Positions 1 through 55,471 of a stretch of 55,471 nucleotides of DNA are shown here, piece after piece (within the stretch, counting starts at the first letter, position 1; each line of letters opens with the position of its first letter). A model generated the notes under the pieces. It worked only from the letters and a program-made list of their open reading frames with translations, searched no databases and was not told where the DNA came from. The position numbers and the translations under genes were made by a program. Source of the stretch: an uncultured Candidatus Saccharibacteria bacterium (GTDB lineage: Bacteria > Patescibacteriota > Saccharimonadia > Saccharimonadales > CAZPPF01); NCBI GenBank assembly GCA_964588395.1, contig CAZPPF010000003.1:1-55471 (forward strand), in the 5' to 3' direction.

Positions 1-1
1 C

Positions 2-439
2 ATCGCTCCAGATTTTGAAGATAAAAAGGAGCAACTTAAAAGCGTACGGCCAACAATTTTTCATGAGGTGTTTCATCAGTACCAAAACTACACAGGCGAG
101 AATGGTCCATTTACCGCAATTGAGAATGCTGTCTATGAGGGTATGGCTACCGTATTTGAACGAGAGTACTGCGGAATCTGGCAGCCATACGGTGATTACA
201 GGGAAACCCCAGAAGAAATAATGAAACAATGGCTGAGAGACCTACAACAGCTCAGCATGAAGGAGTTTCAAGATACTTACAGTGAGTGGAAGTTTTACCA
301 TCCCAAATTTAAAGAACGCTGGATTGTTTATAAAGTTGGCACATGGATTATTGACCAGATTCTTACTAAGAAACACCTTACGATTCTAGACCTAAGCGAG
401 AAAACAGCAGGAGATGTTCTAAAGTTTTACGAGCAGTAG
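2..439 (+). CDS. DUF2268-like predicted Zn-dependent protease, C-terminal part (5' end lies outside the window)
   Basis: The frame stays open from nt 2 to the TAG at 437-439, so the GTG at 68 in the ORF track is internal. The translation ...RPTIFHEVFHQYQNYTGENGP... carries an HExxH zinc-protease motif at nt 62-76. The family assignment is from memory. Confidence 0.6.
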   Translation: MAPDFEDKKEQLKSVRPTIFHEVFHQYQNYTGENGPFTAIENAVYEGMATVFEREYCGIWQPYGDYRETPEEIMKQWLRDLQQLSMKEFQDTYSEWKFYHPKFKERWIVYKVGTWIIDQILTKKHLTILDLSEKTAGDVLKFYEQ

Positions 440-440
440 T

Positions 441-467
441 GTTCTAACCTCGTCAATTACGCTGTAC
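441..467 (+). repeat. 27-nt direct repeat, copy A
   Basis: GTTCTAACCTCGTCAATTACGCTGTAC matches 936-962 at 24/27 positions, and the first 16 nt are identical. It starts 2 nt after the stop codon of the upstream CDS. Confidence 0.6.
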
Positions 468-483
468 AAAGCATAAGCAGTAT

Positions 484-512
484 AACCTCTGCAAAAGAAG
501 GTTTTTTATTTT
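484..512 (+). terminator. Weak intrinsic terminator candidate
   Basis: AACCT (484-488) pairs with AGGTT (499-503) around a 10-nt loop, followed by TTTTATTTT. The stem is only 5 bp. Confidence 0.3.
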
Positions 513-514
513 GC

Positions 515-835
515 ATGGACTACAATACGCCTATGATAAATAAAGTGAAGAAACACAGTAAATTGCTTGTTGCGCTCGTTATCGTTGTTCTTGTTTTGAT
601 AATTTTACATTTTGTTCCCATAAGAAAAGAGACAGGATACCTCAATGGTCTATCTGCAAATCTCTGTATTGGTTATACCAGTCCTGAGAGTATTAATTAT
701 CGAATTATTCCCAATGGCTTCAATAGCTACAAGGTAGGTAAACAGTTTATTACGCCCAGCACACTTGCACGATATGGCTCCAACGAAGCCTTCGGATGCG
801 ATAAGCCAGTCGAAATACATCTTTTCTTACTCTAA
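515..835 (+). CDS. Hypothetical small membrane-anchored protein (106 aa)
   Basis: ATG ORF with one N-terminal hydrophobic helix (LLVALVIVVLVLIILHF). No recognisable domain. Confidence 0.45.
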   Translation: MDYNTPMINKVKKHSKLLVALVIVVLVLIILHFVPIRKETGYLNGLSANLCIGYTSPESINYRIIPNGFNSYKVGKQFITPSTLARYGSNEAFGCDKPVEIHLFLL

Positions 836-935
836 GCGATTAACTATTGTTGTGTCTTGAAGTATCTGCACCCACTACCCAACTCTTCCAGAAGTAAGTT
901 TCAATTCGAATTTACTTGAGCTTCCAGTCAGAAAG

Positions 936-962
936 GTTCTAACCTCGTCAAGAACGTTGTAC
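936..962 (+). repeat. 27-nt direct repeat, copy B
   Basis: GTTCTAACCTCGTCAAGAACGTTGTAC is 24/27 identical to 441-467. It lies in the 380-nt non-coding spacer. Confidence 0.6.
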
Positions 963-1217
963 CACGAATTGCTTAACATATTGTGATAAAAATCATAGTC
1001 AATATGTGAGATAAATTATAGCTACAAACACCTTATCCGACTATTCTGAAAGCAGTAAGGAGGATAAAGAGGTGTTCCGGTACTTTAGACGCTTTATGCG
1101 CCAAACAAACCAAGTACCACGCATGCGTGAGACCTGGCGACAATATTTAGTCTATTAACTGTTCGCACAATTGTCTTTAGTGGTCACGAACCGACTCTTT
1201 ATGTAAGCCTCAAATTC

Positions 1218-1934
1218 TTAATTTTTCGAGTCAGTATCGTCTGGTTGGTGCGAGAAGTAGTAACCTTGTCCCCTAACAGTATGGATAAGATTCTGATTGG
1301 TTAGTTGCTCAAGCTTCCAACGTAACCGCCGAACGTATACATCAAGGCGGTTGCTAGTGTGCAAGTCGTCAATTCCCCAAACATCTTGGAGTAGAGATTC
1401 CCGGGATATTGTGCTTGAAGCCTCAATCATTAGCCGTTTAAGGAGTAGTGCTTCTTTCCGGGTCAGCTTACTAGACATATCCTGTGCAAAAACGGTATGT
1501 GTTGCCATATCAAGGCTTATACCACATTTATCTGCCCAAAATGATGCAAAACTCTTATTATCTCGTCGTACCAAGGCTCTGATACGCGCTATTAATTCAT
1601 TATGGTTTAATGGCTGGACTAGAAAGTCATCAGCACCCAATTCAAGACAGCGAATAAGGCTAATTTTTTGAGTGCTCTCAGAAACCATCAAGATAGGAGT
1701 AGTTACACCCTTTTGCCGAAGACGACGACAGACGTCTGAACCGCTCACTTCTGGTAATTCTTCATCAAGAATTATTATCTGATAGTCGGATTGCTGAGCC
1801 AGTTGGATACCTAGCGAACTTTCCTCAACCACATCTACCACATAGCCGATGCCACGAAGCTTGACTACTAAATCATTAGTTTTCTGATTTATTTCATCAA
1901 TAACTAAAACGTTGGGTACACCCACTCTTTTCAT
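1218..1934 (-). CDS. OmpR-family response regulator (receiver plus winged-helix domain), with no sensor kinase adjacent
   Basis: The receiver shows VLVIDE...IIILDEELPEVSG...PILMVSE. The C-terminal winged helix shows LTRKEALLLKRL...VYVRRLRWKL...IHTVRGQGY. I prefer the internal ATG at 1934 (MKRVGVPNVLVIDE), which has TATATT 7 nt upstream, over the ORF-track start at 1991. Confidence 0.85.
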   Translation of the reverse strand: MKRVGVPNVLVIDEINQKTNDLVVKLRGIGYVVDVVEESSLGIQLAQQSDYQIIILDEELPEVSGSDVCRRLRQKGVTTPILMVSESTQKISLIRCLELGADDFLVQPLNHNELIARIRALVRRDNKSFASFWADKCGISLDMATHTVFAQDMSSKLTRKEALLLKRLMIEASSTISRESLLQDVWGIDDLHTSNRLDVYVRRLRWKLEQLTNQNLIHTVRGQGYYFSHQPDDTDSKN

Positions 1935-2059
1935 ATTACGGAATATATCACGCAGATTAGAAAGTAATGAAAGATTTAAGCAAAAATTCATTTAATATTA
2001 ATGTTTGGGAGAATTTCAGCAAAAAGTAAATTACGGCTTGATGATAAAATTTTAGGTAC

Positions 2060-2150
<91 letters not shown>

Positions 2151-3257
2151 CTAGGCAGAAATTTGTACGAGCCTCGGTGGCTTAGTTTGTTTTGGGGTTT
2201 CAGGTTCGGATTTTATCTTTTCCGTAGACCCTGGCTTACTATCTGCTTCGGGTGCTTTAGGTCTTTTTGGTCGCGTCATGAGTAGATAGGCTAGTAAACC
2301 TCCGGCCAGCACCAAGAATATGGCTGCAAAAATGATAATGTTAGTGTTTGCGTCATGCTGGACCAACTTTATAACTTGCACAGTGGTGTTTTGTACCACC
2401 GAATCGCTCGAGGCAACCTTGGCAATATGATCCTGGGCCTTCCTAACTCCATAGGTAGATAAAGCCACGGTAATAAGCAGGATAATGCCAGTAGTGCCCA
2501 GAGCAATCATAACTCGCCTGGCACCCTTCCGCTTTTCCGTACTCGCGAAGACAATAACCAGCGCACTTAAAACGGCCAGTCCACCGAGTATAAACGGTGC
2601 AATGTGAGCCCATTTGTAATAAGTGGGCACGTTGTGTAACTTGTCAAAGACTGGCTGTTGTTGACCCTTGTCTCCGGTATTGAGGGTGTCCGGCGTAATG
2701 GTGGCGTTGGGCAGAAAATCCTGGTTGGCATTAAAGTCTTGAATAGCTTGTTGAATTTGTGGCTCAATGCTAACCCCAGCTACCCGACAGTTGATATTAA
2801 ATATGTCTGAGGTGTCTGGTATTTGTCCTCGCACACAAACCGGCAAGGCTGCATAACGGCTCCGCGCCTGATTAGTCAGATCTTGGATAAAAGTTTGCTT
2901 GACCCCGCTGACATCTATTGCAAAGGTGGGCTGAGCGGTTTTGCCTTCTAACCAAGGAGTTGTGCCGTCAATGAGTTGTTCGGTGGAGGCTTGCAAAAAC
3001 CCGGGTGTAACCGATTGTTTAATGGCAGCTTTTACTTGCTCGCCGTTATCGTTTGAGTTGCCATCGGTGGTTTGGGCCACCGCGGTCTGACCTTGTTTGG
3101 TCAGGCTATCAATAACAGTACTATAAACATTACCATCATGAAGCCATTTTTTAAGATGGGCTGGGGTAAAAGTGAGTACAATAACGGAGGTAGTTACGGT
3201 CATATACAGCAAAAACAAAAGTACGGCACCAGCCACAAACACCAAAAATTTTCGCAT
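2151..3257 (-). CDS. Hypothetical multi-pass membrane protein with a Lys/Pro-rich C-terminal tail
   Basis: 368-aa ORF with an N-terminal TM (FLVFVAGAVLLFLLYMTV), a large soluble middle region, three or four C-terminal TM helices and the tail KRPKAPEADSKPGSTEKIKSEPETPKQTKPPR. Confidence 0.6.
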   Translation of the reverse strand: MRKFLVFVAGAVLLFLLYMTVTTSVIVLTFTPAHLKKWLHDGNVYSTVIDSLTKQGQTAVAQTTDGNSNDNGEQVKAAIKQSVTPGFLQASTEQLIDGTTPWLEGKTAQPTFAIDVSGVKQTFIQDLTNQARSRYAALPVCVRGQIPDTSDIFNINCRVAGVSIEPQIQQAIQDFNANQDFLPNATITPDTLNTGDKGQQQPVFDKLHNVPTYYKWAHIAPFILGGLAVLSALVIVFASTEKRKGARRVMIALGTTGIILLITVALSTYGVRKAQDHIAKVASSDSVVQNTTVQVIKLVQHDANTNIIIFAAIFLVLAGGLLAYLLMTRPKRPKAPEADSKPGSTEKIKSEPETPKQTKPPRLVQISA

Positions 3258-3283
3258 AAGCGTATTCTAGCATCAAACGTCAG

Positions 3284-5020
3284 TTAAGAACCAAAGAGAA
3301 TCTTTTGACCTGCTTTTGAAGCCCCAAAACTTGTAATAGATGGTGATGTAATAGTAGCTGTAGGTTTATCGCCCGTTGGATCTACGGTTATAACCTTTGA
3401 CCACAGCTTCTTTCCGGTGTGTGGATCGTAGTTATCGATGTAAACATTTGCGGGAGCAAGCGGTGGTTGAGCCCAACTCAGCTGATCTACGTCAGGAATA
3501 TTAACAACACCACCTGCGCTGCTTTCAAAAGTAAAGGTTGTCTCATTGTCGCCGTTTTGAAGCGATTGAACATCGCTGGTTACACCCCCAGTAATAACAG
3601 AATCAACATATCCACTCTTGGCAACCGGAGTTGCGGCTCCCGGTTGGTTCAGCACAGCAATGGTCACCTGTTTATGTTCCTTGCTCTGATATTTGTGGGC
3701 CGCTTCGGCGACTTGTCTGCCCAGAACTGGTCGCTTTGGATGGTGGGAATCGTATTGTTCTTGCTCAAGGCTGGCATCTGGGTAAGGATCGGGTGCACCG
3801 GTGATTGTCAGTCCATCTTCTTCATAAATTTTCCCTGCTTCCAGCTCTACTATTCCTTCGGCTTCAGCTTGTTGTATGGTTTTGTTTGTCCGGTGATTAC
3901 CTTCTGCATCAAACATTTCTACACCCTTGGTCTGTGATGCCAGATTATACAGGCAGAATTGGTCCAAGCTCTCTTGACCAACCACTTCATCGCCCGCATT
4001 AATTGCAAAATTGGCATGAGCTCTGTGAATAATTTTTCCAATAATAGGCATCATGGCAGGATTGCAGTGAAGGCCTGCGAAACTAACCACGGTTACCGTA
4101 CCATCCGTTTTAAAGAGCTTCGGCTCGTTGTCAAAAGCTTTGTCTACCGCCCTTGAAGCTTGATCTGAAAAAGTAGTGATACCTTCTACTCGGTCTACAA
4201 TTTCCACCCCGACATTGTTAATAAGCGTGTTCATCCAGCCGGTTGCAGTCGCACCCTCTAGAAATGAATTGTCAAAAACAGGGCTAACGTTTGGGGTGGG
4301 CTCTGCTTGCAGCAATTGATGTGTTGCGGGTATTGAAGCGCCGGCCAGCATAGTCGCAGCCATTACGAAACGCATGGTATTCTCACTTCCCAATCCCTGT
4401 ACCACATGCTCTCGCCATTCAGGGTTTATGAGCTTTGACTTTGAGATAGCATAGAGCCCCAAAACTCCTCCAAAACCGTACAAAGTGGCCCAGTGCCAAG
4501 CTCCATTTTCGACATTGTTAACATATGGGTCAGCATTTGCCAACAGGCTGATTATGCCGGCAAAGTCTTCTTCGCTCGCATCTTGGCCATCATTAACACG
4601 TATACTTGCCCCTAAACCATGCAAATCGTGGGTAAAGTTTTCCATCGGAATGGAAATGGAACCGGTGAGGCCGGTATGGATAGTCAAGCGGTCATCAACA
4701 GTTGGCCTAGTATTAGCGCTCAGACCTGCGACAGGAGTATCTGTGCCACGCAGCATCATACCCAAAGCACTCGCAGACACAAAAGCCGCTCCCACGAGCG
4801 CCGCTTTGCCCAGAAAACGCCTAATACGATGTTGTTTGACAGATGCCTCAACAACGAGTGGTACCTCAGCTGTCATTACCTCTGATGATGGGTCTGCGTC
4901 AAACTCTTGAAAGGACTCTTGGGCATCAAGTACAGCTACCTCAGGCACGCTTTCAATATGACCATTATTTGAGTGGCCGTTTTGTTGTAAACGGTGTTCA
5001 GTATCCTCAGAGGTACCCAT
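3284..5020 (-). CDS. Hypothetical membrane-anchored protein with a metallophosphoesterase-like central region
   Basis: 578-aa ORF with an acidic N-terminus and TM segments. It contains spaced motifs FAGLHCN ... NAGDEVVG ... AEGNHR that resemble the calcineurin-like DxH / GD / GNH(D/E) series, but the first Asp is missing. Confidence 0.55.
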   Translation of the reverse strand: MGTSEDTEHRLQQNGHSNNGHIESVPEVAVLDAQESFQEFDADPSSEVMTAEVPLVVEASVKQHRIRRFLGKAALVGAAFVSASALGMMLRGTDTPVAGLSANTRPTVDDRLTIHTGLTGSISIPMENFTHDLHGLGASIRVNDGQDASEEDFAGIISLLANADPYVNNVENGAWHWATLYGFGGVLGLYAISKSKLINPEWREHVVQGLGSENTMRFVMAATMLAGASIPATHQLLQAEPTPNVSPVFDNSFLEGATATGWMNTLINNVGVEIVDRVEGITTFSDQASRAVDKAFDNEPKLFKTDGTVTVVSFAGLHCNPAMMPIIGKIIHRAHANFAINAGDEVVGQESLDQFCLYNLASQTKGVEMFDAEGNHRTNKTIQQAEAEGIVELEAGKIYEEDGLTITGAPDPYPDASLEQEQYDSHHPKRPVLGRQVAEAAHKYQSKEHKQVTIAVLNQPGAATPVAKSGYVDSVITGGVTSDVQSLQNGDNETTFTFESSAGGVVNIPDVDQLSWAQPPLAPANVYIDNYDPHTGKKLWSKVITVDPTGDKPTATITSPSITSFGASKAGQKILFGS

Positions 5021-5101
5021 AAATATGCCCTAGTATGCTCTCAATTTATATAATTGCAAGACCACTTTTTTACAACATTTGCAACCAGGTACAATAATAA
5101 T

Positions 5102-5509
5102 ATGAACGAATCAATTTTTACCAAGATTATTAAGGGTGAGATTCCGGCTGAAAAAATCTATGAGGATACACAAACCCTAGCCTTTTTGGATATACATCCG
5201 TTAACGCCTGGCCATACACTGGTTATTCCCAAGATTCAAATGGACAATTTTGATGATTTATCAGACGAAGCTTACGAAGCTTTATGGAAGACAGTGCAAA
5301 AGGTGGCAAAACAAATAAAAACAGTTACGGGTGCTGTAAGAGCCTGTGTGCGAATCGAGGGTTTTGATGTACCCCATGCCCATGTTCATGTATATCCCTG
5401 TAATGTGGCAGAAGACTTCTATGGCGACACTGATCGACTCAATAAAGAACCTGATCACCAGGCGCTGGCCGAAATGGCCAAAAAACTGGCCTTCCCTGGT
5501 GTACAATAA
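5102..5509 (+). CDS. HIT-family (histidine triad) nucleotide hydrolase
   Basis: MNESIFTKIIKGEIPAEKIYEDT...HTLVIPK...VPHAHVHVYP, which contains the HxHxHxx triad. The start is the ATG at 5102, and TACAAT (5090-5095) lies 6 nt upstream. Confidence 0.85.
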   Translation: MNESIFTKIIKGEIPAEKIYEDTQTLAFLDIHPLTPGHTLVIPKIQMDNFDDLSDEAYEALWKTVQKVAKQIKTVTGAVRACVRIEGFDVPHAHVHVYPCNVAEDFYGDTDRLNKEPDHQALAEMAKKLAFPGVQ

Positions 5510-5515
5510 ACGCAT

Positions 5516-5689
5516 ATGAGTAACCTTCTGATTGCCTTTTTGATTGCAGCTGGTAGCTCAGCTTGGATCTATGCCAAAATGTATCGACGGAGCGGTGGTT
5601 TGCGCCAACAAGCCCTCATTGTGGCGGGCGTTTCAGGCCTGGTGGTTTTGTTAATAGCCTGGACGCTTTTAAATACAATAGTGCACTAG
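5516..5689 (+). CDS. Hypothetical small membrane protein (57 aa, below the ORF-track cutoff)
   Basis: ATG 5516 to TAG 5687-5689 translates to MSNLLIAFLIAAGSSAWIYAKMYRRSGGLRQQALIVAGVSGLVVLLIAWTLLNTIVH. It has two hydrophobic helices separated by a basic loop and fills the gap after the HIT gene. Confidence 0.4.
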   Translation: MSNLLIAFLIAAGSSAWIYAKMYRRSGGLRQQALIVAGVSGLVVLLIAWTLLNTIVH

Positions 5690-5743
5690 CCGTATAATAC
5701 TCATTTTCTAGGAAATTCTTATTCTAACTGGTACTATAGGGCT

Positions 5744-6607
5744 ATGGATGAAAAGGGGTTGGGGCGTCGTCTCCAGGAGGCTCGACAGGCGGCCGGTCTA
5801 ACGCAACAACAGCTGTGTCAAAAGGCAGGGTTAAGCTATTCAACACTGGCCAAAATTGAACGCGGGGCTATAAAGTCACCCTCGATTTTTACCATAGGAC
5901 AGATTGCCGCGGTACTCGGTATGTCGCTGGACGCGTTGGCTGGATCCCCTGCCCCGCTTACGCCTCAAAATGAAAAGAAACGCTCTAAAAGCGGTGTTAG
6001 CTTTGTATTTTTTGATGTGAACGGTTGTTTGGTGCGGTTTTTTCACCGAGCGTTTACGCGCCTGGCTGAGGAAACCGGCACACCCTCGGATATTATCGAA
6101 ACAGCCTTCTGGCACTTTAATGATGCAGTTTGTCGGGGAGAGATGAGTCTGGACGATTTCAACCTGACTTTAGCCCAACAGCTCCATATTGATGGACTTG
6201 ATTGGCAGAAGTACTACCTAGAAGCAATTGATCCGATTCCGGAGATGCACGAGCTAGTTCGCTGGGCCGCTGATAGATATGACGTGGGGTTGCTCACCAA
6301 TATTATGCCTGGATTCCTAGATGCTATGAAAGAACACGGTTTGATCCCGAATGTAGCGTACGCTGCTATTATTGATTCTTCTGCGGTAGGCGCAATCAAG
6401 CCGGACCCGAAGATTTACGAAGCGGCTATGGCGATTGCAGCCCGGCCACCTGCCGAAATCTTGTTGGTTGATGACAGTCGGGCCAATGTCATGGCCGCCG
6501 AGCGGTTGGGTTGGCACGTACTATGGTTTGACGACTACCGTCCAGACGAATCAGTTACACGTATTCGTACTACACTGGAAGTGACCGAGGACTCCCCTAC
6601 CCCTTAA
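5744..6607 (+). CDS. Fusion protein: XRE-type helix-turn-helix domain plus HAD-superfamily hydrolase
   Basis: The N-terminus LGRRLQEARQAAGLTQQQLCQKAGLSYSTLAKIERG is a Cro/C1 HTH. The C-terminal part has HAD motifs: FVFFDVNGCL (motif I), LLTN (II) and VDDSRANV (IV). Confidence 0.8.
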   Translation: MDEKGLGRRLQEARQAAGLTQQQLCQKAGLSYSTLAKIERGAIKSPSIFTIGQIAAVLGMSLDALAGSPAPLTPQNEKKRSKSGVSFVFFDVNGCLVRFFHRAFTRLAEETGTPSDIIETAFWHFNDAVCRGEMSLDDFNLTLAQQLHIDGLDWQKYYLEAIDPIPEMHELVRWAADRYDVGLLTNIMPGFLDAMKEHGLIPNVAYAAIIDSSAVGAIKPDPKIYEAAMAIAARPPAEILLVDDSRANVMAAERLGWHVLWFDDYRPDESVTRIRTTLEVTEDSPTP

Positions 6608-9158
6608 ATCGACCGTGCTCAGCTGACATTTTCGCCAGTTGTTCGTGAGCAGCAGCAAGCTGAGATTTGGTTTGCTCCACCACTGCTTTAGGGGCACCTT
6701 TGACGTAGGACTTATTACTCAAACGATCCTCGAGTTGTTTAACCAACTTGGTTTGTTCAGCGATTTTTACCTGCAATTGCTGGCTAAAGCGCTCAATAGT
6801 TTCGTGATCAATATCTAACCAGGCCTGATGGTCGGTATTAACCAGGCGTAGCCCATAACCATCGTCAACCTCACCGACATCGATTACCCGCGATAACTGC
6901 TTAATGAGCGCAGCATTTTCAGCAATAAAGGGTGCCTTGTTGTAGTATAGGCGAGTTCCGTGCTGGTGCAGTGCTGTCAGCAGATAGCGAATCTCGCTCA
7001 CAACCGCCTTGATCTCTTCAAATGTTTCTGCCTCAGCTTGATTGCCACCGGCTGGCTCTGGCCACGATTCAGTTATAAGCAGACTATCACTTTTTAGATC
7101 CAGAGTTTGCCAAATGGCTTCGGTTACAAACGGTGCAAAGGGATGAGCAAGTTTGAGAATGGTTTCGAGCACATAAGCGAGTTGTGGCTTGTTAGGCTCG
7201 GTTTTGGAGGCCTCAATGTACCAGTCTGCCACATCATCCCAGACGGCGTGGTAAAGCGTTTCATAAGCTTCTGCAAAGCGGTAATTATCTAAATCTGAAG
7301 AGAGCGTCTCTGTTAAATGTTGTAATTTAGTCAATATCCAGTGATCGGCTGGTGTTTTGGGATTCGGCTTGCCAGCGTGAGAGTAATCATCACCAAGCTT
7401 GTCTTCGATAAAGCGTGCAATGTTCCAAAGTTTGTTGGCAAAATTACGAGCTTCCTCAACTCTTCGTTGATCATACCCACGATTTATAGCCGGTGCTCGT
7501 CCCGCAATAATGCCCATTCTCAGGGCATCTGAGCCATATTTTTCAATCACGGGCATAGGGTCTACGGTGTTTCCAACTGACTTGCTCATTTTGGAACCAT
7601 CTTCAGCCATAACATAGCCGTGAATGTAGACTGCCTTAAATGGCACCCGGCCAGTTACGTACAAGCCAAGCATAATCATACGAGAAACCCACGGGTATAA
7701 TATCTCTCCGCCCGTTTCCATGAGGCTGAGCGGATAAAACTGCTTAGCGTCTTGCCCGCTGGGATAATCAAGCGTGGCGTACGGCCAGGAGCTGCTTGAA
7801 AACCAGGTGTCAAACACGTCTGGGTCACGGCGGTAATGTTTGCCACCCACCTCAATTATTTCTTCCCCTACCCTATCGTCGTAAATCCAATCTTCAGGAT
7901 CATCGAGGTTTTGAAAGGCTGGAATAGGGATACCCCAGGCAATCTGGCGGCTAATATTCCAATCGCGTAATCCCTCTAGGTAGCGGACCAACTGATCTTG
8001 TTTGGTATCTGGATAAAATAGAATATGGTTGGCTTTGAGCTCCTTGATGGCTTCTTTGGCGAGCGGTTGCATGTCCACAAACCATTGTTCACGGAGCAAG
8101 GGCTGAATGACGTTACCACACTTATAACAGTGACCAACGTTATGCATATGATCCTCAGTTTTGACCAAAAGCCCCTGCTCTTCCAGGTCTTTGACGACTT
8201 GATCACGGGCGACTTCTACACTTAAGCCACGATAGGCTTCTGGTACCTCATGGGTCATTTTGCCCTCGTGATCAATCACTGAGATCATAGGCAAGTCATG
8301 GCGCTTGGCAACCTCAAAGTCGTTTGGGTCATGGGCTGGGGTAATTTTCACTGCTCCGGTTCCAAAATCCATGTCCACCATTTCATCAGCCAAAATGGGT
8401 ATTTCGCGCTGTGTCAGGGGTAATTTGGCTGTTTTTCCGAGAAATTGCTTATAACGTACGTCTTTTGGATTGACCGCCACAGCGGTATCGCCAAGCAATG
8501 TTTCTGGTCTCGTAGTGGCGACTACAATTTCTCCGCTGCCATCAGTCAAAGGATAGCGGATGTGCCATAAATGACCCGATTCTTCCTTATATTCGACCTC
8601 GATATCGGCAAAGGCGGTGCCATGGAACGTACAGAAGTTTACGAGGCGTTCACCCCTATAGATAAGCCCTTCGTTCCACATTTTCTTAAACGTGCTATAG
8701 GCTTGTTTGACGATCTTGTCATCCAAAGTAAACGTATAGCGACTCCAGTCAGCACTGGCGCCCATGCGTCGCAATTGAGTTTCGAAACCACCCCTGTTGT
8801 CAGCAACAAACTTCCAGATTTGGGCATAGAGCTCTTCCCTACTAAAGTCAAACCGACTTTTCCCTTCTTTGGCCAAGTGCTTTTCATATACCACTTGCGT
8901 TTCAAAGCCAGCGTGATCAGCTCCTGGTAATAAAAGTGCCGCCTCCCCTTTCATGCGGTGGTAACGGACAGGAATATCTTCTAAGACCGCCGTTAGTTCA
9001 TAGCCAATATGGAGATTGGCATTAGCGTTGGGCGGCGGCATAACAATGCTATAACTACCAGCACCGCGGGATTTCGGCTTAAATGCCTCACTTTTTTCCC
9101 ACAAAGCGTAGATATCTTCCTCATATTCAGCTGGTTCATAAGCTTTCGGTAATTTCAT
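6597..9158 (-). CDS. valS: Valine--tRNA ligase
   Basis: Class I signatures PPPNANANLHIGY and SKMSKSVGN, plus a C-terminal coiled coil. The start is set at the ATG at 9158 (MKLPKAYEPAEYE), preceded by GGAG. Confidence 0.95.
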   Translation of the reverse strand: MKLPKAYEPAEYEEDIYALWEKSEAFKPKSRGAGSYSIVMPPPNANANLHIGYELTAVLEDIPVRYHRMKGEAALLLPGADHAGFETQVVYEKHLAKEGKSRFDFSREELYAQIWKFVADNRGGFETQLRRMGASADWSRYTFTLDDKIVKQAYSTFKKMWNEGLIYRGERLVNFCTFHGTAFADIEVEYKEESGHLWHIRYPLTDGSGEIVVATTRPETLLGDTAVAVNPKDVRYKQFLGKTAKLPLTQREIPILADEMVDMDFGTGAVKITPAHDPNDFEVAKRHDLPMISVIDHEGKMTHEVPEAYRGLSVEVARDQVVKDLEEQGLLVKTEDHMHNVGHCYKCGNVIQPLLREQWFVDMQPLAKEAIKELKANHILFYPDTKQDQLVRYLEGLRDWNISRQIAWGIPIPAFQNLDDPEDWIYDDRVGEEIIEVGGKHYRRDPDVFDTWFSSSSWPYATLDYPSGQDAKQFYPLSLMETGGEILYPWVSRMIMLGLYVTGRVPFKAVYIHGYVMAEDGSKMSKSVGNTVDPMPVIEKYGSDALRMGIIAGRAPAINRGYDQRRVEEARNFANKLWNIARFIEDKLGDDYSHAGKPNPKTPADHWILTKLQHLTETLSSDLDNYRFAEAYETLYHAVWDDVADWYIEASKTEPNKPQLAYVLETILKLAHPFAPFVTEAIWQTLDLKSDSLLITESWPEPAGGNQAEAETFEEIKAVVSEIRYLLTALHQHGTRLYYNKAPFIAENAALIKQLSRVIDVGEVDDGYGLRLVNTDHQAWLDIDHETIERFSQQLQVKIAEQTKLVKQLEDRLSNKSYVKGAPKAVVEQTKSQLAAAHEQLAKMSAEHGRFKG

Positions 9159-9408
9159 AACAACTCCGTTATCATACCACCTCTTAAACATTTATAAAAT
9201 AACAGAGGTGAATTCACATGAAAGAAAGACATTAAAAACCAAGGTTTTTGCTTTCAAAACCCACATTTCTAACGTCTTAACTGGCTTGTGTTTCATGGAG
9301 GCAACCCGCCCAAAAGGGCGGATTACCGGTTTTTGTTTTCATAGCTAGAATAACCACTACCGCTCGCTTAGGCAATATTGACATAAGAGGAAATATATTG
9401 CAGAGTAA

Positions 9409-10470
9409 CTACATTGACAGATTGGGCTTGGTCTCCAAAGCGTATGGGTCAGCCGATGGTTGCTTGTGGATAGCTTTGTAGCAGCCGAGTGTGGCAATCA
9501 TAGCCCCGTTGTCGGTACATAATTTAACGTCTGTATAGGCGATAGGCAAGGGAAGCCTCTCTGTTAATTGACGCCTGAGCTCCTGATTAGCTGCCACCCC
9601 ACCTGCGATCACGACCGAGGTCGGTCGAAACTCTTTATAAGCTTCAAAAGTCTTGTCCACGACGGTTTCAACCGCTACGTGTTGGAAGCTGGCGGCAATG
9701 TCTGCCCGCTGAGCGTTATTTAGAAGGGCAGGCAGCTCGTAGCTAGGAAAATCGTAACCTTTACCACACATCGCTTGAACCTGCCTTAAAACGGCTGTTT
9801 TGAGCCCAGAAAAGCTAAAGTCGTACTTCTCAGCCATTTTAGCCTTGGGCAAGGCCAATGCTTTAGGCTCGCCCTCTGTAGCCACTTTGGCAATACTTGG
9901 CCCGCCGGGGTAGGGGAGTCCAATAATTTTAGCGACCTTATCGAAGGCTTCACCAATGGCGTCATCTTGCGTCTGACCAAGTAAGGTGTAATCAAAATGA
10001 TCGCGAAACAGGACGAGCTGGCTGTGGCCGCCAGAGACAACTAAGGCCAGCATGGGAAACTTGGGTTGGTTTTTAGGGAGTGAGTAACTCGGTAGGGAAG
10101 TCTCGGTGAGGAAGTTGACATAGATGTGTCCCTCGACATGATTAATAGCATAGAGCGGCTTCTCTTGGGTAATTGCTAAGGTGCGAGCTGCCAAAACTCC
10201 AATCAGCAGGGAACCACCGAGTCCTGCACCGTAGGTTACGGCAATACCGTCGATATTATTCCACGAACAGTTGGCATCACTCAAAGCTTGCTCAATAACA
10301 GGGGTAATCGACTCAATATGGCTACGTGCAGCAATTTCGGGCACCACACCGCCATATTTGGCATGCAGGTCCAAGCTGGTGGCCGTTACCACACTCAAAA
10401 GCTGCTGGCCGTCCTCGACCACCGCAGCCGAAGTCTCATCACAGCTGGTTTCGATTCCCAAAATTCTCAT
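9409..10470 (-). CDS. tsaD: tRNA N6-adenosine threonylcarbamoyltransferase (Kae1/TsaD family)
   Basis: MRILGIETSCDETSAAVV..., HVEGH metal site, ...VVSGGHSQL..., GVAANQELR. Confidence 0.95.
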   Translation of the reverse strand: MRILGIETSCDETSAAVVEDGQQLLSVVTATSLDLHAKYGGVVPEIAARSHIESITPVIEQALSDANCSWNNIDGIAVTYGAGLGGSLLIGVLAARTLAITQEKPLYAINHVEGHIYVNFLTETSLPSYSLPKNQPKFPMLALVVSGGHSQLVLFRDHFDYTLLGQTQDDAIGEAFDKVAKIIGLPYPGGPSIAKVATEGEPKALALPKAKMAEKYDFSFSGLKTAVLRQVQAMCGKGYDFPSYELPALLNNAQRADIAASFQHVAVETVVDKTFEAYKEFRPTSVVIAGGVAANQELRRQLTERLPLPIAYTDVKLCTDNGAMIATLGCYKAIHKQPSADPYALETKPNLSM

Positions 10471-10477
10471 CCGTTAC

Positions 10478-10485
10478 AGTATACT
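10478..10485. promoter_or_regulatory. Palindromic -10 box AGTATACT shared by divergent tsaD and the murE-like gene
   Basis: The whole intergenic region is 22 nt. TATACT reads on both strands (10480-10485 on +, 10483-10478 on -). Each copy is exactly 7 nt from its ATG (10493 and 10470), and there is no SD on either side. Confidence 0.45.
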
Positions 10486-10492
10486 TTAGTCA

Positions 10493-11788
10493 ATGGGTTT
10501 TCGAACTGTAGTCAAGAAGTTTATTCCCTCCGGGCTTTTCCCGGCCATTGAGCCATATGGCCACTTGGTTGAAGCTGTTATATTCAATACGCTGAATGGT
10601 TTTCCAGGCCGTAAGTTCAAGGTCATTGGAGTTACGGGCACCAATGGCAAGACAACAACCAGTTTTCTGATTCATAAAATGTTGCACGAGGCTGGCTATA
10701 AAGTTGGGCTGATGACTACGGTGGCCTATGGGGCAGGGGACACCATTAAACCGCAAATGGAACATATGACTAGTGTGCCGGTGCCGCAGCTCATGAAACG
10801 CCTCAAGTGGATGAAAAGCCAGGGTGTCGAGTGGTTAGTACTAGAAACCACCAGTCAGGCCTTGGCTCAAAACCGGGTGTGGGGTGTGCCCTACAGTGTG
10901 GCTGTCATGACCAATGTCACCCATGAGCATTTGGACTATCACAAGACATTCGAGAATTATCGTGATGCCAAAAAGAAGCTGTTCGAACTGGCCAATAAGA
11001 ATAAAAAAGGCCTCCAAACTGGCATAATCAATGTCGAAGATCCTAGTGCCGAACTGTTTGCGGCCGCAATAAAAAAACCTGTGCTCTATGGTATTGGGAA
11101 GGGAGACCTAAAAGCCAACAACGTGCAGCTCACCGCCTCGGGCAGTACCTACCAGGCCACTATTAGCACCGATAGCTATGACATTACCTGCCATTTGCCC
11201 GGTAGTTTTAACGTTTACAACTCTCTGGCCGTTATTGGCGTTGGCCGAGCGCTTGGCCTCACCAAAGAGCAGATCGAAACTGGCATTGCTGCCCTTAAAA
11301 ATGTCGAAGGCCGTATGACGACCATAAATGAAGGCCAGGACTTTGAGGTAATCGTGGATTATGCCCACACACCAGATAGCTTTGAAAAACTGTTCAAAGA
11401 CCTCAAGCCAGTGGTCAAAGGTAAGCTGATTGTGATGTTTGGCAGTGCCGGTCGGCGTGACGAAGCCAAACGACCAGTCCAGGGCGAACTAGCCGGCCAA
11501 TATGCTGATGAAGTAGTGATAACAGAGGAAGATGACCGCGATATTGATGGCCAACAAATTATGGACGAAATTGCAGCTGGAGCCGAAAAAGCTGGCAAAA
11601 CCCGTGACAAAGATTTATTTCTAGTTCACGACCGTACAGAAGCTATTAACTTTACTGTGAAACGGGCAGGGAAGGACGACACAGTCCTCTTACTCGGTAA
11701 AGGACACGAGAAAACGATTGAACGAGCTGACGGCGAGCACCCCTGGGATGAGATTGGTACCGCTCACCAGGCACTGAAAACTACCTAA
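10493..11788 (+). CDS. Mur ligase family protein, MurE-like (UDP-MurNAc-tripeptide synthetase)
   Basis: P-loop VIGVTGTNGKTTT, then TNVTHEHLDYH and DYAHTP. At 431 aa it is shorter than typical MurE. The amino-acid specificity motif reads EEDDRD rather than DNPR, so the substrate is uncertain. Confidence 0.8.
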   Translation: MGFRTVVKKFIPSGLFPAIEPYGHLVEAVIFNTLNGFPGRKFKVIGVTGTNGKTTTSFLIHKMLHEAGYKVGLMTTVAYGAGDTIKPQMEHMTSVPVPQLMKRLKWMKSQGVEWLVLETTSQALAQNRVWGVPYSVAVMTNVTHEHLDYHKTFENYRDAKKKLFELANKNKKGLQTGIINVEDPSAELFAAAIKKPVLYGIGKGDLKANNVQLTASGSTYQATISTDSYDITCHLPGSFNVYNSLAVIGVGRALGLTKEQIETGIAALKNVEGRMTTINEGQDFEVIVDYAHTPDSFEKLFKDLKPVVKGKLIVMFGSAGRRDEAKRPVQGELAGQYADEVVITEEDDRDIDGQQIMDEIAAGAEKAGKTRDKDLFLVHDRTEAINFTVKRAGKDDTVLLLGKGHEKTIERADGEHPWDEIGTAHQALKTT

Positions 11789-12063
11789 AGCTCTTCGGGG
11801 CAAAGCTTCTCTCCATCTTGACCCATAGCAGTCGCTGAGAAGCTGGTGTAGCCTGGGTCAAACTGAAACACGATATCAGTATTGTCATTTGAAACTGCAG
11901 AAATAACAGGGCGTCCATCTTCGATATGCTCTACCTTGGTAATCTTTGTAAGAGATGTTGAGCCAATACAAAGTGGTAGGTCAGGCTGACCTACTTTATT
12001 AAACAGAAGCTCAACGGCCTGGTCGCCGCGCATACCACACAAATCAATTGACTTTTCTGCCAT
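11785..12063 (-). CDS. Hypothetical protein (92 aa)
   Basis: ATG ORF with protein-like composition. It overlaps the murE-like stop by 4 nt in a convergent arrangement. No recognisable domain. Confidence 0.5.
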   Translation of the reverse strand: MAEKSIDLCGMRGDQAVELLFNKVGQPDLPLCIGSTSLTKITKVEHIEDGRPVISAVSNDNTDIVFQFDPGYTSFSATAMGQDGEKLCPEEL

Positions 12064-12114
12064 TATGTAGTAGTATATCAGTAGTTGTCATAAAAATAAA
12101 CACTAAAACTAACC

Positions 12115-13128
12115 ATGACTCAAGCAGAACAACCTCTAACACCTATGCAGCGACCACACGTAGTTACGCATGAGCGTCGCCCTGAAGAAACCGAAGTATT
12201 CTATGCGCGCAGTCTTGAAGATCCACTGGTTGTAGCCTTTGGAGACCAAAGCGATAGACAGCGTTTAGCAAGACTGGCATCAATGGGACTTCACGAGAGT
12301 ATTGGGAGTCACCAAGTTAGCAATGCAATAGATTTTGCCACCGATTATGCGTATCGGGCCTTTGGCATAGCTGATATACAACACGTTACCAAAGCAACCA
12401 ATTTTGCCGGTAACACCATTGAAAGAGAGCTGAAAACCAACGAACAGCTAACACCACTACAAAGAATGAAGCTTCAATCTCGACAATTGGACGTTATGAG
12501 TCTTCAGGTCTTTGGCCAGTACCATAGTGGCAAAGAAGCCCGCTCAGCCGATCAGAATAAAAAGGCTCTAACGCTGCTTGAAGCGTCTGCCAAAGATGTG
12601 ATTATAAGGGGGGCAGAAGCGCTCAAAACTGCTCAAAAAGTACACGAGGACTCAGGCGATCAAAAAATGCAGAGTGATATTAGGGGCTTAATGTTTGAGC
12701 AGCTGTTTATTACTTATCAACGCTTAAACGTGTATGAGCAGGAGCGTTATGATGAAACCGTGGTACTTGGGGCTACCGTTTTTGAAGACAATGCAGCTCG
12801 TAGCTATGAGCCCAAAAACCATAATTACGATGTGTTGGCCATGAATGCAGACGGTTCCACCGGAGAAGTTGTGCAGTGTAAGAATGCACAGGATGGCAAA
12901 CAGTACGAAAAACCTATTCGTAAAATTCAGGGACATAACTTTATTAGATTTGTTAGTAACCCCGATAAGTTTATTAGCGCTATTTCTCGATTAGCTAACA
13001 ATAGTGCCGGGGTGAGCGAACGACAGCTACAAGAAGACCAGGCACTATTAGACGACTTGTTTGAAGCAGAAAAAATCAATACTAATCCTATGCACCAGGT
13101 AGGCGAACTCGCCACCCTAAACAGTTAA
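12115..13128 (+). CDS. Hypothetical protein (337 aa), possibly with a PD-(D/E)xK-like C-terminal core
   Basis: Long ORF with an ATG start. The C-terminal segment ...FEDNAARSY...NYDVLAMNADGSTGEVVQCKNAQ has D...(E/Q)xK-like spacing. This is only a weak motif-level match. Confidence 0.6.
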   Translation: MTQAEQPLTPMQRPHVVTHERRPEETEVFYARSLEDPLVVAFGDQSDRQRLARLASMGLHESIGSHQVSNAIDFATDYAYRAFGIADIQHVTKATNFAGNTIERELKTNEQLTPLQRMKLQSRQLDVMSLQVFGQYHSGKEARSADQNKKALTLLEASAKDVIIRGAEALKTAQKVHEDSGDQKMQSDIRGLMFEQLFITYQRLNVYEQERYDETVVLGATVFEDNAARSYEPKNHNYDVLAMNADGSTGEVVQCKNAQDGKQYEKPIRKIQGHNFIRFVSNPDKFISAISRLANNSAGVSERQLQEDQALLDDLFEAEKINTNPMHQVGELATLNS

Positions 13129-13132
13129 AAAA

Positions 13133-14002
13133 CTACTGGTTGTCTAGGGTAAGCGAGGTACAGCGGATGTAGCCACCGCCCTTGCCGAGTTCGTTTACTT
13201 CAGGGGTAATGGTTTTGAGGCCGTGGGCTTCTAGCTGAGCCTTGAGCTTTGGCGCTCGAGCACTCATTACTACTGTTTCGCCAGTTGATACTAAGTTGCA
13301 GGCAAAGCCTTGGGTAGCTTCCTTACGCGTGACACGAATTTTTTCAATCGGCAATTTATCAAGTAGTTCACGGCTTTTTGGTACAAAGACACTCGGGCAA
13401 TAGGCAATTAAATCTTCGCGGATAACTGCTAGGGCTAGGTCTATGTCGTAATAGTAACTGTCTGGCCAGCCGGTTTCGTTATTAACCACTCTTTTTCCAA
13501 ATCCAAAGAGCGTGCGTTTGGGGATGGTTTGCAGGCCGATTACTTCATAGTCCAACAGCTCTTGGATGAGGGGCCAAGCTCTGATGCTCGTCCGATAGTT
13601 ACTACCCACAAATACGCGGTTGCCACAGGGCAGAGCATCGCCCTGACCGCTAAAGCGAATACCTTCAGGCAGGCGCAAAATGGTTTTACCTTGTTCGCGC
13701 AGGACTGATTCGGCATATGGTGTTTCGGCCTGGCGTTTGTTGGGGAGTGCCGACAGAAGGGCTTTATTGCCGCGGCATAGTGCCCAATTGGCGGTGTAGA
13801 CACCGTCCTGACAGTCTTTTGGCGCCGGAACCTTAATGACGCGAACCCCTGCTGATTCCAGAGCAGCTTGAATAGACCGATGTTCTTCAATAGCCTTTTC
13901 AACATTGACCGGAATATTTGAGTTCATGTAGGCATTAATTGCAAATTGATCGCTGAAATATTCGGCACCGGACATCAAAACCGTGGCGTTTATTTGTGGC
14001 AT
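13133..14002 (-). CDS. Amidinotransferase / DDAH-like enzyme (guanidino-group-modifying superfamily)
   Basis: The C-terminal GKGGGYIRCTSLTL is the catalytic-Cys signature of this superfamily. The start is set at the ATG at 14002 (MPQINATVLMSG), with TACAAT (14016-14011) 8 nt upstream. Confidence 0.75.
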   Translation of the reverse strand: MPQINATVLMSGAEYFSDQFAINAYMNSNIPVNVEKAIEEHRSIQAALESAGVRVIKVPAPKDCQDGVYTANWALCRGNKALLSALPNKRQAETPYAESVLREQGKTILRLPEGIRFSGQGDALPCGNRVFVGSNYRTSIRAWPLIQELLDYEVIGLQTIPKRTLFGFGKRVVNNETGWPDSYYYDIDLALAVIREDLIAYCPSVFVPKSRELLDKLPIEKIRVTRKEATQGFACNLVSTGETVVMSARAPKLKAQLEAHGLKTITPEVNELGKGGGYIRCTSLTLDNQ

Positions 14003-14183
14003 TATGGTCCATTGTACGACTGACGTGTTCCTAGCGCTAGCTGTTTGACAAAGCCTATACCTGGGGAGTAAAATTGCTTGCAAGTTAACCCTACATATGG
14101 TGGGAAAAGTTTTTATACAAAAACGGTTAACTACAAATACACGCGACAGTTGGTTTTCCGCGTTCTAAATAGAGCCAACGTAC

Positions 14184-14590
14184 GTTGAGATGATGATCCA
14201 ATAGAAGTGAATAAGAATCAAAAGATTGGTTCCTCTTCACTTCTATTGGAATAGAGAAAGGAACTATAACCTAGTCAATCCTTGCATTGGGGGACGCCAT
14301 GAAAATGGAAGAAGCCAGGAAGCTGGACGTTCGGATGCCTTCGGAGCGTTGGGGCAGCCGCCGCAAGTCACCTCACATGACGTGGACAGCAAGCCAAATT
14401 CAACTGCCGGACAGCACCAGGAGGTAGGGCTGCACAGCCAGCAACTCGTCAAAGGAGGTGCAACCAAGGTAGGCCTTGACTGAACAACCTCATTCGCGGC
14501 ATGGCAGCAGGCTGGGATATGGACTCTGTGGGTTCCCAACTCATTCTTCATATCCCAGCCTCGCCGTCCTTCTCTACTCATCATCTCAAC
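14184..14590 (+). ncRNA. Candidate large structured RNA of about 407 nt, class unknown
   Basis: Closing helix 14184-14196/14578-14590 (13 bp). Stacked hairpin 14197-14211/14236-14250 (15 bp). Helix 14252-14262/14567-14576 (10 bp plus a bulge). Hairpin 14509-14521/14549-14561 (13 bp). There is a GAAA tetraloop hairpin at 14297-14308 on the + strand only, and a terminator about 25 nt downstream. The region has no credible CDS. Confidence 0.4.
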
Positions 14591-14606
14591 TCTCACTCAC
14601 GCTTAT

Positions 14607-14637
14607 AAATAAAACACCCCAAGTAGGGGTGTTTTTA
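14607..14637. terminator. Bidirectional intrinsic terminator
   Basis: ACACCCC (14614-14620) pairs with GGGGTGT (14626-14632) around a 5-nt loop. It is flanked by AAATAAAA upstream and TTTT downstream, so it reads as stem plus U-tract on both strands. It sits between the + strand RNA candidate and the convergent 138-aa gene. Confidence 0.6.
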
Positions 14638-14722
14638 GTATCTAAAGGGTGGAAAGTCGGGCTTAGAAAATTGATGGGGAGGGGCGGAGCGACGGCTCGA
14701 CGCGTGTCCTCAGACCAATATT

Positions 14723-14783
14723 CCAAGCCCGTTGCCCGGATGGGGGTTTGCACTTCGTTGTGCCTACTCCCATCCGGGCTTGG
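14723..14783. other. Nested GC-rich stem-loop 10 nt beyond the stop of the 138-aa gene
   Basis: Outer stem CCAAGCCC (14723-14730) / GGGCTTGG (14776-14783). Inner stem GGATGGGGG (14738-14746) / CTCCCATCC (14767-14775). The inner stem contains one G-T pair that is a wobble only on the + strand. A third copy of CGGGCTT at 14658-14664 could compete for AAGCCCG. Confidence 0.4.
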
Positions 14784-14792
14784 TCCTACGAG

Positions 14793-15209
14793 CTACTCCA
14801 CGGAGTAAATAATTCCCTCGGGGGTGTTTTCTACCCTGAGGTGAGTGACTTCCGATTGAGCCTGAAGCTGATTCCTCTCTTCTTCAGAGAGTGCTGCGAG
14901 CCGGGTGTTGCCCTCGAGGATGAACTCCTCCGTCGTGATCTCGTGACCGTGCTTGTTGACGAACGCGATCTCGATGTGCGCATCATCACGCGAACTGCGA
15001 ATGATGGTCTCGACGCCGGACAGGCTGTTTGCCACGGATTCCATGATCTTCATGAAGTGACGGTTTGGTGCGAGGTCCAGGTACTGGATCTCTTCCGCCT
15101 CCTCATCCGAGTGGATCGTGACGACCTCGACGCACTTGATCTTGACGCGATCAGCGCCTCCCGGTCCTTCAACGTGTCCGTTGTGCTGCAGTATTACGCG
15201 GCTGCCCAC
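14793..15209 (-). CDS. Hypothetical acidic protein (138 aa) with foreign-looking codon usage
   Basis: GTG at 15209 is preceded by AGGAGG (15222-15217) with a 7-nt spacer and by a TTGACA promoter. About 29 of its first 40 codons end in G/C (hand count), against about 13 of the first 30 in groEL. No recognisable domain. The ORF-track start at 15284 would run through the promoter. Confidence 0.6.
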   Translation of the reverse strand: MGSRVILQHNGHVEGPGGADRVKIKCVEVVTIHSDEEAEEIQYLDLAPNRHFMKIMESVANSLSGVETIIRSSRDDAHIEIAFVNKHGHEITTEEFILEGNTRLAALSEEERNQLQAQSEVTHLRVENTPEGIIYSVE

Positions 15210-15254
15210 GTAGTTGCCTCCTGGTTGGTATTGCGGTAGCCAATAGGATACGAA

Positions 15255-15283
15255 AATAGTATAAAATTTGACTTTATTTGTCA
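15255..15283 (-). promoter_or_regulatory. Sigma-70-type promoter for the 138-aa gene
   Basis: On the - strand, TTGACA (15283-15278) is followed by a 15-17 nt spacer and TATACT/TACTAT (15262-15255). The leader of about 40 nt ends in AGGAGG. Confidence 0.5.
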
Positions 15284-15334
15284 AACGTTCTCTTATTGCA
15301 AAAAAGATGATTATGTTTTAGACTTGTGGTATCT

Positions 15335-15940
15335 ATGAGTGAATCTGAAAGACACCACCATGAGCCTACACCTCCACGCAACGACGATATCGAAGTTGCT
15401 GCAGAGGGTTTGTATGCTCGTAGCGAGGGCGTAAAGGTAGCACTTGGCGTTTGGACTAAGGCTCGAAAAATGGATGAAGCATTGAGGCAGGGTACCGAAG
15501 AACCATCACGACAGTTTGTAGTGCGTGTAGAGGTTGGTGGCCTCATGTCCGCCCAAGACTATCCTTTTGCTCACGATACAGTGCTATTACGTCCTACACG
15601 ACAAAGCGCAAGAGTTTGGGGTACAGACCATGCAATTATGTTGCGTTTGGGGCTAAGCCAGCGACACCCAACGCAAGGTTTACAACCCAACGAACAAGTG
15701 GTGCTAACCCATGAACACGGTGGTGAAAGGGATAAGACACTTCTACTTAATGATCTGGTCTATGGGGTAGTAACTGATCCCCGACAATTTAAAGTTGTCA
15801 GTGAAGGCACTTACCAGGAGCTACAGGGAGCACAAGGTGAACTAGAACAAGAAGAATTTAATCCAGATGAATTTAAAGCCATGCTTGAAGATTTTGAACC
15901 CACGCTCCACTTACCTCCTCAATTTTACAAAGCGTCTTGA
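15335..15940 (+). CDS. Hypothetical acidic protein (201 aa)
   Basis: ORF with ATG at 15335 (MSESERHHHEPTPP...); an alternative GTG lies at 15326. A candidate promoter is TTGCAA (15295-15300), an 18-nt spacer, then TAGACT (15319-15324). No recognisable domain. Confidence 0.55.
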   Translation: MSESERHHHEPTPPRNDDIEVAAEGLYARSEGVKVALGVWTKARKMDEALRQGTEEPSRQFVVRVEVGGLMSAQDYPFAHDTVLLRPTRQSARVWGTDHAIMLRLGLSQRHPTQGLQPNEQVVLTHEHGGERDKTLLLNDLVYGVVTDPRQFKVVSEGTYQELQGAQGELEQEEFNPDEFKAMLEDFEPTLHLPPQFYKAS

Positions 15941-15966
15941 CAGTAGTTTCGATTTTCCAGTAGTAT
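15937..15966 (+). promoter_or_regulatory. groESL promoter candidate
   Basis: TTGACA (15937-15942), 18-nt spacer, TAGTAT (15961-15966), immediately upstream of the CIRCE element. Confidence 0.5.
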
Positions 15967-15977
15967 AACTCTGTTAA

Positions 15978-16004
15978 TTAGCACTCTCATAGTGAAAGTG
16001 CTAG
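15978..16004 (+). promoter_or_regulatory. CIRCE operator (HrcA-binding inverted repeat)
   Basis: TTAGCACTC-TCATAGTGA-AAGTGCTAG compared with the consensus TTAGCACTC-N9-GAGTGCTAA. The left arm is perfect and the right arm matches 7/9. It is 27 nt upstream of groES. Confidence 0.7.
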
Positions 16005-16030
16005 CGATTCATAACTAAGGGGAGGAACCT

Positions 16031-16297
16031 ATGGCCATACCAATTCAACCACTGGCTGATTATGTTGTCGCGGTTGGTGAAGCAGCCGAAACCAAAACTG
16101 CCAGCGGGCTGTATCTACCCGACAATGCCCAAGAAAAACCGAAGACCGCCAAAGTAGTGGCAGTTGGCAAAGACGTAAAGCAAATCAAATCTGGCGACCG
16201 CATTATCTACAAAAGTTACAGTACAACTGATGTCAAAGTAGGTAGTGAAGACTATATTTTGGTCAAAGAAGAAGATATTTTAGCGACCGTTAAATAG
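16031..16297 (+). CDS. groES: Co-chaperonin GroES
   Basis: MAIPIQPLADYVVAV...TASGLYLP...GDRIIYKSY...ILATV, with GGAGG as SD. Confidence 0.95.
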   Translation: MAIPIQPLADYVVAVGEAAETKTASGLYLPDNAQEKPKTAKVVAVGKDVKQIKSGDRIIYKSYSTTDVKVGSEDYILVKEEDILATVK

Positions 16298-16305
16298 GAG
16301 ATAGA

Positions 16306-17949
16306 ATGGCAAAGAAAGTTTTTTATGACGAAGATGCACGCAAGCGTGTGCTTGGCGGAGCAGAAATTTTATATAACGCAGTCAAGACCACCATGGGCCC
16401 CAAGGGTCGCAACGTGGTTATTAGCAAAAGCTACGGTGCTCCAACGGTCACCCATGACGGTGTAACGGTAGCTAAGGGCGTCGAAATTGCCGACGAAGAT
16501 GACGAAACATTGGGTTACAAAGTGGGCGCTGAACTTATTAAGCAAGCTGCCAGTAAAATGAACGATGTGGCTGGAGACGGTACAACAACTGTTACCGTTT
16601 TGACCTATCACATTTTGAACGAAGCTAACAAGCTCATTGCCGCCGGCCATAGTCCAATGCTCTTGCGCAAAGGTTTAGAAGCCGCAGCCAAAGATGTTTT
16701 AGCTAAACTCAGCAGTTTGAGTGAAGATATCAAGGGCAAAACCTCTCGTGTGGCCGAAGTTGCTACTATCTCTGCCGGCGACCCAGAAATCGGCGACCTT
16801 ATTGCTAACGTGATCGACAAAGTAGGTAAAGACGGCGTGGTTACCGTGGAAGAAGGGCAGGGACTTTCATTAGAAAGCGAAGTGGTTGAAGGCTTCACCT
16901 TTGATAAAGGCTTTGTAAGTGCCTACATGGTAACTGACACGGCTCGTATGGAAGCCGTGGCTGACAAGCCAGCCATTGTGATCACTGACAAAAAAATTAC
17001 CTCCATTCAAGAATTCTTACCGTTGCTTGAAAAATTGGCTGCAGCTGGCAAGAAAGACCTGGTTTTAATTGCCGAAGATGTCGAAGGCGAAGCACTTGGC
17101 ACGCTGGTATTGAACAAATTAAAGGGTGTGTTTAACACTATTGCCGTTAAAGCTCCGGCGTTTGGTGATCGACGCAAAGAAATTCTAGAAGATATTGCAA
17201 CCTTAACTGGTGGTCAAGTTATCAGCGAAGATCGCGGCATGACTTTTGAGAACGTTGAGCTTGATGTAGTGGGTTCTGCGCGTAAGGTAATTGTTAGCCA
17301 GGATGAAACAACCATTATTGAAGGCGGTGGTAAGCCCGCTGCTGTTAAAACTCGTATTGCTCAAATTGTTTCACAAGTCGGCAACGCTACCAGCGAATAT
17401 GACAAAGAAAATCTGGAAAAGCGCCGAGCTGCCCTGGAAGGTAAAGTTGCTGTAATCAAAGTTGGCGGCGCCACCGAAACAGAGATAGAAGAAAAGAAAT
17501 TCCGCGTTGATGATGCAGTCCACGCAGTCAAAGCCGCTCTAGAAGAGGGAATTGTGCCTGGTGGTGGCGTGACTCAGGTTAATCTGGCCGATTTCATAAA
17601 GGTAGAAGGTCATGGAGCTGATGCTGCTGGTGCCCAACTACTGAAAAACGCGCTCGAGCAGCCGTTTCGTATTTTGTTAGAAAACGCAGGACTCAATGCC
17701 GATGAATGGCTTCCTCAAGTCAAAGTAGCCAAAAAGGGCCAAGGTGTTGACGTGAATAACCCAGCTAAACTAGTTGATCTAAAGACTGCAGGCATAGTTG
17801 ACCCTACTCGCGTAACCAAAGAAGCCATCCAAAACGCTGTGTCTATTGCTGGAACCAGCATGACCATGGGCGCACTTGTCGTAGATGTGCCCGAAAAACA
17901 ACCCCCTATGTCTGCCGGTGGAGGCATGGACATGGGCGGCATGATGTGA
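16306..17949 (+). CDS. groEL: Chaperonin GroEL
   Basis: MAKKVFYDEDARKRVLGG...AGDGTTTVTVL...VAVIKVGGATE..., with the C-terminal GGGMDMGGMM tail. Confidence 0.97.
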   Translation: MAKKVFYDEDARKRVLGGAEILYNAVKTTMGPKGRNVVISKSYGAPTVTHDGVTVAKGVEIADEDDETLGYKVGAELIKQAASKMNDVAGDGTTTVTVLTYHILNEANKLIAAGHSPMLLRKGLEAAAKDVLAKLSSLSEDIKGKTSRVAEVATISAGDPEIGDLIANVIDKVGKDGVVTVEEGQGLSLESEVVEGFTFDKGFVSAYMVTDTARMEAVADKPAIVITDKKITSIQEFLPLLEKLAAAGKKDLVLIAEDVEGEALGTLVLNKLKGVFNTIAVKAPAFGDRRKEILEDIATLTGGQVISEDRGMTFENVELDVVGSARKVIVSQDETTIIEGGGKPAAVKTRIAQIVSQVGNATSEYDKENLEKRRAALEGKVAVIKVGGATETEIEEKKFRVDDAVHAVKAALEEGIVPGGGVTQVNLADFIKVEGHGADAAGAQLLKNALEQPFRILLENAGLNADEWLPQVKVAKKGQGVDVNNPAKLVDLKTAGIVDPTRVTKEAIQNAVSIAGTSMTMGALVVDVPEKQPPMSAGGGMDMGGMM

Positions 17950-17959
17950 CCTCCATAAG

Positions 17960-18577
17960 TTAATATCTAAATTTGTTGAGTTTTTCTTTGCTTTGGTATG
18001 AATGTTGTCCAAAAGCATCCAGAACATCGTTGATGGGGTCACGAGGTCTTAGCTTTAAAGCCTTCCGTGTAATTTTAGACTTAACTCGATTTGGGAACGT
18101 ATATGGGTCATAGCCATCGAGCTGGTCTTGTTTGTTCTTTTCTTGCAGCGCCTGCACAAATGTAGCCCGCTTATCCATGCGTTCGGAAGTTGTTGCTAAA
18201 GCAATCGCAACTCCATAGACGCCAAAAAGTGCCGCAGAGCCAATTAAGCGAGCGGGCTTTTTTATGAGTACTTCGGTAGACCTAGCTTCCATAGTGGCTT
18301 GCCAGCCATCTCGAAGTGAATTCCAGCGTTGCTTAAAAAATCCTTGGTTACTAATATTTTCAACCGGATTGGCTGGGATTTCGCCTGAGCGTAGCTGACG
18401 TAAATAATCAACCAAGGGGTCAACGTTGGCAGCAATATCATCGAGTGTAACTTTACGCTGCACAGCTACTTCCGCGGGTAGAGCTAAACTAGGGGCAGGC
18501 ACCTCTGGGGTAGGGAACAACTGGCCCTGACCAGGAATTTGTTCTATTGGTTGTGGTGTTTGTAGTCTTTCGTTCAT
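17960..18577 (-). CDS. Hypothetical membrane protein
   Basis: The start is set at the ATG at 18577 (MNERLQTPQPIEQ...). It has one central TM (LIGSAALFGVYGVAIALATT). No domain recognised. Confidence 0.5.
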   Translation of the reverse strand: MNERLQTPQPIEQIPGQGQLFPTPEVPAPSLALPAEVAVQRKVTLDDIAANVDPLVDYLRQLRSGEIPANPVENISNQGFFKQRWNSLRDGWQATMEARSTEVLIKKPARLIGSAALFGVYGVAIALATTSERMDKRATFVQALQEKNKQDQLDGYDPYTFPNRVKSKITRKALKLRPRDPINDVLDAFGQHSYQSKEKLNKFRY

Positions 18578-18702
18578 TTTTGTTTTGATCTTACATATAG
18601 AATAATAACATAAGCTTTTATTAATGTCAATAGAGTAGTCTTGTACCATTGCCAAAAGTTCCATTTTGTACTATGATTATGTTTACAAAAGAGGAGCATG
18701 TA

Positions 18703-19233
18703 GTGGCAATCTGGCCGTTTAATCGGAATCGAAATACCTCACCTCAGACCAAGGTTCCTGAGGAAGTTGAGCAGTATTATCAGAGTGAACGTCGTGACCG
18801 AGTAGGCGTAGCTTGGCTGTTGGCTGGAGCGACCCTGATTATTACAGTCCTGATAGTGCTTGGCTTGTTTTTTGGCGGTCGTTGGGCTTACCGCAAAATT
18901 GCCAACAAAGATAACAAGTCTGGTACACAAACTGCGCAAACGAATCAACCCACCGAACAGAGTCCTGCTAGCCAGGCGCCGAGTTCAAATAACTCCAGTT
19001 CCGGGTCTCCATCGAGCGGCAGCACAAGCGGTAATACCAACAGCCAAAGCAGTACCAGTCAGGGGAACGTCGCAGCTCCCACGCAAACCAACAACCCATC
19101 ATCAGTGCCAGCTGGGCCAACTCAAACCAGTGTGCCCAACACCGGTCCAGGCGAAACAATAGCTGTTTTTGCGCTGGTTAGTTTGGCAGGTTATCTTGGT
19201 TACGCCAGCTACCTACGACGTAAGCTCAACTAG
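18703..19233 (+). CDS. Ser/Thr/Gln/Pro-rich surface protein with an N-terminal anchor and a C-terminal LPXTG-like sorting signal
   Basis: GAGGAG, 6 nt, then GTG at 18703. N-terminal TM VAWLLAGATLIITVLIVLGLFF. Low-complexity SSNNSSSGSPSSGSTSGNTNSQSS. The C-terminal end is VPNTG, a hydrophobic stretch, then RRKLN. Confidence 0.6.
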   Translation: MAIWPFNRNRNTSPQTKVPEEVEQYYQSERRDRVGVAWLLAGATLIITVLIVLGLFFGGRWAYRKIANKDNKSGTQTAQTNQPTEQSPASQAPSSNNSSSGSPSSGSTSGNTNSQSSTSQGNVAAPTQTNNPSSVPAGPTQTSVPNTGPGETIAVFALVSLAGYLGYASYLRRKLN

Positions 19234-19748
19234 CTTTCTTTTTGTTGGGTAAAGTAGTTGATCTCGTTAACTATATCAAGCAGTGCTTGCGCCCGGTCTT
19301 TTTCGTCAGTAATTTTCTCCGCTGCTTCATAGGCTTCGCTCAGAAGACTTTGATCATCAGAAGCTTGGATCATCATCATCAGCGTGCGGAACTTTTCTTC
19401 AGGGGATTGTTCCAGATGTCCAACCAGTGGAGACAAGTGTTGCAGAGCCTTTTGTTTGATATCAAGCAGGTCATTATCTTTGTTGTCGAGTAAGTCATCA
19501 TCACTGCCATTGGACGTTGGTGCAGGAGCGTCAGAGCTGCTCGGTGCAGCTGGGCTGGGCGCTGAAACGCTAGCAGCAAGCTCGTCGAGGGTTTGGTCGT
19601 TGCTTGTGGGGGCTGGCATAGACGGCGCACTTGGTGGTGCTGGTAGGTTCAAACCACCATTACTGGCACCAGGCGTTTGGTCAGCCAGAGGTGCAAAACC
19701 CGACCCACTATCCTGCGGCTGATTATTGGTATCGTTATTTCCGAACAT
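19230..19748 (-). CDS. Hypothetical acidic protein with a Pro/Ser/Ala-rich N-terminal half
   Basis: ATG at 19748 (MFGNNDTNNQ...) preceded by GGTGGA. The C-terminal half looks helical. No domain recognised. Confidence 0.55.
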   Translation of the reverse strand: MFGNNDTNNQPQDSGSGFAPLADQTPGASNGGLNLPAPPSAPSMPAPTSNDQTLDELAASVSAPSPAAPSSSDAPAPTSNGSDDDLLDNKDNDLLDIKQKALQHLSPLVGHLEQSPEEKFRTLMMMIQASDDQSLLSEAYEAAEKITDEKDRAQALLDIVNEINYFTQQKES

Positions 19749-19857
19749 TTCCACCCCCGTTTGGTTACTTCGTTGCAATTTTAAAATTTACGAATTCAAT
19801 CTACAATATATGGTAGCAAAGACGTATGATAAACAAAAGCAGGATTGGGGACAAAAC

Positions 19858-20892
19858 ATGTTAGATGATTTGAAGTACATACATGAGCGTGATGCACAGG
19901 ATGCCCTTGGGGTTGCCTCCAAGCAGTGGCAACAACTAAGCCACGTATTTAACATAGAACTACCAAAGCGTGGACCAGTTGAAAACATTATTTTGGCCGG
20001 GATGGGTGGCTCAGCACTGCCAGGGGTATTTATGCAATCCTGGCCGGGTCTAAGGGTTCCATTTGAAATTGTAAGGAACTATAGTTTGCCAGAGTATGTT
20101 GGCGAAAAAACGCTGTTCATCTCCTCCAGTTACTCGGGTAACACTGAAGAAACGTTATCAGCGCTGGCTGATGCAGAAAAGCGCGGTGCGCAGATTATCG
20201 TAATTGCGGCTAGTGGACAACTACAGCAAATCGCAAAGGATAAAAATTACCCTTTGCTAGAAATTCCTTCTGGTATACAGCCACGCATGTCGTCATTTTA
20301 CTTTTTGACAGCATTCGTCCAATTACTTGAGCCCCTCGGTTTAATTGAGCAGGGTAAACAAACTGAACTGGGACAAGTTGCGAGCTGGCTGAAGCAACAA
20401 CCCGCCGCTTGGGTTGCCGATGTACCTGCCAAAGAAAATCTGGCCAAACAAATCGCCCAAGAGCTGATGGGCAAGACAGTCATTATGTACAGTGGTCCTC
20501 TAATGTGGCCGGCGGCCAACAAATGGAAAATCTGTTTTAACGAAAATGCCAAAAATACCGCCTGGTCCAATCAGTACCCAGAATTTAATCACAATGAATT
20601 TATCGGTTGGAGCAGCCATCCAGTTGATAAACCTTTTGCAGTGATAGAAATTCGTTCCAAACTCGAACATGAGCGGGTTCAAAAACGATTTATGGTGAGC
20701 GATAAATTGCTATCAGGTAAGCGACCCAGCCCAATTGTTGTAGAGCCAAAAGGAGACAGTTTGCTGCAGCAACTGCTCTATTCGTCTATGCTCGGTGACT
20801 TTACCAGTATTTATTTAGCACTCCTTAACGGTGTTAATCCTACCCCCGTTGATTTGGTCGAGAAACTCAAAACTGCACTTAACGATCAATAG
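19858..20892 (+). CDS. Bifunctional phosphoglucose/phosphomannose isomerase family protein (SIS domain)
   Basis: ILAGMGGSALPG...FISSSYSGNTEET...EFNHNE. The start is ambiguous: ATG at 19858 (MLDDLKYI, chosen here) or ATG at 19810. Confidence 0.75.
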   Translation: MLDDLKYIHERDAQDALGVASKQWQQLSHVFNIELPKRGPVENIILAGMGGSALPGVFMQSWPGLRVPFEIVRNYSLPEYVGEKTLFISSSYSGNTEETLSALADAEKRGAQIIVIAASGQLQQIAKDKNYPLLEIPSGIQPRMSSFYFLTAFVQLLEPLGLIEQGKQTELGQVASWLKQQPAAWVADVPAKENLAKQIAQELMGKTVIMYSGPLMWPAANKWKICFNENAKNTAWSNQYPEFNHNEFIGWSSHPVDKPFAVIEIRSKLEHERVQKRFMVSDKLLSGKRPSPIVVEPKGDSLLQQLLYSSMLGDFTSIYLALLNGVNPTPVDLVEKLKTALNDQ

Positions 20893-20931
20893 GCAAGGGA
20901 TTATGATAAAAGGTAATCGATAGGATTATCT

Positions 20932-21669
20932 ATGAGTCAGAAGCCCTTAACTACACCAGACGATATCAAGCAACTTGGAACTATTTTGTCGTTCTGGGCA
21001 CATCCAGATGACGAAACGTTTGCCTGCGCAGGTATCATGGCTACCGCAGTAAAAAATGGCCAAAAAGTTATCTGTGTAACCGCGACCCGGGGCGAAGAAG
21101 GTGTCCAAGACGAAAGCCGCTGGCCTAGGGAACAATTGGCCCAAATTCGCAGTAGAGAGCTGAAGGATGCTCTCAAGATCCTGGGAATTAGTGCGCATTT
21201 CTTTTTGAAGTACCACGATGGTTTGCTTGACAGGGTTGAGCTTGAAGATGGGGCTCGGCAAGTGCGTAATTTTATTCGCAAATACCAGCCAGACACTATT
21301 CTGACCTTTGGCCCTGAGGGCTGGACCGGGCATCCGGACCACCAGAGTGTCTCACATTGGGTCACTCATGCACTAAAAACTCTCAAAAACCCGCCCAAAC
21401 GCTATAACTGGGTATTACTCGAAGATAATTACCAAAACTATATGAGAGATGCCGATAAACAATTTCATATTTACTTTAATATCGACAAACCACCCCTTGT
21501 TGGCACCAAAAAATGCGACTTGTGTTTTAGCTGTGATGATGCACTTTGCGCCAAAAAATGCGCTGCGCTGGCGGCTATGCCTTCGCAAATGGAACGTATC
21601 ATGCAGCATTATGACGAGAAAACGCTGTTTGAGATGTTTCGGCCGGAAGCGTTTGTGCGCGCTAAATAG
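20932..21669 (+). CDS. PIG-L/LmbE-family N-acetylglucosaminyl deacetylase
   Basis: WAHPDDETFACAG (AHPDD motif) and GHPDHQ (HPDH motif). Confidence 0.85.
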   Translation: MSQKPLTTPDDIKQLGTILSFWAHPDDETFACAGIMATAVKNGQKVICVTATRGEEGVQDESRWPREQLAQIRSRELKDALKILGISAHFFLKYHDGLLDRVELEDGARQVRNFIRKYQPDTILTFGPEGWTGHPDHQSVSHWVTHALKTLKNPPKRYNWVLLEDNYQNYMRDADKQFHIYFNIDKPPLVGTKKCDLCFSCDDALCAKKCAALAAMPSQMERIMQHYDEKTLFEMFRPEAFVRAK

Positions 21670-22183
21670 GTTGCTGCTTGAAGCCCAGTAAATAACCTAC
21701 ATAGCTAATGAGTAAATGTAGACCAAAATAAAGCACTGCTACTCGGAGTACTAGCTCAAATGGGGGCAACAAAACAAAGTACGACAGTACCAAACCGCCA
21801 ATAATGTAGTCTAATTGGTCGAAGGGAAACCAACTGTTACCCGGTTTAATACCCGCTTTTCTTTTGAAAAAGCTTTCTATGGCGTCGCCAAGAAGGGCAC
21901 CAAGCCCCATCAGCGTAGTTCCAATCACAAAAATACCGAATTCGTATGGAAAGGAGTAGAGCTGGAAGAGCACCAACCCAGTAATTAAGGCTGCAACCGT
22001 ACCACTCACCACACCTCGCACTGTTTTATTAGGTCCAAAAATCGGCTGACCGTTAATACGTGTGCCCAAGTCTAGGGGTGTTTTCCACTGGTTGAGCCCA
22101 GGAATTTTATTAGCAATAAGTGGTGCCATATTGGCAACTCCAGCTGGCAAGAAAAACAACAGTGCGTAAAACCAACTATGCAT
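21662..22183 (-). CDS. CarS-like (CDP-archaeol synthase family, DUF46) membrane cytidylyltransferase
   Basis: FFLPAGVANMAPLIANKIPGL...PLDLG...GPNKTVRGVVSG...GDAIESFFKRKAGIKPG...PFDQLDY matches the CarS family pattern from memory. Its ATG overlaps the upstream stop by 1 nt. Confidence 0.75.
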   Translation of the reverse strand: MHSWFYALLFFLPAGVANMAPLIANKIPGLNQWKTPLDLGTRINGQPIFGPNKTVRGVVSGTVAALITGLVLFQLYSFPYEFGIFVIGTTLMGLGALLGDAIESFFKRKAGIKPGNSWFPFDQLDYIIGGLVLSYFVLLPPFELVLRVAVLYFGLHLLISYVGYLLGFKQQPI

Positions 22184-22833
22184 TAAGCTTTTCCTAATTT
22201 CTTTCTTAGTCTGTGAGCTTTGGGGTAAAGCAACGTACGCAAGGGAGGTCGACCAGCCGTGAGCCGAGCTGTACCGAGCTGCTCAAGTAAATTATCTACA
22301 GTAACTGGCTCATTTACTGCAGTGAAGGTGGTGCCGAGACCCTTACGACCATGCGCATCACTACTTGCAGCCATAACTTTGCCATGTAGCCTTGCCCAGG
22401 TAGCAGCTTTTGGCCCGCGATTTTGAAAGAATGCCCGGCCATTATGGACTTCGACAATGTCGACCTGCCCCGCTAAACCATTTAAGGTTGCTTCACTCAC
22501 GCCATGACGTACAGTTTCAAACGGATGCGGAATATAGACCAGCCCACCTTGTTTTTTAATGGCTTCTGCGGTTGCATGAGCCGTTTGACCTGGTTCAATA
22601 ACATTCGTCAAAAATAATCCGATAATTTCGCCCTCCTGGGTCATAATTTCCTCTCCGATAATAATATGTTTGCCCAAAGCTTTAGATAATTCCACGGCCC
22701 GATCAATAGCGTTGTGATCTGTAATAGCGACGAAATTGAGCAGCTCATCTTCGATCACATGCATATACTCTTCTCGCTTAATGCCGCCATCGGGCGAAAG
22801 GTCAGAATGCGTATGTAGATCAATTTTGAGCAT
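22183..22833 (-). CDS. PHP-domain metal-dependent phosphoesterase
   Basis: MLKIDLHTHSDLSPDG...AITDHN...IPHPF...SSDAHG, which are the PHP His/Asp motifs. It overlaps the upstream gene by 14 nt. Confidence 0.85.
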   Translation of the reverse strand: MLKIDLHTHSDLSPDGGIKREEYMHVIEDELLNFVAITDHNAIDRAVELSKALGKHIIIGEEIMTQEGEIIGLFLTNVIEPGQTAHATAEAIKKQGGLVYIPHPFETVRHGVSEATLNGLAGQVDIVEVHNGRAFFQNRGPKAATWARLHGKVMAASSDAHGRKGLGTTFTAVNEPVTVDNLLEQLGTARLTAGRPPLRTLLYPKAHRLRKKLGKA

Positions 22834-23440
22834 GATCTAAACTCTGGCTGATTTTGAAAAACCGTTGAGCGGCGGTCACGGCTGCCAGGATTGCAACAAC
22901 GATACTCGCCAAAATAATTCGATTACTGAGCAGTCCAATTACTAACACCGCCATACGCAGCTCAAAGCCCATAAGTCCGGTACGAAAGGCCTTGTTGATC
23001 TGATGACTCTTAGTCTGACCAGCCGTGACCGCCTCGCCCCAAGCGTTCACGTAACTAACTAGCAGGGAGGCGCCCACAGCCGCTACTGCCCAAACGGCCA
23101 TGTTCGGGCGCTGACCATGTACAATGGCGTAACCGATTCCAATATACAAAACCACCTCCTTAACCCGGTCAGTAACTGAATCAAGCAGCATACCTGCTTG
23201 GCTAGCAGTACCTTGCAACCGCGCTAATTCTCCGTCGAGTACATCAAACAAGCCGAAGATTACTAACAGTCCAGCTGCCCACAGATTGTGATAGGTTGCA
23301 ATTAACCAAGCAATGGGAATATGTGCAAACAAGCTTGTATAGGTAACCATGGCAGGGGTCAGATGGCCACCGGATAGGCGATTTAAAAATTGTGCCAGCA
23401 TTCTCACTACTGATCGAACGACTGACCGAATTGTATCCAT
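22820..23440 (-). CDS. CDP-alcohol phosphatidyltransferase family protein
   Basis: DVLDGELARLQGTASQAGMLLDSVTDRVKE fits D-x2-DG-x2-AR-x8-G-x3-D-x3-D. It is a multi-pass membrane protein. Confidence 0.85.
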   Translation of the reverse strand: MDTIRSVVRSVVRMLAQFLNRLSGGHLTPAMVTYTSLFAHIPIAWLIATYHNLWAAGLLVIFGLFDVLDGELARLQGTASQAGMLLDSVTDRVKEVVLYIGIGYAIVHGQRPNMAVWAVAAVGASLLVSYVNAWGEAVTAGQTKSHQINKAFRTGLMGFELRMAVLVIGLLSNRIILASIVVAILAAVTAAQRFFKISQSLDHAQN

Positions 23441-23492
23441 CCGCCTATTATATCTTATAGGCTGAATTTCAGGGGTGGGCTATAATATCTCT

Positions 23493-24167
23493 ATGAAAAC
23501 GTGGACAGCAGTCCAACGACTCATTGCCTCTCTGGCCCTATCAAGTTTCGTGAGTGTGGGACTATTCTTGGTACGAGATCTCCATTATGGAACGAGTCGA
23601 TATATTTTTTTGAACTGGAATCTGTTTTTGGCCTGGTTACCGCTATTGTTTGCCTGGTGGCTCATGAAGTGGGTTGCCAAAAATCCCTGGATATCGTGGC
23701 AGGGAATGGGTCTGACGCTTCTATGGCTGGGCTTTCTTCCTAATAGTTTTTATCTGGTGAGTGATCTGATTCATTTGCAAACCACGCTCGCCAGCAATGT
23801 GTTCTACGATGTTGTGCTGCTAGTGTCTTTTGCCTGGAATGGGCTGGTACTGGGCTTCTTCAGCTTGTATTTGGTACACAGGCTTCTGATTAAACGTATA
23901 GAATGGCGATATGCTCATCTCTTGATAACTGGAGTGCTATTACTCTGTAGTTTTGCTATCTATCTTGGCCGTTATTTACGCTGGAGCACGTGGGATGTGC
24001 TAGTAAACCCGGCTGGCATTTTGTTTGATGTATCTGACCGTATTATTAATCCGGAGGCTCATGGTCAGACATTCACAACAACTCTTACTTTTTTCTTGTT
24101 GCTCGGTAGTATGTATCTGGTTTTGTGGCAGTTTGTTGGAGTCATTCGTGAACAAAAACACAGCTAA
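23493..24167 (+). CDS. DUF1361-like integral membrane protein
   Basis: Polytopic, Trp-rich (NWNLFLAWLPLLFAWWL...). ATG at 23493 with TATAAT (23481-23486) 6 nt upstream. The family call is from memory. Confidence 0.65.
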   Translation: MKTWTAVQRLIASLALSSFVSVGLFLVRDLHYGTSRYIFLNWNLFLAWLPLLFAWWLMKWVAKNPWISWQGMGLTLLWLGFLPNSFYLVSDLIHLQTTLASNVFYDVVLLVSFAWNGLVLGFFSLYLVHRLLIKRIEWRYAHLLITGVLLLCSFAIYLGRYLRWSTWDVLVNPAGILFDVSDRIINPEAHGQTFTTTLTFFLLLGSMYLVLWQFVGVIREQKHS

Positions 24168-24900
24168 GCCAACACTGGCTATTATTGGTTTTGGTGACTT
24201 TGCTCGGCTTATGATCAAGCACCTAAGCACTTATTTTGATATCGTTGTTGCGAGCCGTCAGGATATTACAGACAAGCAGGGCCTGGTATTTGAGCAAGTT
24301 GACACCCCAACTGCCCTTAGCCAACCAACCATTATTCCTTCAATGCCTGCGCAGTTTCTGGAGGAATTCTTTACCCAGAATCGGCAACACTTAAACGCCC
24401 AGTCTCTAGTGGTTGATGTCTGCTCGGTAAAAGTTAAGCCAGTTGAGATATTGAGCCGTGTTTTGCCCGAGAGTATCCAAATACTGGCCACTCACCCGAT
24501 GTTTGGCCCAACTAGTGCTAAAGATGGTCTGAAGGGGCAGCGAATTATGGTCCATCCAATGCGCCTACCAAAAGAACGTTACAATAAAATTAAGCAGTTT
24601 TTGGCCGGTGAGCTTGGCCTAAAGGTCATTGAAGCCACGCCAGAAGAGCATGACCGCATGATGGCCTATGCCCTGGGCTTGAGCCACTACATTGGCAGGG
24701 CGATGCAAGAAATGAATATTCCCACAAGCGAGATTACCACTCGGGCCTATAACGATCTACTTGATATGAAGCGAATTCAAGGTGGTGATAGCCTTGAACT
24801 GTTTGAATCAATCATGTTTGAAAACCCCTTTGCCGTCGACGTAAATATTCAGTTTAAACAAGCGCTAAAAGAGTTAGACCGCCGTTTAGGTATCAAGTAA
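24148..24900 (+). CDS. tyrA: Prephenate/arogenate dehydrogenase family protein
   Basis: LAIIGFGDFARLM (Rossmann GxGxxG), ATHPMFGP, HDRMMAY. The start is set at GTG 24148, which follows GGAG and a 6-nt spacer. The longer ORF-track N-terminus overlaps the previous gene. Confidence 0.75.
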   Translation: MNKNTAKPTLAIIGFGDFARLMIKHLSTYFDIVVASRQDITDKQGLVFEQVDTPTALSQPTIIPSMPAQFLEEFFTQNRQHLNAQSLVVDVCSVKVKPVEILSRVLPESIQILATHPMFGPTSAKDGLKGQRIMVHPMRLPKERYNKIKQFLAGELGLKVIEATPEEHDRMMAYALGLSHYIGRAMQEMNIPTSEITTRAYNDLLDMKRIQGGDSLELFESIMFENPFAVDVNIQFKQALKELDRRLGIK

Positions 24901-24911
24901 ACTAATACATA

Positions 24912-26561
24912 ATGCAAGAAATACGAAAAATTATTCAAGCGACTGTCAAAGATGTGTTCAATGAGGATATTGAGCCAGAGCTGACACGACCGGATGAACA
25001 ATTTGGTGATTACAGCACCAACGTTGCCATGCAACTGGCGGGAAAAGTAGGCAAGAACCCCCGAGAAATTGCCGAGGAGTTGGCCGGCAAGATTCGCTCC
25101 GATAGCATTCAAAAAACAGAGGTCGCTGGCCCTGGATTTTTAAATATTACACTTACTGACCAAGCTTTAGTAGATGCTTTGCATGTGGAGCACGCTAAGC
25201 CATATGCCGGGAAGACAGTAGTCATTGAACACACAGACCCCAATCCCTTCAAAGAATTCCATATAGGGCATGCGTATTCAAACACTATTGGAGAAAGCCT
25301 TGGCAGACTGTATAAAGCTGCCGGTGCAGATGTACATCAAGTTTCATACCACGGCGATAAAGGGCTCCATATTGCAAAAGCTGTTTATGGTATGAAACAC
25401 CTTAATATGGGTAGAGAAGAGCGGCCATTATCAAATATTCCAACAGAGCATAGAAAAGCATTTACTGAACTTGGTAAAGCGTACGCAGAAGGAGTAAAGC
25501 TTTACGAACATGATGGAAGCGCCAAAGAAGAAATAGAACGCATAAATCGAGCCATTTATGATCGGAGCGATCCAGAAATAAACAAATTGTATGATTTCGG
25601 AAGAGATGAAAGCTTTGAATACTTTGATTCTATTTATAAACGACTACATGTCGGTTTCGAAAAGCAGTATTTTGAAAGCGAAACGGGTCCGGAAGGTATT
25701 AAGATTGTCCAAGATCACATAGATGATGGCATTTTCGAAAAGAGTGATGGTGCTGTGGTCTTCAAAGGCGAAAAGTTTGATTTACATACCCGCGTTTTCA
25801 TAAATAGCCAAGGTTTACCAACATATGAGGCTAAAGAGCTAGGCTTGGCTTTTGCCAAGGAGCGTGATTACCATTTTGACGAAGCAATCGTGGTTACAGC
25901 TAACGAGATTGACCAGTACTTTCAGGTACTACTAGCGGCCTTGGGCGAAATTGATAAGGACTTAGCCAAAAAGATCAAACATGTTTCACACGGCATGGTC
26001 AAATTGCCCAGCGGTAAAATGAGTAGCCGAACGGGAGATGTCATTACAGCTCTTGAAGTTCTGGATATGCTGGAGCAAGCAGTCAAAAAAGCCGGCGGTG
26101 AACACGCCCAAGCGGTTGAAGACAATGTCCTTGGCGCGCTTAAGTACACATTCCTAAAACATCGGCTTGGTAGTGACATAGTTTTTGATATCAATGAATC
26201 AATCAGCTTAGAGGGAAACAGTGGTCCATATCTTCAGTATGCACATGCCAGAGCGTGTAGTATTCTGAGCAAAAAAGAGGTTCAAACGGCCGAACCAGAT
26301 TTTGAGCCAGACGAGCGAAGCTTAGTACGCAAAATTACCGAATATCCAGAGGTAGTTGAAAGGGCTGTGAATGAGCTCATGCCGCACCATATCTGCACGT
26401 ATTTGTACGAGTTGGCACAAAATTTTAATCGGTTTTACGAAAAAAACCGAGTGCTCGATGATCCGAGAGAAAATATTAGGCTCAACATTGTAGAAGGCTA
26501 CGCTGAAACACTCAAAAACGGCTTAACGCTGCTCAACATCCCCGCTCCAGAGAAAATGTAA
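24912..26561 (+). CDS. argS: Arginine--tRNA ligase
   Basis: NPFKEFHIGHAYS (HIGH), GKMSSRTG (KMSKS-like) and a C-terminal DALR-type anticodon-binding region. Confidence 0.95.
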   Translation: MQEIRKIIQATVKDVFNEDIEPELTRPDEQFGDYSTNVAMQLAGKVGKNPREIAEELAGKIRSDSIQKTEVAGPGFLNITLTDQALVDALHVEHAKPYAGKTVVIEHTDPNPFKEFHIGHAYSNTIGESLGRLYKAAGADVHQVSYHGDKGLHIAKAVYGMKHLNMGREERPLSNIPTEHRKAFTELGKAYAEGVKLYEHDGSAKEEIERINRAIYDRSDPEINKLYDFGRDESFEYFDSIYKRLHVGFEKQYFESETGPEGIKIVQDHIDDGIFEKSDGAVVFKGEKFDLHTRVFINSQGLPTYEAKELGLAFAKERDYHFDEAIVVTANEIDQYFQVLLAALGEIDKDLAKKIKHVSHGMVKLPSGKMSSRTGDVITALEVLDMLEQAVKKAGGEHAQAVEDNVLGALKYTFLKHRLGSDIVFDINESISLEGNSGPYLQYAHARACSILSKKEVQTAEPDFEPDERSLVRKITEYPEVVERAVNELMPHHICTYLYELAQNFNRFYEKNRVLDDPRENIRLNIVEGYAETLKNGLTLLNIPAPEKM

Positions 26562-27283
26562 TGACAGCTAAAGACGTGACTGTTGCTCTAAGAGATGTTG
26601 CTACTCCAGAGCGGGCAGTGGCAAACGCCTGGTTTTTCAAGACAGGGCCAGGCCAGTACGGCGAAGGTGATAAATTCCTGGGTGTCACCGTGCCTGAACA
26701 AAGAAAAATAGCTAAACAATTCAAAGAACTGCCGCTTAAACAGGTCGAAAAACTAACTATGAGCCCTTGGCACGAAGAACGGATGACTGGTTTGTTCATT
26801 TTGGTAGGCCAGTATAGTCGTGCCGATAAAGCGAACAAAAAACTAATTTACGAGTTTTATATTACCCACACCAAATGGATCAACAACTGGGACCTGGTGG
26901 ATAGTAGTGCCGAGTACATTGTGGGCCCGTGGCTGGATACTCGACCCGAAAAGATGATGGTACTCACCACACTTGCTGGCTCAAGCTTGCTATGGGATCG
27001 CCGTATTGCTATCATTGCCACTTTTGAGTACATAAGGCAGGGGAGGGCCGACGAGGCGTTAGTGATTGCCGAAGAACTCCTCGATGACCCACATGACCTT
27101 ATTCAAAAGGCCGTGGGCTGGATGTTGCGTGAGGTGGGTAAACGGGTTGGCCGAGCATTCCTAGAGGTATTTCTGGATAAGCATGCTGCTACCATGCCTC
27201 GTACGACATTGCGTTACGCCATCGAACACTTTAATGCCAAACAGCGAGAACACTATCTTAAACTACGCACAAAAACTTCTTAA
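26561..27283 (+). CDS. DNA alkylation repair protein (AlkD-like HEAT-repeat family)
   Basis: ...RAVANAWFFKTGPGQYGEGDKFLGVTVPEQRKIAK...NNWDLVD...WMLRE. The ATG overlaps the argS TAA (TAATG). Confidence 0.8.
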   Translation: MTAKDVTVALRDVATPERAVANAWFFKTGPGQYGEGDKFLGVTVPEQRKIAKQFKELPLKQVEKLTMSPWHEERMTGLFILVGQYSRADKANKKLIYEFYITHTKWINNWDLVDSSAEYIVGPWLDTRPEKMMVLTTLAGSSLLWDRRIAIIATFEYIRQGRADEALVIAEELLDDPHDLIQKAVGWMLREVGKRVGRAFLEVFLDKHAATMPRTTLRYAIEHFNAKQREHYLKLRTKTS

Positions 27284-27313
27284 CTGACCTGTAAGAAATT
27301 TTACTGCGTCAAA

Positions 27314-27346
27314 ACGGATAGATGATAAACTGAGCGTATCCGTTTA
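27314..27346 (+). terminator. Weak terminator candidate after the alkD-like gene
   Basis: ACGGATA (27314-27320) pairs with TATCCGT (27337-27343) around a 16-nt loop, followed by TTTA. Both the loop size and the T-tract are poor. Confidence 0.25.
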
Positions 27347-27519
27347 TGTAGAACGGACGAAGCCTTTCAAAATAGCTGCATTTTGCACAAAAGTGGGTAA
27401 GGGACAGAAACGTTGTAGACACAAAAACCATGCAACCCATGCGCATCAGCAGAAATTTTGAATCTCATTTAATTAATCTATAGCAGACCTCTGTTTGCTA
27501 TGCAGAAAGGAGATAGCCT

Positions 27520-28257
27520 ATGGCTATACATACTCCTGAGTTTGTTGCTGTGCCTGTACAACCGGAACTCCAACAGATTGTCGACGATGGTCCTTTGATA
27601 AGTGAGGATCAACCCGGGTGGAGTGTGAAAATTGGCGCTACCGTCGCGGCCCTAACTCTAGTCGCAGGCGGCTTCATACTGAACCGCGGCGATCATAAAC
27701 CCGTAGAAGCTGCTCGTATTTGGACGCCGGCAGCCGAGGGGGTAGATACAAATGTTCCTGACCCTTTCATGCAACTAGCCACAGCCGACGCATATGTTGA
27801 GCAACAACAAAAGCAGCTAGGTGATTTCCTAGATGCACTAGCTGCACAGAAAGCAGCTGAAGCGGAGGCTGTTCGCCAGGCAGAAGAAGCTCAGCGGGCT
27901 CAAGAAGTAGCTGACCAGGCACGTCAGCAGCAGGCAGCAGAAGAGCAACGCCTTGCCGCTCCAGCTAGCCCCGTTGCACCGCAGTCAAGTGGATCTGATA
28001 GCGACCAGGCATTCCTGGCCTGTACCCGTAGCCATGAATCAGATTCAGCAGGTGGTTATAGCGCAGTATCGCCTGACGGGCTTTACTACGGGGCTTACCA
28101 ATTTTTGATCGGCACTTGGAATAACATCGCCGCTATGGCCGGCCGGAGCGACCTGGTTGGTGTGCGTCCCGACCAAGCCTCGCCTGCCGACCAAGATGCA
28201 ATGGCTTTGTTTCTATACCATATGTCTGGCAACGCACCCTGGGGCGGACGTTGCTAG
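27520..28257 (+). CDS. Membrane-anchored protein with a C-terminal Rpf-like transglycosylase domain
   Basis: The C-terminus CTRSHESDSAGGYSAVSPDGLYYGAYQFLIGTWNNI...ASPADQDAMALFLY...GNAPWGGRC aligns by eye with the Rpf core (CESGG...GLYGGLQISQATW...SPQQQ...GPGAWPxC). It also has an N-terminal TM and a Gln/Ala-rich coiled coil. Confidence 0.75.
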   Translation: MAIHTPEFVAVPVQPELQQIVDDGPLISEDQPGWSVKIGATVAALTLVAGGFILNRGDHKPVEAARIWTPAAEGVDTNVPDPFMQLATADAYVEQQQKQLGDFLDALAAQKAAEAEAVRQAEEAQRAQEVADQARQQQAAEEQRLAAPASPVAPQSSGSDSDQAFLACTRSHESDSAGGYSAVSPDGLYYGAYQFLIGTWNNIAAMAGRSDLVGVRPDQASPADQDAMALFLYHMSGNAPWGGRC

Positions 28258-28327
28258 TAAAGCTATAAATTCTAGCTAAAAATAAGCTATAATATCCCAG
28301 TTGACATGGTGGGATTAAGGAGATAGC

Positions 28328-28732
28328 TTGGCCGAGGAAAAACGCAAAGTAATCGAGAAAAAAGAAGTCACCATGACCCTACCGGTGATTATTGCACCCA
28401 AGTGGATACAGGGCTTCGTTGATTTTGTACGTGAACAAAACGTTGTTAGTGTGGCCATTGGTTTGATCTTTGGTTTGGCCGCCAAAAGTTTAGTCGACAC
28501 CATTATGGTCACCATCATCAATCCTATTGTTGGCGTTATCTTGGGGACCAATAACCTGGACAATAAGTTCTTTTGTCTCAAGTCCGTGAATAATGTCTGT
28601 ACATCAAAGCTGGGCTGGGGAACACTGCTCAGTGCGGTCATCAACTTTTTAATCATTCTGGCGGTAGTCTATTTTGTGGTAAAGATTCTGAAGCTCGACA
28701 AGCTCGACAAGAAAAAAGAGATAGAACCATAG
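28328..28732 (+). CDS. mscL: Large-conductance mechanosensitive channel
   Basis: GFVDFVREQNVVSVAIGLIFGLAAKSLVDTIMVTIINPIVG. A TTG start lies 5-6 nt after AAGGAG; an alternative ATG is at 28373. Confidence 0.85.
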   Translation: MAEEKRKVIEKKEVTMTLPVIIAPKWIQGFVDFVREQNVVSVAIGLIFGLAAKSLVDTIMVTIINPIVGVILGTNNLDNKFFCLKSVNNVCTSKLGWGTLLSAVINFLIILAVVYFVVKILKLDKLDKKKEIEP

Positions 28733-28775
28733 TTCAGTATTGCCCCTAGGAGTAAAATAAAAGGAGGAGGAGACT

Positions 28776-28934
28776 ATGGAACCAGAAGAACCAAAAGACG
28801 AACATCCCGTTAAATCAGGTGGTTACGGCAAGCGGCCAATGTGGCAATGGGTTGTAATATACCTGATTGGTGCCGCAATCGTATATGGGCTTATCTACTT
28901 CCTATTTTTCCGAAGTAGTAGCGGTAGTTACTAG
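28776..28934 (+). CDS. Hypothetical small membrane protein (52 aa, below the ORF-track cutoff)
   Basis: AAAGGAGGAGGAG, 5 nt, then ATG. Translation: MEPEEPKDEHPVKSGGYGKRPMWQWVVIYLIGAAIVYGLIYFLFFRSSSGSY. It has one TM helix. Confidence 0.45.
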   Translation: MEPEEPKDEHPVKSGGYGKRPMWQWVVIYLIGAAIVYGLIYFLFFRSSSGSY

Positions 28935-28941
28935 GAGACAT

Positions 28942-29331
28942 ATGGCAGATACTAAGGTAAATCCTGACTTAACCGACCAGCAGAAAGATATTCTGTTTCA
29001 TAAGGGTACCGAAGCACCGTTTACTGGTCAGTTTTTACACAACAAAGACAATGGCATGTACACCTGTGCCAACTGTGGCGCTGAATTATTTAGCTCGAAC
29101 ACCAAATTTGATTCAGGCAGTGGCTGGCCCAGTTTTTATGATGTTGCCAAAAGTGGGGCAGTGAAGCTGGTACCCGACAATTCACTAGGTATGGCACAGA
29201 CAGAAGTCGTTTGCGCCAACTGTGGTGGGCATTTGGGCCACGTTTTTGATGATGGGCCCAATCCCACCGGGCAACGCTTTTGTATTAATGGCTGTGTGCT
29301 CGACTTTAAACCGAACAAACAAAAGCAGTAA
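28942..29331 (+). CDS. msrB: Peptide-methionine (R)-S-oxide reductase
   Basis: CANCGAELFSS...GSGWPSF...CANCGGHLGHVFDDGP. ATG at 28942 follows AGGAGA. Confidence 0.9.
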   Translation: MADTKVNPDLTDQQKDILFHKGTEAPFTGQFLHNKDNGMYTCANCGAELFSSNTKFDSGSGWPSFYDVAKSGAVKLVPDNSLGMAQTEVVCANCGGHLGHVFDDGPNPTGQRFCINGCVLDFKPNKQKQ

Positions 29332-29670
29332 CTAGCTCTTGGGGTATTTATCGCCCCATTCGGCCATTTGTTCTAAGATCGGAATAAAATCCTGGCCTTT
29401 TTGTGTCAGAGTATATTCAACACGTGGTGGTACTTCGGCAAAGCTGGCTTTGGCAATAACGCCGTGCTGAACAAGATCATCGAGCCGTTGTGACAATGTG
29501 CGGGGGCTAATGCCAGTCAGCGAACGTTCAATTTCAGTAAAACGTGCCGGACCTTCTAAAAGATGCGTCAAAATAAGGCCGGTCCATTTATTGCCAAGCA
29601 CACTCAAACAAATCGACACCTTTTCTTCAGTGCAGGGAACGTGGTTGGTCGTAACAGGGGCGGTCTTCAT
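29332..29670 (-). CDS. HxlR-family winged-helix transcriptional regulator
   Basis: CLSVLGNKWTGLILTHLLEGPARFTEIERSLTGISPRTLSQRLDDLVQHGVI. Confidence 0.85.
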   Translation of the reverse strand: MKTAPVTTNHVPCTEEKVSICLSVLGNKWTGLILTHLLEGPARFTEIERSLTGISPRTLSQRLDDLVQHGVIAKASFAEVPPRVEYTLTQKGQDFIPILEQMAEWGDKYPKS

Positions 29671-29671
29671 A

Positions 29672-29731
29672 ATACTTTACAAAATATAGTATTGACTCTA
29701 TACTCAAGTTCGTTAATACTATACAAAGTAT
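29672..29731. promoter_or_regulatory. Candidate HxlR operator pair in the divergent promoter region
   Basis: ATACTTTACAAAATATAGTAT (29672-29692) and, in inverted orientation, ATACTATACAAAGTAT (29716-29731) share ATACTTT..TATAGTAT half-sites. They lie between hxlR and the FMN-reductase gene. Confidence 0.3.
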
Positions 29732-29749
29732 ATCATAAGGAGAAAAAAT

Positions 29750-30337
29750 ATGAAACTAGGTGTTATAGTCGGAACAGTCCGCGAGGGTCGTCATACCGAA
29801 AAACTGGCAAAGTGGGTAGTCGCTGAAGCGCAAAAACAAGGTAATTCAGAAGTAGAGCTCCTCGACCTAAAAGATTATCCATTACCGTTTTTCGAAGAGC
29901 CTGTCTCGCCAAAATATAATCCGGATCGCCAACCAAGCCCTGGAGCCAAAAAATGGCTCGATAAGTTAGCGGAAAAAGATGCTTTTATAATTGTGACACC
30001 AGAGTATAACCACTCAATGCCAGGAGTGCTCAAAAACGCGCTAGATTACACCGACTTTCAAGCCATGCGCAAACCGTTTGCAATTGTTTCGCACGGAAGT
30101 GCCGGTGGAGCAAGGGCAGCAGCGCATCTGAAGAACGTTATTTCAGAAATACGCGGTGTTCCGATGTCGACCAATATGGCACTGACTATGCGTGTCAGTG
30201 AAGTGTTTGACGAAAACGGCACGTTGGCAGAAGAAATAGATGCTCAAGAACATGGTCCTAAAGATATCTTGGCCAACGTGTTGGGTGATCTGACGTGGTA
30301 CAGCGACGCGCTAGCCACTGCTCGTGCCAATGGCTAA
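29750..30337 (+). CDS. NADPH-dependent FMN reductase family oxidoreductase
   Basis: MKLGVIVGTVREGR...IIVTPEYNHSMPGVLKNALD, with SD AAGGAG. Confidence 0.85.
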   Translation: MKLGVIVGTVREGRHTEKLAKWVVAEAQKQGNSEVELLDLKDYPLPFFEEPVSPKYNPDRQPSPGAKKWLDKLAEKDAFIIVTPEYNHSMPGVLKNALDYTDFQAMRKPFAIVSHGSAGGARAAAHLKNVISEIRGVPMSTNMALTMRVSEVFDENGTLAEEIDAQEHGPKDILANVLGDLTWYSDALATARANG

Positions 30338-30867
30338 GCAGGCCAATCTACAGCCCTAATTTGCTCCCAGTTTTTCAAACATTCGTCAAAAATAAATAAT
30401 CCAATTTCTTTGACGTCTTCAAAGGTGTCTGTCTCTGGCAGAGCCAGAAGTTCTTTTTGCGAAAACAACCCAAAGTCGCGCGACTCATCTTCAGCAACTT
30501 CGTGCTTGGGTAACTCAGAGACAACGAAAGCAAAACCGATATCGGTATGAAAATGTGTATCACTAAAGCGATGCGTGTTGTAGCAAACTGGATAGGGGTG
30601 CAAATCGACATGGGGCAAGTGCTTTATGCGATGCTTAGGCTGAAGTAACGTGAGTTGACCTGGCTCGTAGCCAGCTTCTTCTTGCACTTCGTGAAGAACG
30701 GCTTGCCAAGGTGTTTCATTAAGCTCAATATGTCCACCAAACTGCAAGTAACGATTCAGCTTTTTGTGACGATGTAGTAGAATCTTTGGCTCTGACATAT
30801 CTATGCGAACTATATATGCACTGGCAGTGTGGTCGTGTTGTCCTGGCTCGGTATGGATATGTGGCAT
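30334..30867 (-). CDS. NUDIX hydrolase
   Basis: Nudix box GGHIELNETPWQAVLHEVQEEAGY. The start is set at the ATG at 30867 (MPHIHTEPGQ). Confidence 0.8.
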   Translation of the reverse strand: MPHIHTEPGQHDHTASAYIVRIDMSEPKILLHRHKKLNRYLQFGGHIELNETPWQAVLHEVQEEAGYEPGQLTLLQPKHRIKHLPHVDLHPYPVCYNTHRFSDTHFHTDIGFAFVVSELPKHEVAEDESRDFGLFSQKELLALPETDTFEDVKEIGLFIFDECLKNWEQIRAVDWPA

Positions 30868-30935
30868 AGATGCAGTGTAGGTAAGTTTAAGACAAGTTTC
30901 AACGCAAGCATTTGTTTTTAAGTATAATAAAGCCA

Positions 30936-31502
30936 ATGATTGATAAAAACGGTGTGCCGACGAAGCTGTTGTGGGTGGATCTTGAAATGACGGGACTTGA
31001 TCCAACTAAGGATGTCATCTTGGAGGTGGCCGCTGAAATTACGGACTTTGACTTCAAAACGCTGGCAAGCTACGAAGCCCGTGTCCAGCAGAAACAAGAA
31101 GTAGTGGCAGCTCGCATGCAGTCTAATATTTGGTGGAAAGACTTTCCGGAAAACCGCGACGAATTCTTGGCTAAGCTCGAAGAGGGCAAACCGCTGAAAG
31201 AAGTAGAGCAGGAGCTGATCGATCTTGTCAGCCAGCATTTTGGGACTGAACTAGCGGTGCTTGCTGGCAATTCAATTTATAATGACCGAATGTTTCTCAA
31301 GCATTGGTGGCCAACCCTGGATCTAAAACTACACTACCGAATGCTCGATGTCAGTGCCTGGAAGGTGCTCATGCAAGGCAAGTACGGAGTAAAATACGAG
31401 AAAAAAGAGGTGCACCGGGCTTTTGATGACATTCAAGCCAGTATAGCTGAATTACAAAGTTATCTTGATTGGTTTAAACAGCATGGACCACAAAACAGTT
31501 GA
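30936..31502 (+). CDS. orn: Oligoribonuclease
   Basis: LLWVDLEMTGLDP...ILEVAAEITD...GNSIYNDRMFL...HRAFDDI (DEDDh exonuclease motifs). ATG at 30936 with TATAAT (30923-30928) 7 nt upstream. Confidence 0.85.
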   Translation: MIDKNGVPTKLLWVDLEMTGLDPTKDVILEVAAEITDFDFKTLASYEARVQQKQEVVAARMQSNIWWKDFPENRDEFLAKLEEGKPLKEVEQELIDLVSQHFGTELAVLAGNSIYNDRMFLKHWWPTLDLKLHYRMLDVSAWKVLMQGKYGVKYEKKEVHRAFDDIQASIAELQSYLDWFKQHGPQNS

Positions 31503-31827
31503 AGACTATGTACTGAGCATGCCAAACGCCAAGCTCGATTACCCATTTGGCGAAGACGTGGCAGTGTATAAGGTCAAAGACAAAATGTTTGCGTTGATTA
31601 CTGAAAAATCTGATCCGGTTCGGATCAGCCTCAAATGTGACCCACAGCTGGCTACGCTTTTAAGAGAAAAATACGAGACCGTTATGCCTGGCTATCATTT
31701 GAACAAAAAGCATTGGAACACGGTGGTGCTCACTGGACAATTGCCCTGGGAAGAAGTGCAAGGTCTGATTCGCCACAGTTACGACCTGGTGGCAGGCAAC
31801 AAAAACGCTTTTCCTCAGTTTGATTGA
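31483..31827 (+). CDS. MmcQ/YjbR-family protein
   Basis: MDHKTVEDYVLSMPNAKLDYPFGEDVAVYKVKDKMFALI...HLNKKHWNTV. It overlaps the end of orn by 20 nt. Confidence 0.75.
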   Translation: MDHKTVEDYVLSMPNAKLDYPFGEDVAVYKVKDKMFALITEKSDPVRISLKCDPQLATLLREKYETVMPGYHLNKKHWNTVVLTGQLPWEEVQGLIRHSYDLVAGNKNAFPQFD

Positions 31828-32840
31828 GCGGTTTGGCTGCCCACCAAAAGTGTTACACCGTTGTAGCTGGTCGAAAGAATTTGTTGCTCGGACTTACTTT
31901 TCGAAGAATCGAACACTTGTTTGACGTCTTTTTGGTAGGTGGCTAAGCTTTTGTCGAGCAATTGTAGAAACACTTCATCAAATTTATTGTTCAAATTGGC
32001 GGTATTCAGTTGGTTGTCGGTGCTGCTGTCTTGCTTGAACGCAAGCTCCTTGGGCTTAAGCTTATGACCCTGCTTGGCAAGCAGTGCCAATGTATCTGTC
32101 TGAGAGCTCCTTAGAGAGAAAGAGGTAATTGTGGCTAGATTTTTTGCATCCGCCGTGCGGGCCTTACTAATACCAATATCTGCCACCCGGATAAGCTCGT
32201 TCTGCTCTTGGGCGAGACTAACCAGGTTCTGGGTGCCTGTCTTGCCGCTACTAGTCACCACGGCCCCGATAATGATCAACAGAGAGAGCAGTACCCCTCC
32301 GATAATTGCTACAAAGAGGATCCGAGACTTTTTGGAGCCACCAAAATTAAATTTTCCAGTGGGTTTCTGCGGATTTTGCATGATAAAGTCATACGGCGTT
32401 TGAGTAGTCGAAGACATGTCTACTGGCGGCGGGGCAGGAGCGGGAGCATTTTTTTGTTCGGAATATTGTGGTGAATAAGATAAACTCCCACGCTTACTGG
32501 CGCCTACATCCACATTAAACTGCTCGCCAAAAGCTGAGTGGTCACGCCGCATCAGGTTAGGTGCTGGTGCTCGCTCTTGAGCAACACGGGGTGTACCTGG
32601 GTCCAGCGAATTCAGTCCAGCTTGGGTCTGCCGTTCCATGTATGGGGCGATGTATTCCTGCATGTGCGCTGGCATAGATTTTTTCATATAGCTGGCCATT
32701 TCCTGGGCGGCCTTTTGCGGAATATAGGTATTTCCGCCCTGGTATTTCTGCAAACTGGCGGGCATCTGCTGCAAGTGCTGGTCCATTTGCCGCTGAATCC
32801 CGGCGGGAATGTAACCGAATTTGTCCTGAGCCATAAGCAT
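31815..32840 (-). CDS. Hypothetical single-pass membrane protein
   Basis: 341-aa ORF with a Met/Gln-rich N-terminus, a central TM (ILFVAIIGGVLLSLLIIIGAVV) and a helical C-terminal domain. Confidence 0.6.
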   Translation of the reverse strand: MLMAQDKFGYIPAGIQRQMDQHLQQMPASLQKYQGGNTYIPQKAAQEMASYMKKSMPAHMQEYIAPYMERQTQAGLNSLDPGTPRVAQERAPAPNLMRRDHSAFGEQFNVDVGASKRGSLSYSPQYSEQKNAPAPAPPPVDMSSTTQTPYDFIMQNPQKPTGKFNFGGSKKSRILFVAIIGGVLLSLLIIIGAVVTSSGKTGTQNLVSLAQEQNELIRVADIGISKARTADAKNLATITSFSLRSSQTDTLALLAKQGHKLKPKELAFKQDSSTDNQLNTANLNNKFDEVFLQLLDKSLATYQKDVKQVFDSSKSKSEQQILSTSYNGVTLLVGSQTAQSN

Positions 32841-32904
32841 AATGATAACGGTTTTAGGGGTCAGGGTCTATAGAAGAGAAGAGCAGACAGAGCATAAGGA
32901 CTTA

Positions 32905-32929
32905 GGGATTAGCTAATCCCCGCTATACT
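32905..32929 (+). promoter_or_regulatory. 16-bp perfect palindrome abutting the dnaG -10 box
   Basis: GGGATTAGCTAATCCC (32905-32920) is its own reverse complement. TATACT (32924-32929) follows 3 nt later, and the dnaG ATG is 6 nt beyond that. Confidence 0.4.
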
Positions 32930-32935
32930 AGAGTT

Positions 32936-34696
32936 ATGGATGCAGTAGAGGATATAAAGAGTCGGTTAGCAATTGAGGATGTGATTGGGCGTTATGTGGA
33001 GCTGAAGCGGGCGGGGCGGAATTTTCGTGGCTTGAGCCCTTTTAGTAGCGAAAAAACACCAAGTTTTATGGTTAGTCCCGAAAAACAGATTTGGCATGAC
33101 TTTTCCAGTGGCAAAGGTGGTAATATGTTTAGCTTTGTCATGGAAATGGAAGGCGTGGACTTTAAGGGGGCGTTGGAGCTGCTGGCCAGACAAGCTGGCG
33201 TGGATCTGAGCCAATATCGCACGGGTTTTGATGCTGAACGTGGCAAGGAAAAAGAGCGGCTGTATGAAGCTACGGAGCTAGCAACTAAGTTTTATCAGAT
33301 TCACTTCAGCAAAACTCCTGAAGCATATGAATATATCCTAAAAAAACGGGGCTATACCAAGCAAACCGCCTTAGATTTCCGAATTGGCTATTCACCAAGT
33401 GGCGATGCTGATTTGAGCAAATTTTTGATCAAAAAAGGCTTTAGCGAGCATGAAATCCAACGAGCCGGTCTGGCCAGCAAACGCTACCGTGACCTACGTG
33501 ATATGTTCCGCGGGCGAATCATGATTCCGTTACAAGACCAGCAGGGCAGAGTGATCGGATTTACCGCACGGCTGCTACGGGACGAACCAAATGCACCCAA
33601 GTACATCAACACTCCGCAGACACCGCTCTACGACAAAAGCCGGCATGTGTTTGGGCTACATTTGGCCAAAGAAGCCATTCGCAAGAGTAACTACGCGGTA
33701 GTAGTAGAAGGCAACATGGACGTGATTGCCAGCCATCAAGCAGGTGTGCTACAAACAGTAGCGACAGCCGGCACGGCTATGACCGAGCAACACCTGAAGA
33801 TTCTGGGACGCTTTACACATGATGTGCGCCTTGCCTTTGACCAAGACAGTGCCGGTCTGCAGGCGACCGAACGAGCCATTCCATTGGCAGCCAAGGCCGA
33901 CATCTCCTTGAGCATTATTACGGTTCCGGGTAGCAAGGATCCCGATGAACTTATCCAAAAAGACCCCAAGGCTTGGGAAAAAGTCATCACCCAGCCGCAA
34001 TACGCACTGGACTGGCTGATAGAGCGCTACCAAAAGGTGTTAGACATTAATTCTGCTCAAGGCAAGCGCCAGTTCAGCGATATTTTGCTCAAAGTTATAA
34101 AAGGGCTGACCGACAGCGTCGAACAGGACCACTACATTACTCAAATTGCTGAATTAATTGGCGTAAGTCCTGACGCACTGCGTTCCAAGCTCAATCAAAC
34201 AGGCCAAGAGCGCAAAATAATGCGCAAAACTGCCGAACAGCCCAAACTTGATCCCATGCGAGTAGAACAAATTAAGACGCAAAACCAGATTATGGCGCTA
34301 CTTTTACTGGTTCCCAAAGTTCGCCCAGAGATTATTAAAGTCTCAAACGATATGCTGCCCGAAAAGCAGGCACAGGAATTGCTGGCATTTTTGCAAAAAC
34401 ACCCCGAATTCAACATCAAAAAAGATCAGAAAAAAATCCCGCCTACCTCTAGCGATTATGTGAAAATTCTGTTATTATTATATGAGCAACTCTATCAGGG
34501 TCTCGAGACATTGGAGCTTCGCTACGAAGCCGCTCGGTTGCAGGCCCGGCTGATAGACCACTATGTAAAAGTCAAAAAGGGCGAGCTCTCGGCGCAGATG
34601 CACGATGCAGATGAAACGCAGATGGACGCCCTACTCAAAGAGGCTAAAGCTCTCGACATATTATTAAGAAGTACAAAGGAGGCCATAAGTGGCTAA
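32936..34696 (+). CDS. dnaG: DNA primase
   Basis: The TOPRIM region has [11 protein letters not shown] and [13 protein letters not shown]. The N-terminal ZBD-like segment [30 protein letters not shown] lacks the Cys/His ligands. The gene sits immediately upstream of rpoD. Confidence 0.9.
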
Positions 34697-35828
34697 AGCT
34701 AAAGATGAAGACAATACGGTGGAAGAAAACATCGTAGACCCAGTGCTCGACAAAGCACGTAAGGATCTGTTTGCCAAAGCAAAAAAAGACGGAAAAATTG
34801 ATCAACGTGATATTTTTAGTGCTATTGCTGATACTCCCGAGAATGTAGATATTCTGGATGTACTTTATACCGAACTAGCTGATGCTGAAATTCCTATAAC
34901 CAGCGCCACCGATCCTAAAACTGGTGAATTTACGGATGAGTGGGTTGCCGAAGACGACGAAGAAATTAAGCTCGATGAGCAAGTTTATCTGGATGACATT
35001 GCTGACGACTCAGTGCGTTTGTATCTGAGGGAAATTGGTAAAATTCCACTGCTGAACGCTGAGGAAGAACTGGCCTTGGCCCAGAAAGTGGTGGCCGGAG
35101 ACAAACGAGCTAAGGACAAAATGGCCGAGGCCAACATGCGTCTGGTTGTTTCGATTGCCAAGCGCTACGTGGGCCGTGGCCTGGACTTACTGGACCTGAT
35201 TCAAGAGGGAAATACCGGCTTACTACGCGCCGTGGAGAAATTCGATCCGGATAAAGGCTTTAAATTTTCTACCTATGCAACTTGGTGGATTCGTCAGGCC
35301 ATTACTCGCGCCATAGCTGACCAGGCTCGTACCATTCGTATTCCGGTTCACATGGTGGAGACCATCAACAAATTGCTTCGTACTCAGCGTCGCCTGACCC
35401 AGGAACTCAACCGCGAACCAACCAACGAAGAAATTGCCGAAGCCATGGAGATAGATGTCGACAAAGTTGAGCACATCATGAAGATTAAGCAGGATATCTC
35501 GTCCTTGGACGCTTCAGTTCGTGACGATGAAGAGGATTCGGTTCTGGGAGATTTCATTGAAGATGAGGACACCGTAAGTCCAGAAGAATCTGCTACCACT
35601 CAGCTCCTGAAAGAACACGTCAAAGATATGCTGGGCGCACTAACAGAACGCGAGCAGAAGATACTCAAGCTGCGCTTTGGCCTGGAGGATGGCAAGAGTC
35701 ATACGCTTGAAGAAGTAGGGCAGGAGTTCAACGTAACCCGCGAGCGCATCAGGCAAATTGAGGCCAAAGCGCTGGCTAAGCTTCGCAAACACCGCGACGC
35801 CCGCAAACTACACGACTACATTAAGTAA
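34689..35828 (+). CDS. rpoD: RNA polymerase sigma factor, primary (RpoD-type)
   Basis: [72 protein letters not shown], and region 4 [17 protein letters not shown] follows AAGGAGG. It is in the dnaG-rpoD context. Confidence 0.9.
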
Positions 35829-35830
35829 TA

Positions 35831-35859
35831 TTGACTGAATATTAGAAATATAGTATAAT
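35831..35859 (+). promoter_or_regulatory. Near-consensus sigma-70 promoter
   Basis: TTGACT (35831-35836), 17-nt spacer, TATAAT (35854-35859). The downstream ATG is 10 nt away and has no SD. Confidence 0.6.
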
Positions 35860-35869
35860 AACTGCAATT

Positions 35870-36673
35870 ATGAGTGTCACTGGCTTTGCTCGCTATAGTT
35901 TTGAGCGCATTACAGCCTCTTCTTTGACGTGCCCTCCGGAACTCTTAGACAAAATCGACCGAAGTCATCAGAGTCTCGCTGTAAGGGGTCTGCATGCCAC
36001 TATTGTTAAATATGTGCGTAATCATCCGGAAGGCTGGAAGGCTGCCTACAACCGTTTTATGCTAGAACCAGGCTTTAGCTTGGTAGCAACGGGCTCAGAA
36101 CATACGGTGGTCACTGATGGTACAAATGCCCTAAAAATTGATAGAAAGTCACAAGCGATGAACGGTGCCGAAAAGAAGAGGAATCTACATAATAAATTGC
36201 AGCAATTTGGCACTGTACAGCGCTATTTAGGAGAGTATACCTTACCACAAACAACCGCGATTGAACCTACGCCATACCGGCAAAGGGCTGAAGCAGTCAT
36301 AACCACTCAACCTTTAGTAGAAACGATAGTTAGTGATCTTGTTCATCAGGACCAAGAACAGACCCTCAAAAGGTTAGTTGAACAAGGTATTAAGCCCACA
36401 AAAATTGGCGAAGCTCTCATAAACTTTTGCGAACAAAGTGCAATCTTGCTAGACAATGAAGCACTGGGACCAGATATTGGCGGGCGAGGCAATCTGGCAG
36501 TAGATATGAGAGGTAGCCTTGTGCTTATTGACGCTTATCCATCCGACGATGAACTTCGTAATCGAGAATCTCCACGGTTTGACTACACTACAATCGGCGA
36601 AGAGCACGCAGATTTACTGAGAGGACTGTATCAATTTGGTGCTGATTTACAGTCTGAAATAGTAGCGGCTTAA
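35870..36673 (+). CDS. Hypothetical protein, possibly an atypical kinase-like fold (YrbL-like)
   Basis: GSEHTVVTDGTNALKID (Gly-rich turn followed by Lys) and PDIGGRGNLAVDMRGSLVLIDAYP (D..N catalytic-loop-like, then xIDA). This is motif-level resemblance only. Confidence 0.55.
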   Translation: MSVTGFARYSFERITASSLTCPPELLDKIDRSHQSLAVRGLHATIVKYVRNHPEGWKAAYNRFMLEPGFSLVATGSEHTVVTDGTNALKIDRKSQAMNGAEKKRNLHNKLQQFGTVQRYLGEYTLPQTTAIEPTPYRQRAEAVITTQPLVETIVSDLVHQDQEQTLKRLVEQGIKPTKIGEALINFCEQSAILLDNEALGPDIGGRGNLAVDMRGSLVLIDAYPSDDELRNRESPRFDYTTIGEEHADLLRGLYQFGADLQSEIVAA

Positions 36674-36675
36674 AA

Positions 36676-37236
36676 CTAAAAGTTTATTTCGGCGAGGATT
36701 TGGTCAAGTTTTTTGATCATATCCTGGGGATTGCCATCGTTAACGATAGTGTAATCGGCGTTGGCAATAGGCCCACCTTTTTCGATGTTTTCAATCTCTG
36801 CATATTCGCGCGAAGTTACTTCATCGTCGGTGAAGGGACGAATTGGTCGATGGGTGAGGCGGTCATGTCGCAAATGCCTGGGCGCCGCTATGGCAATAAC
36901 TGTCACGTTCTTGCCGTAGCGGTCTTTGAAAATTTTGTATTCAGTCCAACTGTACAGGCCGTCAGCTACCACCTTTTGGTGGCCCTCGGCAACCAAATCA
37001 TCAATTTTATTGATAATACGCTCGGCCATAACGCCAAGACCTTCATTTGCCCGTAGTTCCTCACGCACCGTTTTTTCGTTCATTTCGTTGACTTCCATGC
37101 CACGAGCTTTGACTTCATCGACAGTAATGCCACCAAAATATACCGAGGGGATGCCTTTTTCTACCAGGTAATCCACGCAATAACTCTTACCAGCACCTGG
37201 CATGCCAACGAAAGCAATAACTTTTATTTGGTCCAT
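36676..37236 (-). CDS. P-loop nucleotide/nucleoside kinase family protein
   Basis: VIAFVGMPGAGKSY Walker A at the N-terminus. The size of about 186 aa is typical of small kinases such as dephospho-CoA or adenylate kinase. ATG at 37236 with TACAAT (37249-37244) 7 nt upstream. Confidence 0.7.
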   Translation of the reverse strand: MDQIKVIAFVGMPGAGKSYCVDYLVEKGIPSVYFGGITVDEVKARGMEVNEMNEKTVREELRANEGLGVMAERIINKIDDLVAEGHQKVVADGLYSWTEYKIFKDRYGKNVTVIAIAAPRHLRHDRLTHRPIRPFTDDEVTSREYAEIENIEKGGPIANADYTIVNDGNPQDMIKKLDQILAEINF

Positions 37237-37331
37237 TACCTGTATTGTACTAAATAAACCGAGAACTAAAAATTGTAAATCCTTAATATATATGTTATAA
37301 ATTATCACACAACAACAGGTGCAGGATTGAG

Positions 37332-38423
37332 ATGATAGAAGCATTGCCAACTACAATTGAAAGAGATGGATTGACCGCCCAAACAGCCGAACTTCCAGAG
37401 GGATTTGAGGTAATTTACACGCAACGAAATGAGGGGGTTACTCCAGCTTTGGCTGGTCAATTTGATAGTCGGGCTGATGAAATATATACCGGACTTGACC
37501 CAAAAACAGTATTTTTCCCGCAGGCTAACATGTCGCGGTTTCCTTATTCAGAATATCCACGAGATGAGGTTGAAGCGGTAGGTAATGCGCTGAACACGCA
37601 TGGCGCTCAGAGCCTGGAGGTAGCCAGAAAAGCCTTTGCGCTTGAAAATCTCAAGTGGCTAGGTTTAGCGAGCAAAGCCGACTATGTGGTTATGTACAAT
37701 AGCGAAGAAATTGATGCGGGTGGCAGGGACCCGATTTATAATGATGAACGTAATTTTGTGCGTTTTCCTGCAACTGATATAGCGGTCGTTGGGCCTAAGA
37801 GTGATGAAGATAGTTCATTAACTTTGGCAATGGGTGTAGCAGATTGCCTTGCAATACCGATTGTCGACACTACCACAGAAGCCTTTGGATACGCGCATGC
37901 AGGACGCCCTGGAACAGGCTTGCGAACTTCACAGCGAACAGTTGAAGTACTTCGTGAACGGTTTGAGACAAACCCCAGAAACATAGTAGCCCACCTTGGC
38001 GAGGGAGTCTGTAAAGCATGCTACATGGTTAATGAAGAAACGTACGATGCTTTTGCAACAGATTTTGGAGGAAAAGCCGAAGTAGGCAAGGTACTAAATC
38101 AGTATCCCCAAGCCTTAGCATTTGATAGGCTAAATGGTGAGTTACAAATAGGCATTGATCTCTATGCTTTTAATAAGTACATGTTGGCTGATAGCGGAGT
38201 AGGTGAAATATCAGTTGCAGTGAATTGCACAGCTAGAAATTCTACAAGTTGTGTTTCAGTAAAAAATGGAGAAGTACCCTCCGAAAGTAAACAGCAATTT
38301 TACTCTCACGAACGTGCAAAGGGCAAAATAGTTGGTTGGTTGGCAAAAAATGGCAACCTACTTGAATTTAATACCTATGATCTAACAACTCCACGTAACC
38401 TGGCGGCGTTAACCAGACGTTAG
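37332..38423 (+). CDS. YfiH/PgeF (DUF152, laccase-domain) family protein with insertions
   Basis: GVADCLAIPIV...GYAHAGRPG ... HLGEGVCKACYMV ... FYSHERAK match the family's C/H/H signature blocks. At 363 aa it is about 100 aa longer than usual. Confidence 0.65.
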   Translation: MIEALPTTIERDGLTAQTAELPEGFEVIYTQRNEGVTPALAGQFDSRADEIYTGLDPKTVFFPQANMSRFPYSEYPRDEVEAVGNALNTHGAQSLEVARKAFALENLKWLGLASKADYVVMYNSEEIDAGGRDPIYNDERNFVRFPATDIAVVGPKSDEDSSLTLAMGVADCLAIPIVDTTTEAFGYAHAGRPGTGLRTSQRTVEVLRERFETNPRNIVAHLGEGVCKACYMVNEETYDAFATDFGGKAEVGKVLNQYPQALAFDRLNGELQIGIDLYAFNKYMLADSGVGEISVAVNCTARNSTSCVSVKNGEVPSESKQQFYSHERAKGKIVGWLAKNGNLLEFNTYDLTTPRNLAALTRR

Positions 38424-38424
38424 A

Positions 38425-41229
38425 CTAATTGTTTTGAAGTTCAGGATGCAAAGCGTGAACAGCATAACGGCTGTGCTGTGTGCTGTAGCGTTGAAATTCA
38501 CGAATAGCTAGGAAGATAACAGCTGCGCCAATGGCGAACCACCAGTCGATCCAGGAAAGCCCGCTGGCGCCAAAATAAGGCGCGATGAGTGGATTATAGA
38601 TGATATTCAGTACGCAGAATATCGAAAGCAGCATGGCTAACCACAGCTGCTTGTTATGAAACTGGTAACGCGTAAATAAGCCATGTCGGCTGCGTCTTTG
38701 CAGGATATTTCCTAACTGACAAAGCACGATGGTTAAGTACGTAATAGCAGTGGCCTTCATGGCAACCAAGCTTCCACCGCTCAGACCACGCGGGTTGATG
38801 TGAGCTCTGTGAAAAAACAAAATGTAGTTGATAAACGCCAAGCTTCCAATTAACAGACCACACCATAACAGATCAATAATTGAAGCTTGGTTCAGGATAT
38901 GTTTGTGCGGATCACGAGGTAACTCGTCCATTAGCTCGCCGTCAGCCTGGTCCCAGCCAAGTGCCGCAATAGGGAAGAGCTCAGCCACCAAGTCGATAGC
39001 TAGGATTTCCATGACTGTCAGTGCGAGCGGTAAATGAAATAGAGCAGCAGCTCCCAAACTAGCCAAATTGACCACCAGCTCAGCCGAGTTGGAGGTAAAG
39101 CAGCTCAGGGTACCTTTTTTGATGTTTTGAAACACTACACGGCCCTGTTGGATCGCGCCTACGAGCGTGTGGAAACTATCGTCTAGCAGCACAATTTCGG
39201 CTGATTGTTTGGCCACGTCGGTACCAGTTTTGCCCATGGCGACACCAATGTCGGCGCGTTTGAGAGCCGGCGCATCATTAATACCATCGCCGGTGACGGC
39301 CACCACATGCCCGTGACTTTTGGCTAGCTCCACAATACGCAATTTATCTTCCGGTGCCACGCGACTAAAAATAACGCCCCCACGGCTTACGAGTTGCAAG
39401 ACCTGCATATCACTGAGATCCCGGAGCTCCTCACCGCTAACCACCTTTATTTTCTCGGCTGAAGTAGCCAATTTGGCCTTGGCAGCAATAGCTTGGGCAG
39501 TCGCGGCAAAATCACCGGTAATAATGGATATTTTGATATGAGCTTTATGAGCTGCCAGCATAGCATCCGCAACTTCATCACGTAGCGGATCAAGCATCGA
39601 AACCATGCCTAAAAATGTCAGACCGGACTCAGCCTCTTCCATGGTGAGTTTTTTAAGATCAGTTTTGAGGGGCAGTATTTTATAGGCTAGAGCCAGATTA
39701 CGCATGGCAGCCTGGGCCTGTGTTTGATGATCTTTCAGCAAAAAATCTCTGGTGGCTTGGCTAAGCTTACGAATGTGGCCATGGTCCCAGATGTCATCCG
39801 AACGCTCTAGAATACTCTCTGGCGCGCCCTTGGCAAACAAGTACAAACGTTTGCCATCGCCCCAGGCACGGATAGAGCTCATGCGCTTGCGAGCTGAGTC
39901 AAAGGCGAATTCTTTGAGTTCGGGATATTGCTTGTCCAGATCCACAGGCTCCAGACCAGCTTTGCGGACGAGCGTAATCAGTGCACCTTCAGTAGGGTCG
40001 CCCAAGGTGTACCAAACGGCATGTTCATCATCGGGTGCATTAACCCGGGCGTTACTAGCAAAGGCGCTTGTGGCGAAAAAGAGTTCAAAGTTTTTGAGGA
40101 CATCACGCGATAGACCTTTTCCATCTTTTTCAATCGTGCCATTAGCTTCATAGCCGGTACCGCTGACTTCGTAGGCCGTTTTGCCAATCAAAATCCTCTC
40201 AACAGTCATCTCATTCTTGGTCAGCGTGCCGGTTTTGTCAGTGGCAATAATGTCCGTAGCACCCAACGTTTCAACTGCAGACAGTTTCTTGACCAAGGCG
40301 CGGGCTTTGGCTAGCTTATTTGCGGCTTGAGCTAGTGTGGTGTTAATTTCGGCAGGCAATCCCTGGGGAATAATGGAGCTGGCAATGCCAATGGCGTAGA
40401 GAAAAGCCACTTTGATTCCCAAATCAGCCTGGATAGCGATGGGGAGCAAGATAGCGCAGAGCACGACCGTACCATAGGTTACTTTTCTAGCGATATGGTT
40501 CATTTCTTTCTGTAGTGGGCTGGCATCGGCAGTGGTATCTTGGCTGAGGTTGGCAATGCGACCCAGTTCAGTCTGCATTCCAGTAGCAATGACTACACCA
40601 TAGCCATGGCCAGTTGCGACGGTTGTGCCCATAAAAATCAGGTTGTGACGGTTGGCTAGCTCAACATTACCTTGGATAGCATGGGTAAATTTGCGACTGG
40701 GATTTGATTCACCAGTCATCGCAAAGTCGTTGGTAGCCAGCTCCGACTCCTCGATTAATCTCAGATCGGCCGGAACGCTGTCGCCCTCTTCTATATAGAC
40801 CACATCACCCGGCACCAGCTCAGTGGATAATATTGCCTCCATATTACCACTGCGACGGACCTTAGCCTCTGGCACAACTAGTTTTTCAAGCGATTCCATA
40901 ATTCGCTCGGCTTTATACTCCTGAGTAAAGCCAATAATGGTATTGAAGGCTATCAAAGCCAGCAAAACGATTGCAGTTTTCGAATCATGTAGATAAAAGG
41001 CAACAGCGCTGCTAGCAAGCAGCAGAGCAATCATGCCATCTTTATACTGGCGGAGATATTTTAGTATCCAAGACTCTTTGTGTAGCTGTTCAAGCCGGTT
41101 TGGGCCGTACTGGCCTAAGCGCTTCCGTGCTTCGGTGCTGTCTAGGCCGCGCGAACTACTTTCCAGCTGTTTCAGGACTTCTGGGGCTGCCAACCGATAG
41201 GCTGGCAGGTGGTTTTTATCTTGAGCCAT
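38425..41229 (-). CDS. Cation-transporting P-type ATPase (P2/P3-like, Ca2+/Mg2+ type)
   Basis: MTGESNP, IATDKTGTLTKNEMTV, VTGDGINDAPALKRADIGVAMG and 10 predicted TM segments. The start is set at the ATG at 41229 (MAQDKNHL). Confidence 0.9.
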   Translation of the reverse strand: MAQDKNHLPAYRLAAPEVLKQLESSSRGLDSTEARKRLGQYGPNRLEQLHKESWILKYLRQYKDGMIALLLASSAVAFYLHDSKTAIVLLALIAFNTIIGFTQEYKAERIMESLEKLVVPEAKVRRSGNMEAILSTELVPGDVVYIEEGDSVPADLRLIEESELATNDFAMTGESNPSRKFTHAIQGNVELANRHNLIFMGTTVATGHGYGVVIATGMQTELGRIANLSQDTTADASPLQKEMNHIARKVTYGTVVLCAILLPIAIQADLGIKVAFLYAIGIASSIIPQGLPAEINTTLAQAANKLAKARALVKKLSAVETLGATDIIATDKTGTLTKNEMTVERILIGKTAYEVSGTGYEANGTIEKDGKGLSRDVLKNFELFFATSAFASNARVNAPDDEHAVWYTLGDPTEGALITLVRKAGLEPVDLDKQYPELKEFAFDSARKRMSSIRAWGDGKRLYLFAKGAPESILERSDDIWDHGHIRKLSQATRDFLLKDHQTQAQAAMRNLALAYKILPLKTDLKKLTMEEAESGLTFLGMVSMLDPLRDEVADAMLAAHKAHIKISIITGDFAATAQAIAAKAKLATSAEKIKVVSGEELRDLSDMQVLQLVSRGGVIFSRVAPEDKLRIVELAKSHGHVVAVTGDGINDAPALKRADIGVAMGKTGTDVAKQSAEIVLLDDSFHTLVGAIQQGRVVFQNIKKGTLSCFTSNSAELVVNLASLGAAALFHLPLALTVMEILAIDLVAELFPIAALGWDQADGELMDELPRDPHKHILNQASIIDLLWCGLLIGSLAFINYILFFHRAHINPRGLSGGSLVAMKATAITYLTIVLCQLGNILQRRSRHGLFTRYQFHNKQLWLAMLLSIFCVLNIIYNPLIAPYFGASGLSWIDWWFAIGAAVIFLAIREFQRYSTQHSRYAVHALHPELQNN

Positions 41230-41328
41230 ACATAAGCAGTATACCCCAGACAGAAGCCTTTTATTATAGTTATTGACAGAGAAATATAGTATTGAAAAAC
41301 ATACCAAAAACTGTCATTATAGTTTGTT

Positions 41329-42543
41329 ATGACTAGTGAAGTTTTCCCCGATTCTGACCCTCAAGCTAGTAGTGATCATGAGGAGTCTGAAGCAGTTGAT
41401 CAATCTTTAATAGTTGAGCTTGGTAAAGTAAGTTTACAGGAAGAGCAGGGGGATACAGAATTTTCTCAGCCACCATCAACCCCTACGTCCAGACGAAAAA
41501 TTAATACCTCTCGTAGTCGTATGCATCTCGAGACAACTGATGCAGTCGGATGGTACATGCAACATGCAAAGCAGTTCCCCTTACTTACCAAAGACCAAGA
41601 GATTACGTTATCACGGAGTATAACAGCGGGGAGGCAAGCCGGGCAAAAACTACTGGATGTGCAAGATACCATTTCTAATCCGGAGGAGCTAGAACACTTA
41701 CAGGATGCGCTTACTATAACCGTAGAAGGTGGAGAAGCCGCTTTCCAAACAATGATTCTTTCCAATTTACGATTGGTAGTTAGTATTAGTAAGCGTTTCT
41801 TGAATCGTGGACTGCCTCATGAAGATCTCATTAACGAGGGAAATTTTGGGTTAATAAGAGCTGTCGAAAAGTTTGATGCTGAACGGGGGTATAAGTTTTC
41901 CACCTATGCTACATGGTGGATTCGTCAGGCTATGACCCGCGCCATAGCAGACACCAGCCGTACCATACGAATACCCGTACATAGAGTAGAACAGATGTTG
42001 CGGGCACATAGAGAAAGACAAAATCTTACCGGAGTGTTGGGTAGAGATCCAACCGATCAGGAGGTTGCCGATTCTCTAGAAATTGAGGTACCCCAACTTC
42101 AGGAGTTGGATAAATTGTTCAGAACCCAAAGAATCATATCGATCGATCAAAAAGTGGGTGAAGATGAAGAAACTGATTTGAGTGCACTATTAGAGGACAA
42201 AACTGTCGAAGATCCTGCGAATACAATCGTAGAAAGTCAGGTCTGGGAAAGCCTTTTTCTTTTGCTTGATGAACTTAGTGAAAGAGAGCGAGAAGTATTA
42301 ATCTTGCGTTACGGGCTTTTTGGCAATTATCCCCATAAGCTCGAAGAAATTGGGTCACAGTTTGATGTGACTCGTGAACGGATTCGGCAAATTGAAGGCA
42401 AAGCCCTGGAGCGTCTTAGAGCAAGGCTCGGTATGTTCACGCCGCCGCCCAGTCGTTCTGATACGCAAAAAAGCATTCTGGAGTTATTAGGTGGAGACCG
42501 CAAACCAACCCTACCAAGAAAGAAACCACCAAAAGAAACTTGA
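41329..42543 (+). CDS. Sigma-70 family factor, RpoD-like paralog 2 (full regions 1.2-4)
   Basis: [78 protein letters not shown], and region 4 [14 protein letters not shown]. It has an acidic N-terminus and a basic Pro-rich tail. Confidence 0.85.
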   Translation: MTSEVFPDSDPQASSDHEESEAVDQSLIVELGKVSLQEEQGDTEFSQPPSTPTSRRKINTSRSRMHLETTDAVGWYMQHAKQFPLLTKDQEITLSRSITAGRQAGQKLLDVQDTISNPEELEHLQDALTITVEGGEAAFQTMILSNLRLVVSISKRFLNRGLPHEDLINEGNFGLIRAVEKFDAERGYKFSTYATWWIRQAMTRAIADTSRTIRIPVHRVEQMLRAHRERQNLTGVLGRDPTDQEVADSLEIEVPQLQELDKLFRTQRIISIDQKVGEDEETDLSALLEDKTVEDPANTIVESQVWESLFLLLDELSEREREVLILRYGLFGNYPHKLEEIGSQFDVTRERIRQIEGKALERLRARLGMFTPPPSRSDTQKSILELLGGDRKPTLPRKKPPKET

Positions 42544-42577
42544 TTTATTTCAACAAGTATGTTATTATAATTATACT

Positions 42578-43060
42578 GTGTCAGAACAAAAATCACCTGA
42601 AATCCCGCGCTTTCAACGGGCCAACACCAAAAGCTTGACGCTCGAAACGCTTGTAAGTGCATACTTTGCACCCGATCCAGAAGAGGGCCAAACGTATATT
42701 GATTACATTGATAACGTAGGCGCAGAGCGTATACGGTTTGCTTCCGATGAAGTAACTGCAACTATATGGCGTCCCGGGCTGGATATGGATAACCCTGGTG
42801 TTTGGCAGTGCCCTTGGGACGAGGAACAGGGGCTGCGGATGCGTATCTTTATGCAGGGTAATCTAGGTACTTTTACATTTAACGGGCTGCAAACCGATAG
42901 TATAGAAGTAGATATGGCAGAAGATGGGGAACTACGCCCCATATTTGATGATCCGCGTGGAGTCCAAGTTGGACATGCTGTAACCGAGGCCGATATATTA
43001 AGATTGATTACCAATGGTGTGGAACTTGTTGAGCCCAATCAAGCCCAAAACAGTGGGTAG
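42578..43060 (+). CDS. Hypothetical acidic protein (160 aa) between the two sigma paralogs
   Basis: GTG at 42578 lies 6 nt after TATAAT (42566-42571). The ORF-track start at 42491 overlaps the end of the sigma gene. No recognisable domain. Confidence 0.5.
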   Translation: MSEQKSPEIPRFQRANTKSLTLETLVSAYFAPDPEEGQTYIDYIDNVGAERIRFASDEVTATIWRPGLDMDNPGVWQCPWDEEQGLRMRIFMQGNLGTFTFNGLQTDSIEVDMAEDGELRPIFDDPRGVQVGHAVTEADILRLITNGVELVEPNQAQNSG

Positions 43061-43122
43061 GTAGATTTAATACCCCTCTTATGCTTGCAAACCGCTCAAC
43101 AGGTTGCCAAACTATATAAACA

Positions 43123-44241
43123 GTGGAACAAACCCAAGAAGCTATCTATACCGAGACCGACCCTTCTTATAACATAGATGTTACAGAAGATATTCTAGCT
43201 GTTCAGGGCGTGACGAGCAGGGTGCGAGTTAGAGGAGAACAGGTTATTGAGCTTGATGACAAACAGCTTGCAATAGAAGTGGCAAGAATCGGTGAGCGGA
43301 TCAACGAGTTGCGACTAAACAGCCGTCGTTCTGGTGCCTCGGAAGACATTGCTCACCTATATATGGATGATCTAGGCCGTAAAGCGCTACTTACGAAGGA
43401 CGATGAGCGCGTCTTGGGTCAAGCGGTCGAGCGTGGGCTGGGAGCTAAAGAACAACTCCTAGAAATTAAACAAAAAAAGAGTGATGTCCCGATTTCTCGG
43501 CGTAGGGAGCTAGGACAACAACTTACCACTGGAAATGAAGCTACCAAAATTTTTATCGAAACCAACTTACGTTTGGTCGTTTCTATAGCCAAGAGGTATC
43601 AAGCTTCAGGAATGCCGTTCCTTGATCTCGTACAGGAAGGCAACATAGGCCTTATGCATGCTGTCGAAAAATTTGATTGGCGCAGAGGGTTTAAATTTAG
43701 CACCTATTCTACGTGGTGGATTAAACAATCAATTACTCGCGGGATTGCTTATCAATCAAGAACTATTCGTCTGCCCGTTCATCGAGCCGAAGCTGTTAAT
43801 CAGCTTCAACAGGTCCAGCTACGTCTACATAGTGAACTACAACATGAGCCAACTATAACTGAACTTGCGAAGGAGATGGAGCGCGAAGAGGACGATATAA
43901 TAACGCTGATACGTGATAATTATGGACCAGCATCACTTCAAGCCCCCGTTGGGGACAATGACACTGAACTGGGTGACATTCTAGAAGATAAAAATCATTT
44001 GGGTGATCCAGAAGAAGCGGTACAACGTCTCGCAGAAATAGAGGCAATTACAGATATCGTGGACACACTGCCTGATACTCCAAAGCAGGTCATTGCCTTA
44101 TATCATGGGCTAGATGGTGGTGGTGGCCGAAATTTTGCTGAAATAGCCGGGCACCTGGGTTTTACCGAAAATAGAACGCGCTCAATTTATGGTCGAGCTA
44201 TGGAACAACTTCGTATTTCGGCTGGTTTTCTTAGAGAGTAG
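43123..44241 (+). CDS. Sigma-70 family factor, RpoD-like paralog 3 with a divergent region 4.2
   Basis: [61 protein letters not shown]. Region 4 reads FAEIAGHLGFTENRTRSIYGRAMEQL. GTG start. Confidence 0.85.
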   Translation: MEQTQEAIYTETDPSYNIDVTEDILAVQGVTSRVRVRGEQVIELDDKQLAIEVARIGERINELRLNSRRSGASEDIAHLYMDDLGRKALLTKDDERVLGQAVERGLGAKEQLLEIKQKKSDVPISRRRELGQQLTTGNEATKIFIETNLRLVVSIAKRYQASGMPFLDLVQEGNIGLMHAVEKFDWRRGFKFSTYSTWWIKQSITRGIAYQSRTIRLPVHRAEAVNQLQQVQLRLHSELQHEPTITELAKEMEREEDDIITLIRDNYGPASLQAPVGDNDTELGDILEDKNHLGDPEEAVQRLAEIEAITDIVDTLPDTPKQVIALYHGLDGGGGRNFAEIAGHLGFTENRTRSIYGRAMEQLRISAGFLRE

Positions 44242-44270
44242 ACTACGATCTTTGGAGCCACTGATATACT

Positions 44271-46928
44271 ATGACTATGGCGGAAACAGGGATCAAGCGC
44301 AAAAAACTGGCAATTATTGACGGTAAGTCAGTGTTTTATCGTGGCTACTACGCTATGCCCAATTTGAGTACAAAAGATGGTACACCAACAGGCGGAGTCT
44401 ATGGTTTTGCGGTTTTAGGTCTCGAGCTCATTAAGAAATTTAAGCCAGATTATGTCTGCGTAGCTTGGGATAAGCCCAAGACGAACATCCGCTCACGTTT
44501 GGCACTCTATCCACAGTACAAAGCCGGTCGCAAAGCTGCACCACCAGACTTTTACGAGCAAATTCCGGTGCTCCATGAGCTTCTCGATGCTTTTGGCTGG
44601 CCGCTGTATGAACTGGACGATTACGAAGCAGATGACATCATGGGCGCACTTGCCGAACAGGCCCGCAAAAAGGATATTGAAACACTGCTTATTACCAGCG
44701 ACCTTGATGTATTACAGCTTGTGAATGGTCACGTGCACGCCTATGCGCTCAAGAAAGGTTTTTCTAACATTGAAAAATTCAATGAAGAAAGTTTCAAGGC
44801 TAAATACGGCATTGATGTTCACCAATTTATTGACCTTAAGGCATTAAAGGGTGACTCCTCCGATAATATTCCAGGTGTGCCCGGTATTGGTGAAAAAGGA
44901 GCAGTGGAGCTGCTGCACCAATTCAAAACACTCGATGGTATTTACGAAAACCTGGATCTCATAAAAGATTCTTTGCGCAAAAAGCTCGAGGCAGGCAAAG
45001 ACATGGCTTATTTGAGTAAAAAATTAGTCACGCTTATGACCGACGCACCCATTAAACTTGACCTGAAAGAAGTAGATGGCAGCAAAGCTGACCCTCAGCG
45101 GATACACGACATGCTACAAAAACTGGAGTTTAGAACCCTAGCTCGGCAGCTGCCAGATATTATGAAGCTTGAAGAGGCCCATATTACAGCGCCAACTACA
45201 GTAAAAGTGACTGCTGGTACGAATACGATTATCGATACCGCTGATAAGCTCGATGCACTCAAGCTCGAAAGCACACAGCTCGTACTGTACTCGCGCAGTG
45301 CAGGCAAGCATGGTCGAAATCCACAAGTTTTGGGTATTAGCAACGATCCTAAAACCACCTATACACTTGATCTGACCAAGCTCCAGACACCACATGTCGC
45401 TAAAGTCCTAAGTCCCATAATGAAAGATGCCCACGTAATAGGACATGATATCAAATCCACGCTTAAAGTATTGCTGGAGCTCAAAGTGCCTTTGCCGGTC
45501 GTTGATCATGATATCGAAATTGGCTCTTTTTTGCTTAATCCACTTAGGCGTGAGCGTAGCTTAACTGAACTCGCCCAGGCTGATTTAGGTTACGAGGGTA
45601 GTAGTTTCGAGGATCTAACACCCGAAGAACTTACGCACCATATGCCCGATATAATGGGGGTCATTCGAACGCTGGAAGGGTTACAGAGTGAGCAAATGAG
45701 CGAATTAACGGGGCTGATTAAGGTTGCTCAAGACATTGAATGGCCGGTTATTCCGGTGCTGGCTCGCATGGAATATATCGGGATCGAGCTTGATACGGCA
45801 TACCTAAACGAAATGTCAGACCGTGTCGGCGATATGGTAAGCGACTATGAACAACAAATTTATGGCTTTGCGGACCAAGAATTTAATATTGGCAGCCCCG
45901 CGCAACTGGCTGATATTTTATTCAACAAGCTTAAACTGCCGACCCAAGGTATTAAAAAGGGCAAAACGGGGTATTCTACAGCTGCGAGCGAGCTCGATAA
46001 ACTTCGTCCGGTCCACCCCATTATTGACCTCATTACGCAGTACCGCGAAGTTACCAAGCTCAAGAACACTTACATTGATACGTTGCCGAAAATGGTGGAT
46101 GAAAACTCACGCCTGCATACCACCTTTGCTATGACAGTAGCTCAAACAGGGCGCTTAAGTTCCAATGATCCAAACTTGCAAAACATACCGGTTCGTACTG
46201 ATCTGGGCAGGGAGATTCGCACCGCCTTTGTAGCTGCACCAGAGCACGTTTTGGTAAGTGCTGACTATAGTCAGTTTGAGCTCCGCATTGCTGCCTATCT
46301 GTGTGGTGATAAAGACCTGATTGACCAGTTCAACCGAGACGTTGATGTTCACACGGCAACGGCTGCCGAAGTCTATGGTCGTGAGCCTGAAGATGTCACC
46401 AAAAACATGCGGCGCGAAGCTAAGGTGGTGAACTTTGGCATTATGTACGGATTGAGTACCCATGGTTTGGTAGCAGCAACCGGCATGACTTACGAAGCCG
46501 CCAAGCAATTTATTGATAAATACTTTGAAGTTCGACCAAAATTGCTGGCTTATATCGAATCAGTCAAAAAACAAGCGCACGACAAAGGCTATGTCGAAAC
46601 GTTGTATGGTCGCCGACGTCCTACGCCAGATGTTAAATCATCTAACTTTGTGGTCCGTGAAGCGGCTATTCGCCAAGCGGTAAACATGCCATTCCAAGGC
46701 ACTGCAGCTGACATTATGAAAATGGCCATGGTTGCAGTAGATAAGAAACTCCAAGACACCGATTGCAAAATACTGTTGCAAATTCATGACAGCATATTGG
46801 TGGAGTGCCCAAAGAGCGGAGCAGAGAAAACCGCCCAACTACTCAAAGACACCATGGAAAATGTGGTCAAACTATCTGTGCACTTAACAGTAGATACTGC
46901 TATTGGCAAAAACTGGGGCGAACTGTAG
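44271..46928 (+). CDS. polA: DNA polymerase I
   Basis: 5'-nuclease N-terminus (LAIIDGKSVFYRGYYA...GDSSDNIPGVPGIGEK). Pol domain motifs SADYSQFELRIAA, RREAKVVNFGIMYG and QIHDSILVE. Confidence 0.95.
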   Translation: MTMAETGIKRKKLAIIDGKSVFYRGYYAMPNLSTKDGTPTGGVYGFAVLGLELIKKFKPDYVCVAWDKPKTNIRSRLALYPQYKAGRKAAPPDFYEQIPVLHELLDAFGWPLYELDDYEADDIMGALAEQARKKDIETLLITSDLDVLQLVNGHVHAYALKKGFSNIEKFNEESFKAKYGIDVHQFIDLKALKGDSSDNIPGVPGIGEKGAVELLHQFKTLDGIYENLDLIKDSLRKKLEAGKDMAYLSKKLVTLMTDAPIKLDLKEVDGSKADPQRIHDMLQKLEFRTLARQLPDIMKLEEAHITAPTTVKVTAGTNTIIDTADKLDALKLESTQLVLYSRSAGKHGRNPQVLGISNDPKTTYTLDLTKLQTPHVAKVLSPIMKDAHVIGHDIKSTLKVLLELKVPLPVVDHDIEIGSFLLNPLRRERSLTELAQADLGYEGSSFEDLTPEELTHHMPDIMGVIRTLEGLQSEQMSELTGLIKVAQDIEWPVIPVLARMEYIGIELDTAYLNEMSDRVGDMVSDYEQQIYGFADQEFNIGSPAQLADILFNKLKLPTQGIKKGKTGYSTAASELDKLRPVHPIIDLITQYREVTKLKNTYIDTLPKMVDENSRLHTTFAMTVAQTGRLSSNDPNLQNIPVRTDLGREIRTAFVAAPEHVLVSADYSQFELRIAAYLCGDKDLIDQFNRDVDVHTATAAEVYGREPEDVTKNMRREAKVVNFGIMYGLSTHGLVAATGMTYEAAKQFIDKYFEVRPKLLAYIESVKKQAHDKGYVETLYGRRRPTPDVKSSNFVVREAAIRQAVNMPFQGTAADIMKMAMVAVDKKLQDTDCKILLQIHDSILVECPKSGAEKTAQLLKDTMENVVKLSVHLTVDTAIGKNWGEL

Positions 46929-47539
46929 TGGTAGATTGGCGACAAGAAACGGTTGATACGTACAATAAATCCGCCAAAGAGCTCGCAGACTATTTTCGTG
47001 GGATCGGTTCACGCGTAGAAGACGTTGAGGAAGCATTTAGACTGGCAGGCAACCCAAATAGTGCAAACGCTTTAGAAATTGGTTGTGGAGATGGCCGAGA
47101 TGCCAAAGAAATTATCAAAAGGACCCCAAACTACACCGGTTTTGATATCTCTAGTGAACTCATAAAATTAGCTCAAAAACATGTACCAAATGCCAGATTT
47201 GAAGTAGCAGACTTAGCAAACTACGCATTTCCTCAAGATTTGGATATTGTTTTTGCATTTGCCTCACTACTTCACTCAGATAAAACAGAAGTAAAGAATG
47301 TTTTAGCCAAAGTGTACCAAGCGTTAAATATTGGCGGTATCTTCTATATTTCTCTTAAGTACATGCCCGAATACACAAATAGAATCAAAGAAGATAAATA
47401 TGGTCGCCGGAAGTTTTACTTTTATAATCCCCAATTGATGCTTGAACTAGCAGGCGAGAACTTTGAAGTAGTTTTTGGTGATTCGCAAACCCTGGGTCAT
47501 ACAGACTGGTTTACCATAGCTTTTCAGAAAAAAGTCTAG
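46928..47539 (+). CDS. Class I SAM-dependent methyltransferase
   Basis: Motif I ALEIGCGDGRD. The GTG at 46928 overlaps the polA TAG by 1 nt. The longer ORF-track N-terminus lies inside polA. Confidence 0.75.
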   Translation: MVDWRQETVDTYNKSAKELADYFRGIGSRVEDVEEAFRLAGNPNSANALEIGCGDGRDAKEIIKRTPNYTGFDISSELIKLAQKHVPNARFEVADLANYAFPQDLDIVFAFASLLHSDKTEVKNVLAKVYQALNIGGIFYISLKYMPEYTNRIKEDKYGRRKFYFYNPQLMLELAGENFEVVFGDSQTLGHTDWFTIAFQKKV

Positions 47540-47581
47540 GCCATTGAAAATAGTGCACAATATGGTATTATATATCTGATT

Positions 47582-48148
47582 ATGCGATATATTACGGGAA
47601 TTGTAGCGGTCATTTTGCTCATCTTTTTGGGCATTATTCTGTTTCGGGCCCCCGCAAAACCCAAGCAACCAGCTGTTGCTGGCAAGAGTCTACCGGACTA
47701 CTCAAACACCGATGCGCAGGTACGCTTGACCTTAGACGGTATCATAAACGGCGAAGAACAGCACCGTGTTATAAAGATCACCATCGGCAAGGATCAGCGC
47801 AGCATTGATATTGTTCAAGGCTATCAAAACCGCCTCATTAACACACAAGTATATGACAATAATGAATCTGCTTATTTTGCGTTTTTAAGCGCCTTAAATA
47901 TTCAGGGCTACACTAAAGAGCGCAAAACTCTGAATAACAACATAAGTGGGCAATGCCCACTGGGCAGTCGCTATAGCTACGAGCTGATCAATGCCGGCGA
48001 CGCTGATTTTAGCCGTTGGAATACCAGTTGTGGGTCAGGCCTTGGTACCTTTGGCAGTACAACCCCGGCAGTTATTCGAACTTTATTTGAACGCCAAATA
48101 CCTGACTACAACAACCTAACCAAAAACGTTCAGGGAATCGCTAACTAG
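47582..48148 (+). CDS. Hypothetical secreted or membrane-anchored protein
   Basis: 188-aa ORF with an N-terminal TM (ITGIVAVILLIFLGIILF). No domain recognised. Confidence 0.55.
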   Translation: MRYITGIVAVILLIFLGIILFRAPAKPKQPAVAGKSLPDYSNTDAQVRLTLDGIINGEEQHRVIKITIGKDQRSIDIVQGYQNRLINTQVYDNNESAYFAFLSALNIQGYTKERKTLNNNISGQCPLGSRYSYELINAGDADFSRWNTSCGSGLGTFGSTTPAVIRTLFERQIPDYNNLTKNVQGIAN

Positions 48149-49055
48149 CGATAGCCTGTCGGCTTTTCTCCCTTTTCGCTATCTTGAGCAACTTATCGAC
48201 ACGTATATCTAAATCTTCTCTGGCCTGTTCGGCGAAAGGCTCTAAGCCTTCCAGTTCATGTAATCTCCAATGCTTGTTCACGACTGGCGCGACAACACTT
48301 TCCCCATGTATGCCGAGCGTATATATGCCAACACGCCCAATTTCACGAGCAAGCTTTTTATAGTCTGTTACGCCCGTGCCTGGCATCTCAAAAGTCCTAA
48401 CTTGTCTTTCAATTGCAGCAACCATACTAGACGGATCAACTTTGAGTGCTGCAGACACCAAGTCGCGATAAAACAAATGATGAAGGTTTTCATCAGCGGC
48501 AACGCGACTCATAATTGCTTCGCCCTCTGGATCATTCAAAAGTTTACCCGTGTTTCGGTGCGATATACGGGTAGCCAGCTCCTGGAGGGCTACATAAACG
48601 ATACCGTCTGCAATACTTTCAGGATCAGGAACTACCCCGGAGCTTACTTGTTTCATGCGAGCACGTTCAAGCGCGCGCATATCTACTGATTTAGTGACCG
48701 CTAAATAATCTCGTATAACAATTGCATGACGGCCTTCTTCGGCAGTCCAGCGACGGTTCCATTCGCCCCAAACATCATCATTGCCAAACTTGCCAGAGAT
48801 TTGTCGATAGTAGTGGGGAAGATTGTCTTCGGTTATCAAGTTTAAAAATAATGCAGCACGTACGCCGTCCTCGAGAGGAAATAGGTCGGGGTCAAATGCC
48901 TCTCCTTTTTCGTAATCTTTGCCACGACTCCATGGTACCAGTTCAGTTGGAAACCACTCTTTCGCAGTGCCCATGTGCCGTTCATATAACTTTTCTGCTG
49001 TTGGTTCTAATGCAGTTAGAAGTTCTGTATCGGTTAGGGGTGTATACTCGCTCAT
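48141..49055 (-). CDS. Soluble acyl-ACP desaturase family protein (DesA-like di-iron enzyme)
   Basis: WTAEEGRHAIVIRDYL and VAADENLHHLFYRDL are the two ExxH di-iron motifs of the stearoyl-ACP desaturase family. Confidence 0.85.
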   Translation of the reverse strand: MSEYTPLTDTELLTALEPTAEKLYERHMGTAKEWFPTELVPWSRGKDYEKGEAFDPDLFPLEDGVRAALFLNLITEDNLPHYYRQISGKFGNDDVWGEWNRRWTAEEGRHAIVIRDYLAVTKSVDMRALERARMKQVSSGVVPDPESIADGIVYVALQELATRISHRNTGKLLNDPEGEAIMSRVAADENLHHLFYRDLVSAALKVDPSSMVAAIERQVRTFEMPGTGVTDYKKLAREIGRVGIYTLGIHGESVVAPVVNKHWRLHELEGLEPFAEQAREDLDIRVDKLLKIAKREKSRQAIAS

Positions 49056-49108
49056 GTAGGTTCTATCATACAGTTTTTCTGATACATCTCAACTGGTATA
49101 GTACGGGT

Positions 49109-49678
49109 GTGATAAAAGCTGTTATTTTTGATTGTTTTGGGGTGCTAACGGGTGACAAATGGAAAGAGTTTGTGGCTACGCTGCCAGAAGAGCAGAGAGA
49201 GACAGCTCGAAACCTAATGCGGCAACTTGATAGTGGCATGGTAGACCCAAAAGTTTTTTATAAGCAAGTGTTTGAACTAACTGGTCACGCACCGGCCAGA
49301 GTCGAAGACATTATTAATGTAGAGATGCATAAGAATAGTCCGCTGCTTGACTATATCCACCATCTGAAGAAGCATTATAAGACTGGGCTTTTAAGTAATA
49401 TATCAACCAATTGGATACGTGACACGTTTCTGACCAGGCATGAGGTTGCGCTCTTTGACGACATTCTGTTGTCTTATGAAGTTGGTACCGTCAAACCTGA
49501 TCCGCGCATCTTTGAGCTTGCGGCTGGTCGTATTGGTGAAGCTCCTGAAGATTGTGTGTTCGTTGACGACAGTATAGGCAATTGCCAGGGGGCAGAAGCA
49601 GTGGGCATGCAAGCAATTTTGTATCAAAATTTTGTGCAAATGAAGGCAGAATTAGAAAAAATTCTGAAGAGGGGTTGA
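49109..49678 (+). CDS. HAD-superfamily hydrolase
   Basis: VIFDCFGVL (motif I), LLSN (II), KPDPRIF and VFVDDSIGN (IV). GTG at 49109 lies 6 nt after TATAGT (49097-49102). The upstream part of the ORF-track entry is antisense to the desaturase. Confidence 0.8.
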   Translation: MIKAVIFDCFGVLTGDKWKEFVATLPEEQRETARNLMRQLDSGMVDPKVFYKQVFELTGHAPARVEDIINVEMHKNSPLLDYIHHLKKHYKTGLLSNISTNWIRDTFLTRHEVALFDDILLSYEVGTVKPDPRIFELAAGRIGEAPEDCVFVDDSIGNCQGAEAVGMQAILYQNFVQMKAELEKILKRG

Positions 49679-49735
49679 CCTTAAGCGTTATAATAGATGC
49701 TAGGTTATTAACATAAACAAAAAAAGGAAAATCTC

Positions 49736-49942
49736 GTGGCAATGCTAGAAATTTTCGAAAACGACAAACGTACCAAAATGTTTGTGGGTGGGGTTATTAG
49801 TCCTGAAGTATTCCATAAGGAAGCCATAGAAGCCGGGCATCCGACAGAGGAGCTTAGGCCAATCGGTGAGGTGGCTCTAAAAGGAGCCGAACACGAGTCC
49901 ACAGAAATCCAAGACGCTTATTCGGCAGGAGGAGAATTGTAA
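49736..49942 (+). CDS. Hypothetical small acidic protein (68 aa)
   Basis: GTG/ATG start after AGGAAA. Its stop overlaps the next ATG (TAATG). No domain recognised. Confidence 0.45.
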   Translation: MAMLEIFENDKRTKMFVGGVISPEVFHKEAIEAGHPTEELRPIGEVALKGAEHESTEIQDAYSAGGEL

Positions 49943-50202
49943 TGTCTCTGGAGACAGAACTGCCCACGGAAGATCTCAGGGATCTTGAAGGAGCAGAATT
50001 CCACCCCATGATTACCTCTTCAGGGGAACTCATGAGTCCTGAAATAGTTAATCTTAGTACGATGACGCTTGTGGGTAGGGTGGCAACTATGAAGCGAACA
50101 GGAGAGCTCGACTCTCAGCCCCATGATCCAACGGTAGTACAAGAAATAATTGAGTACGCACACGAGGCTTCTGATCCTGCTTACTGGCTCACGGGTGTTT
50201 AA
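49942..50202 (+). CDS. Hypothetical small acidic protein (86 aa), translationally coupled to the previous ORF
   Basis: GGAGGAG SD lies inside the upstream ORF, with a TAATG overlap. No domain recognised. Confidence 0.45.
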   Translation: MSLETELPTEDLRDLEGAEFHPMITSSGELMSPEIVNLSTMTLVGRVATMKRTGELDSQPHDPTVVQEIIEYAHEASDPAYWLTGV

Positions 50203-50438
50203 GAGCCTATCCGAATAACGAATTTTTTATCTGTTTGGCACACTTGAGTTAACTCATAGCGATGTAATTGAAGTGTGCCCGCCAGCGCAGCGCTTGAGGC
50301 AGCAACGATAATTTGCTTGTCTTGGACTGTCACTGCCACCTTGGAATTAAACTTCTTGAGTACATAATCTTTAATAACTTTACTTTCCGGAGGCTCTTCG
50401 AAATCCTTTTTGGCTAAAATATCGGCAATAGAACTCAT
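50199..50438 (-). CDS. DUF721-like small protein
   Basis: 79 aa. ...VAVTVQDKQIIVAASSAALAGTLQLHRYEL... resembles the DUF721 core pattern (L.v.v.ssa.a.eL). The assignment is weak. Confidence 0.45.
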   Translation of the reverse strand: MSSIADILAKKDFEEPPESKVIKDYVLKKFNSKVAVTVQDKQIIVAASSAALAGTLQLHRYELTQVCQTDKKFVIRIGS

Positions 50439-50461
50439 GTAATCAGTATAATATATAGACT

Positions 50462-51334
50462 ATGCCGGAGTTACCAGAGGTTGAGACAGTTCGAATTGGG
50501 CTGAGCACATTGCTCATTGGCAATGTAATTACGGGGGTAGAGTTTGATACGCCCAAAAGCTTTCCCAACGCATCAGCGGATGTAAACAAGTTTTTAATTG
50601 GTGCAAAAGTAGTTACCATTGCTCGCCGTGGCAAAGCACTTTTGATTGAACTCAGTACAAAATACAGTTTAGTCGTGCATCTAAAGATGACCGGACAATT
50701 GGTATATGTGGGTAAAGAACGGTTTGGAGCGGGGCATCCAACTAGTAGTTTAGTTGGACAATTGCCAGATAAATCGACCCGCGTGACACTCAAACTAGAT
50801 AACGGTGCACAGCTGTTTTATAACGACCAACGCAAGTTTGGCTGGATGCGGCTCATTCCAACTGCGGAGGTGCCTAATATTGATTTCTTTAAAAAGCTTG
50901 GTCCTGAGCCTTTGGCAGCGGACTTTTCTGCCAAAGATTTTGCTGTTCGCTTGAAGAAGCGCCCGAATACTAATATCAAGGCAGCGTTGCTCGATCAAAC
51001 GGTCATTGCGGGTGTGGGTAATATTTATGCTGATGAAAGTTTGTGGGGTGCCAAAATCCATCCCAAGACGCTCGTCAAAAACCTTTCCATGCAGAAATTG
51101 AACAAACTTTTTGATGAGCTTGTGTACGTTTTGAAACTGAGCATTGAAAAGGGCGGCTCAACAGATAAGAATTATGTAAACGCCGAGGGCAAAAAGGGGA
51201 GCTACCTAAGCTTCGCTCGCGTTTTTCGACGCGAAGGCAAACCGTGTCCGCTTTGCGGCACAATTATTATAAAAACCCGGGTAGCTGGCCGCGGAACCCA
51301 TCTTTGTCCATTCTGCCAAAAGGAGTCCAAATGA
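50462..51334 (+). CDS. mutM: Formamidopyrimidine-DNA glycosylase
   Basis: MPELPEVETV N-terminus, H2TH region and C-terminal zinc finger CPLCGTIIIKTRVAGRGTHLCPFCQ. Confidence 0.9.
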   Translation: MPELPEVETVRIGLSTLLIGNVITGVEFDTPKSFPNASADVNKFLIGAKVVTIARRGKALLIELSTKYSLVVHLKMTGQLVYVGKERFGAGHPTSSLVGQLPDKSTRVTLKLDNGAQLFYNDQRKFGWMRLIPTAEVPNIDFFKKLGPEPLAADFSAKDFAVRLKKRPNTNIKAALLDQTVIAGVGNIYADESLWGAKIHPKTLVKNLSMQKLNKLFDELVYVLKLSIEKGGSTDKNYVNAEGKKGSYLSFARVFRREGKPCPLCGTIIIKTRVAGRGTHLCPFCQKESK

Positions 51335-52251
51335 TCATTACGCTGACTGGCTCAAACCATTTTGCGCTCAATGAAGCACGGCGCAAACTTACCGGTGATT
51401 TTTTAGGTGAATACGGAGATATGGGACTTGAACGTCTTGATGGGGAAGAGGCGAGTTATGAACGCATAACTGAAGCCTCTCAGAGCTTACCATTCCTAGC
51501 CAGTAAGAAAATGGTCATATTACGGAACCCGGGCACGCAGAAACAATTTCAGGAAAATATCGATGAACTCCTCAAAAATGTGCCAGAAACCACTGATCTG
51601 ATTATTGTTGAGTCCAAACTCGACAAACGACTCAGTTACTACAAAACGCTCAAAGCCCAGACCGACTTTCGACAATTCGATCAACTAGAACCCCGTGAAT
51701 TGGCAAAATGGCTAGTTGAGCAGGCGAAACAGCAAAGTGCTAGTGTGCAACTGGTTGACGCAAACTACTTGGTCGAACGAGTAGGAGCGAACCAGGAGCT
51801 AGTCGCCAATGAGCTCGAAAAGCTTATAAGTTTTGATCCAAACATAACGCGCCGAACCATTGATCTATTGACCGAACCAACCCCACAAAGTAGTATTTTT
51901 GAACTGTTAGACGTCGCTTTTGCAGGAAATAAGAAACGGACCATGGAGCTATACAAAGAACAGCGCGCCTTAAAGGTAGAACCCCAGCAAATTGTTGCCA
52001 TGTTGGCTTGGCAGCTGCATGTGCTAGCGATAGTAAAAACAGCAGGGGACCGACCATCCGGCGAAATCGCTCGCGAAGCCAAAATCAGTCCCTTCGTGGT
52101 CCAAAAGACGCAAAGTATCGCCAGAAACCTCTCAACCCAAGATGTTAAACGATTGATACACGATGCACTGCAGCTGGATATTCGCCTCAAAAGTCAGAGT
52201 ATCGATGCCGACGAAGCACTGCAATACTTTTTGTTAACTATTTCTTCTTAG
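51331..52251 (+). CDS. holA: DNA polymerase III delta subunit
   Basis: MIITLTGSNHFALNEARRKL..., with length and helical C-terminal domains typical of HolA. ATGA overlap with the mutM stop. Convergent rpsT is the usual neighbour. Confidence 0.75.
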   Translation: MIITLTGSNHFALNEARRKLTGDFLGEYGDMGLERLDGEEASYERITEASQSLPFLASKKMVILRNPGTQKQFQENIDELLKNVPETTDLIIVESKLDKRLSYYKTLKAQTDFRQFDQLEPRELAKWLVEQAKQQSASVQLVDANYLVERVGANQELVANELEKLISFDPNITRRTIDLLTEPTPQSSIFELLDVAFAGNKKRTMELYKEQRALKVEPQQIVAMLAWQLHVLAIVKTAGDRPSGEIAREAKISPFVVQKTQSIARNLSTQDVKRLIHDALQLDIRLKSQSIDADEALQYFLLTISS

Positions 52252-52576
52252 CTGGAGCTTTTTTGGCAGCTGGTTTCTTTGCCGCAGGTTTTTTAGCTGG
52301 AGTAGCTTTCTTTGCAGCAGCTTTACCTGGCTTGACGCCGGCAGCTTTGGCTTGAGCAGCAGCCCGCTTTTGGAGGCGAGCGGCTTTGTTCTTGTGAATC
52401 ACACCTTTTTTGGCAGCTTTATCAATGGCGCTCTGAGCCTGACTCTTGGTGTCGTTTGACGCCTTGGCGCTAAAGGCTTTCAAAGCAGTCTTGAGGGTAC
52501 GTTTGGTGCGGCGGTTCCGAGCAGCCGCTTTACTAGCTATACGGACACGCTTCTTAGCAGATTTGATAATGGGCAT
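52238..52576 (-). CDS. rpsT: 30S ribosomal protein S20 with a Lys/Ala/Pro-rich C-terminal extension
   Basis: MPIIKSAKKRVRIASKAAARNRRTKRTLKTALKAF..., followed by the tail KPGKAAAKKATPAKKPAAKKPAAKKAPAKKK. Confidence 0.85.
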   Translation of the reverse strand: MPIIKSAKKRVRIASKAAARNRRTKRTLKTALKAFSAKASNDTKSQAQSAIDKAAKKGVIHKNKAARLQKRAAAQAKAAGVKPGKAAAKKATPAKKPAAKKPAAKKAPAKKK

Positions 52577-52729
52577 AGATTTCCTCTATTAGAGTTGATA
52601 ACAATATCGAAGCCAGACTATACAGGGGTCAGGCCGTTTTGTAAAGGGGAAGGGGCCCACTACTGTTGCTAAACATTACCATTTATGATAATTTGTGAAT
52701 AAGTTATATCTAAAACAAAAATCGCCATT

Positions 52730-54394
52730 ATGGACCCGCAATCGCCAGCTCCACCGCCGTCAGGGCAACCAAATCCGCCTCAGGATATTAAGGCGCAAGT
52801 AGTTGCACGCCTCAAAGAAGCCAATAATGTATTAGTCACAGTCAGCAATAACCCGTCAGTTGATCAGTTAGCTGCGGCAATTGGCTTTACATTGGTCCTA
52901 AACAAGCTTAAAAAGCATGGAACGGCCGTCTTTAGTGGCAAAGTGCCGTCTATAATTGAATTTTTGCAGCCCGAGAAAACAATCGAGAAAAACACCGATA
53001 GCCTGCGAGATTTTATTATCGCCCTCGACAAATCCAAGGCCGACAAACTGCGCTACAAAGTCGAAGACAAGTACGTAAAGATTTTTATTACGCCGTATCG
53101 GACATCAATTGGTCAACCTGACCTGGAGTTTAGCCAAGGGGACTTTAATGTTGAAGCGGTAGTGGCCCTCGGAGTTACCAAACGCGAACAACTGGACCAA
53201 GCCATTACGGCGCATGGACGAATTCTGCACGACGCAACGGTGATTGCCGTCAACAAAAAGTCTGGCAGCGAGATTGGCAACCTAAATATGACACTCCCGG
53301 ATGTCAGTAGCTTGAGTGAAGTTATGGTTGCGCTCAGCCAATCGCTCAAGGGCGAAAAAACCGACCACTTGTTTGATCAACAGATAGCTACCGCCTTTCT
53401 AACTGGAATTGTGGCCGAAACAGACCGTTTTAGTAACGACAAAACCTCACCCGAAACCATGAAAATTGCTTCGGTATTGATGGAAGCCGGTGCCAACCAG
53501 CAATTAATCGCCACCAAGCTGGAACCCCCAGCACCTCCTCCGCCTGCACCTAGCCCAGCTCCAAAACCAAACACTCCCCCTCAGCCAACGACTGGATCGA
53601 AACCAATCCAACCCCTGCCAGCCGAAGAAAGACCACCCGAGAATAAAGATGGTTCCTTGCAAATTCCACACACCGAAACGAGCCTCGAAGACCTAGCCAA
53701 GCAAACAGAAGAAGAAAACCCTGAAGAAGAACTTGATGAGATTCACATTGACGAGCAGGGAACCTTGCAACGCCTCGAAGATCTCAAAGCCGAAGAAACT
53801 AAACCAGAACCTCCACAACCCACCGAACCTGCCAAGCCAGCCGATGATAGTTATGGACGTATGATGGAGCCACCCGAGCGAGGCGGTACCCTCACAGCCA
53901 ATACCGAACAAAACGTGCTAGATCCGTCGTCAGATGCTCTCAGTCTACCCCCGGTAGATAAGCCGCTACTGCATCATGACCCAGTGAGCCCAATGTCCAG
54001 TCCGGTTGCTCCAGTAGTAAATGAGGCACCAGTTTCATCTGAATCCCACGACGCACAAACACTGGATGAAATCGAAGAAGCTGTTGATAGCCCACACATC
54101 CATCAAACAGATACCGATAAAGCTCGGGAACAAGTGGATTCCGTAACAGCAGCTAGTGAGACGCCATCGCCAATCGCCGCTCTTAATGCTCAACCGCTTG
54201 GTAATGATCTTCGCTCCGCTGGTGAGCCCCAGCAAGATTTACCGGCGAACCTGGTTGGCCCAGACCCTGGCTTGCCACCTGATAGCACGGGTACCAACAA
54301 TCCTGCTGCACCACCTCCGTTGCCACCGCCATGGACGCCCCCAACCCTGCAACCGCCTAGCGCACCAGAAGACATTCGAGACCAAGCTTTGTAG
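52730..54394 (+). CDS. NrnA-like (DHH/DHHA1 fold) protein with degenerate catalytic motifs and a disordered Pro-rich C-terminal half of about 290 aa
   Basis: IATAFLTGIVAETDRFSNDKTSPETMKIASVLMEAGAN matches the NrnA DHH-domain helix. Motif III reads VIAVNKKSG instead of xDHH, and motif I reads VSNNPSVDQ. It is located just upstream of truB, as nrnA often is. Confidence 0.65.
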   Translation: MDPQSPAPPPSGQPNPPQDIKAQVVARLKEANNVLVTVSNNPSVDQLAAAIGFTLVLNKLKKHGTAVFSGKVPSIIEFLQPEKTIEKNTDSLRDFIIALDKSKADKLRYKVEDKYVKIFITPYRTSIGQPDLEFSQGDFNVEAVVALGVTKREQLDQAITAHGRILHDATVIAVNKKSGSEIGNLNMTLPDVSSLSEVMVALSQSLKGEKTDHLFDQQIATAFLTGIVAETDRFSNDKTSPETMKIASVLMEAGANQQLIATKLEPPAPPPPAPSPAPKPNTPPQPTTGSKPIQPLPAEERPPENKDGSLQIPHTETSLEDLAKQTEEENPEEELDEIHIDEQGTLQRLEDLKAEETKPEPPQPTEPAKPADDSYGRMMEPPERGGTLTANTEQNVLDPSSDALSLPPVDKPLLHHDPVSPMSSPVAPVVNEAPVSSESHDAQTLDEIEEAVDSPHIHQTDTDKAREQVDSVTAASETPSPIAALNAQPLGNDLRSAGEPQQDLPANLVGPDPGLPPDSTGTNNPAAPPPLPPPWTPPTLQPPSAPEDIRDQAL

Positions 54395-54408
54395 TATTCT
54401 AAAGTTCT

Positions 54409-55092
54409 ATGGATGGAATTTTATTGGTAGATAAGCCTGCTGGGTGGACAAGCTTTGATGTGGTTGCCAAAGTTCGCGGCATTTTAAGGCAATCTGGCAT
54501 AAAAAAGCCCAAAGTCGGGCACACCGGTACGCTCGATCCTTTGGCCACTGGTCTCTTGGTACTAGTTTTGGGCAGCTACACCAAACGAGCGCAGGAATTC
54601 AGTAAGCTAGATAAAACCTACGAAGTGACCATGAAATTGGGTCAAACCAGCTCAACCGGGGATCAAGAAGGTGAAAAGACCATGGTTTCAGCTATAAAAC
54701 CGTCCCAGACCGATGTAGAGGCTGTTCTAGACGGTTTTATCGGGGAAAGCGAACAAATACCGCCCCAATTTTCGGCCATTAAAGTAGATGGCCAGAGGGC
54801 GTATAAGCTGGCCAGAGCAGGTAAGGAGGTCAAACTAGAGCCTCGCACGGTGAAAATCTACGAAATAATAGGTATTAAGTATGCGTATCCAGAGGTAAAA
54901 TTCATTACTAAAGTCTCGTCCGGCACGTATATTCGTTCATTGGTAGAAGATATTGGCTCAAAACTCGGTACAGGAGCATATATGACAGCCCTTAGACGCA
55001 CCAAAGTTGGCATTTTCAAGATTGAAACTGGCCAGAAAATTGAAAAAACAACAAGTGCAGAGATATTGACAAAAATAATTCAAATGATATAA
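54409..55092 (+). CDS. truB: tRNA pseudouridine(55) synthase
   Basis: MDGILLVDKPAGWTSFDVV...VGHTGTLDPLATGLLVL...PPQFSAIKVDG. Confidence 0.9.
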   Translation: MDGILLVDKPAGWTSFDVVAKVRGILRQSGIKKPKVGHTGTLDPLATGLLVLVLGSYTKRAQEFSKLDKTYEVTMKLGQTSSTGDQEGEKTMVSAIKPSQTDVEAVLDGFIGESEQIPPQFSAIKVDGQRAYKLARAGKEVKLEPRTVKIYEIIGIKYAYPEVKFITKVSSGTYIRSLVEDIGSKLGTGAYMTALRRTKVGIFKIETGQKIEKTTSAEILTKIIQMI

Positions 55093-55105
55093 TATAGATA
55101 AGTCC

Positions 55106-55375
55106 ATGAACGTAAATATTGATTGTAGCCAAGCGTGTGTTGATAAAGTCTGCCAGTGGGCAGAAGATGCCCAGGTGTGGTTTGATGAACGAATTGCCGA
55201 GGGTATGATTCCAATCAATGCCGGCAGTATCGCTTGTTCAGGCTTAAAGATTGATAAAAGATATAATATTGGATTTGTTTGTGAGCCTGAATTTGAGTCT
55301 CCAACCGTCCGTAAAGTTGACGAAAAAGAGGACTTGATTGCCGAAATTAGCTTTCGACACCCGCCAACACGTTAG
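55106..55375 (+). CDS. Hypothetical Cys-containing small protein (89 aa)
   Basis: ATG ORF between truB and the rpsO start. No domain recognised. Confidence 0.4.
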   Translation: MNVNIDCSQACVDKVCQWAEDAQVWFDERIAEGMIPINAGSIACSGLKIDKRYNIGFVCEPEFESPTVRKVDEKEDLIAEISFRHPPTR

Positions 55376-55421
55376 CTAGACTTGCCTTAACAGGGAAGAT
55401 GTGCTAGGATTGAGTACAACA

Positions 55422-55471
55422 ATGATTTCTAGTGAGAAGAAACAAGCAGTCGTCAAGGATCTGCAGCTAAA
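55422..55471 (+). CDS. rpsO: 30S ribosomal protein S15, N-terminal 16 codons (continues beyond the window)
   Basis: MISSEKKQAVVKDLQL resembles S15 N-termini (MAITQERKNQLINEF...), and rpsO commonly follows truB. Very little sequence is visible. Confidence 0.45.
   Translation, partial: MISSEKKQAVVKDLQL

Follow-up and report, generated by a model that had tools for sequence, protein, structure and literature searches.

To our knowledge, end-to-end pairing of the untranslated regions (UTRs) of a bacterial mRNA is known from just a handful of single genes, namely icaR, hbs, hok and aapA1. Long stems of another kind are formed where RNase III processing stems enclose rRNAs, and some 23S rRNA intervening sequences carry an ORF together with terminal inverted repeats. 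In the icaR mRNA of Staphylococcus aureus the 5'-UTR is reported to pair with the 3'-UTR in such a way that a 3' motif on the Shine-Dalgarno (SD) region blocks initiation, and the 5'/3' duplex is described as an RNase III substrate (PMC3868564). A 5'/3'-UTR interaction is also described for the hbs mRNA of Bacillus subtilis (PMC5737220), and for the full-length aapA1 transcript the folding is reported to impede translation until 3' processing takes place (PMC5416894). Promoter-early stem-loop (PeSL) cassettes are described from the hyperplastic regions of T4-type phages, with the proposal that the repeated modules could mediate modular exchange (PMC2839356, PMC4122927).

The element studied here, at 14184-14590 of the window (the whole stretch of DNA analysed, 55,471 nt), resembles icaR and hbs in that the 3' UTR of a predicted bacterial mRNA pairs with its own 5' UTR, and in that a pyrimidine-rich 3' motif faces a purine-rich 5' segment. 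However, while icaR and hbs are single conserved genes, the frame found here is a multi-member family with ~25 homologues in other Saccharimonadales, in which the gene inside differs from genome to genome, and UTR pairing is seen with strong covariation in an uncultivated lineage of ultra-small genomes. In the best reading of our data the element forms the core of a self-contained transcription unit on the + strand and belongs to a previously undescribed Saccharimonadales (CPR) family. Such a unit would consist of a sigma-70-type promoter, a structured leader of ~100 nt, the 5' arm (P1), the P2 hairpin and a purine run (P3), followed by an SD and start codon, a hypervariable orphan ORF, the hairpin HP3, the 3' tail and arm and an intrinsic terminator (Table 1). 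We regard it as reasonably probable that the whole is a translated mRNA cassette, in which a conserved frame with paired ends surrounds an orphan gene.

Table 1. Features of the predicted transcription unit, with coordinates in the window.
Feature	Position	Strand	Basis or remark
Sigma-70-type promoter (TTGACA, 18 nt, TAAAAT)	14045-14074	+	11/12 consensus matches
Conserved 5' leader	14081-14183	+	Fold and leader alignment
Leader AAGTTAAC box and hairpin L1 (14083-90/14124-31)	within 14081-14183	+	Fold
Leader hairpin P0	14149-57/14171-79	+	Fold
Leader GTAC motif, immediately 5' of P1	14180-83	+	
P1 5' strand (GTTGAGATGATGA)	14184-14196	+	Pairs with 14578-14590; perfect 13 bp
P2 long hairpin, directly 3' of the 5' arm	14197-14250	+	Fold, covariation, covariance-model match
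P3 5' strand, purine run	14252-14262	+	Partner is the pyrimidine-rich tail 14567-14576; in centroid and MFE folds
Variable interior (cargo)	14263-14508	+	Neither conserved nor significantly structured
SD-like GGGGGA, ATG 4 nt on	14289-14294	+	Position matches SD of homologues
42-codon orphan ORF (MKMEEARKLDVRMPSERWGSRRKSPHMTWTASQIQLPDSTRR), putatively translated	14299-14427	+	ORF list; GC by codon position 0.50/0.55/0.69
HP3, conserved 3' hairpin	14509-14561	+	Perfect 13-bp stem 14509-21/14549-61; GGGYCYGGGTGG-type stems common to members
P3 3' strand, pyrimidine-rich tail	14567-14576	+	Fold and duplex test
P1 3' strand (TCATCATCTCAAC)	14578-14590	+	Inverted-repeat pairing and covariation
Intrinsic terminator AAAACACCCC-AAGTA-GGGGTGTTTTT	14611-14640	.	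Hairpin 14611-20/14626-35, then T run

Transcription would start near 14081, and in the homologues TTGACA/TATAAT-like boxes, as read from the sequences, are found 100-115 nt upstream of the 5' arm. Alignment of the homologous leaders gave an AATTTAA box downstream of the -10 box and the motif GYAC-N-TTGAGAT, and the leader in the window is ~75% identical to that of the homologue L087. At the other end of the unit, the intrinsic terminator which the initial annotation had placed after the closing helix is present and bidirectional, also serving the convergent minus-strand orphan gene. Hairpin and T-run terminators 25-35 nt 3' of the 3' arm were found in 12 of the 13 homologues inspected. The predicted + strand transcript, running roughly from 14081 to 14640, would be ~560 nt long and exceeds the 430-450 nt that had been expected.

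The four helices proposed in the initial annotation (P1, P2, P3 and HP3) are all present where it had placed them. For the 407-nt stretch the folding energy is -166.8 kcal/mol, compared with -122.9 +/- 5.7 in shuffled controls (z = -7.7, 0/100), and the whole predicted transcript (14078-14645) has a folding z of -6.4. A perfect 13-mer inverted repeat in a region of 800 nt has a chance expectation of ~0.005. In P2 the basal 15 pairs are perfect and the 25-nt arms are 88% complementary overall, while P3 has one bulged A in both the centroid and the MFE fold. Tested against shuffled tails, the P3 duplex of the window had z = -3.0, and the mean for 19 members was -1.8. The interior (14263-14505), in contrast, did not fold better than its shuffles (z = +0.50, with 140/200 shuffles folding as well), and across the family it is hypervariable in sequence and in length (~260 to 1385 nt), the members being impossible to align to one another. 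The conserved and significantly structured part is the terminal frame only, that is the leader, P1, P2, P3 and HP3. The original proposal of a large structured ncRNA holds in so far as there is a conserved, structured RNA element on the + strand with a predicted promoter and terminator of its own, but not for an ornate 407-nt fold with a structured GC-rich core of ~300 nt; this supposed core opens with a ribosome-binding site and a start codon. The small hairpins CCAT-GAAA-ATGG, CCAG-GAAG-CTGG and CAAGG-TAGG-CCTTG are there as described, but they belong to the interior and share its chance-level folding and lack of alignability.

The novelty claimed for the element was borne out by Rfam 15, in which the whole window at gathering thresholds gave a tRNA at 2060-2146 as the sole match. 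At E <= 10 the region 13950-14850 gave just miRNA and snoRNA noise of <20 bits, and four homologous loci gave no match. The families covered included OLE, GOLLD, ROOL, HEARO, raiA, RNase P, tmRNA, 6S, SRP and group I/II introns, as well as riboswitches and T-box. The element resembles these large RNAs and introns in size range, in GC richness relative to the genome and in being intergenic; however, large ornate ncRNAs are conserved and structured throughout, unlike the unstructured and non-conserved interior seen here.

An inverted-repeat and hairpin search gave 22 full members of the family, and the covariance model R1 found further matches in L134, L013 and L096 and a truncated 5' half in L003. 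On the window R1 matched 14176-14262 of the + strand with 58 bits (E = 4e-12), compared with 32 bits on the minus strand. The architecture was absent from L004, L008 and L034, which had come up in the inverted-repeat screen and were discarded as chance repeats. A phage origin was rejected, as the P1+P2 pattern on viral contigs gave one chance match, inside a phage coding region. Within the 55-kb window no other copy was found by blastn, by a 13-mer search with 2 mismatches, by the structural detector or by the covariance model.

Pairing is kept across the homologues through compensatory changes, with 30 of 34 pairs altered on both sides (9/12 in P1, 11/12 in P2 and 10/10 in HP3). Paired cells amounted to 95.3% against 65% in shuffles and 31-40% in slid controls, where the percentage paired is inflated because the alignment was anchored on each sequence's own stems, and the covariation score was 0.80 versus 0.19, with 0/500 shuffles reaching the observed value. 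The pair counts are from helix-only constructs, MAFFT on whole 5'+3' chimeras being judged too unreliable. The spacing between P1 and P2 ranges from 0 to 9 nt, so that the junction geometry is not fixed, and the 3' arm sits 400-1560 nt downstream of the 5' arm across members. In the window the minus strand folds as well as the + strand (-165.9 vs -166.8), and the strand can therefore be assigned from the homologues only. Folding energy had no consistent sign over the 22 members; G.U versus A.C counts in P2 over the homologues were 44 vs 13, which favours the + strand. Comparison of the homologues shows selection of the frame as RNA on this strand.

How differently frame and cargo evolve can be seen in the pair L134 and L140, where the stretch from promoter to start codon is 85-90% identical (read from the alignment) and that from HP3 to the 3' arm ~93%, while the proteins (180 and 144 aa) have 31% identity over 78 residues. 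Conservation between the window and L087 covers the leader, P1 and the base of P2, and the two interiors are unalignable. At the sequence level this shows a frame which is conserved and covarying and which changes at a much lower rate than the reading frame inside it. The usual relation of frame and cargo is thereby inverted, with a frame 85-93% identical (in one close pair) and a protein that cannot be recognised from one genome to the next and is without relatives among billions of sequences.

Most members lie between a DDAH-like amidinotransferase gene and groES, and two are found at other loci (L007 7803-8633 and L017 7724-8347). The gap between the two genes varies from 133 nt to 5.8 kb among genomes, and tandem units are present in L005 and L032, where the arm sequences differ between the tandem copies. 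In the closest genome pairs the amidinotransferase is 75-77% identical, and an exact-protein look-up of the amidinotransferase of the window gave no match.

P1 is perfectly Watson-Crick paired in every member, with arms of 11-17 bp, and its TTGAGAT core is kept as sequence; neither property is demanded by plain selection on an RNA helix. Such terminal inverted repeats would suit a DNA-level element, either a MITE/TIR transposon remnant or an invertible segment with repeats of 13-17 bp as recombinase sites, and so would the nearly mismatch-free helices, the indistinguishable energies of the two strands and the hypervariable hot spot, where other genomes have 'empty' sites 133-146 nt long. We nevertheless consider a DNA-level element highly improbable. 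The single copy in 55 kb, the absence of target-site duplications in the flanks of 14 members (5' GYAC-N; 3' C-rich/CTTATAA-type, with no direct repeat) and the sharing of the locus across genomes whose flanking protein is just 56-81% identical all argue against the MITE that the initial annotation had held in reserve. Every copy examined has the same position and orientation relative to the flanking genes, promoter and terminator, and no inversion was seen, P2 facing the promoter and HP3 the terminator in the 22 full members and the added R1 matches. In addition, the arms covary from genome to genome and are not the same in tandem copies, unlike a shared recombinase site, P2 and HP3 covary as well, the G.U excess is on the + strand, and the cargo ORFs include no transposase or recombinase. 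An integron gene cassette was also considered and rejected: the repeats flank the ORF and there is no 3' attC, the arms are not of the GTTRRRY/RYYYAAC type, and no integrase is found among the neighbouring ORFs.

The earlier view that the region has no credible CDS needs qualification, as the 42-codon ORF follows GGGGGA at the position where the homologues have their SD and start codon. In almost every member the SD and start codon are at a fixed position after the leader and are followed by a variable ORF. In 15/22 members an SD and start codon open an ORF of 20 codons or more, against 18% of shuffles, and four further members have GGGGG-type SD sites. The longest + frame exceeds shuffles in the nine largest members tested (P <= 0.04), and the codon-position composition of the large members is GC1 > GC2 < GC3 with GC3 of 0.7-0.89; judged by frame length and composition, the core of the larger homologues is clearly protein-coding. 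Short members, including the one in the window (P = 0.14), have no open frame longer than in shuffles. The predicted cargo products are charged and of 36-259 aa, many of them being small, at 36-74 aa, and strongly basic (pI 11-12), and translation of the transcript in the window would give a basic, hydrophilic peptide of 42 aa. All-against-all BLASTP of the cargo proteins revealed no homology at E < 0.005, and the ORFs matched no family in Pfam or PHROG. The 259-aa product of L002 is a singleton among 5.8 billion proteins, and the 42-aa product had one match among 1.84 billion representatives, which was spurious and without an alignable stretch.

Two members, L111 and L077, have no convincing SD and ATG, which suggests that translation may be dispensable and that the frame could act as RNA itself. 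The frame would then itself function as a non-coding or dual-function RNA, with a protein or another RNA as its binding partner, and the interior would be a tolerated variable insert whose ORFs are incidental or secondary. This is in line with the untranslated parts being far better conserved than the ORF, with the open frames of short members being at chance length, and with the location of the conserved motifs in helices and junctions (GYAC-N-TTGAGAT, and TGGAAGC/GCTTCCA in P2). The pyrimidine-rich tails are also similar to the CCUCC-type target-binding motif of regulatory RNAs, as in RNAIII of S. aureus, but P3 is predicted to take up the tail. Furthermore, the SD and start codon at fixed position are strongly enriched, the large members contain genuine genes whose codon-position composition is of the coding type, and the interior has no structure that is conserved or above chance. 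A non-coding role of the frame is on these grounds considered unlikely, and the translated cassette is the reading that we follow below.

In such a cassette P1 and P3 would form a duplex of ~23 bp whose 3' strand is almost uninterrupted, with P2 branching off, and this double-stranded RNA may govern how the transcript is processed or how stable it is. Its action probably does not consist in covering the ribosome-binding site. Against shuffled tails the duplex of the 3' tail with the SD had a mean z of -0.15, which is at chance, compared with the mean of -1.8 for tail and purine run. Over 19 members the SD and start codon were predicted to be unpaired with a probability of 0.39 in the full-length RNA and 0.38 without the 3' module, and the interior is predicted to be just as accessible. 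On these two results, masking of the SD by the 3' tail or the 3' module was rejected, and control of the icaR type is not supported by the tail pairing; unlike in icaR, the predicted partner of the tail is a purine run that precedes the SD, and the SD itself shows no preferential pairing.

The same predictions bear on a type I toxin-like mRNA (hok/sok or aapA1/IsoA1-like), in which fold-back would keep the message of a small toxic peptide inert until 3' processing. As in these systems, long-range 5'-3' pairing closes a small-ORF mRNA of 400-600 nt, structure rather than sequence is conserved across species, and the many cargo peptides of 36-74 aa with pI 11-12 would also fit. However, the peptides are hydrophilic and have no membrane-spanning segment, in contrast to the hydrophobic type I toxins, and cargo of up to 259 aa is found. 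A consensus scan gave no minus-strand promoter-like site in 14003-14640 from which an antisense RNA could arise, the 3' module leaves the accessibility of the SD and start codon unchanged, and complementarity of the tail to the SD is at chance level. A type I toxin is thus very unlikely.

For the translated cassette, a further parallel in architecture may be the rRNA processing stems and 23S intervening sequences, where a long stem is likewise formed around a variable insert from segments hundreds of nt apart. The present element, however, is not in an rRNA gene and has its own predicted promoter, ribosome-binding site and terminator. The length of the P1+P3 duplex is such that RNase III, as the likeliest enzyme, might act on it, a suggestion which we put forward tentatively; a cut would free the ORF-bearing loop from leader and terminator, or would set the lifetime of the message. 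A constant frame would give the same expression and regulation to any cargo ORF; turnover of the cargo within a conserved frame would be accounted for in this way.

In some respects the units can also be compared to the PeSLs, with which they share conserved promoter and stem-loop/terminator modules around non-homologous orphan ORFs in a hypervariable region, and the occurrence of tandem units (L005 and L032). PeSLs, which belong to phage genomes, are short DNA or regulatory motifs that do not pair across the ORF, whereas the modules described here are chromosomal (CPR), the 5' one measuring ~220 nt and the 3' one ~80 nt, and pair together as RNA. One may speculate, with some reservation, that the family is an RNA-framed 'orphan-gene chassis' native to Saccharimonadales, i.e. 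an RNA-selected unit that hosts unrelated, fast-evolving or newly born or captured ORFs and multiplies by duplication in a hot spot. It would be a functional parallel to integron cassettes and phage PeSL modules, but built on end-to-end mRNA pairing. If this were true, the unit under selection would be the frame and not the protein, and the locus could be a nursery of new genes or an arms-race locus of the epibiont lifestyle. A further conserved structure, element B (see below), could do likewise on the opposite strand, as a second, unrelated 3' module with the same role for the orphan genes there. The expression and turnover of orphan genes in CPR bacteria, the constant RNA frame as a generic platform for expression or processing, and the amidinotransferase-groES hot spot as an arms-race locus now become testable, and the two new candidate RNA motifs (A and B) are possible additions to Rfam.

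Element B is a second, separate conserved structure at 14650-14790, within the 790-nt 'gene-free' stretch. A riboswitch-like leader of the amidinotransferase was considered for it and rejected, since that gene has its own TACAAT box ~8 nt before the ATG and element B is in all cases located 3' of a minus-strand orphan ORF. An exact-protein look-up of the 138-aa orphan gave one 1.4-kb ENA contig, which is identical to the window over 14474-14792 and shows no variation.

The helices listed in the initial annotation, and the terminator hairpin, were found where that annotation had placed them (see the table), and the observation was largely right. The 407-nt element (14184-14590) folds 44 kcal/mol better than its dinucleotide shuffles (z = -7.7), and its minus strand folds equally well (z = -7.4). 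The + strand promoter, together with the terminator, predicts a transcript of about 560 nt (14081-14640), which gives z = -6.4 when folded. The proposed structured core of about 300 nt did not hold: the interior (14263-14505) has small hairpins, yet is no more stable than shuffles (z = +0.50). The excess stability is confined entirely to the terminal frame. The element matches no Rfam family at gathering thresholds, and at E <= 10 only miRNA/snoRNA noise below 20 bits was returned. The interpretation as a novel large ncRNA is partly right, in that the structured RNA is new and conserved, lies on the + strand and is followed by a terminator of its own. Rather than an ornate ncRNA of 407 nt, however, it is best read as belonging to a new family of mRNA cassettes whose untranslated ends pair, and in which the conserved part is the untranslated frame (leader, P1, P2, P3 and HP3).

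Features of the element and its surroundings in the window
Feature	Position	Strand	Remarks
337-aa ORF	12115-13128	+	no Pfam family
Sigma-70-type promoter	14045-14074	+	11/12 matches
P1 (5' arm/3' arm helix)	14184-14196 with 14578-14590	+	13 perfect pairs
P2 (long hairpin)	14197-14250	+	
P3 (purine run/pyrimidine tail)	14252-14262 with 14567-14576	+	one bulged A
42-aa product	14299-14427	+	SD at 14289-14294
HP3 (3' hairpin)	14509-14521 with 14549-14561	+	
Terminator	14611-14640		GC hairpin and U run
138-aa orphan gene	14793-15209	minus	promoter-like site 15284-15256
204-aa ORF	15326-15940	+	no Pfam, no PHROG family
groES promoter, TTGACA/TAGTAT	near 15937-15968		overlaps end of 204-aa orphan ORF
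groES CIRCE operator	15978-16004		TTAGCACTC-N9-GTGCTAGC

The source genome belongs to the Saccharimonadales (Candidatus Saccharibacteria, CPR), and the top matches of the flanking amidinotransferase are Saccharimonadales MAGs with at most 81% amino-acid identity. Homologous loci (L-numbers) were gathered by a protein-anchored scan on this DDAH-like gene (PF19420), giving 80 genome and 80 metagenome loci. Searches by motif and by inverted repeat yielded 22 full units, nhmmer detected a homologue in L025 at the corresponding locus, and a covariance model of the 5' module gave extra matches in L134, L013 and L096 and also matched a truncated 5' half in L003.

The helix strands of 18 members were aligned without gaps, P1 being anchored on the GAGAT motif and P2 and HP3 on their own stems. 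Paired helix cells amounted to 95.3%, a value inflated by the own-stem anchoring, against 65.2% with shuffled and 31-40% with slid partners. Both sides have changed in 30 of 34 helix pairs, and the covariation score (0.80 against 0.19) was reached by none of 500 shuffles; in the motif-anchored P1, 9 of 12 pairs still covary. On the + strand P2 has 44 G.U pairs against 13 A.C oppositions, the latter corresponding to G.U on the minus strand, and covariance-model scores are asymmetric (58 against 32 bits). Taken with the promoters and terminators, these findings assign the functional RNA to the + strand. The initial annotation had also considered a MITE-like element. Such a reading, like that of an invertible segment, fails, since the window has exactly one copy of the A unit (the element with promoter, leader and terminator), target-site duplications are absent, orientation is constant in every copy examined, the arms covary and differ within tandem pairs, and G.U pairs are in excess on the + strand.

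Member sequences and alignments reveal a shared anatomy. From the 5' end, a TTGACA/TATAAT-type promoter is followed by an AATTTAA-type box with hairpin L1, hairpin P0, and the motif GYAC-N-TTGAGAT, which begins the P1 5' arm; then come P2, with a stem often containing TGGAAGC/GCTTCCA, a purine run (the P3 5' strand), a small hairpin, and a Shine-Dalgarno (SD) site with start codon 32-95 nt 3' of P2. The variable interior (about 260 to 1385 nt) leads to HP3, whose stem is often of GGGYCYGGGTGG type, a pyrimidine-rich tail (the P3 3' strand), the P1 3' arm and, 25-35 nt past it, an intrinsic terminator (12 of 13 inspected). In the leader of the window (14141-14179), ACGCG (14141-14145) can pair with CGCGT (14159-14163), which would put the GTTGG of P0 into a loop, the two folds being mutually exclusive; the L087 equivalent is GCCGCG/CGCGGC. 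These alternative folds may act as a switch.

Judged from the alignments, the frame is conserved more strongly than the cargo, as the variable interior (14263-14508 in the window) is called here. The clearest case is L134 against L140, in which the stretch from promoter to start codon reads as approximately 85-90% identical and that from HP3 to the 3' arm as about 93%, whereas the ORFs (180 and 144 aa) differ by many indels and have 31% identity over 78 residues. Between the window and L087 the leader can be aligned, as can P1 and P2 at its base, and the interior cannot; in the two pairs with the most similar amidinotransferases (75-77% identity), nucleotide identity is 62-71% in the 5' and 3' modules and at random level in the interiors. 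What is shown is purifying selection on a + strand RNA frame that encloses a fast-evolving ORF. The reversed pattern of conservation, and the presence of members without an ORF, would also suit a frame that itself functions as an RNA, its ORF being incidental, a reading that we consider unlikely.

The interior is cargo that is at least often coding. Of the 22 members, 15 have an SD site and start codon opening an ORF of 20 codons or more, a combination seen in 18% of shuffles, and four others, that of the window included, have GGGGG-type SD sites. Longest + frames of 140-267 codons, exceeding those of the shuffles (P <= 0.04), are seen in the nine largest members tested; short members such as that of the window show no such excess. 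Cargo ORFs have the coding signature GC1 > GC2 < GC3, and their GC3 is 0.7-0.89 (L023, L037, L025 and L032a are examples), compared with 0.41-0.58 for the long genes of most of the same loci. The A units are mostly 4-10 points above their own loci in GC; this enrichment could reflect a foreign origin, gene conversion biased towards GC at a recombination hot spot, or RNA-level selection. No cargo product is related to another or falls into a Pfam or PHROG family. Among 5.8 billion proteins that of L002 is a singleton, and 1.84 billion representatives include no genuine relative of the 42-aa product of the window. Strong basicity (pI 11-12) is common among the short products, in part because the composition is T-poor and GC-rich, as seen in other frames.

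The partner of the 3' tail is the purine run that follows P2 (mean z = -1.8), and its pairing with the SD site does not exceed chance (mean z = -0.15), so masking of the ribosome-binding site is not supported. Nor is dependence on the 3' module, as predicted accessibility of SD site and start codon is 0.39, against 0.38 after its removal. An mRNA of the hok/aapA1 type fails on the same absence of SD masking, on a peptide of the wrong type and on the antisense partner, for which no antisense promoter was found in or beside the element of the window. The closest systems in working are the 5'/3'-UTR interactions of icaR (PMC3868564) and hbs (PMC5737220), although the SD pairing that defines icaR is not seen in the A unit. 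P1 and P3 lie 1 nt apart on the 3' strand, and P2 branches from the almost unbroken duplex of about 23 bp that they would form together. As this is the size of an RNase III substrate, we favour, by inference, a role in processing a translated mRNA or in controlling its stability, or alternatively binding of a protein that would read the conserved GYAC-N-TTGAGAT and TGGAAGC motifs.

Most units are on the groES strand, in the interval that separates the amidinotransferase from groES-groEL. This interval between two conserved, divergently transcribed genes (L002-L161; window 14003-16030) is a hypervariable hot spot, of 133-146 nt in five genomes with "empty" sites (L028, L031, L043, L056, L067) and up to 5.8 kb elsewhere, with differing contents of orphan genes, A units and B units. 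Tandem pairs with different arms within one genome occur in L005 (2389-2957, 628-2190) and L032 (5259-5810, 4509-5072), and units at other loci (L007 7803-8633, L017 7724-8347) have unrelated arms (TACTGACAGAAGAG, AAGAGGAAGAAAAGC) in an unchanged architecture. This indicates that the family spreads by duplication, with matching arms retained unit by unit. Closest in evolutionary behaviour are the PeSL promoter/stem-loop cassettes, which flank orphan ORFs in hyperplastic regions of T4-type phages (PMC2839356).

A second conserved structure, element B (14650-14790, minus-strand orientation), lies within the stretch from the shared terminator to the stop codon of the 138-aa orphan gene. It consists of a hairpin CCCGGATGGG...CCCATCCGGG and a long stem GGGCTTGG...CCAAGCCC enclosing a conserved GCAGGC...GCCTCCAC hairpin. 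Twelve homologues at other loci show compensatory changes at 19 of 27 predicted pairs, and Rfam gave no match. Since it is always 3' of a different minus-strand orphan ORF and 5' of a terminator, element B looks like the conserved 3' module of a second type of orphan-gene cassette. The 138-aa gene, which converges with the element on one bidirectional terminator, is GC-rich, at 55-57% where the window has 46%, matches nothing in Pfam or PHROG and is present on only one other recorded contig (L001, ENA ERZ27252334), identical to the window over 14474-14792. In other loci, too, groES has its own promoter and CIRCE operator. A TACAAT box precedes the amidinotransferase ATG by about 8 nt (14003-14030, minus; start codon at 14002); L114 and L013 conserve the box and L008 has a similar one, which suggests a leaderless or near-leaderless mRNA.
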